Positions 1 through 28,650 of a stretch of DNA of 28,650 bases are shown here, piece by piece. The position numbers and the translations under genes are program-made. The notes under the pieces were generated by a model. It had not been told where the DNA came from. It saw only the letters and a list, made by a program, of their open reading frames with translations, and did not search any database. The stretch comes from a virus (taxonomy: Duplodnaviria > Caudoviricetes), in the IMG/VR virus record IMGVR_UViG_3300032225_002032, positions 1-28,650 of that record. One strand, 5' to 3'. Position 1 is the first letter of the stretch; each line of letters opens with the position of its first letter.

Positions 1-46
1 CCGTCGCGTGTTTTTGTGCGCAATTTCTGGGTAAAAGGGCAATCGT

Positions 47-478
47 ATGAAGCGCGGTCGCCGCGTGTCGCCGAAAACGGATGGGGCTCCGCTGCCGAGC
101 TCCTCGCCGCTGTTGTCGTCCGCTGAAAATTCCTGCTTGGCGTCGCTTGTGATCGATCTCAACCGCACGGGGTACGCCCAAGCCTGCGACCTTCAGGCCG
201 TTCTTCTGGCCGCTCGCCGCATGGCCCGCGTCCAGGAGATGGCCGCGCTGGTCAAGGCGCTCCCGGCGCTGACCATCACCGGGGGCAACGGGCAGGAGAT
301 GCTCCACCCGTTTTTGAATGAACGCCGAGCCGCCGAGCGTGACCTCGCCGATTCCCTCCGCGTCCTCAACCTGACCCCAGGGGCTCGCAAATCGGTGCGC
401 ACCGGAGCCCGGGAGGTGGCCCAGGCAACCAAACCCGCCGACCCGCTTCAGGCAAAAATTCTCAAGCTCATGCCCTGA
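47..478 (+). CDS. terS: Terminase small subunit (P27-like)
   Basis: Directly upstream of TerL; 'G..G....HP.L.....AE..L......LNLTPGARK' pattern typical of P27-family small terminases. Confidence 0.8.
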   Translation: MKRGRRVSPKTDGAPLPSSSPLLSSAENSCLASLVIDLNRTGYAQACDLQAVLLAARRMARVQEMAALVKALPALTITGGNGQEMLHPFLNERRAAERDLADSLRVLNLTPGARKSVRTGAREVAQATKPADPLQAKILKLMP

Positions 479-500
479 TCCGCCGGGGTAAATCCCCCGC

Positions 501-2027
501 ATGAAACCGTCCGCTGTTTTCGAGTTGTTCTGTAAGTCGCTCCTCTCCCATACCAAGGGGCCACTCGGTGGCCAGCCGCTGGTGCTTGATCGCTGGCAGA
601 TGCGCGACATCATCCGCCCGCTGCTCGACACCCGCCTGAAGGATGGCCGTCGCCAATACCGTCAGGCGCTGGTGATGCTCGGTCGCAAGAATGGCAAGAC
701 CACTCTGGCCTCGGCGCTCGCCCTTTACATGTTGTTCGCCGACCACGAACCGGGGGCCGAAATTTTGTCCGCCGCCTGCGACAGCGATCAGGCCGCTCTT
801 GCCTTCGACATCGCCAAGCAGATGGTCCTCCACTCTCCCGAGCTTTCCAAAAAGTGCAAGGTCTATCGCCGTCACATCGAGGCAAACCGTGGCGCTGTGT
901 ATAAGGTGATCGCCGCCGACGCCGCTGGCAACCTCGGCCACAACATTTCCACCCTGATCTTCGATGAGCTTCTTACGCAAAAAAACCGGGACCTGTACGA
1001 GTCGCTGGTGACCTCGATGGGCGCACGGGCCGAGCCGCTCGCATTCCTGATCAGCACCGCCGGTCACGACCGGGGGACGCTCTGTTACGAACTTTACAAC
1101 TACGCCAAGCAAGTCCGCGATGGCGTCGTCAGCGACCCGACCTTTTTGCCCGTGATTTATGAGGCTCCCCGGGAATTCGACTGGAAAAGCCCCGAGGCGT
1201 GGAAAGCTGCCAATCCTGGACTCGGAAAATGCGTAACGCTCGAATACCTCAAGGATACCTGCCAGACGGCGCAGCACAACCCGGCCCGTGAGCAATCGTT
1301 TCGCCAATACCATCTCAACCAATGGGTGGAATCCGCCGCCCGCTGGATCGCCACCGAATCCTGGAACTCTTGTGAATCACACCCGACCAACCTGGAGGAG
1401 GTGCCTTGTTACGCGGCGCTTGACCTCTCCTCCCGCACCGATCTAACCAGCTTCACCCTGGCCTTCCCCTTGGCCGGAGCCATCCACCTGAAAACTTTTG
1501 CCTGGACGACCTCCGCCATGTTGGCCAAACGCAACGACACCAACCGGATGCGCTACGACCAGTTTGCCCGAAGCGGAAATCTGGAGATTATTCCGGGCGA
1601 AATCATCGATTACGAGGTGGTGCTCAGGCGTATCGCCGAGATCTCCGAGGAATACAAGATAAGGGAGATCGCCGTAGACCCCTGGAACGCCGAATTTCTG
1701 ATGCAAAAACTCGAAAATCAGGGCTACATTGTCCGCGAATTCCGCCAGGGATTCCGTTCGATGTCGCCGCCGACCAAGGATTTCGAGGCCGCCGTGCTCC
1801 AAAAGCAGATTTCACATGATGGAAATCCGCTTTTGCGCTGGTGTGTTGATAATGTTGTGATTGAATTCGACGCCGCAGGCAACCAAAAGCCCAGTAAAAA
1901 GCGCTCCGTCGAGCGAATTGACGCCGCCGTTTCCTCGATTATGGCCTTCGCGCGGGCCCGAACCGCCGAGGCAACCGGGGTAAATGGAGAAAGTATTTAT
2001 GAACTCCAGGGACTAGAGGTGTTTTGA
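501..2027 (+). CDS. terL: Terminase large subunit
   Basis: Walker A GRKNGKT, Walker B LIFDEL, ISTAG coupling motif, nuclease motifs ALDLS..DLT, DPWN and RIDAAVS. Confidence 0.97.
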   Translation: MKPSAVFELFCKSLLSHTKGPLGGQPLVLDRWQMRDIIRPLLDTRLKDGRRQYRQALVMLGRKNGKTTLASALALYMLFADHEPGAEILSAACDSDQAALAFDIAKQMVLHSPELSKKCKVYRRHIEANRGAVYKVIAADAAGNLGHNISTLIFDELLTQKNRDLYESLVTSMGARAEPLAFLISTAGHDRGTLCYELYNYAKQVRDGVVSDPTFLPVIYEAPREFDWKSPEAWKAANPGLGKCVTLEYLKDTCQTAQHNPAREQSFRQYHLNQWVESAARWIATESWNSCESHPTNLEEVPCYAALDLSSRTDLTSFTLAFPLAGAIHLKTFAWTTSAMLAKRNDTNRMRYDQFARSGNLEIIPGEIIDYEVVLRRIAEISEEYKIREIAVDPWNAEFLMQKLENQGYIVREFRQGFRSMSPPTKDFEAAVLQKQISHDGNPLLRWCVDNVVIEFDAAGNQKPSKKRSVERIDAAVSSIMAFARARTAEATGVNGESIYELQGLEVF

Positions 2028-3340
2028 TGTCCGAATGGGTGCATTCCGCCGACACCATTGACCTCGAAACCCGCATGGGGAAGGTGAAACCATCGCCTGT
2101 TGGCCCGATCACGACCTCGGTTTTGACCGCGCCAAGCTCCACCGGCGTCACCGTTTCCGAATCTTCGGCCCTTGCCGTCTCCGCTGTGTTCGCCGCCGTA
2201 CGCGTAATCGCCGAGGCCATCGGTACATTGCCTCTCCATGTTTATCGCCGTGATGGTCAAAAGCGTTTTTTGGCTCCCGATCACCCCGCCTATCAAGTCC
2301 TCCACAGCCAGGCCAACCCCGAGGCTCCCGCCTCCGTTGCCCGCGTCGCTTTGGTGGCCAAAATGCTGCTTCATGGCAACAGCTTTGCCGAGATCGAGCG
2401 CGACCCGATGACGGGCGAGGTGGTCAACATCTGGCCTCTCACCTTCGCCCAGGTCGTCCCCTGGCGTGACCAAAACGGTTTTCTGTTTTATCGCTGCACG
2501 CCCTACATGGGCAACATCATCGATTTTGATCCTCAGGATATCCTGCATTTCCGGGGCTTTTCCCTAGATGGTCTGGTGGGTGTCTCGGTGATCCGGCAGG
2601 CCCGCGAATCGCTTGGCCTCAACATCAGCCTCGAACGCTATGGCGCAGGATTCTTTGGGCGTGGCGCTCGCCCCGGCGTCTTGCTCAAACACCCTGGCCG
2701 ATTATCCGATGATGCCCGCAAGCGCTTGCGCGAAGGCTGGGAGGCAATTCACGCCGGTGGCGAGAACAGCCACCGCACCGCCATCCTCGAAGAGGGAATG
2801 GAAGTCTCGACCGTCTCCGTTCCCAACGACGACGCGCAGTTTCTGGAGAGCCGCAAATTCGGCGTCGAGGAAATCGCCCGCTGGTTTGGCTTGCCGCTTT
2901 CCCGCCTTCGGGTCCAGGGCGCAACGGCGTTCAGCAACATCGAACAGGACGGGATTGACTTCGTGGTCAATACGCTGCGCCCACACCTGGTGCGCATGGA
3001 GCAGGAGATCTCGGTGAAGCTCTTTCCCCATGGCGACTATTACGCCGAGCACTCTGTCGAGGGGCTCCTGCGTGGTGACATCCAGACCCGGTACAACACC
3101 TACGCCATCGGTCGCAATAATGGTTGGCTCTCGGTCAACGATGTCCGCACCATGGAAGGGCAACCGCCCATCGAAGGCGGCGATACCTACATGCAGCCTT
3201 TGAACATGCAGACCATCAACCAGCAAACCAGCGGAACCCAGCTCCCGCCATCGACCCCACAATTTGGCCAGACCCCGCTTAGTGGATCTCCCAAGCCTCT
3301 GATTCCCGCCAACGATCCCAACCCCTACTCCGAATCGTAG
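2027..3340 (+). CDS. HK97-family portal protein
   Basis: AVFAAVRVIAEAIGTLPL, LLHGN, DILHFR, DAQFLESRKF, NGWLSVNDVR motifs; ATG overlaps the terL stop. Confidence 0.95.
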   Translation: MSEWVHSADTIDLETRMGKVKPSPVGPITTSVLTAPSSTGVTVSESSALAVSAVFAAVRVIAEAIGTLPLHVYRRDGQKRFLAPDHPAYQVLHSQANPEAPASVARVALVAKMLLHGNSFAEIERDPMTGEVVNIWPLTFAQVVPWRDQNGFLFYRCTPYMGNIIDFDPQDILHFRGFSLDGLVGVSVIRQARESLGLNISLERYGAGFFGRGARPGVLLKHPGRLSDDARKRLREGWEAIHAGGENSHRTAILEEGMEVSTVSVPNDDAQFLESRKFGVEEIARWFGLPLSRLRVQGATAFSNIEQDGIDFVVNTLRPHLVRMEQEISVKLFPHGDYYAEHSVEGLLRGDIQTRYNTYAIGRNNGWLSVNDVRTMEGQPPIEGGDTYMQPLNMQTINQQTSGTQLPPSTPQFGQTPLSGSPKPLIPANDPNPYSES

Positions 3341-3417
3341 GCCAATGCGGACATTTTCCCTGTCCGCGATCCCTGTAATCGATTTCCGCTCGTGTACCTC
3401 CCCACCAAGGAGGACCT

Positions 3418-3984
3418 ATGACCGAGCGGCGCACCATTCTAATCCACGAACTCCGGGCCGATCCGCAATCGCGGCAAATCACCGGGATCGCCGCGCCCTA
3501 CGGTGTCCTTTCCGCCGACCTGGGCGGTTTCCGCGAACAGATTGACCCCAACGCCTTCACCCGCTCGCTTGCCGAGCGCTCGAATATCCTCGCCTATTAC
3601 AACCACGATTCGTCCCTTGTTCTCGGTTCGACCCGCTCCGGGTCGCTCTCCCTGGCATCCGTTCCCGCTGGTCTTTCGTTTCGCCTCGATCTCCCCGACA
3701 CCAGCTACGCCCGCGACCTGATCACGCTGATGGAACGCGGCGATGTGTCGCAGATGAGTTTTGGTTTTGTCACCCGAAAGCAAACCTGGGACGAGCCCGC
3801 GCCGGGCGAAAGCGTCCGGGTCCGAACCCTCCTTGATGTCGATCTGATGGAAATTTCCGTCGTCGCCGATCCCGCATATCCGCAAGGGACCGAGGCCGCC
3901 CTCCGTTCCCTCATAAGCCACCGAGCCCGTCAGGCCGTGGAGCGCGCCAAGCGCTTGTTTTCTTTCGCCACTCGACGGGCCTAA
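3418..3984 (+). CDS. HK97-family prohead protease
   Basis: FREQIDPNAF, YNHD, GL.F, MSFGF, EISVV..PAY motifs; SD AGGAGG. Confidence 0.95.
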   Translation: MTERRTILIHELRADPQSRQITGIAAPYGVLSADLGGFREQIDPNAFTRSLAERSNILAYYNHDSSLVLGSTRSGSLSLASVPAGLSFRLDLPDTSYARDLITLMERGDVSQMSFGFVTRKQTWDEPAPGESVRVRTLLDVDLMEISVVADPAYPQGTEAALRSLISHRARQAVERAKRLFSFATRRA

Positions 3985-4001
3985 AGCCCAAAGGAAAATC
4001 C

Positions 4002-5363
4002 ATGGAAACGATCAAGAAGCTCAAAGAACAGCGCTCGGCGCTGATGACCCAATGGTCTGGTCTTTTAAAGACCGCCGAAATTCGCGAATGGAGCCCCGAA
4101 GAGGCGCAATTGGTCGCCCAGCTCCAGGCCAAGGTTGACGACCTCGACAAGCGCGTTGCCGCTTGCGAGGCCTATGTCAACGCCGACCCTGAAAAAGATC
4201 AAAAGGCAATCGATGACGCGCAGGAAACCAACGCCAACGCGCCCGATGATGCCGAAATGAAAGAGGAAAAGAAACGGAGCTCGCAGGCGTCCCGCTCGGC
4301 CTTCGCTTCTCGCCGTGCGATGCCCGCCCCCGGCTTTGTTTCTGACTATAACGATCGCCAACGCACCCGTGACAAAAACCTCGCCCTTCGTGGTTTCCTG
4401 TTGGGCAACGATGCGACCAACGAACAACGCGCCGCCGCCGAGCGAACCGGCCTCAACCTCCAAAGCCGCTCGCTGACGATCCCTTTAAGCGCTTATCAAA
4501 TCGAAGAGCGCGACAACACCAGCTCCGGTTCTGCTGGTGGTTACACCATCCCCCAAGGGTTTTTGGCCGAGCTCAACATCCGCCGCGCCCTGTTTAATCC
4601 GATGCGTGAGCACGCCCGGGTGATTCAGACCGAAACCGGCAACCCGCTCCCTCTGCCCACCGTGGACGATACCAGCGTTACCGGATCTCTGGTGTCTGAA
4701 GCCTCGGCCAGCTCGGCGAGCGATGTCACCTTCGGCCAGGTAACGCTCAACAGCTATACCTACCGGACGCTGATCAAAGCCTCCAACGAGCTTCTCCGGG
4801 ACACCGGCATCGACATTCAAGCCTACCTCGCCCAGCTCATGGGTGACAGGATTGGCCGCTCGGAATCGGCGGCATTTGCCACCGGCACCGGATCAAGCCA
4901 GCCCCAGGGCTTTGTGACCGGGGCTTCCGCTGGTGTCACCGCAGCCTCGGCCACGGCGATCACCATCAACGAAGTGGTTGGCCTCATCAACAGCCTTGAT
5001 GCCGCCTACCATCCCAACGCCAAATTTGCGATGCACCAAAGCGTATGGTATTACCTCTTAAAGCTCCAGGATTCTTTGGGACGCAACCTGATCCCGATGA
5101 ACTACGCCGATCCCACCGATCGGCGTTTGATGGGCTTCCCCGTTATCCTCAACAACTCGATGGCAAGCTCGGTCGCCACGACCGCCAAGACCATCGCCTT
5201 CGGCGACTTCGAACAATTTTATATCCGCGATGCCGGTCCTTTGGAAATCCGCCGCCTCGATGAGCGGTACGCGGACGCATACGAAACCGGCTTCCTCGCC
5301 GTTGGTCGTCGCGACTCCAAAGTAGTCCAGACTCAGGCGATCAAGCTTCTGCAACAGGCGTAA
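4002..5363 (+). CDS. HK97-fold major capsid protein with N-terminal coiled-coil delta domain
   Basis: GGYTIP, SNELLRD, GTGSSQPQG, LKLQDSLGR, GDF motifs; position after the protease. Confidence 0.95.
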   Translation: METIKKLKEQRSALMTQWSGLLKTAEIREWSPEEAQLVAQLQAKVDDLDKRVAACEAYVNADPEKDQKAIDDAQETNANAPDDAEMKEEKKRSSQASRSAFASRRAMPAPGFVSDYNDRQRTRDKNLALRGFLLGNDATNEQRAAAERTGLNLQSRSLTIPLSAYQIEERDNTSSGSAGGYTIPQGFLAELNIRRALFNPMREHARVIQTETGNPLPLPTVDDTSVTGSLVSEASASSASDVTFGQVTLNSYTYRTLIKASNELLRDTGIDIQAYLAQLMGDRIGRSESAAFATGTGSSQPQGFVTGASAGVTAASATAITINEVVGLINSLDAAYHPNAKFAMHQSVWYYLLKLQDSLGRNLIPMNYADPTDRRLMGFPVILNNSMASSVATTAKTIAFGDFEQFYIRDAGPLEIRRLDERYADAYETGFLAVGRRDSKVVQTQAIKLLQQA

Positions 5364-5389
5364 ACCTGACTGTCGTCGCTCCCCTTTGG

Positions 5390-5441
5390 GCCCGCTCTCC
5401 TTCTTTGGCGGGCGGGCCCAATTCTTTGATTTCCTTTGATT
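5390..5441 (+). terminator. Possible intrinsic terminator after the capsid gene
   Basis: GCCCGC/GCGGGC stem followed by a T-rich tract; imperfect. Confidence 0.4.
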
Positions 5442-5470
5442 TGCAAATGTTCCTTACACGAGGTTTGAAA

Positions 5471-5677
5471 ATGGCTGATCTATTTTTGGTTAGACAAGGC
5501 ATGGTCGGGGACAACTTTGTCCACAAGCCCGGCGATGTCATCGAGTGGCCCGCCGTCGGCGAAATCCCGGCTTTGCTTGAGGCGGGAATCCTTGAAATCC
5601 ATCAGGCCGAGCCACCCGCCGTCGCCAAGGTCGAAACCCCCGAAGCTCCCAAATCCAAAAAGAAGGAATCCCGCTAA
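5471..5677 (+). CDS. Small hypothetical virion protein
   Basis: SD GAGG, ATG 5471; stop overlaps the next ATG; typical post-capsid small gene. Confidence 0.7.
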   Translation: MADLFLVRQGMVGDNFVHKPGDVIEWPAVGEIPALLEAGILEIHQAEPPAVAKVETPEAPKSKKKESR

Positions 5678-6210
5678 TGGCACTCCCCACCCTGGCCGAG
5701 GTCAAGCTTCACCTCAGGGTGGATCACACCTATGAGGACTCTTTGATCACGACGATCCTTAACGGATCGATCGACCTATTCGAAAAGCACACGCGCCGCA
5801 TCCTAAGCGAGCAAACCCTGACGCACAAACTTGACACCCTGCCCAAACAGATTATTCTCCCCCGTGGGCCGGTGACGGGTGTCACCTCGGTGACCGTGCG
5901 CACCACGACCAGCACCGAGACGATCAGTTCCGCCAACTATCTGACTTTTTTTGGCCAATCCGAAACCAGGCCCCAGGTCTATTTCAAGGACAATGTCGTT
6001 TTGCCCGCCCCCGATGGCTACCCGTACTCGGTGACGGTGACCTATACCGCCGCCACGACCACGATTCCCGCCTCGATCAACCAGGCGATTCTCCTCATGT
6101 GCGCCCATTGGTACGAAAACCGGGCCCAGGTCGGGCCGACCGGAGGCGGTGAGGTGCCCTTTGCCTTTGAGGCGATCGCCAACAAATACATTTGGGGAGC
6201 CTATTCATGA
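5677..6210 (+). CDS. Head-tail connector (HK97 gp6-like)
   Basis: TLAEVKLHLRVD...ED.LI and QAILLMCAHWYENR motifs. Confidence 0.92.
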   Translation: MALPTLAEVKLHLRVDHTYEDSLITTILNGSIDLFEKHTRRILSEQTLTHKLDTLPKQIILPRGPVTGVTSVTVRTTTSTETISSANYLTFFGQSETRPQVYFKDNVVLPAPDGYPYSVTVTYTAATTTIPASINQAILLMCAHWYENRAQVGPTGGGEVPFAFEAIANKYIWGAYS

Positions 6211-6551
6211 AAATTGGCGACCTCAAAAGGCGCATGGAGCTACAGGCACCCTCCAGCTTTATTGATGATCTGGGCCAACCGGTCCGGACCTGGACCACTT
6301 ACGCCACGATCTGGGCCCAGATTTCGCCTATTTCGGTGGCAGAAGGCCTTTTTGGAAGCCAGCTCAAAGGCCTTGAGACCCATTCGATCCTGATTCGTTG
6401 GCGTGATGATGTAAGGATCAACCACCGGATGATCTACGATGGCCGTTATTTTGAGATTTCGAGCGTGCGAAACCTCGATGAAAACCGGCAAGCGATGGCC
6501 ATCGCCGCGACCGAATGGCTCGAAAGCCCAAGTGGCGTGGTGGCGACATGA
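6207..6551 (+). CDS. Head closure / head-tail adaptor (SPP1 gp16-like)
   Basis: GDLKRRMELQ, DDLGQ...W..YATIWA, IRWRDDV, R.IYDGRYFEI. Confidence 0.9.
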   Translation: MKIGDLKRRMELQAPSSFIDDLGQPVRTWTTYATIWAQISPISVAEGLFGSQLKGLETHSILIRWRDDVRINHRMIYDGRYFEISSVRNLDENRQAMAIAATEWLESPSGVVAT

Positions 6552-7288
6552 TCAAGGTTTATGTCGATCGGATTCAAAAGGAAATTGCCGAGGATATCGC
6601 CAGGTTTGGCGAGATCCTGAAAGCCGCCGACACCAAAAAGGCGTTGGCCGGAGCGCTTTATCAGGGCGGCAAACTGATCGCATCGGCTGCCAAAAAGCTT
6701 GCTCCCAAAGGCGGGCGAAAAGTCAAAGGATCCCAAAAGACCTACGGCAAGTCCGGTTTGCTTCGTCGCAGCTATACGACCCGAAAAGGCGTTTCCAAAA
6801 AAGGCGCGGGCGAACCCTATGCCATCGTTGGTCCTTCGCGCACGGTCAAGGAAACGGTCCGGCGTGGCAAGCGGAACATGGATGTCAAGCCCTCCAACTA
6901 CGCGCATCTCGTCGAGTTTGGCTTCAATGCGCATCATCGCGTCCCGCTGGTCTCTGGTCGCAATCACGAAAGCCTGGTCAAAAAGGGCGTGCTGTGGCAA
7001 GGATCGACTTTGCAAAAATACATGAAGCGAAAAGAAATTGACATAACCAAATTAAGCCAGGGAAAACAGATCCGGGCCAAAGCGTTTATCGGATCGGCTG
7101 GTCAGGGATCGAGTCGGGTTCCGCCCCAACACATCGTCCAGCGCGCCTACCAACAGACCATGAGCGCCGCCGCCCAAGCCATCACGGGCGGCATCAAAAT
7201 CCAAATGGACAAGGCGATTGAACGAGCTCACCAACGCGCCATGAAAAAATACAACGCCCACGCCTCAGGAAGCCGAGGAATTCGCTAA
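6548..7288 (+). CDS. HK97 gp10-like neck/tail protein with a basic insertion
   Basis: AKKLAP...SGLLRRS and YAHLVEFG motifs; synteny. Confidence 0.75.
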   Translation: MIKVYVDRIQKEIAEDIARFGEILKAADTKKALAGALYQGGKLIASAAKKLAPKGGRKVKGSQKTYGKSGLLRRSYTTRKGVSKKGAGEPYAIVGPSRTVKETVRRGKRNMDVKPSNYAHLVEFGFNAHHRVPLVSGRNHESLVKKGVLWQGSTLQKYMKRKEIDITKLSQGKQIRAKAFIGSAGQGSSRVPPQHIVQRAYQQTMSAAAQAITGGIKIQMDKAIERAHQRAMKKYNAHASGSRGIR

Positions 7289-7707
7289 TGTCCATCCCCT
7301 TTGCCCGCATCGTCCGTTCGCTCCTTGTGGCCGATCCTGCCGTGCGTGCGGCGCTTCCGGGTGGCATCCACCCCGACCAAATCCCCCAGGAGGCCGAGCT
7401 CCCCGCCGCCGCCTGGCAGGTATCGTCCGAGCCGTTCCAATCGCTCTCCTCGGCTTCGGGCCTGTCCCGAATCGGATTCGCGACGCTGACCCTGACCGGC
7501 ATCGCCCGCACCAGCACGCAAAGCGAAGCGATTGACAAGGCGATCCGCGCGGTGATCGAGGCCAACCGCTCACAGGTGGTGCAGGGCGCATCCGAGATTC
7601 ACCGCCTCCAATACTCCGGGATTCAGTTTGACAATGAATTTCTGGCCGATGGCGATGATGAGAGCTATCGCCGGGTGCAGATGACGATCACCGGCTTTTG
7701 CAAGTAA
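7288..7707 (+). CDS. Tail completion/terminator protein (DUF3168-like)
   Basis: LVADPAVRAAL.G.IHPD..PQ..LPA N-terminus; synteny. Confidence 0.75.
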   Translation: MSIPFARIVRSLLVADPAVRAALPGGIHPDQIPQEAELPAAAWQVSSEPFQSLSSASGLSRIGFATLTLTGIARTSTQSEAIDKAIRAVIEANRSQVVQGASEIHRLQYSGIQFDNEFLADGDDESYRRVQMTITGFCK

Positions 7708-7749
7708 TTTGGTCCATTCTGGGTATCTAAATTTCAAGGAGATTTCGCC

Positions 7750-8166
7750 ATGCCATCCGCCCCCGCCGCTTCGCCGCATCTGATTACCTCGCTCACCGTG
7801 GGAGGCGAGGCGATCGATGACCCCTTTGACATCGATGGCGGTGGCGCGTCCCTGGTGAAGATCACCTACGGATCACTCGTTCGGGGACAAAAGTACTCGG
7901 TTGTGGGGATCAAGGAGTACGAGGACGTCACTTTTACGGCCAAATACATCAAGGTTGAATACAACCTGATGGTGACCAAGCGCGACGCCAAGGCGGAAAT
8001 CACCCTGATCGTGGTTTATCCCGCTCCCATTGGTGGCGCCGACACCGAAACCCACACCTACACCGGCTTCATCCAGAAGGTCATAAAAGAAAAAATCACT
8101 CAAGGGTCTTCGGATGTCCAGGCGTATACGGTCACCTTTGTCGTCAACGACATCACCATCACCTAA
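7750..8166 (+). CDS. Putative major tail tube protein
   Basis: 138 aa, beta-rich, SD AAGGAG, between the tail terminator and the chaperone. Confidence 0.65.
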   Translation: MPSAPAASPHLITSLTVGGEAIDDPFDIDGGGASLVKITYGSLVRGQKYSVVGIKEYEDVTFTAKYIKVEYNLMVTKRDAKAEITLIVVYPAPIGGADTETHTYTGFIQKVIKEKITQGSSDVQAYTVTFVVNDITIT

Positions 8167-8186
8167 TTCCCTAGCCAAAGGTTTTT

Positions 8187-8555
8187 ATGTTTGAACTTTC
8201 CGATCCCGTATCCGTCGTCATCGAGGGTTTACGGGATCCAATCTATTTGCGTGGCTGGCCGCTGGGCAAGCTTTCGGCCATGTACGAGTGCATCGGTCGC
8301 ATCAGCGAACCGACGACGCAGGCCGAAGCCGTGCGCACCATGCTGGCCGGTTCGCTCTGTCGGCCCACCGGCGAGGACCTAAGCGTGGGCGACATCGCCG
8401 CGCTCAATTCGGTCCCGCTTCCGGTTTGCATGAGGATCGCCCAGGAGGTCCTCAAGGTCAACGGGTTGACCTCCGGAGCGGTCGAGGCCGCAAAAAAAAA
8501 TTCAGCAGACCCGAACAGCGAGCCCTCTACCAGCTCGCCGCCACCCTCGGCCTGA
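8187..8555 (+). CDS. Tail assembly chaperone (gpG-like)
   Basis: Between tail tube and tape measure; ends near slippery GCAAAAAAAAAT (EAAKKN). Confidence 0.8.
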   Translation: MFELSDPVSVVIEGLRDPIYLRGWPLGKLSAMYECIGRISEPTTQAEAVRTMLAGSLCRPTGEDLSVGDIAALNSVPLPVCMRIAQEVLKVNGLTSGAVEAAKKNSADPNSEPSTSSPPPSA

Positions 8556-8818
8556 CGGTCGCCGAGATCTGCCAAAGGATGAGCTTCGCGGAGTTTTCCG
8601 AGTGGCTTGTCCTGCTGGGTATCGAGCCCTGGGGACCGTATCGGGAGGACTGCCTTTCGGCCTTAAGCCGTCACGCGACGCTTTCCCCCTGGTCAAAAGA
8701 CACAATCAAGATCTCTGAACTGATTCCCAAATGGGGCGTCGAGTACGACCCCCGGGCACGGTGGCAGGAAAAGGCCCGCCTGTTAGGCGAGAAAGCGAGG
8801 GCGGCTCTCGATGGCTAA
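8492..8818 (+). CDS. Tail assembly chaperone -1 frameshift extension (gpT-like)
   Basis: A9 run at 8492-8500; -1 frame reads KKFSRPEQRALYQLAATLGLTVAEICQRMSFAEFSEW...EPWG, typical of gpT. Confidence 0.8.
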   Translation, partial: KKKFSRPEQRALYQLAATLGLTVAEICQRMSFAEFSEWLVLLGIEPWGPYREDCLSALSRHATLSPWSKDTIKISELIPKWGVEYDPRARWQEKARLLGEKARAALDG

Positions 8819-10049
8819 ACAGTCAATTGCCAATCCGGTCGTATCGCTTGGTCTCGATTCCTCGGGCCTCAAGTCGGGCATCGCCTCCTCGATGGGCGAT
8901 GTCAAAAATGTCGGATCGAAAATCGGTCAAAGCCTGAAATCCGCAATCGGCACCCCGCTCTCTCTGGCCGGATCCGCCGCCGCCATGGCCGTTCCGCTCA
9001 ACGCGGCTTTGAACATCGCCAACATGGCGGCCAGCGCGGCCAAGTCGGTCCTGACCGCGCCGGTCAACGCGCTGATGAGTCGGGAAGCTTTCCAGGCTGA
9101 ACAGAATGGTATGCCAATTCTGACCAGTAGTGACACCGGTTTTACTGGGGTTTTTGCTCGATTGTATTCGCAATGGGAAGATCTGCTGGCCGACATGATG
9201 GTTGCTCTGGAAAACGCTATCGACTTTCGTTCCTGGATTGAATACATTCGCGGAATGATGGTCGGAGCGAAAGCGCTTTTGGCTGCAATCTTTGGCCCGC
9301 TGGAAAACCTCAAGAAAGATCCTCAAGCTCTTGCAAATAGTGTGCGGGCAGGGGCTGAATTGACTATTAATCTTTTTGATGGCGTCGCGAAAATCTCTTT
9401 GGAAATCTACAACACTTTCGTTGACATTGTCAAATTGATTCGCAACATCCCGGGGTTGGGCCAAGAATTCGACGAAAAGGACGAGGCCAAGATTAATAAA
9501 TGGTTGAATGATCCCCGCAATCAGGTTTTTGTGCCGGATGCTGGATTGATGGGAGGCAGGCCAGGGGGCCAAGCTCTTGGTATGCAGGTTCCTGCGGGCA
9601 ATTGGATTAAACAAGGCCGTGACGAGGCTATCAAAGCTTTGGGCCTCAATGATAATGGGCCGCAAAGAATCGCAGCCGATGGAATTGATAAAATTGTCAG
9701 GGCCGCGCGCGAAAACCTCAACAACATGTTTAAGAACAATCCTTTGGCCGCTCCGCCAAAAGATCGGGCCCAGAGCGCAGCGAACGCGGCAGGCGTGCTT
9801 ATTCCCCTAATGGAGCGGATGGCACAATCGAGGCTTTCCTCGGCGCTCACCTCGGATTCGACCGCCCTGGTCGAAGCCGTCACGCGGGCCTCGGTTACCG
9901 GTCCTGGTCAGGACCTCCAACAGCGTGTTGCCATGGCCGCCGAGGAAAATGTTCGGATTGCCAGAGAAACCAAATCCATTCAGGAAAGAATCCTGAGTGC
10001 CTACGAAAATTCTCCCGCCTACAAAAACAACCCCGACATTAGCATCTGA
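8811..10049 (+). CDS. Short tape measure protein
   Basis: Follows the G/GT chaperone; N-terminal 'VVSLGLDSSGLKSGI'; Ala-rich helical. Confidence 0.7.
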   Translation: MAKQSIANPVVSLGLDSSGLKSGIASSMGDVKNVGSKIGQSLKSAIGTPLSLAGSAAAMAVPLNAALNIANMAASAAKSVLTAPVNALMSREAFQAEQNGMPILTSSDTGFTGVFARLYSQWEDLLADMMVALENAIDFRSWIEYIRGMMVGAKALLAAIFGPLENLKKDPQALANSVRAGAELTINLFDGVAKISLEIYNTFVDIVKLIRNIPGLGQEFDEKDEAKINKWLNDPRNQVFVPDAGLMGGRPGGQALGMQVPAGNWIKQGRDEAIKALGLNDNGPQRIAADGIDKIVRAARENLNNMFKNNPLAAPPKDRAQSAANAAGVLIPLMERMAQSRLSSALTSDSTALVEAVTRASVTGPGQDLQQRVAMAAEENVRIARETKSIQERILSAYENSPAYKNNPDISI

Positions 10050-10070
10050 TCCAGAGGGTATTTTCCTTCC

Positions 10071-11024
10071 ATGGGCACCCTATTTGAACTCGCTCCTGGT
10101 CGTCGCGCCTCGGTCGATGACCAACTGATTCACACTTATGTGCGAACCTACCATTGCACCGACAATACGGGCAAGGACGAGCACGGCATCGGCGTGGCCA
10201 TGGGCCTGCCGATCGGCACGCCACATCCGACTTTTCCTTTTGCCCGCGTCGCCAACATCGATGTGACCGAGGACGAGTCGAACAGCTACGATGGGTACAA
10301 GCATTGGATCTGTACCGTCACCTATAAAAATCGCTGGGACGAATCGGGCTCGACGCAATCAAGCCAGGCGGGTGTCGATCCCGCCGAGCGGGTCGAAGAT
10401 CCAACGCTGAAAGCTCCGGACATCACGGTCACCGGCGATCTCAAAAGCGTTCCATGCGTCGTGGATGTTGATGGCAAAATGTTTGTCAACACCGTCGGCG
10501 ATCCGCTTTTGCCGCCTCAAACGCGCACGGTCCCCTCGGTCAAAATTACGGTGGGCCGCAACTTCCTGATCTTTCCTTCGTACCTGTTTGAAAATACCGG
10601 GAAGGTTAACGATCGCGCGGTGATTTTGCCGAGGCTCAATTGGTCGTTAGGCGCTCGCACGCTCAAGCTGGTCAATGTCTCGGCCAACCCGGTTTTTGAC
10701 TACAATATGTTTTTTTGGTCGTGCAAATTTACCCTGGAACTTGGAACCAATGTCAACCTGTACACAAAAAAATATTTGGGTTGGGATGTCGATCTAGCCA
10801 ATATGGGCAGGCGGGCTTTGGATCCCGAATCTTTAAAAGTCACCATGATCAAAGACGAGCTCAACCCCTCGCAATCTATCGACCCTCAATTTCTCACCAA
10901 CAATAGCTTTCGGATTAAGACCCTTAATCCGGATGGGACAACTCGCCAAAATTGGCAAAATGACATTGAGTGGCTGCGATTTAAACCCGACGCCGATTTC
11001 AACATGGCCACCATCTGGAGCTAA
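10071..11024 (+). CDS. Putative tail tip/baseplate protein
   Basis: 317-aa ORF after the tape measure; no recognised motif. Confidence 0.55.
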   Translation: MGTLFELAPGRRASVDDQLIHTYVRTYHCTDNTGKDEHGIGVAMGLPIGTPHPTFPFARVANIDVTEDESNSYDGYKHWICTVTYKNRWDESGSTQSSQAGVDPAERVEDPTLKAPDITVTGDLKSVPCVVDVDGKMFVNTVGDPLLPPQTRTVPSVKITVGRNFLIFPSYLFENTGKVNDRAVILPRLNWSLGARTLKLVNVSANPVFDYNMFFWSCKFTLELGTNVNLYTKKYLGWDVDLANMGRRALDPESLKVTMIKDELNPSQSIDPQFLTNNSFRIKTLNPDGTTRQNWQNDIEWLRFKPDADFNMATIWS

Positions 11025-11027
11025 TCG

Positions 11028-11942
11028 ATGCCCGGTTTCGACATCGACTCCGCCAAGCGCATTGCCCAGTCTGTGCGCTATACCGAGCGGCTTCAAGGCG
11101 TTCCCTCGACCGATCCCAACGAAAACTACGGCGCGGCCAGCGGTGGCCAGATGTGTCTGGTGCAAACCGGCCCAACGCTCCCAACGGGCTATACCGGAGC
11201 CATGGGCGCGCCCGGTCAGGTCATCGAAAAACAAGCCAATGGAACCATTAACAAGCTTGGCGCGATCTGGATCAAGGACCAAAACGGCGGCACGCTATCG
11301 GCAAACACCATCTACCAGGCGCGCATTGGCGGCACCTGGACGCAGGATGTCACCACCAGCGGGATCGTAAAACCCACAACGCTGGGGCTGTATTTGGTGC
11401 AGGCGGGGGCAGGTAGCGGCTCAAATCTCGGCCCTGGTTCATTTATTTCTGGAAATGTGATCCCAAATTATAATGGATCAGCGGCTGTACTTTATTTTTA
11501 CAATGCTCAAAATTTTGCTATTACCTATACTCTTCTTAATGTTTCAGCTAAAAGTTGGCAAATTACTACTGTTAGGAGATTTGGAGTTGCAACTGTTGTC
11601 GATCCAGTTAAGCAAACAGCAAATATTGTATTTTTTTCGCCTATTGTGTTTTTTGCGGAATGCAAAAAAACTACTGTATATGCCAATAATTATGGAATAA
11701 TGACTGTTTCTACAAACATAGAAGTATTGGACCCATTGTATCTTTCAAGAAACTTTTCATTGCAAGGAAACTTTAATGCGCTTCTTTTTGACATGGGTCA
11801 ACCTGGTTTTCCTCCAAGTATTGGTATGGTAACAAATTCAAATTGGCAATATGGCACAGGATTAAACCCGTTTTATCCGTATGGTACTGACCCATACAGA
11901 GGCATCGGTTCCGGCATTGGTTCCGGCATCTCAGGAGTCTAA
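11028..11942 (+). CDS. Putative tail fibre/receptor-binding protein with AT-rich C-terminal module
   Basis: Tail-module position; abrupt GC drop at about 11440-11895. Confidence 0.5.
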   Translation: MPGFDIDSAKRIAQSVRYTERLQGVPSTDPNENYGAASGGQMCLVQTGPTLPTGYTGAMGAPGQVIEKQANGTINKLGAIWIKDQNGGTLSANTIYQARIGGTWTQDVTTSGIVKPTTLGLYLVQAGAGSGSNLGPGSFISGNVIPNYNGSAAVLYFYNAQNFAITYTLLNVSAKSWQITTVRRFGVATVVDPVKQTANIVFFSPIVFFAECKKTTVYANNYGIMTVSTNIEVLDPLYLSRNFSLQGNFNALLFDMGQPGFPPSIGMVTNSNWQYGTGLNPFYPYGTDPYRGIGSGIGSGISGV

Positions 11943-11945
11943 ACC

Positions 11946-12332
11946 ATGGCGATCTCCAACACCTCCGACTATCTCCCCACAGGTGGCCTCCTTGAGGTTG
12001 CGCAGATGACAAGCGCGGATGGCACCAACGAATCCTCGGCGCTGATCACAGGATCCTCAAACGGCAAGCGCATCAAGGAAATCCGGGTCTTCTCCGGGTC
12101 GGGCGTCTCGATTGTCCCTGGCTCGGTGCTGGTGCTTAAAGCCTACGATGGCACCAACAGCCGCATCATCGCCTCGGCCATCTGTCCAGGTGGTGCCGAT
12201 ACGCTCCAAGCGTTTTTTGCCTTTACCAACTTCTTCCTCCCCAGCGCATCGTATGCGCTCAAGGCCCAGCTCAGGACCGCCCTCCCTTCGGGGGCAACGC
12301 TCGATTGGTCGTTCACCGGCGAAAACTTCTAA
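11946..12332 (+). CDS. Hypothetical virion protein
   Basis: SD AGGAG, host-like codon usage, beta-rich. Confidence 0.6.
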   Translation: MAISNTSDYLPTGGLLEVAQMTSADGTNESSALITGSSNGKRIKEIRVFSGSGVSIVPGSVLVLKAYDGTNSRIIASAICPGGADTLQAFFAFTNFFLPSASYALKAQLRTALPSGATLDWSFTGENF

Positions 12333-12364
12333 CAGGGTATTTTTAAACCAACAGGAGATCCATT

Positions 12365-12880
12365 ATGACGCTATCGCTTAACCGTGCCCTCACCATCCAG
12401 GGCACGCTCACCAACGATTCGACCCTTTGCATCACGACCGATCAGATCACCTCAGGAAGCAACAGCTTCCCGGCGCTCACCCGCACCATCACCGATGGCA
12501 CCGGCGCGGCCCAATGCAACAAATACTACCGCAGCTACCGCACCCTGACCGCCGGGTCCGCCGACAATCTCGACCTTGCCGGATCCTTGTTGGATCCCTT
12601 TGGCAACACGCTGACCTTTACGGGCATCAAGTATGTGGTCATCGCCCTGATCAGCGCCTCCAACAACGGCACCAACAAGCTGACCGTCGGCAACGCCACC
12701 AACCCCTGGGTTGGCCCCATGGGCGCAACCGGCACCATCGATATTTATGATGCGCTTGAGCTGTACCATCCCGGCGCATCGGGTTGGGCCGTCACGGCGG
12801 GCACCGGCGACATCCTGAAGATCAACAATCCGGGAGCCTCCCCGATCACCTACTGTATCCTGATCGCAGGCAATGGTTAA
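12365..12880 (+). CDS. Hypothetical virion protein
   Basis: SD AGGAG; Thr/Gly-rich beta protein. Confidence 0.6.
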   Translation: MTLSLNRALTIQGTLTNDSTLCITTDQITSGSNSFPALTRTITDGTGAAQCNKYYRSYRTLTAGSADNLDLAGSLLDPFGNTLTFTGIKYVVIALISASNNGTNKLTVGNATNPWVGPMGATGTIDIYDALELYHPGASGWAVTAGTGDILKINNPGASPITYCILIAGNG

Positions 12881-13163
12881 TCGTCGGGGCATTCACCGAA
12901 ATCCCGGGCCAAAGCGCAAGGAGGCGCCCCGGGAGCTGACCACCGCCGAGCGGGGCTATGACGGGACCTGGCAAAAGCTTCGCCGCTGGAAGCTGGCCAC
13001 GGATCCTTTTTGTGCAAAATGCGGCACCAGCGCCAACCAGGTTGACCACATCCGACCAATCAATGACGGTGGCGCAAGGCTCGACCCGGCCAATCTCCAG
13101 AGCCTTTGTATCTCTTGTCACTCGAAGAAAACCGCTCTCGACAAAGCCGCCCGCAATTCCTGA
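12873..13163 (+). CDS. HNH endonuclease (HK97 gp74-like)
   Basis: RGYDGTWQKLR, CAKC, VDHIRP..DGG..LDPANLQSLCISCHSKKT. Confidence 0.92.
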   Translation: MVNRRGIHRNPGPKRKEAPRELTTAERGYDGTWQKLRRWKLATDPFCAKCGTSANQVDHIRPINDGGARLDPANLQSLCISCHSKKTALDKAARNS

Positions 13164-13214
13164 TTCTTTTCCATATTCCTTTCGGGGTAAATCTCTGTAT
13201 CCAGGAGATTGCCC

Positions 13215-13484
13215 ATGCCCGCCACCGACAATTTTAGCACCAATTTTGTAGGAAATACCTCCCCGGCAACGATTGCCGAGGCGGTCACGCCATCCGACTC
13301 GACCGATTTGACCAATGTATCGCGAGCGCTCTGGGTCGGCGGAGCGGGCAATATCTCGGTGATCATGGCCAACGGCGCGACGGTCCTCTTTTCGGGAATT
13401 GCGGCAGGCACCATGCTTCCCCTTCGGGTCTCCCGGGTCCGCTCCACCAGCACCACCGCCACGCTTATCGTCGCCATTTCCTAA
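13215..13484 (+). CDS. Head spike base protein (RcGTA Rcc01079-like)
   Basis: AVTPSDSTDL...RALWVGGAGN..V.MA.G..V.F....AG..LPLRV.RV.ST.TTAT.IVA pattern matches this family as I recall it. Confidence 0.75.
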   Translation: MPATDNFSTNFVGNTSPATIAEAVTPSDSTDLTNVSRALWVGGAGNISVIMANGATVLFSGIAAGTMLPLRVSRVRSTSTTATLIVAIS

Positions 13485-13496
13485 GGAGGCATCATC

Positions 13497-14246
13497 ATGA
13501 TCAGCCTCGATCTTGGCCTGTGGCGACGATCCGGCGCTTCTGCCTTTAGTCCGCTGACGCTTTCGCCTGCGCTTTGGCTTGATGCTTCCGATTCGGCGAC
13601 GCTATTTCAAAGCAATGGTGGATCGGCTGCAAGTGCTGATGGCGACCCGGTCGGCTATTGGTTGGACAAAAGCGGAAATAACAACCATGCAACGCAGACG
13701 AGCGGCTCCAACAAGCCACTCCTGAAAACCAGTATACAAAACGGAAAAAATATTGTTCGAGCGAATGGCACATCATCCCGCATGACATTTACCGGAATAA
13801 ATATTTTGTTTCCATATACTTATTATTTTGTATATAAAAAATCATCTACTGGAGCCAAATTTGAAACTTTAGGAAATGCTTCAAGTAATGCAACATACGC
13901 TTTGGAATCCTATAGCGACAACATTATTTACGGATTTCAAAAAATTTCAGGGGCATCTAATAGTTTTTGGAAAACTGTAAGCGTTTTTAATGACTACGCA
14001 AATTTTGTGTCAATAATAAGTTCATCGGATGGAACTACTGGGTCACTTTATAATAAAACAAATGTTGTGCCTATACAAAACAACGGAAGTGCAAATTATA
14101 CAAGTGTTTACACAAATTTATTATTTGCAGATAATATTTGGGCAAATGGTGACCTTGGAGAAGTATTTATTTTTAATACTCAGCATGACTCAACGCAAAG
14201 AACCAATATGCAAAATTATCTTGTTTACAAATGGGGGATTTCATGA
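13497..14246 (+). CDS. Putative head spike fibre with lectin/LamG-like domain
   Basis: N-terminal MISLDLGL peptide after the spike base gene; LWLDASD..TL, W.DKSGNNNHATQ and YL..KWG motifs; AT-rich 3' half. Confidence 0.6.
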   Translation: MISLDLGLWRRSGASAFSPLTLSPALWLDASDSATLFQSNGGSAASADGDPVGYWLDKSGNNNHATQTSGSNKPLLKTSIQNGKNIVRANGTSSRMTFTGINILFPYTYYFVYKKSSTGAKFETLGNASSNATYALESYSDNIIYGFQKISGASNSFWKTVSVFNDYANFVSIISSSDGTTGSLYNKTNVVPIQNNGSANYTSVYTNLLFADNIWANGDLGEVFIFNTQHDSTQRTNMQNYLVYKWGIS

Positions 14247-14641
14247 TGTCTACCATTTGGATCCACCAGGTTTATGTCTTAGGCGAAACCGCCGCCATGC
14301 CTGGGGCAATTCAAGCCCTTGATATTGCTTTCCCCTGTGATGATGGCCAGCCCCGTGATCCGTTGCATCCCGAATATTATGCATCGAAATACTCCGCATC
14401 GGGAAGCCTCCCGGCGACCCATTATGGGTCAGCATTTGTTGTGACCGAACCGATCCGGCAAAGCCTGGAATCGATGGGCCTTGATACGACGCCCGGCATT
14501 ACCTATTGGCGCGCATCCAATCCCGAGGGGATCCTAGCCGCCTCCAATCATCCCGCGTCCCTTGCCCATATCGGCGAGGTCTGGACATGGCAGGAATGCT
14601 TGTCAACCATGGGCTTACAGCCCGTAAATGAAAAAATATAA
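14243..14641 (+). CDS. Hypothetical protein
   Basis: ATG overlaps the upstream stop; host-like codon usage. Confidence 0.6.
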   Translation: MMSTIWIHQVYVLGETAAMPGAIQALDIAFPCDDGQPRDPLHPEYYASKYSASGSLPATHYGSAFVVTEPIRQSLESMGLDTTPGITYWRASNPEGILAASNHPASLAHIGEVWTWQECLSTMGLQPVNEKI

Positions 14642-14653
14642 TAAGGAGCCACC

Positions 14654-14938
14654 ATGACCGAAATCATGCAAATCATCGAGCGCGTCGGCTTCCCGGTGGC
14701 GATCATCATATTTTTGGGATGGTATTTCCTGATTCCGTTTCGGGATGCGGGGCTCAAGTTCATTTCGACCCTGGAAAACTTTTTGGCCGTCGCAGGTCAA
14801 GACATCCATGGGCTCAAAGCGACCACCGCGCACATCGACGAGAAGGTCGAGAACACAAACAAAAAGGTGGAAACCATCGGCAACCGGGTAGATGAAATTT
14901 CGACGGTACTTATCGACATGAAAAAGGACCAGCACTAA
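14654..14938 (+). CDS. Putative holin-like membrane protein
   Basis: SD TAAGGAG; one TM segment (VGFPVAIIIFLGWYFLI) followed by a coiled coil. Confidence 0.5.
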   Translation: MTEIMQIIERVGFPVAIIIFLGWYFLIPFRDAGLKFISTLENFLAVAGQDIHGLKATTAHIDEKVENTNKKVETIGNRVDEISTVLIDMKKDQH

Positions 14939-15438
14939 TGATTTCCTCGATTGCTTTCCTTGTTTTTTGCATACCTCCGCAGGTGGAAATCACCGGCAAG
15001 GGGACCAAAATCACCCAGGGGCAAACCATTGTCACCGTGCTGCCCGATGGCTCGGTGTTGGTCAAAAACCCTTCAGTCAACCTGGTGATTCCTGCCGCTG
15101 ATGCCGAGCCGGTTGTCCCTCCCGCTGACGATCTGCCCGATGCGCTCAGGGCCATTTATGGCGCGGATCAGGACACGGCCAAAAAGGCCAAGCTCGCCTC
15201 GCTCATCAAAAGCTACCAGGCCGCTCTTGAATCTCTTGACAAGGTCGCGACCGTGGCGGATTTTGCGCAAGCCTTAAGCAAATCGCAAACGCTAAAACCC
15301 GCCGACCTCAGGCCGTTGCGTGACCGCATTGCGCAGGAAATCCAAACAACCCTCGGCACCGATCCGGACGCCGCCCTTGACAGCGTTGCCGCCAAGACCC
15401 TGCTGCAAAAACTGATTACCACCCTCAAGGGGATCTAA
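14938..15438 (+). CDS. Hypothetical exported/membrane-anchored protein
   Basis: Hydrophobic N-terminus; translationally coupled; lysis-module position. Confidence 0.55.
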   Translation: MISSIAFLVFCIPPQVEITGKGTKITQGQTIVTVLPDGSVLVKNPSVNLVIPAADAEPVVPPADDLPDALRAIYGADQDTAKKAKLASLIKSYQAALESLDKVATVADFAQALSKSQTLKPADLRPLRDRIAQEIQTTLGTDPDAALDSVAAKTLLQKLITTLKGI

Positions 15439-15439
15439 T

Positions 15440-16363
15440 ATGAGCGAACCCTTTGATTCTCCACAGGACTACCCAGGCTGGATCGATGACCCCAAGGCAG
15501 TTGCGGCAATTGCCGAGCTCCAGCCAATCGCATCCTTTGGCGACACCGAAGCCGGACAGGATTCCTCGCAACTTCCTGACCATGTGTTTTTGTGGGACGC
15601 GGCGCGCAAGGTTACGGGCGGTTTGCTTCCTCCACGGAATCAGGGAAACATTGGAACATGTGTTTCCTTTGGAACCGCTAGAGCCATCGAATACACCATG
15701 TGCGCTGAAATTGCGGCAGGGGAACCGGAGCATTTCCGTACCATCGCAACGGAACCAATCTACGGGGGTTCCAGGGTTGAGATTGGCAAGGGAAGGTTGG
15801 GGCGTGGGGATGGTTCCGTGGGCGCTTGGGCGGCCCAATGGGCCAAGGATTATGGGATCATTGAGAGGGCCAAGCATGGAGCCTATGATCTCTCCCAATA
15901 CTCCGTTTCCTTGTCCCGCACCTGGGGCCAGAGTGGTGTTCCCGACAATCTTGAGGGGGTCGCCCGGCTACATCCGATCCAGGCAATTACCAAGATTACC
16001 TCGTGGGAACAGGCGAAACGGGCTCTTGCCTCTGGGTATGGGATTTCGGTTTCATCGGACCAGGGATTCGCTATGACCCGCGACGCCGATGGCTTTGCCC
16101 GCGCGGTCGGGTCATGGTCGCATTGCATGTGTTTGTCGGGCTATCAGACCGGCATCCGCGAAGGTGGCCGCATTGACAATTCCTGGGGCGCATCCGCCCA
16201 CACCGGCCCCGTCGGTGCGGGCAATCCCGGCCCTGAAGGTTTCTGGGCCGATGCCCGGACTTTGGAGCGCATGCTTTCTTATGGCGATTCGTGGGCGTTT
16301 TCCGCTTTTGCGGGCTTTCCTGCGCGGCCTCGAAAATCACTTGATTGGACTTCACACACCTAA
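15440..16363 (+). CDS. Papain-like (C1A) cysteine peptidase
   Basis: NQGNIGTCVSF (oxyanion Q, catalytic C), WSHCM (catalytic H), DNSWG (N). Confidence 0.85.
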   Translation: MSEPFDSPQDYPGWIDDPKAVAAIAELQPIASFGDTEAGQDSSQLPDHVFLWDAARKVTGGLLPPRNQGNIGTCVSFGTARAIEYTMCAEIAAGEPEHFRTIATEPIYGGSRVEIGKGRLGRGDGSVGAWAAQWAKDYGIIERAKHGAYDLSQYSVSLSRTWGQSGVPDNLEGVARLHPIQAITKITSWEQAKRALASGYGISVSSDQGFAMTRDADGFARAVGSWSHCMCLSGYQTGIREGGRIDNSWGASAHTGPVGAGNPGPEGFWADARTLERMLSYGDSWAFSAFAGFPARPRKSLDWTSHT

Positions 16364-16373
16364 GGAGACCGCT

Positions 16374-16673
16374 ATGGTAGACTATCCCCTTTCCCTGCCC
16401 ACCGATGCCCTGATGACCCTGCTCGATGTTGTCCGTGGCAAGATCGACGCCTCCAAGGCCGTCCACGCCGCGTGGAATCTTTTGGGCTTTGGCCTTGCCC
16501 AGGGTTTCCCCCTCCAGCAAGGGATCGGCGACAGCTCCGATGGCGCCACCGCCGAGGCGATCGAGGCCCTCCTTGCCAGCCAGTCGCCCCAGGAGGCAAT
16601 CGGTTTCCCCTCGCTGGCGTTCTCCATCGTCCTGAAACTGGCCATGAAAATCATCCTGGACTCGCTCTCCTAA
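16374..16673 (+). CDS. Hypothetical protein
   Basis: SD TAAGGAG, ATG 16374, followed by a terminator. Confidence 0.65.
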   Translation: MVDYPLSLPTDALMTLLDVVRGKIDASKAVHAAWNLLGFGLAQGFPLQQGIGDSSDGATAEAIEALLASQSPQEAIGFPSLAFSIVLKLAMKIILDSLS

Positions 16674-16696
16674 TCGGCTCCCCCTGTTGTCGCTCG

Positions 16697-16731
16697 CTCC
16701 CCGGGATTCGCCACCCGGGGAGTTTTTTTTT
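16697..16731 (+). terminator. Intrinsic terminator ending the late operon
   Basis: 9-bp stem CTCCCCGGG/CCCGGGGAG followed by T9. Confidence 0.9.
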
Positions 16732-16751
16732 GGAATTTTTTTTATCTCCCC

Positions 16752-16780
16752 TTGCAACCGTCCCGTTTGCGGGATAGTAT
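16752..16780 (+). promoter_or_regulatory. Sigma70-type promoter with an inverted repeat in the spacer
   Basis: TTGCAA-17bp-TAGTAT; spacer contains TCCCG-N4-CGGGA. Confidence 0.65.
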
Positions 16781-16827
16781 AAATTCATGAGGATCACAAC
16801 GAGCCTCAGGAAATCAGGAGCCCAGAG

Positions 16828-17106
16828 ATGAAGAGCAGCTTTTCAACCCGCAACGCAGCAGGCAAAAACTTTGATGTGACTTTTGCCCCAATAGGCAACG
16901 AGGAATGGTCTGTCACCATCACCGAGAGCGAGACCCAAAAGCAGGATCACGGCACCTTCAAAAAGTTGGAAAATGGGCTTTTTGGAATCGAGGGGCTGAT
17001 GGATGATGAGTTCGGTTTCGACACCGATGATGTCGTGATGATTCAGAATGAAATCGCTCTCGACCTGAAAAATCATGGCGAGCTGGTTTTCCAGGAAAGT
17101 ATCTGA
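16828..17106 (+). CDS. Acidic hypothetical accessory protein
   Basis: SD AGGAG; own promoter and terminator (moron-like unit). Confidence 0.7.
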   Translation: MKSSFSTRNAAGKNFDVTFAPIGNEEWSVTITESETQKQDHGTFKKLENGLFGIEGLMDDEFGFDTDDVVMIQNEIALDLKNHGELVFQESI

Positions 17107-17286
17107 CTGACCATCGCTGACGCAGCCGCCCGGCTCGGGATCGATCCCAGCCGGGTCCGACTTTTGGTGCGCCAAGGTCGAATCCCTGCCCGGCGCTTTG
17201 GCCGCGCCTGGATGATCGCCGAGGCCGACCTCAATGCCTACCAGCCGCGCCCTCAGGGCCGCCCGGGCCACCGACCCAAAACTTAG
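17107..17286 (+). CDS. Excisionase/MerR-type HTH domain in frame behind the TGA of the previous gene (no ATG)
   Basis: Translates LTIADAAARLGIDPSRVRLLVRQGRIPARRFGRAWMIAEADL; missing from the ORF track. Confidence 0.7.
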   Translation: MTIADAAARLGIDPSRVRLLVRQGRIPARRFGRAWMIAEADLNAYQPRPQGRPGHRPKT

Positions 17287-17316
17287 CCAAGCATTTCTTA
17301 GCTCGTAGCCAAGCTC

Positions 17317-17348
17317 CGCCCCGGATTCACCCCGGGGCGTTTTTGTTT
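17317..17348 (+). terminator. Intrinsic terminator
   Basis: Stem CGCCCCGG/CCGGGGCG followed by TTTTTGTTT. Confidence 0.85.
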
Positions 17349-17385
17349 GGCTTGCAAAAACAAAAGACCCGCCTTGTCTGAATTG

Positions 17386-17667
17386 GTACAGAAGTACAGA
17401 AATTATGCCCAAAACAGGCCGTTTCTGTACCGTTTCCCCGTTGTTTCCGGTGTCTCTGGTCTTTCTCTAAATCGTTTATATCATAGGTTTTACGGCTATT
17501 TCCTTCCGGCTTTTTCCAAGGGGACAAGGGGTTTCCTAAACCGGGGGTCGTAGGTTCGAATCCTACCGGGTGTATTTCCGCAAGTCCTTTGAAAACAATG
17601 GTTTGTGGCGAGTCTACTGCGAGTTGGTTTGTCCGTCAAATGGCCGAAATTTCTGTACGGTACAGAA
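17386..17667. repeat. GTACAGAA repeats, probable integrase arm-type sites flanking attP
   Basis: GTACAGAA at 17386, 17394, 17660; reverse TTCTGTAC at 17423, 17651. Confidence 0.7.
17530..17574 (+). mobile_element. attP core: 3' half of tRNA-Arg(CCT)
   Basis: Anticodon loop TTCCTAA (17533-17539), T-arm GTAGG-TTCGAAT-CCTAC, acceptor 3' strand CGGGTGT-A; no 5' half; next to the integrase. Confidence 0.88.
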
Positions 17668-17670
17668 TCC

Positions 17671-18846
17671 ATGCTACCTAAGCTTTGCAGACATCGATCA
17701 AAAGGCCGGGCGTATGTCACGCTTCCCGGCAAAAAAGTCATCTATTTGGGCGCTTGGCCCGATGCCGATAATCCGCCTCCGCCCGATGTGGTTGCGCAAT
17801 ATAAGGTGATTGTGGGGCGGCTTTTGACCGATCAGCCTCCCCTGGCGGAGATGGATGGACGGGTTAGCGTTGAGGAATTGGTGGGCCTGTTTCTGGAAAG
17901 CCAGCGGGAAAGCATCGACTTTTCCGCCTATCGTGGGGCGCTTTATTCTGTACTGATTCTGTACGGATCGATTCCGGCGGAGGAGTTTGGACCAAACAAG
18001 CTGCGAGCGGTCCAGGAATATTTGGTCAAAACTCCGACCCGGGGAAAGCCCCGCACCCGGTCCGGGATCAATATCACCCTGCGCCGGATTCGCCGGTGCT
18101 GGTCCTGGGGCGTGAGCCGGGAGCTTGTCCCCGAATCGGTGAGCCGGGCGCTCGGCACGGTCGATCCGTTGCGGTTACGAAAATCCAGCGCGCCCGAATC
18201 CAAACCCCGCAAGGCCGTCAATCCGGAAGTGGTCGAGAAAACGGTTCCCTTTTTGCCGCCGCACATTGTCGCCATGATCCGCCTCCAACAGCTCACCGCG
18301 ATGAGGCCCGGCGAGGTGACCCAGATCACGACAGGCGAAATCGATCGGCGTCAAAAGGGCGCATGGTTTTATTGTCCCGAGCAGCACAAAAATGCCCACC
18401 GGGGCAAGGGCCGGGCAATTGCCCTGGGACCCAAAGCGATCGAGATCATCACGCCATGGCTGCGGGCCGATCCGGAAAAACCGATCTTTTCGCCAGCGGA
18501 ACGGGTGGTCTTTTTGCGGGAAACGCAACGGGCCAAACGCAAATCCAAAGTCCCGCCCAGCCAGGAAGAGCGCAAGGTCGCCGACCCCAAACGCAAGCCC
18601 GGCGAAAGCTACGACACCCGCTCCTATGGACGGGCAATCATGCGGGTTTGCCAGCGGGAGGGGATCGAGATCTGGTCGCCCAACCAGCTCCGGAAATTGG
18701 CCATCAACTTGGCCGCCAACCGGGGCGGCAAACAGCGCGCCCAGGCATTTGCCGGACATCTCGATTCGGAAACCACCGAGCGCTTCTATCTGGAACAGGA
18801 TCGGCAATTGGCAGCCGAGGCGGCAAACCTCGTTGAGGGGCGATAA
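17671..18846 (+). CDS. int: Tyrosine integrase
   Basis: Catalytic set AMRPGE(R), HK, PNQLR, AGH, TTERFY(Y); N-terminal arm-binding segment GRAYVTLPGKKVIYLG. Confidence 0.93.
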   Translation: MLPKLCRHRSKGRAYVTLPGKKVIYLGAWPDADNPPPPDVVAQYKVIVGRLLTDQPPLAEMDGRVSVEELVGLFLESQRESIDFSAYRGALYSVLILYGSIPAEEFGPNKLRAVQEYLVKTPTRGKPRTRSGINITLRRIRRCWSWGVSRELVPESVSRALGTVDPLRLRKSSAPESKPRKAVNPEVVEKTVPFLPPHIVAMIRLQQLTAMRPGEVTQITTGEIDRRQKGAWFYCPEQHKNAHRGKGRAIALGPKAIEIITPWLRADPEKPIFSPAERVVFLRETQRAKRKSKVPPSQEERKVADPKRKPGESYDTRSYGRAIMRVCQREGIEIWSPNQLRKLAINLAANRGGKQRAQAFAGHLDSETTERFYLEQDRQLAAEAANLVEGR

Positions 18847-18876
18847 CAGAAAATAGAAAATAATTAAGAAGTATAT

Positions 18877-18909
18877 AACGCTCCGGAAATCCTCCGGGGC
18901 GTTTTTTTT
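18877..18909 (+). terminator. Intrinsic terminator after int
   Basis: Stem ACGCTCCGGA/TCCGGGGCGT followed by a T run. Confidence 0.85.
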
Positions 18910-19025
18910 GATGATGCGCAATTTTGAAAAAACTACAAAAATTCTGAAAGCCGGGGCGGAGTAATGGGAAATATCAGTAGGTGGACAGGGGTTCACCATT
19001 TGTCCAAATCAGGATTTGCCCGTGA

Positions 19026-19283
19026 TTACTTCATCTTTGCCTTCGGTGATGGCAACGGTTCCGCATTGTTTTTTCGTTCAAGGGGCAGAGCCGTCCCCAT
19101 ATAGTCGAGCTTTATGTCCGGATACGAAAACCCGTGGGAGCGGACGAGATGCATTATGGCGATTCGGCACACATCGCCTTTGGAACATTTGGGCGCGTAT
19201 TCGGTGTAAAACGCCGCAAGCGCCGCCAATTCCTCGTCGGTTGCTTTAAAATTCAAGCCTTTGTTCGATCTGCCAGGGGACAT
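19026..19283 (-). CDS. Putative ribbon-helix-helix repressor
   Basis: GLNFKATDEELAALAAF...SKGDVCRIAIMHLV beta-helix-helix pattern; only convincing minus-strand gene; divergent from the early operon. Confidence 0.6.
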   Translation of the reverse strand: MSPGRSNKGLNFKATDEELAALAAFYTEYAPKCSKGDVCRIAIMHLVRSHGFSYPDIKLDYMGTALPLERKNNAEPLPSPKAKMK

Positions 19284-19321
19284 AATGTTTTTCCGTTGTT
19301 GAACCTGAATATTACTAGCAG

Positions 19322-19406
19322 ACGGACCGTGTATCTCTAAAGGAATTTTGGGAATTTTATCCAAAGTTCTGTTGCTGAACGGTAAATGCAAAGTTATCCT
19401 ACCGTT
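19322..19406. promoter_or_regulatory. Divergent promoter/operator region
   Basis: TTGCTG-17bp-TATCCT (19372-19400); inverted AACGGTA/TACCGTT; tandem GGAATTTT; AT-rich. Confidence 0.45.
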
Positions 19407-19455
19407 GTAGAACCAATAAACAACCAAGGAGAACCAGGTGGTAAAGCAGGCGGCT

Positions 19456-19686
19456 ATGGAAAACGATGCGTTTGTGCGCGCGTGGTGCGAGGCCCACAAA
19501 GAAGGGCTGGGCATCACCGAGTTGGCCGAGCGGTTGGGCATCGGCTATTGCGCGACCTATCGCCAGCACGATCGGCTTCGCAAGGCGGGCGTCGAGCTCC
19601 CTTGGCTGTTTGGTCAGCGCCCCAGGGTTTCCCACAAGGTCCGAATGCTCAACGAAATTGTCACGCAAATGAAAGGTGAAAAATGA
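19456..19686 (+). CDS. HTH DNA-binding protein (Cro-like position)
   Basis: GITELAERLGIGYCATY....RLRKAGVELP; alternative GTG start at 19438. Confidence 0.7.
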   Translation: MENDAFVRAWCEAHKEGLGITELAERLGIGYCATYRQHDRLRKAGVELPWLFGQRPRVSHKVRMLNEIVTQMKGEK

Positions 19687-20045
19687 AACAGGTGATCGCG
19701 GATCATTCGGCCCGTTGCGAACAGCTTTGGGCGCGCATTGGCAAAGGGGACTTGCTCAAAAGTCCCGAGGATATCGGCGGGGCGCTGGGCGTGGCCAGTT
19801 CGACCGTGCGCGACTGGATCAAGCGAAACGAGGTCGCCTTTGTCCGGATTGGTGGACGCCTTTACTCGACCCTTGACGCGGTCGTCGAAAGCTTGCGCGC
19901 CAACAGCCGGGCAGCCGAAGCCGAGCGGATGCGCAAAGTCGCCGCCGGAAATCAAAAACAGCTCGACATGACGGAAAGAAGGCTCGCGCACCAGGAGAGG
20001 ATGCGGGCTTTGGGTTTGGACAAAATGTCACTTACGGGGAATTAA
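19683..20045 (+). CDS. Excisionase-like HTH protein
   Basis: SPEDIGGALGVASSTVRDWIKRNEVAFVRIGGRLY. Confidence 0.7.
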   Translation: MKQVIADHSARCEQLWARIGKGDLLKSPEDIGGALGVASSTVRDWIKRNEVAFVRIGGRLYSTLDAVVESLRANSRAAEAERMRKVAAGNQKQLDMTERRLAHQERMRALGLDKMSLTGN

Positions 20046-20046
20046 G

Positions 20047-20250
20047 ATGCTTGTGCTATCACGGAAGGTTGGCGAGCGGATCAAGGTCGGCGAAAACATT
20101 TGGATCTCCATCGAGGAGGTCGACCGGGGCAAAGTCCGCGTCGGCATCGAAGCGCCCAAGGCTGTCCCGATTTTGCGGGAGGAGCTGAGCGCCTCGGCAT
20201 TGGACGAGGGGCCCGTCGAAACGGTTTGGGGTCGGGTCGAGATCGGGTGA
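20047..20250 (+). CDS. csrA: Carbon storage regulator CsrA/RsmA homolog
   Basis: MLVLSRKVGERIKVG...KVRVGIEAPKAVPILREEL. Confidence 0.95.
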   Translation: MLVLSRKVGERIKVGENIWISIEEVDRGKVRVGIEAPKAVPILREELSASALDEGPVETVWGRVEIG

Positions 20251-20253
20251 TTT

Positions 20254-20376
20254 GGCAGGAAGGGCATGGCTCGGTTGGGACTGGCATGGCGGGGCAGGGT
20301 TTGGCAGGCAGGGCCTGGCAAGGCCTGGCAGGGCGAGGCATGGCGGGGCGGGGCTAGGCAGGGCTAGGCAGGGTGA
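20254..20376 (+). repeat. GGY-NN pentamer array 1 (2 units, 9+14 pentamers); putative guide ncRNA
   Basis: Strict 5-nt period GGC/GGT/GGA + 2 variable nt; phase reset by GGCA at 20254 and 20303. Confidence 0.9.
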
Positions 20377-20420
20377 TAAGGCCAGATGGGGCGTACCGGG
20401 TTCGAATCCCGGCTTATCAG
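20374..20420 (+). ncRNA. tRNA-like minihelix (acceptor stem + T-arm) at the 3' end of array 1
   Basis: TGATAAG/CTTATCA 7-bp stem stacked on CCGGG-TTCGAAT-CCCGG; only 15 nt where D and anticodon arms would be. Confidence 0.7.
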
Positions 20421-20461
20421 ATCCCCAATTTGGGGAGTTTTCAAGCGACACAGGGGAAACC

Positions 20462-21037
20462 ATGAACATCAGGGTTACATTGCAAGGCACAAGTCCACTT
20501 CTCATGCACAATCCACAAATGGTGGATCCGGAATTCGAAATCAATAGGGAGATCAAGGCCCTTACTTCGAAACGGAAAAAGACCGATGAGGATCTGAAAA
20601 ATATTGCCCGGCTGGAATGGTATGGCGGGCTGTATCAAAGCGACGGCGTGATCGTCCAACCGACCGCCAAAGCCAGAAAATGTATTGTCAACACGGCCCG
20701 AATCAGCAAGCTCGGCAAGGCCGTCGAGCGGGCCATCAGTTTTTCCGATGTCTATGTTCCGCTGGTTTACCAGGGGCCAAAAACAATTGACGAAATCTGG
20801 AAGTCTGGCAACTTTGTCTCCCGGCTCTCGGTCGGAGTCAATGGAAAACGGATCATGCGGGTCCGCCCTTCGTTTTCCCCATGGGCCATGCAAATTGATG
20901 GCCTGTTTGTCGAGGATGCCGGTTTGAACTTTGACGAACTGGTCCGGGTTGTGGAGCTCGCCGGTCAGGTCGAAGGGATTGGGGATAATCGAATCAACGG
21001 CTATGGCCGCTTTACAGGAAAGGTAGTGCAACTTTGA
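20462..21037 (+). CDS. Stand-alone RAMP/Cas7-like protein (191 aa)
   Basis: N-terminal IRVTLQGTSPLLMH strand, RVRPSF..W, C-terminal Gly-rich loop GIGDNRINGYGRF; SD AGGGG. Confidence 0.75.
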   Translation: MNIRVTLQGTSPLLMHNPQMVDPEFEINREIKALTSKRKKTDEDLKNIARLEWYGGLYQSDGVIVQPTAKARKCIVNTARISKLGKAVERAISFSDVYVPLVYQGPKTIDEIWKSGNFVSRLSVGVNGKRIMRVRPSFSPWAMQIDGLFVEDAGLNFDELVRVVELAGQVEGIGDNRINGYGRFTGKVVQL

Positions 21038-21531
21038 TACGCCAAAATCGCTTTCGCAATACAAGAGCCTGTGGCAGGTCTGATTCTCAGGTGATCATTG
21101 ATCTGGTGCGCAACGCCGACCCAGGAAAGATTTTTACCTTTGACGAACTGACAACCGTTTTGGCCGAAGGGTCCGCACGGCCCTGGGATCTTGATGGCAT
21201 TCGCGCAGCCACCTCCCGGGCAACCTTTCGGCTTTCCAGGGAGACGCAGCGAGCCCTGGTCAGCGTGCGTGGAGTCGGCTACAAGGTGGCTCAGGCCAGC
21301 GAGCATACGATGGTCGCCAACGACCGCAAGCGCAAAGCGGATCGGCAACTCTCCAAAGGGTTGGCCGTCCTGCAAAATGTCAGGTGGGAGGAGATGGACG
21401 AGAACCAGCGCAATGCCCATCAGGGTCAACTCATGGTGATGAGCGCCATTGTCTCCCAACAAAAAAGTTTTGAGCGTCGTATGTCCCGGGTTGAAGACGC
21501 AATCAAAAAAGGTCTCCGACCTGCTGAATAG
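21034..21531 (+). CDS. Winged-helix-like/coiled-coil partner of the RAMP protein
   Basis: TTG start overlaps the RAMP stop; FTFDEL...RL....LVSVRGVGYKV resembles an OmpR-type wing. Confidence 0.6.
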   Translation: MIRQNRFRNTRACGRSDSQVIIDLVRNADPGKIFTFDELTTVLAEGSARPWDLDGIRAATSRATFRLSRETQRALVSVRGVGYKVAQASEHTMVANDRKRKADRQLSKGLAVLQNVRWEEMDENQRNAHQGQLMVMSAIVSQQKSFERRMSRVEDAIKKGLRPAE

Positions 21532-21840
21532 GCAGGCGCGGCTGGGCGAGGCTCGGCGAGGCGCGGCAGGGCCGGGCGAGGCGGGCGGGGCAGGGCGGGG
21601 CAAGGTTCGGCAGGGACTGGCGTGGCCGGGTTCGGCAGGGCATGGCTTTACTTGGCAGGCGGTGCAGGGCGTGGCGAGGAAGGACGGGGTTTTGCATGGT
21701 CAGGCAAGGTTTGGCAGGCACGGCACGGCCTGGCCGGGCCAGGCTAGGTACGGCAAGGCGTGGCTCGGCGAGGCTTGGCAGGGCAGGCAGGGCGTGGTTT
21801 GGCCAGGCATGGCAGGGCGTGGCGCGGCAAGGCAGGGTGT
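21531..21840 (+). repeat. GGY-NN pentamer array 2 (5 units: 9, 13, 11, 13, 11 pentamers); putative guide ncRNA
   Basis: Same 5-nt period; delimiters GGCA/GGCG at 21531, 21580, 21654, 21713, 21782; ends in a T tract. Confidence 0.9.
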
Positions 21841-21870
21841 TTTTTTGTTTCTATACAGGAGGTTTGATAT

Positions 21871-22542
21871 ATGAGTACGGAAATTATGGAAGTTGGGCAG
21901 GCGGGGCAATCGCCCAAGGAATTGATGAGGCTGTACGAGTCGAGGGCGGAATCGTGCCGGGAGATCATCCGGCAAACCGCCCAGAACATCGGGGGCCGGG
22001 ATCACATCCGGGTCGAGGGGTGGCAGGCATTGGCGGCGGTTTCCGGGTGCTCCGTCTCCGTCGCATTGGTCGAATCGGTCGAGGGGGGCGTGCGCTCGGT
22101 CGCCGAGGTCAAGCGTCAATCTGACGGGACCGTCCTTGCCTCGGCGGAGGGATTTGTTGGTGATGATGAAATGATGTGGCGCAAGCGGCCTTTGTTTGCG
22201 CGTCGGGCGATGGCCCAGACCCGGGCGACCAGTCGGGCCTGTCGGGTGGCGTTTTCGCATCTGGTCGTTTTGCTCAAGGATCCAAACCTTTCCACATGTC
22301 CGGCGGAGGAAATGGACACCGAGCCGCACGACCAGCCACCACCGCCGCCCGTGCGAAGTATTCAGGCGGGGCCCAGCAAGGAGGACTGGGAGAAAATTGC
22401 CGGGCTGATGCAGGCGACCGGCACGACCGGGGAAGACCTGGAAAGGAAGTTTGGGCCAGCAAGGCAGCTTAGCGCCGCAAAGGCCCGCGAGGTGATTATG
22501 TGGTTGCAAGCAATCGACAAGGAAAAGGAGAACGCGCGATGA
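21871..22542 (+). CDS. Putative single-strand annealing/recombination protein
   Basis: SD AGGAGG; VEGWQ, AMAQTRA.SRA.R and PAEEM motifs; early-region position. Confidence 0.5.
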   Translation: MSTEIMEVGQAGQSPKELMRLYESRAESCREIIRQTAQNIGGRDHIRVEGWQALAAVSGCSVSVALVESVEGGVRSVAEVKRQSDGTVLASAEGFVGDDEMMWRKRPLFARRAMAQTRATSRACRVAFSHLVVLLKDPNLSTCPAEEMDTEPHDQPPPPPVRSIQAGPSKEDWEKIAGLMQATGTTGEDLERKFGPARQLSAAKAREVIMWLQAIDKEKENAR

Positions 22543-22904
22543 GTGGCAATTGGCAAAAGGTGGATCCGCCAAAGATCCTGTTGGGGACGACCAACAAGGA
22601 TGGCAAGCTGCATGTGGAATATCGCAGCAAAGCCGGGAAACTGGGTGTTTATCTGTTGCTGCGGGATAGTGAGTTTGTTGACCGGGAATCCGGGGAAATC
22701 CGCAAAAGGTGTCTTTTGGGGTTTGTGGATGGCAGGAAGCTTCCCGATGGAAAAGATGGTTTTTGGGTGGACCGGTCCGTCGTGAACTTTGGCAAGGAAC
22801 AGGAAGAAACCGCACCCGCACCCAAGGCCGATTATTGGCCCAGGGCGATTCAGGATCCACAACCAGACACCGGAATCATCCAGGATGACGGGTTACCATT
22901 TTAG
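22539..22904 (+). CDS. Hypothetical protein with SSB-like acidic tail
   Basis: Ends QDDGLPF; beta-rich. Confidence 0.55.
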   Translation: MSGNWQKVDPPKILLGTTNKDGKLHVEYRSKAGKLGVYLLLRDSEFVDRESGEIRKRCLLGFVDGRKLPDGKDGFWVDRSVVNFGKEQEETAPAPKADYWPRAIQDPQPDTGIIQDDGLPF

Positions 22905-22946
22905 CAAAAAAAGGACATCAAAAGAGCGACACCAAAGGAGCGAAAT

Positions 22947-23306
22947 ATGGGGAGTTGGCGTGATCAGGACCGGGGCGCACGGTCTTTTTATTTCAGGGAG
23001 AGGCAGACCCACGAGCGCCTCGACAAACGGGATGCCGCCCTGCCACCTATTGGCGAGATCGATCCCGAATCGGGAAAGCTGGTCGTCGGGTACAGGAGCC
23101 GGGCGGGGAGACTGGGCAAGTATTTGTTACTAAGTGAGCGGCAGGTGGTTTACCAGGGTGAGCAAATTTCCTTTGTGACCCTGGGATTTATCGGTGGCAA
23201 GCCGATGTCCGATGGGAAAACGGGATTCGATGTGCGAGGCGACCAGATCCTTCGCAGCCCCGAGGAACCCGAAGCCCGAAGCGTTTTCGAGGAGGACAAC
23301 CCATGA
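22947..23306 (+). CDS. Hypothetical protein, paralog of 22539-22904
   Basis: SD AAGGAG; shares GKL.V.YRS.AG.LG.YLLL and LGF..G....DGK.GF.V. Confidence 0.7.
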   Translation: MGSWRDQDRGARSFYFRERQTHERLDKRDAALPPIGEIDPESGKLVVGYRSRAGRLGKYLLLSERQVVYQGEQISFVTLGFIGGKPMSDGKTGFDVRGDQILRSPEEPEARSVFEEDNP

Positions 23307-23518
23307 CCCAGGAACTGTTTGTGCGGGTGGGGGATCTGGTCCATTTGCCCAAGGGCGCGGCCCGATTCCTCGGCATGAAAAAAGGGAAACTGCATCTCCG
23401 GTTTTTTCCGGTGGATGGAACGGATGAGGCAAAGCGGGTGTCCGGATCTTTGGTTTGCCCGATCCCGCCAAGAGTGAAAACGGGGCCCGATCCGGTGGTC
23501 GGGCATTGGTCGGAATGA
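23303..23518 (+). CDS. Hypothetical protein
   Basis: SD GGAGG; ATGA overlap. Confidence 0.6.
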   Translation: MTQELFVRVGDLVHLPKGAARFLGMKKGKLHLRFFPVDGTDEAKRVSGSLVCPIPPRVKTGPDPVVGHWSE

Positions 23519-23534
23519 GGGGTAAGAAAGACAA

Positions 23535-24401
23535 ATGGGGGAGGCGAAAGTGAGCAGTTGGATTAAGTTTCGGACCAGCCTGATTAACCATCCAAAAGTT
23601 GTGCGCATTGCGTGCGCAATTTGTGCGCAAGATGTGCGCAGAATGTGCACAGCAATTGGCGCAATTGTGCAGACATGGGCCATGGCGGATGCCCACGCAG
23701 ATGGGGAATGTCTCCCTGGAATGTCTTTTGAAGCGCTCGATTTGCTCCTTGGACTGCCAGGATTTGCCAAAGCGATGGCCGAAGTTGGTTGGTTGGACGA
23801 GCGGGACGGATCGCTCTATCTCCCGAATTACCAAGAACATAACGGAAATACGGCCAAGCGTCGGGCGCAAAATAACACCCGCATGAAATCTGTGCGCAAA
23901 GTGTGCGCAAAGTGTGCGCAAGATGTGCGCAAGTGTGTGTGTAATTTGTGTACCAAGAGAGAGAGTAAGAATAAGAATAGTAATCCTAACGGATTACTCC
24001 CCCTAACCCCCACGAAGAAGTCGGCGAAGTTTGATCCTGTTGTCGACATCGAGGCACCGTTTGCATCCAAAGAATGGGCGGAGGCGTGGGCCAAATGGTG
24101 TGCGCATCGCTGTGAGCTCAGGAAGCCCCTGACCCGGCAGGCGACCGAATCGCAGCTTGCCGAGTTGGCCCGCATGGGTGAAGAGCGAGCCCTTGCCGCA
24201 ATCCATCACAGCCTGCGCGGAGGGTGGCAGGGGATCTTTGAGCCCAAGGCGGAGAAGCCCGAAGGATTCGGTGCGGGCTATGGTGTACGGCCCAGCGCCA
24301 CCGAACGGGCCGCCCAGACCGCCGAGCGCCTGATCAGCGGCAAATCCGCGATCGCCAACCAGATCTTTGCCGAACTGCAAGCGATGGAGATGGGCCAATG
24401 A
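23535..24401 (+). CDS. Phage replication initiator (replisome organizer-like)
   Basis: WIK....L..HPKV N-terminus, GF.KAM.EVGWL, C-terminal W..W..HR..LRKPLT...GWQGIF; internal iterons. Confidence 0.75.
   Translation: MGEAKVSSWIKFRTSLINHPKVVRIACAICAQDVRRMCTAIGAIVQTWAMADAHADGECLPGMSFEALDLLLGLPGFAKAMAEVGWLDERDGSLYLPNYQEHNGNTAKRRAQNNTRMKSVRKVCAKCAQDVRKCVCNLCTKRESKNKNSNPNGLLPLTPTKKSAKFDPVVDIEAPFASKEWAEAWAKWCAHRCELRKPLTRQATESQLAELARMGEERALAAIHHSLRGGWQGIFEPKAEKPEGFGAGYGVRPSATERAAQTAERLISGKSAIANQIFAELQAMEMGQ
23600..23673 (+). repeat. Iteron cluster 1 (11-bp period GTGCGCA)
   Basis: GTGCGCA at 23601, 23612, 23623, 23634; variants at 23645 and 23667. Confidence 0.8.
23891..23983 (+). repeat. Iteron cluster 2 plus purine/AT-rich tract; probable origin
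   Basis: GTGCGCAA at 23892, 23903, 23914, 23925, then AGAGAGAGTAAGAATAAGAATAGTAA. Confidence 0.8.
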
Positions 24402-24913
24402 AAACCTGGCACGAACGGCACACAGCCCTTTTTGGCGCGAAAATCTCTTCCGACATGGCCGAAGCCTGGACGGCGGTGTGGGCGGCCAAGGGGTATACCG
24501 ATGCCATCCTTTCGCAGGCGGTTTTGCGGATCGCCCAGCTTCCGATTGAAAAACGCCCACAATGGCCCACAGACCACATCGAAGCCGTCGAACGGCTCTC
24601 GGGTCAAATTTTGCTGGATCTCGCTTTGGCGGGGCGTTTGGGGGCCAAAGAATTGATGCTGGCGGGTGTAGTTGCTGATGAAAATGTCCGGTCGGCTCAG
24701 GCCGAGGCAAAAAAGAAGTGTGTAGGCTTTGCCGAATGGGACCGGGAAAAGGGTCTGCCCGAGGCAAAAAAATACCATCAGGCCAAGGCGGTTTTGGAAA
24801 AAATCAAAATTTTGTCCGGACCCGTTGCCATTGGGTGTAAGCCGGATACTAATTCTCAAACAATGGCGAAAGTCCATGAAATTTTGTCATCGGTTGGGGG
24901 AAGAATACAGTAG
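24398..24913 (+). CDS. Hypothetical protein (helicase-loader position)
   Basis: ATGA overlap with the initiator. Confidence 0.6.
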   Translation: MKTWHERHTALFGAKISSDMAEAWTAVWAAKGYTDAILSQAVLRIAQLPIEKRPQWPTDHIEAVERLSGQILLDLALAGRLGAKELMLAGVVADENVRSAQAEAKKKCVGFAEWDREKGLPEAKKYHQAKAVLEKIKILSGPVAIGCKPDTNSQTMAKVHEILSSVGGRIQ

Positions 24914-24941
24914 GGACCAATTGCCCGTAAAAGGGCCAGGA

Positions 24942-25153
24942 TCATCACGGGGCGCTGGTCGAGACATCCAGCGCCGCCGGGGTCGGGGCGAAAAACGACT
25001 CTGCACGCCACACGATCCACCAGATCGGAATCGGGCGGATTCCGAGCCCCGGCAACCGTGATGAGATCAAGCAACCTGTCCGCCTGGATTGAAGGTTTTT
25101 TTTCATTGAGTGTTCGGTGAAGACCAACAAGGTGAACGGCCAGGCGGGCAGGG
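24942..25153 (+). ncRNA. Candidate structured RNA upstream of dnaN
   Basis: Several nested 7-13 bp stems in a 259-bp intergenic gap. Confidence 0.45.
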
Positions 25154-25172
25154 TTTTTAAGGAGCGGATTGG

Positions 25173-26228
25173 ATGAAATTTGAGCCAGCGAAAATCCTTC
25201 CGATGGTGGCCGCATGTGCCGCAATTGCCGAAAGATCGATGAAAGCCAAAGCCATCGCCGTGCAGGGCAATGCCGAGTTTTTTGGCGCAACCGACCAGGA
25301 AACGACGCTTGTCAGCGCCCGCTTTGATGTTGCTGATGATTGGGTGCTGGTTCCGGCCAGCAAGCTTTTGAGCGCGCTTAAATCGATTGGCAGCGCCGAG
25401 GCGGATTGGGAGCTGTTGGCCGAGTCGGTCGTGATCACGGCAAAGGGCGTGCGCTATAGCCTGCCGATCATGCCGAAGGGGGATTTTCCGTCGCTGGATG
25501 CGATTGGAGCCGAGGATCCCGAAAGTCGCAAGCGCTACGGGGTGCAGGCCGCGCCGCTGATCGAGGCGATCGAAACGGTCGCACCGTGCGTGGCGACGCA
25601 GAGCGCCAAATATACGATGATGGGCATTTGTCTGGAGCTCGGCCAAGTGGTCGCAACCGATGGGCGCAGGCTGGCCGTCGCCAAGTATCCGGTCGAAGGC
25701 GTGCAGGCATTTTCGGCGGTGATTCCGGCCAAGCTGGGCCCGATTCTACGCGGGATATTTGGCGACGCCGAGGAGACGATGACGCTCTCGATTGGGACAA
25801 ATATGGTTCACTTCTTTGGAAGTGAGGCGATTTTGTCAACCAGACAAATCGAGGGAAAATATCCGGATTGGTCGGCGATCATGCCGCGCATCATCGCCCA
25901 TAAGATCACGACGAATACGGCGGATCTGATCGAGGCGATCCAGCGGGTCGGATTTATGGCGGACCGTGAGGAAAAGCGGGTCAACTTTGCGCTGGGCCAG
26001 GGACAGCTTACCCTGACCGCAAAGACTCCGATCGATGGCGAGGCCTTTGCCTCAATGGATTTTCCCTGGGATGGGGAGCCAATGGAGATCTCCCTCAATG
26101 CGGCGTATCTGTTGCCGCTTTTGAAGGGGATTAAGGGCGAGGCGTTTACGCTGGGGATCAACAGCCCGGGCAAACCGATCGTCCTACAGGGCGAGGGATT
26201 CCAGGGTCTTTTAATGCCGATGTCGTGA
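25173..26228 (+). CDS. dnaN: DNA polymerase III beta sliding clamp homolog
   Basis: ATDQE, DFP, VATDGRRLA, IEGKYPDW, NAAYL, LLMPM motifs; 351 aa; SD TAAGGAG. Confidence 0.92.
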   Translation: MKFEPAKILPMVAACAAIAERSMKAKAIAVQGNAEFFGATDQETTLVSARFDVADDWVLVPASKLLSALKSIGSAEADWELLAESVVITAKGVRYSLPIMPKGDFPSLDAIGAEDPESRKRYGVQAAPLIEAIETVAPCVATQSAKYTMMGICLELGQVVATDGRRLAVAKYPVEGVQAFSAVIPAKLGPILRGIFGDAEETMTLSIGTNMVHFFGSEAILSTRQIEGKYPDWSAIMPRIIAHKITTNTADLIEAIQRVGFMADREEKRVNFALGQGQLTLTAKTPIDGEAFASMDFPWDGEPMEISLNAAYLLPLLKGIKGEAFTLGINSPGKPIVLQGEGFQGLLMPMS

Positions 26229-26299
26229 TGGAACTGCTCTTGATTGTCTTTGCCTGTTGGGCCTGTTTTTGGTTGTTTGAGGAAACATCGGATGGCTGA
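26228..26299 (+). CDS. 23-aa hydrophobic peptide
   Basis: MELLLIVFACWACFWLFEETSDG; TGATG coupling to dnaN and overlap with the next ATG. Confidence 0.5.
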   Translation: MELLLIVFACWACFWLFEETSDG

Positions 26300-26678
26300 T
26301 GTGGAATTTGTTCCGGCGCTCGGCCCAGGGGAAACCGGGCCGATCCTCCAGCGGCATCTGATCGCCTCCAGCGGACCATGGGTGATCGGGAAAAGCAAAA
26401 AGGCGGATGGCCTGTTTGTGTTTCCTGCCGCCAACCTTGACCAACCGATTTGTTATGTGTTCGATTCGGTCGCCCAGAACGCGACATTTTTGGCAAATTC
26501 GTGGGAAGATCAAAAGCGCTTGCTTGCCTCGGTTTTGCGTTACAAGGGTATTTTTGGCGAGCTGGCCAGGCAGATCCGGGCCTCGACCATCAGCGACGAT
26601 GGCGAGGGAAATGTGGCTTTTTTCCCGGAGATTCCCGCCTCATTACTAATCCAGCTGGAAGAGATCGCAAAACTGTGA
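26292..26678 (+). CDS. Hypothetical protein
   Basis: SD GAGG, ATG 26292; GTGA overlap with the next gene. Confidence 0.6.
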   Translation: MADVEFVPALGPGETGPILQRHLIASSGPWVIGKSKKADGLFVFPAANLDQPICYVFDSVAQNATFLANSWEDQKRLLASVLRYKGIFGELARQIRASTISDDGEGNVAFFPEIPASLLIQLEEIAKL

Positions 26679-27472
26679 AATTATGTATGCATCACAAGGG
26701 CGAGCTTTGGGCGACGGCAAACAAACTCAGCGAGGAACAACAGAAATTGGTCACCGATAATTTGCCGTTGGCATATCACTATTGCAAAAAAAGGCCGATT
26801 CCTGGCCTTGATCGGGACGAGAACGAATCCGAAGCGCTCTTTTGTCTGACCCGGTCGGCGGCAAATTTCAAGCCCGAACTGGGTTTCCGCTTTGCCACCT
26901 ATGCCTGGAGCGTTTGGCTCAATCATCGAAAAGACGCGCACCGGATTATCAAAATGGAAACGAAGGGATACGGCACAATTCAGGAGCGTTTCAACGGGGC
27001 CAGCATGTGGTTAATCGATCCGGTCGATGCCCAGCCCGGACCAGACCAGATCGCCGCCGAAAAGGACGAGCTTGCCGAAAAACTCAAAACCTTTTCGGTG
27101 CTCGATCTGCGGGCAAAGGAGATCCTTGAGAAAAGGATGCAGGGCAAATCGCTCCAGGAGATCGGCACCGAAATGAACATCACCCGGGAGCGGGTCCGGC
27201 AAATCGAAAAATCGGCTATATATCGGATCCAGTATTTGTCGGGATCGGACATCGACACGGAAAATCCCCTGATCAACGAATACCACGAAATTCGGGAACG
27301 CCGCAACGATGCGACCAAGGAGCATCAAAGGAAAGTCGCCGCCATTAAGGCGATCCGGCGGGAATTTCCGGAGTATGGGTCTGTCAAAATCGCCAAGCAG
27401 GTCGGGTGCTCGGTGAAACTGGCCCGGACGCACATGGCGCTTAAAAAACACAAAAAGCCGGTGACAGCATGA
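26675..27472 (+). CDS. Sigma-70 family RNA polymerase sigma factor
   Basis: Region 2 LVTDNLPLA...FKPELGFRFATYA; region 4 KSLQEIG.EMNITRERVRQIEKSA. Confidence 0.88.
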   Translation: MKLCMHHKGELWATANKLSEEQQKLVTDNLPLAYHYCKKRPIPGLDRDENESEALFCLTRSAANFKPELGFRFATYAWSVWLNHRKDAHRIIKMETKGYGTIQERFNGASMWLIDPVDAQPGPDQIAAEKDELAEKLKTFSVLDLRAKEILEKRMQGKSLQEIGTEMNITRERVRQIEKSAIYRIQYLSGSDIDTENPLINEYHEIRERRNDATKEHQRKVAAIKAIRREFPEYGSVKIAKQVGCSVKLARTHMALKKHKKPVTA

Positions 27473-27738
27473 CCCTCACGATGGAACAGGTCCAGCGGCT
27501 TTTGGATGCACACAATTGCGGGATCCTCATCTGGCCTTACCACGGCATCGAGCGTCTCAGCGCCCGGCACGCCGTGGCCAAACTGGGGTTTGAGCTGATC
27601 GCCGCAAGGCAGCGGATTGCCAGACTTGAAGGAGCCATCAAGGCGCACAAGCAGCGCCACGCGTCGCCGAACTATGCGGCCTGTCTGGACGATAACGCGG
27701 ATCTGTGGGAGATGGTCAACGATGATCGACTGGAGTGA
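27469..27738 (+). CDS. Hypothetical protein
   Basis: ATGA overlap; coupled in the operon. Confidence 0.6.
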   Translation: MTLTMEQVQRLLDAHNCGILIWPYHGIERLSARHAVAKLGFELIAARQRIARLEGAIKAHKQRHASPNYAACLDDNADLWEMVNDDRLE

Positions 27739-28042
27739 CGGCTTGGCCGTAATGATCCGCTTGGCTGGTTTGCCTGAACCGGTCAGGGAGCATAAATTTC
27801 ATCCCGTCAGAAAGTGGAAGATAGATCTGGCTTGGCCGGAGGAGAAATTGGCGGTTGAGATTGAGGGCGGAGTCTGGAGCAAAGGACGCCACATTCGGCC
27901 AAAGGGTTTCCTTGGGGATCTGGAAAAATATAATACATTAACGGTCCTTGGTTGGGCACTACTCCGAATTACGCCGCAACAGGTGCGCACCGGGGAGGCG
28001 TTGACGCTGATCGAGGAATGGTTTGGCCGGGGGGGCAAATGA
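27722..28042 (+). CDS. Vsr/DUF559-like PD-(D/E)XK endonuclease
   Basis: EHKFHPVRKWKIDLAWP..KLAVEIEGG.W..GRH......D.EKYN....LGW.LLR.T. Confidence 0.85.
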   Translation: MIDWSDGLAVMIRLAGLPEPVREHKFHPVRKWKIDLAWPEEKLAVEIEGGVWSKGRHIRPKGFLGDLEKYNTLTVLGWALLRITPQQVRTGEALTLIEEWFGRGGK

Positions 28043-28530
28043 TGGCGCAACTGACTTTTTTTGATATTCCGGAGGAGCCGAGGAAGCTGGCCCGTCATGT
28101 GGTGTGGCGACGGCGTGTCGCCCGCATCATCCAGACCCAGGACGATGCGCCGCTGTTTTTTCGGCGAGAGCGGGGCAGCCGGTTGACCCGGGAGGAACAG
28201 GACCAGCTTGCCGCGTATGTGCCCTTGATCCGAGCGACTGCAAGGCGGGCGCACTTGCGGGGCATCCGCATCGATGACCTGGAAGGGGAGCTGATCGCCT
28301 ACGCCGTCCACATCATGCCGAGGTTTGACCCGACCCGGGCCAAGCTGGGATCGCTGCTCAGAGTGGCCCTATCAAACAAAATCAAAAACATGATCCGGGA
28401 CAGCGCCAAGAAGGTCAGACTTCGGACCGACCAGGGCGAGCGATTGGCGGAGATCGCTTGCTCGGACACCGCTGGCATTCAGGCGGTCGATGACCTGGAC
28501 GAGCTGGAGGCGTGGGCGCGTGCGGTGTAA
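28039..28530 (+). CDS. Sigma-70 region-2-like protein lacking region 4
   Basis: YVPLIRATARR...IDDLE.E......MPRFDPTR.....L...L.NKIKNMIR. Confidence 0.55.
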   Translation: MMAQLTFFDIPEEPRKLARHVVWRRRVARIIQTQDDAPLFFRRERGSRLTREEQDQLAAYVPLIRATARRAHLRGIRIDDLEGELIAYAVHIMPRFDPTRAKLGSLLRVALSNKIKNMIRDSAKKVRLRTDQGERLAEIACSDTAGIQAVDDLDELEAWARAV

Positions 28531-28650
28531 ATCAAAAGAGGACGCAAACGACGCTGACTTATTTGGTGATATGTGATATCACATGTTGCGGAAAGTCTAG
28601 CGGGAGTTAGCCGGGGCACTCTAACCGATGGTTTATTAAATTTGCTTGAC

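Follow-up and report, generated by a model that had tools for sequence, protein, structure and literature searches.

The window analysed here, a stretch of 28,650 nucleotides, is the record of a temperate phage that encodes a terminase, a portal protein, a major head protein and a tyrosine integrase, and the whole of it is found at no less than 99% on one contig of run X1. Beyond the integrase gene, two arrays of repeated GGY-NN pentamers flank a pair of open reading frames (ORFs). The features of interest are the following.

17530..17609, plus strand: predicted attP, consisting of the 3' half of tRNA-Arg(CCT) and flank, used for the host-genus assignment.
17605..18846, plus strand: the phage's own tyrosine integrase, which holds no unit D target.
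20258..20376, plus strand: upstream array, with units U1 (20258-20306) and U2 (20307-20376).
20375..20420, plus strand: structured tail 3' of the upstream array, with a closing stem and a tRNA T-arm-like hairpin.
20462..21037, plus strand: vipr, 191 aa, RAMP fold, with matches to PDB 36PP, Cas7/Csm3 folds and phrog_4652.
21091..21531, plus strand: candidate accessory (vap) gene, 146 aa, possibly with a TTG start at 21034; phrog_5926 (unknown function).
21535..21583, plus strand: unit A, 10 pentamers, in the downstream staggered array.
21584..21657, plus strand: unit B, 15 pentamers, one of them with a decayed scaffold; the sister phage L001 shares the 3' end.
21658..21716, plus strand: unit C, 12 pentamers, of which four have imperfect scaffolds; L001 carries an identical NN series.
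21717..21785, plus strand: unit D, predicted vrRNA guide, 14 GGY-NN pentamers, of which the first 11 NN are taken as guide and the last 2-3 as junction.
21786..21840, plus strand: unit E, 11 pentamers, then a T run.

VIPR is a CRISPR-related gene silencer published in 2026 (bioRxiv 10.64898/2026.04.26.720920). Between the arrays lies the 191-aa ORF, which matches the Vipr of Escherichia phage SUSP1 in PDB 36PP (phmmer E 2.4e-26; profile E 4.4e-66), and its predicted model (pLDDT 93.7) has Csm3 and Cas7 as Foldseek matches. The residues of SUSP1 Vipr that read GGY are named in the structure preprint (10.64898/2026.04.26.720927) as H17, R138, D177, W178 and R179. Four of the five are kept here, with H16, R135, D175 and R177 aligning with SUSP1 H17, R138, D177 and R179; unlike in SUSP1, the position of W178, the G-loop aromatic, is taken by N176. 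The 146-aa ORF lies in the place expected for an accessory gene, and a tblastn search with it over 50,697 phage records returned three actinophage records and not SUSP1. Repeats of 9-16 GGY-NN per unit, with variable NN and flanking vipr, are expected of such loci, and the window holds seven units of 10-15 pentamers whose NN differ between close relatives. Because of the match to PDB 36PP, the Csm3/Cas7-like fold and the four GGY-reading residues, the locus is, judged from its sequence, a VIPR system.

The downstream staggered array (21535-21840) comprises five units and the upstream array (20258-20376) two, each unit overlapping the next by one base. The tail at 20375-20420 folds with a z of -2.2; the same tail is present in L001 and L002, and a similar hairpin in L007 (3 of the 16 loci checked). 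It gave no ARAGORN or Rfam match, and a host nuclease that matures tRNA might use it as a signal for processing. In the sister phage L001, whose Vipr is 98% identical, unit C is kept and another unit stands in the place of D, which indicates guide turnover; VIPR guides thus appear to turn over fast. The NN series of unit C is kept at L001:1736-1794 despite the four imperfect scaffolds, and the neighbouring units are replaced there. The upstream array of L002 (L002:2-285) contains near-duplicate units that differ in few pairs, which suggests duplication and recombination as a source of new guides.

The host of the phage was assigned through attP, independently of unit D. The predicted attP matches the Planctomycetota genome G001 in 59 of 60 bases, G557 in 72 of 80, past the end of the tRNA, and G511 in 48 of 48, and at E 1e-17 only 3 of the 252 genomes of G001's family pass, all of them in G001's genus. 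Relatives of the phage integrase are almost all found in Planctomycetota records (scan of 46 of 64 parts), the top-ranked one being in G001 beside tRNA-Arg(CCT). Since the only family genomes that match the tRNA-Arg attachment site of the phage belong to G001's genus, this genus is its likely host. The genus, represented by five genomes, was defined after the unit D match described below. The G001 record is labelled Singulisphaera, but it falls into the same family as a record that bears the label Limnoglobus, which points to Gemmataceae. A second, 44-nt copy of the tRNA-Arg(CCT) half is present in G001 on another contig (L262).

Other parts of the window may be mentioned here. The phage carries a CsrA-like regulator (20047-20250), a DNA polymerase III beta clamp (25173-26228) and a sigma-70-like factor (26681-27472). 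Repeats of the 11-nt sequence TGTGCGCA at 23584-23662 and 23875-23942, within the replication-initiator gene, are iteron-like, and two adjacent small ORFs at 22539-23306, paralogous-looking and with no Pfam/PHROG family over the cut-off, share a 'YRS-x-AG-x-LG-x-YLLL' segment.

Unit D is the fourth of the five units in the downstream array. Thirteen GGY-NN pentamers lie within 21717-21781, and a fourteenth (GGCA and a shared G) ends at 21785/6, overlapping the next unit by one base; all 14 scaffolds are intact, each being GGC or GGT. The dinucleotides originally read from 21717-21781 were confirmed, with one further AG beyond them, and their decoding as T-T-L-R-[HQ]-Y-T-[KN]-V-S-[DE]-[FL]-[SR] follows directly from the code table. 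The reading of unit D needs one correction, in that the last pairs (TT AG AG) are probably junction rather than guide. Parsing of the window and of L001-L015 gave 62 distinct units. AG is the last pair in 48 of them and TT the last but one in 10, compared with a TT frequency of 5% at internal positions, and in the closest clade the terminal AG is preceded by TT in 8 of 18 units. Because of this bias at unit ends, the last pairs of unit D were dropped and the first 11 searched, and this 11-pair query was fixed before any match was known. The first six pentamers of unit D are absent from all the loci compared. Run X20, which belongs to another study, has a 235-nt contig that aligns to 21703-21795, that is to unit D, with 6 differences in 93 bases, and a D-like unit may therefore exist in a second population.

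As had been noted, the phage's own integrase agrees with unit D in four of the first six pairs; in bases the agreement is 9/22. That unit D does not target the phage itself also held, since the best site anywhere in the window reaches only 14/22. There were no self-target matches on the source contig, and no unit D site was found in the sister records G006 and G007.

The first 11 pairs were searched, with at most three mismatches, in 634 distinct Planctomycetota genomes. These were 5 that carry integrase relatives, a further 400 from the phylum, and 231 from G001's family, which has 252 (all but G637-G657). The search gave one site with two mismatches and eight with three, and the reversed control gave one match. 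The two-mismatch site, G001:C183:5347-5378, was found in the first search, of five genomes, for which G001 had been chosen beforehand because of its top-ranked relative of the phage integrase, and it is the only site with two or fewer mismatches among the 634 genomes. It matches the first 11 pairs of unit D in 20/22 bases and 9/11 pairs. The site lies on the sense strand of a PF00589 ORF, with the skipped base at codon position 3, and spans the catalytic tyrosine, reading ...LARHSDPK-TTLRHYAKLSD..., where the tyrosine is invariant in the family alignment. Pairs 1-6, 8, 10 and 11 agree in both bases, pairs 7 and 9 in one of the two, and pairs 12-13 in neither; with all 13 pairs counted the match is 20/26 bases and 9/13 pairs, which falls short of the published 80% cut-off and lies at the level of chance. 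By the VIPR gap-1 cut-off of at least 80% of NN pairs, unit D thus scores, in wobble phase, 9/11 (82%) if the terminal pairs are junction and 9/13 (69%) if they are read.

The original prediction of a gap-1, codon-phased Planctomycetota site in the integrase of another element is borne out by this single best match. The literal search pattern that came with it, 13 pairs of which at most two are mismatched, fails at the G001 site, where four of the 13 pairs, two of them terminal, are mismatched. As for the claim that unit D guides silencing of a competing element's integrase, the 20/22 site over 11 pairs upholds it for one island only, and over 13 pairs the match is at chance.

No exact 11-pair site was present in genome contigs or metagenome contigs, and no exact 9-pair site in viral contigs. 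The first eight pairs occur in viral contigs at eight loci, which represent three distinct sites, none continuing past pair 8, and six of these loci are one DUF6267/cytidylyltransferase gene; they were set aside as chance matches. Two degenerate scans of viral contigs yielded 5 and 56 loci, the best at 19/22, and none with integrase-like context in the wobble frame; at the 19/22 site, on viral contig L197, the open frame in wobble phase is only 59 codons long. None of the eight 3-mismatch genome sites (19/22) shows the integrase motif of the G001 site, and in seven of the eight an open frame longer than the wobble frame exists; the L178 frame has 140 codons and lies at a contig edge. Versions of the query with gap 0 and gap 2 gave no matches in the five genus genomes. 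The family of the phage's own integrase was likewise considered as the target and rejected, TTLRHY being absent from 47 proteins and the score at most 15/22 at any in-frame position in 80 loci.

Guides U1, U2, A, B, C and E, together with two guides of L001, had only chance-level sites in the genus, and the other six guides of the window had no site on the G001 island. Under the same code unit B reads G-[SR]-G-[KN]-S-[SR]-L-V-R-S, resembling a Walker A motif; it had no site in the 252 family genomes, and the reversed control matched 3 genomes, plus one more match. A shuffle test is circular for D and B, whose regions were fetched for their hits, and was not counted as evidence. The target stretch matched no contigs of four runs (X1, X2, X8, X20), which does not prove that it is absent there. 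A single-query search of metagenome and viral contigs for close relatives of the target integrase found none, and an alignment query found two distant ones.

The element that carries the matched integrase is seen on the 7.4-kb contig C183 of G001, which holds an ORF without family, an HTH_17 (AlpA-type) gene, a DUF3987 gene, the integrase and tRNA-Cys, the last two adjoining each other. A check for flanking repeats found no second copy of the tRNA end on this contig. The families PF00589, PF12728 and PF13148 are the int, alpA and primase set of the PICMI model (PMC10803314). The island resembles PICMI satellites in these three families, integrase, AlpA-type regulator and primase, and in having no structural genes in the stretch seen; it differs in lying at tRNA-Cys and not at fis, and in belonging to Planctomycetota and not Vibrionaceae. 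By gene content and position the island is PICMI-like and not a PICMI member, since PICMIs integrate at fis (PMC10803314). The nearest relatives of the target integrase within the genus, G443:C67 (51% identical) and G540:C42, both lie at tRNA-Arg(CCT), the attP tRNA of the phage, and match unit D in 15/22 and 11/22 bases. Their positions are given below.

L188:224-1638: relative of the target integrase at tRNA-Arg(CCT), in G443.
L190:1-950: relative of the target integrase at tRNA-Arg(CCT), in G540.

We consider it likely that the complex of Vipr and unit D binds, and would thereby silence, the integrase of the G001 island or of a close relative, through the codon-phase 20/22 match at the catalytic tyrosine. 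By analogy with the published VIPR mechanism, the array would be transcribed and cut into unit RNAs, Vipr would coat each GGY, and each NN would pair with two target bases, the third being skipped. Most likely the coated RNA of unit D would then pair with the template strand of the integrase gene and block its transcription. Silencing of the integrase would block excision and keep the island in place during infection. The gene content of the island is satellite-like, and the island would parasitise or compete with the phage; to escape, the target would have to change amino acids next to the catalytic tyrosine. The two mismatches point either to an unsampled close relative of the G001 island as the true target or to drift in this island.

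One alternative is that unit D is a true VIPR guide for an unsampled phage or host locus and that its agreement with the integrase is fortuitous. Unit D has no perfect site, its 13-pair match is of a quality expected 0.9 times in the genus, chance sites of 19/22 exist (eight in genomes and that of L197 in viral contigs), and D is one of seven units, picked after decoding because it looked like a known motif. Across the 634 genomes roughly 0.2-0.8 sites as good as that in G001 are expected (calculated by hand), and one such site is unsurprising by count alone; the weight of the G001 match comes from its location. Within the genus (5 genomes, 24.5 Mb) the expectation for sites with up to two mismatches is 0.0014 under a dinucleotide model and about 0.006 with uniform bases (by hand), and it rises to only about 0.01-0.04 for seven guides, before an integrase, the sense strand and the wobble phase are required. 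Nor is the match a generic resemblance to integrases, since family members at large reach only 9-12/22: at the catalytic position 18 integrases of the same family score in this range, one host-genus relative 15/22 and G001 20/22 (20 members parsed, after removal of one spurious row and of two loci that did not parse). The RH-x4-TTLRHY motif is peculiar to the integrase sub-clade seen in the host genus. Relative P0168, 57% identical to the target integrase, reads TSLRHYAKVSE and has the valine encoded by unit D, and three JGI cluster members read as G001 does at the site. A fortuitous match is accordingly judged improbable. That the array is a decaying or non-functional repeat in which D guides nothing, as the imperfect scaffolds of units B and C might indicate, is very improbable, given that the scaffolds of unit D are intact throughout, that vipr is intact with its key residues, and that L001 has a different unit at the place of D while keeping C, which speaks of turnover.

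The identity of the competitor is a separate matter. We tentatively propose, as a possibility, that this phage has a minimal satellite, the AlpA/DUF3987/integrase island at tRNA-Cys, which is locked in the chromosome by a guide on the catalytic-tyrosine codons of its integrase, and that the two form a helper-satellite pair in freshwater Planctomycetota. Unit D might instead be aimed at a prophage or island of the same integrase sub-clade that competes for the tRNA-Arg CCT attachment site and does not hijack particles. This would agree with the location of the nearest genus relatives, at the attP tRNA of the phage, but these reach only 15/22 and 11/22, and the 20/22 element is found at tRNA-Cys with a satellite-like gene set; we regard such an attachment-site competitor as rather unlikely. 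The confidence in it overlaps with that in silencing of the G001-type integrase, because the integrase target is common to both and only the ecology differs.

If silencing of the island integrase by unit D is correct, the one worked VIPR example against a satellite recombinase, from E. coli, gains a counterpart in a distant phylum, with a tyrosine integrase as the target and a minimal island as its carrier, and the active-site codons of integrases are suggested as a recurring VIPR target. Unit D and the G001 site make a concrete candidate pair of guide and target, and guides of this kind can tie an uncultured phage to both its host and its competitor. Should the satellite interpretation hold as well, VIPR guides would serve to find satellites, and the phages that help them, in phyla without cultures. 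The principle is not new, as two 2026 preprints already describe the skip-every-third-base code with its wobble logic, and also a guide aimed at the recombinase of a satellite; since the code had been published, the target was the open question. The terms 'Planctomyc' and 'integrase' are absent from the main text of 10.64898/2026.04.26.720920, and a limited literature search found no report of a planctomycete VIPR target, which the supplementary target tables of the preprints could hold.

The 1-nt skip rule, wobble alignment, staggered arrays and 80% pair cut-off are described in 10.64898/2026.04.26.720920. With the VIPR systems of that preprint the present locus shares the Vipr RAMP protein, a two-gene operon (here with a candidate vap as the second gene) flanked by arrays, 9-16 repeats per unit, staggered arrays with 1-nt overlap (fig. 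S18 there) and the lack of a self-target. The closest parallel to unit D is SUSP1 vrRNA4 (bioRxiv 10.64898/2026.10.15.759431), which acts on the active-site codons of the excision recombinase of satellite F5 and blocks excision. In both cases a phage Vipr is combined with GGY-NN guides that read codon positions 1-2 and skip the wobble base, and the footprint lies on recombinase active-site codons of a parasitic element, here a putative one. The SUSP1 footprint is upstream of a catalytic serine, the satellites are those of E. coli and carry tail genes, and the effect is experimental, whereas unit D, part of a staggered array, covers the catalytic tyrosine of a PF00589 integrase on a minimal Planctomycetota island and its effect is predicted. 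The match of read bases is 89.2% as reported for SUSP1 vrRNA4 and 91% for unit D over 11 pairs.

Follow-up and report, generated by a model that had tools for sequence, protein, structure and literature searches.

The window analysed here, a 28,650-nt stretch of viral DNA, carries a locus with a vipr gene, a vap1-like gene and arrays of GGY-NN pentamers that, judged from its sequence, is a VIPR system. In the downstream array, the predicted guide that we call unit B decodes to the core of a P-loop, and its target is probably a Walker A motif, that is, the P-loop-coding stretch of an ATPase gene. The system is a further member of VIPR, with one candidate P-loop target that is still putative.

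A VIPR locus in a temperate phage

The locus comprises the following features.

20254..20376, plus strand: upstream guide array of two units
20374..20419, plus strand: tRNA-like tail after the upstream array, with a 7-bp outer stem, a small hairpin and a T-arm with a TTCGAAT loop
20462..21037, plus strand: vipr gene, 191 aa, RAMP fold
21034..21531, plus strand: vap1-like accessory gene, start codon uncertain
21531..21840, plus strand: downstream staggered guide array of units A, B, degenerate C, D and E with 1-nt overlaps, followed by a T run

Vipr is 34% identical over 191 aa to a phiSUSP1 protein (E-value of 1e-33). Eight residues with published functions (H17, K33, R39, G87, K88, R138, D177 and R179) are identical in the two proteins, while the window protein differs at W178 (to N), E71/M72 (to A/K) and K82 (to R, conservative). 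As the SUSP1 record is labelled ‘hypothetical protein’, we took it to be Vipr because its residue numbers agree with those in the available part of the structure preprint. The ORF at 20462-21037 had no Pfam match. Its structure model (pLDDT of 93.4) resembles Csm3/type VII RAMP chains at a TM of about 0.5, and the protein has the make-up of a small RAMP with a G-loop and a thumb. A vap accessory gene adjoins vipr on a weak resemblance, its product sharing 25% over 83 aa (E-value of 1e-5) with the product of the gene that follows vipr in SUSP1.

Arrays of about 9-16 GGY/NN repeats flank these genes. The guides differ wholesale in the sister phages L001, L135 and L002, whose Vipr proteins are 98, 98 and 88% identical to that of the window, so that among close relatives the NN positions are hypervariable and GGY is conserved. 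All that the arrays of L001 and the window have in common is the degenerate unit C and a few terminal positions. Unit C (21658-21712) is nearly identical in L001 and absent from L135, and may be a constant element with a role in structure or processing, not a guide. Self-targeting was absent: no window guide of at least nine NN had a listed top match with a 1-nt skip above 19/28 or 13/18 in the window. Unit D matched the phage’s own integrase at 9/22. Unit B matched the Walker A of the phage’s own TerL at only 12/26 bases, in agreement with the preliminary description, which had set this protein aside as a target.

Several database homologues of Vipr, including P0002, P0003, P0005, P0006 and other cluster members, are 251-347 aa long. 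Their length probably comes from gene calls that take in the upstream guide array; in the window, too, an open frame from 20252 spans that array.

The window belongs to a virus record with a terminase, portal, capsid, integrase, CsrA, beta clamp and sigma factors, and the carrier phage is temperate and HK97-like. The genes for CsrA, the DNA polymerase III beta clamp and two sigma-70-like proteins lie at 20047-20250, 25173-26228, 26450-27472 and 27952-28530. The replication initiator gene contains iteron-like 11-base tandem repeats at 23584-23662 and 23875-23942. One further feature bears on the host.

17530..17577, plus strand: likely attP core, the 3' part of tRNA-Arg(CCT), beside the integrase gene at 17605-18846

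A 40-base stretch beside the integrase matched four loci in genome_contigs, three of which are complete tRNA-Arg(CCT) genes, and L121, labelled Gemmataceae, matched the attP core at 48/48 positions. Because the att-matching genomes G006, G007 and G008 all fall within one family list of 252 genomes, we place the host in that family; the phage likely infects Gemmataceae. Querying with the integrase returned no viral relatives and no plasmid match. The attP-like core in tRNA-Arg(CCT) also concerns L122, L123 and L125. At this site L122 carries a different prophage with an integrase, DnaB and a homologue of the window gene 21871-22542, which is a possible competitor.

Matches of unit D and of a sister guide

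Two guides of this clade, one from the window and one from L001, have matches at conserved coding motifs.

21717..21781, plus strand: unit D, reads TTLR[HQ][Y*]T[KN]VS[DE], with 20/22 on the catalytic-tyrosine motif of an island integrase in G006
22282..22313, minus strand: site of the sister guide, within gene 21871-22542; the L001 guide matches at 18/18 over nine NN and at 20/22 in full

Searching 252 host-family genomes with the first 11 NN of unit D at up to two mismatches gave a single match, located in the att-matching genome G006, and none in the control. This match (L408:5347-5385) lies in frame, and the skipped base is the wobble base; its 20/22 becomes 20/26 with the last two NN. The matched integrase is a Phage_integrase-family gene, with a DUF3987 gene and a tRNA-Cys as its neighbours in the G006 island. 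The number of such matches expected by chance is 0.001-0.004 in the three att-matching genomes and 0.1-0.4 in all 252. The remaining 41 of the 42 integrase sites scored only 6-15 of 22, and searching for integrases that carry the exact unit D motif gave one candidate protein, at 44%. Contigs from four runs containing this phage or its relatives left the G006 island uncovered, a lack of coverage that proves nothing.

The last long guide of L001 (L001:1795-1849) scores 18/18 over nine NN against both the window and L135. Its site is antisense to gene 21871-22542, again with the skip on the wobble base, and the match has an E-value of 3.7e-5 per guide (27 guides), the best control reaching 0.065. 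In L001 itself the site is recoded (PNLSTTPVEEM versus PNLSTCPAEEM, plus a serine codon swap) and scores 15/22, and we interpret the pair as likely kin competition with self-avoidance. The targeted gene belongs to PHROG 19042, of unknown function; similar motifs would point to a putative single-strand annealing role. Since the last two NN match poorly for both unit D and the L001 guide, the terminal NN units may not specify the target. No credible target emerged for units A, E, U1 or U2, and for U2 and E there was none in five genomes.

Unit B and its candidate target

The guide at the centre of this analysis adjoins unit A in the downstream array.

21584..21648, plus strand: unit B, predicted vrRNA guide of 13 GGY-NN pentamers, its first base shared with unit A

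Its NN series is GG AG GG AA TC AG CT GT CG TC AG AT TT, and its scaffold triplets are GGY in 12 of 13 pentamers and GGA in one; the unit may run on to 21658 through one degenerate pentamer. With a one-base skip, the sense decode is G[RS]G[KN]S[RS]LVRS[RS][IM][FL] and the antisense decode [KN][IM]L[DE]RT[RS]L[DE][FL]PLP. Re-parsing 21584-21648 reproduced the sense decode of the preliminary description, which had recognised in it a Walker A motif or P-loop. That identification stands for the GxGK[ST] core. The full Walker A pattern, [AG]x4GK[ST] in PROSITE form, is not contained, as the unit begins two residues upstream of G-K. Unit B was absent from every other VIPR locus collected. Its B1, B10, B11 and B13 also occur in the otherwise different L001 unit of the same slot, so the variable part of unit B is mainly B2-B9, which is the motif.

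Among 137 distinct natural units from 56 VIPR loci, GxGK[ST] occurs in one, and that one is unit B. Comparison with shuffled NN strings, suggested with the original decode, yielded GxGK[ST] in 0.51% of unit B shuffles and 0.10% of random 13-mers. For the extended form GxGK[ST][ST]hh these frequencies were 0.03% and 0.003%, and under clade-specific NN use with seven guides the two forms gave 0.006 and 8e-5. The core and hydrophobic helix start of unit B thus lie above the chance levels tested, for a motif selected post hoc. All four matches to GxGK[ST][ST]hh in 975 kb of unselected DNA, most of it from phages, were within long ORFs.

Together, vipr, the vap1-like gene and the GGY-NN arrays form a VIPR locus. 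We propose that its array is transcribed and, by the example of published staggered arrays, cut into guides at the 1-nt overlaps. Each pentamer would be bound by one Vipr and its NN would read two bases and skip one, as published for SUSP1 and as the sequence matches of the two guides above support. B1-B9 would then spell G-S-G-K-S-S-L-V-R, and synonymous changes would give no escape, since it is the wobble base that is skipped. The predicted Vipr filament would be led to the segment that codes for the P-loop of an ATPase, in a gene carried by a rival mobile element or a host island, and binding there would block transcription. Unit D and the published systems suggest, by analogy, that the target belongs to a rival element more probably than to a host defence gene. 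The earlier suggestion of guides aimed at slow-evolving coding sequence, such as the ATPase of a rival element or host defence gene, agrees with the guide nature of the units, the one-base skip and the conserved motifs matched by unit D and the L001 guide; the ATPase target and its owner were not found in the searches that follow.

A regular expression for 12 NN of unit B had no exact match in metagenome_contigs or genome_contigs, and ten NN (B1-B10) had none in viral_contigs (IMG/VR). B1-B8 gave 34 viral matches, of which 25 read as in-frame Walker A sites in nine groups. Pfam upheld eight of the nine groups on one representative each, covering 24 of the 34 records; of the other matches, seven were in short frames and two were unclassified. 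Upon extension, the top score of 22/26 fell in a frame interrupted by stops. On a Walker A the top score was 21/26, and in these incomplete collections and exact-only scans no Walker A had a near-full-length gapped match. B6-B13 had four viral matches (best 19/26), one of which runs in frame and antisense over eight codons of a real protein in L119, presumably HflX-like. Viral scans with seven NN covered at least 120 of about 130 matches for B5-B11 and at least 121 of about 200 for B1-4+9-11, and the best extension among the matches listed in both was 19/22. Among the matches listed in these viral scans, extension did not go beyond chance.

None of the 252 host-family genomes matched unit B at up to three mismatches, and B1-B10 at up to two mismatches had eight matches there versus 18 for a reversed control. 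Among those eight, two matches were exact over B1-B9, where 0.05-0.075 were expected; both are in-frame Walker A-type sites, and both reach only 19/26 in full. An ABC-ATPase/GNAT fusion (L127) was rejected as a target on this score despite its exact B1-B9, its homologues in G006 and G008 scoring 14 and 13, and L128 was likewise rejected at 19/26. Mismatch searches of five related virus records, the three att-matching genomes and five genomes with B1-9 revealed no target, and 45 virus records gave one match at three mismatches versus two in the control. Skips of 0, 2 and 3 yielded nothing at or above 75% in the loci compared, except the array itself. In the islands, 47 Walker-like sites near 41 integrases reached at most 16/26, and the Walker sites of island replicases do not fit unit B.

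Of the natural DNA stretches that match the first eight or nine NN of unit B, roughly two-thirds to three-quarters belong to P-loop genes. Any Walker-like string would be expected to find such genes, and these matches do not show targeting by unit B. We favour a Walker A target on the strength of this P-loop share together with a neighbouring guide on a catalytic motif, after a discount for decayed guides and for the post hoc choice of motif.

A working guide with another kind of target would make the P-loop look coincidental. Its target would be a site of a rival phage or island that lies antisense, out of frame or outside coding sequence. Because the target of the L001 sister guide is antisense, an antisense reading of unit B is conceivable, and the L119 protein illustrates one. 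This explanation also draws on the B1-B8 viral matches in short frames or without classification, on positions 10-11, which no Walker family fits, and on the fact that the motif was chosen afterwards. We nevertheless regard it as unlikely, given the rarity of the motif under three nulls and the predominance of P-loops among real B1-B8 and B1-B9 matches.

Unit B might also be decayed or recombined and now without a target, like its degenerate neighbour unit C. The first and last NN positions that it shares with the L001 unit in the same slot would suit this idea, as would the failure to find a target for it or a credible one for A, E, U1 and U2. We consider such decay improbable, as nearly all of the scaffold triplets are GGY and a random string seldom produces the motif. 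Most guides of the sister phages are likewise without a found target, and therefore the absence reflects database coverage.

We also compared the decode with ATPase families, and no tested family fits all 13 positions. GpA-like terminases were rejected, with T5 in 118/118 and A11 in 115/118 homologues (two of 120 were dropped for lack of the anchor) and a best fit of 8/13. The nSTAND1 NTPases (PF20703), which have an immune role, are present in 61 of the 252 host-family genomes. In 29 host-family copies, B1-B9 give the commonest residue at all nine columns (V tied with L), and B12-B13 also fit. Conversely, A10 (27/29) and G11 (29/29) are not matched by unit B, and the best copy reaches 20/26. 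At an E-value of 1e-20, no nSTAND1 match was listed for G006, G007 or G008. We give little credence to unit B as a motif-level anti-defence guide whose first nine NN would read the nSTAND1-type P-loop consensus. One such guide could silence several host immune-like NTPase genes, and VIPR would then be a programmable weapon of counter-defence against the host and not only one against rival elements, a role that the preprint text does not describe.

The highest score for unit B came from one of 391 genomes in a class sample (G343), where it matches codons 4-16 of an AAA_22 ATPase gene at 23/26 (88%, above the 80% cut-off of the published work; control 0). Silencing of such a chromosomal host gene near its start is nevertheless very improbable. 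By chance, 0.04-0.09 matches are expected among the class genomes and a further 0.02-0.05 among the family genomes. The skip is out of codon register, hitting codon position 1 (offset 10), the three mismatches include both ends, the site is not on a Walker A, and G343 lies outside the list of 252 host-family genomes.

Comparison with published VIPR systems

In their available parts, the preprints already describe VIPR, its wobble-skipping logic, staggered arrays, recombinase targeting and the targeting of relatives with a low self-match (10.64898/2026.04.26.720920; 10.64898/2026.04.26.720927; 10.64898/2026.10.15.759431). With the VIPR system of Escherichia phage SUSP1, so far as the available parts describe it, the window shares the Vipr homologue at 34%, the vap1-like neighbour and arrays on both sides (10.64898/2026.04.26.720920; 10.64898/2026.04.26.720927), as well as the GGY-NN code, the 1-nt skip on the wobble base, rival-element targets and the lack of a self-match. 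The carrier differs, being here a temperate HK97-like phage with a likely Gemmataceae host. The guides differ too: those of the window overlap by 1 nt, whereas each SUSP1 guide carries a pseudoknot tail. The one-base overlap between units is like that of the staggered vrRNA arrays (legend of Fig. S18; 10.64898/2026.04.26.720920; 10.64898/2026.04.26.720927).

SUSP1 silences the recombinase of the F5 satellite, and unit D similarly reads conserved recombinase codons of an integrated element (10.64898/2026.10.15.759431, available part). In that F5 system, too, relatives are targeted and the self-match is lower. The relatives’ targets described there are vipr and vrRNAs, whereas here the target is a non-VIPR gene. 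The words ‘Walker’ and ‘tRNA’ do not occur in the main text of the VIPR preprints, whose supplements may list such targets.

The window extends VIPR to a likely Planctomycete phage. It also adds sequence support for guides that bear on catalytic or conserved motifs, namely the integrase tyrosine, the sister-phage gene motif that is recoded in the guide-bearer’s own copy and, probably, the P-loop. If the target of unit B is a P-loop, guides could be read as peptides, which would predict target classes even where the target genomes have not been sequenced.

A last difference from SUSP1 is the tRNA-like tail after the upstream array. Rfam returned nothing meaningful and ARAGORN predicted no tRNA in the window. 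An outer stem and T-arm with a TTCGA loop occur near vipr in eight of the 84 loci examined (the window, L001, L135, L002:279-331, L394:51-101, L019:4270-4640, L007:4828-4886 and L039), in six of the eight directly after GGY-NN repeats. The folding z-scores of these tails are only -0.8 to -2.6, and the stem sequences differ in L394, L019 and L007. The tail could be an RNase P/Z processing signal for the guides.
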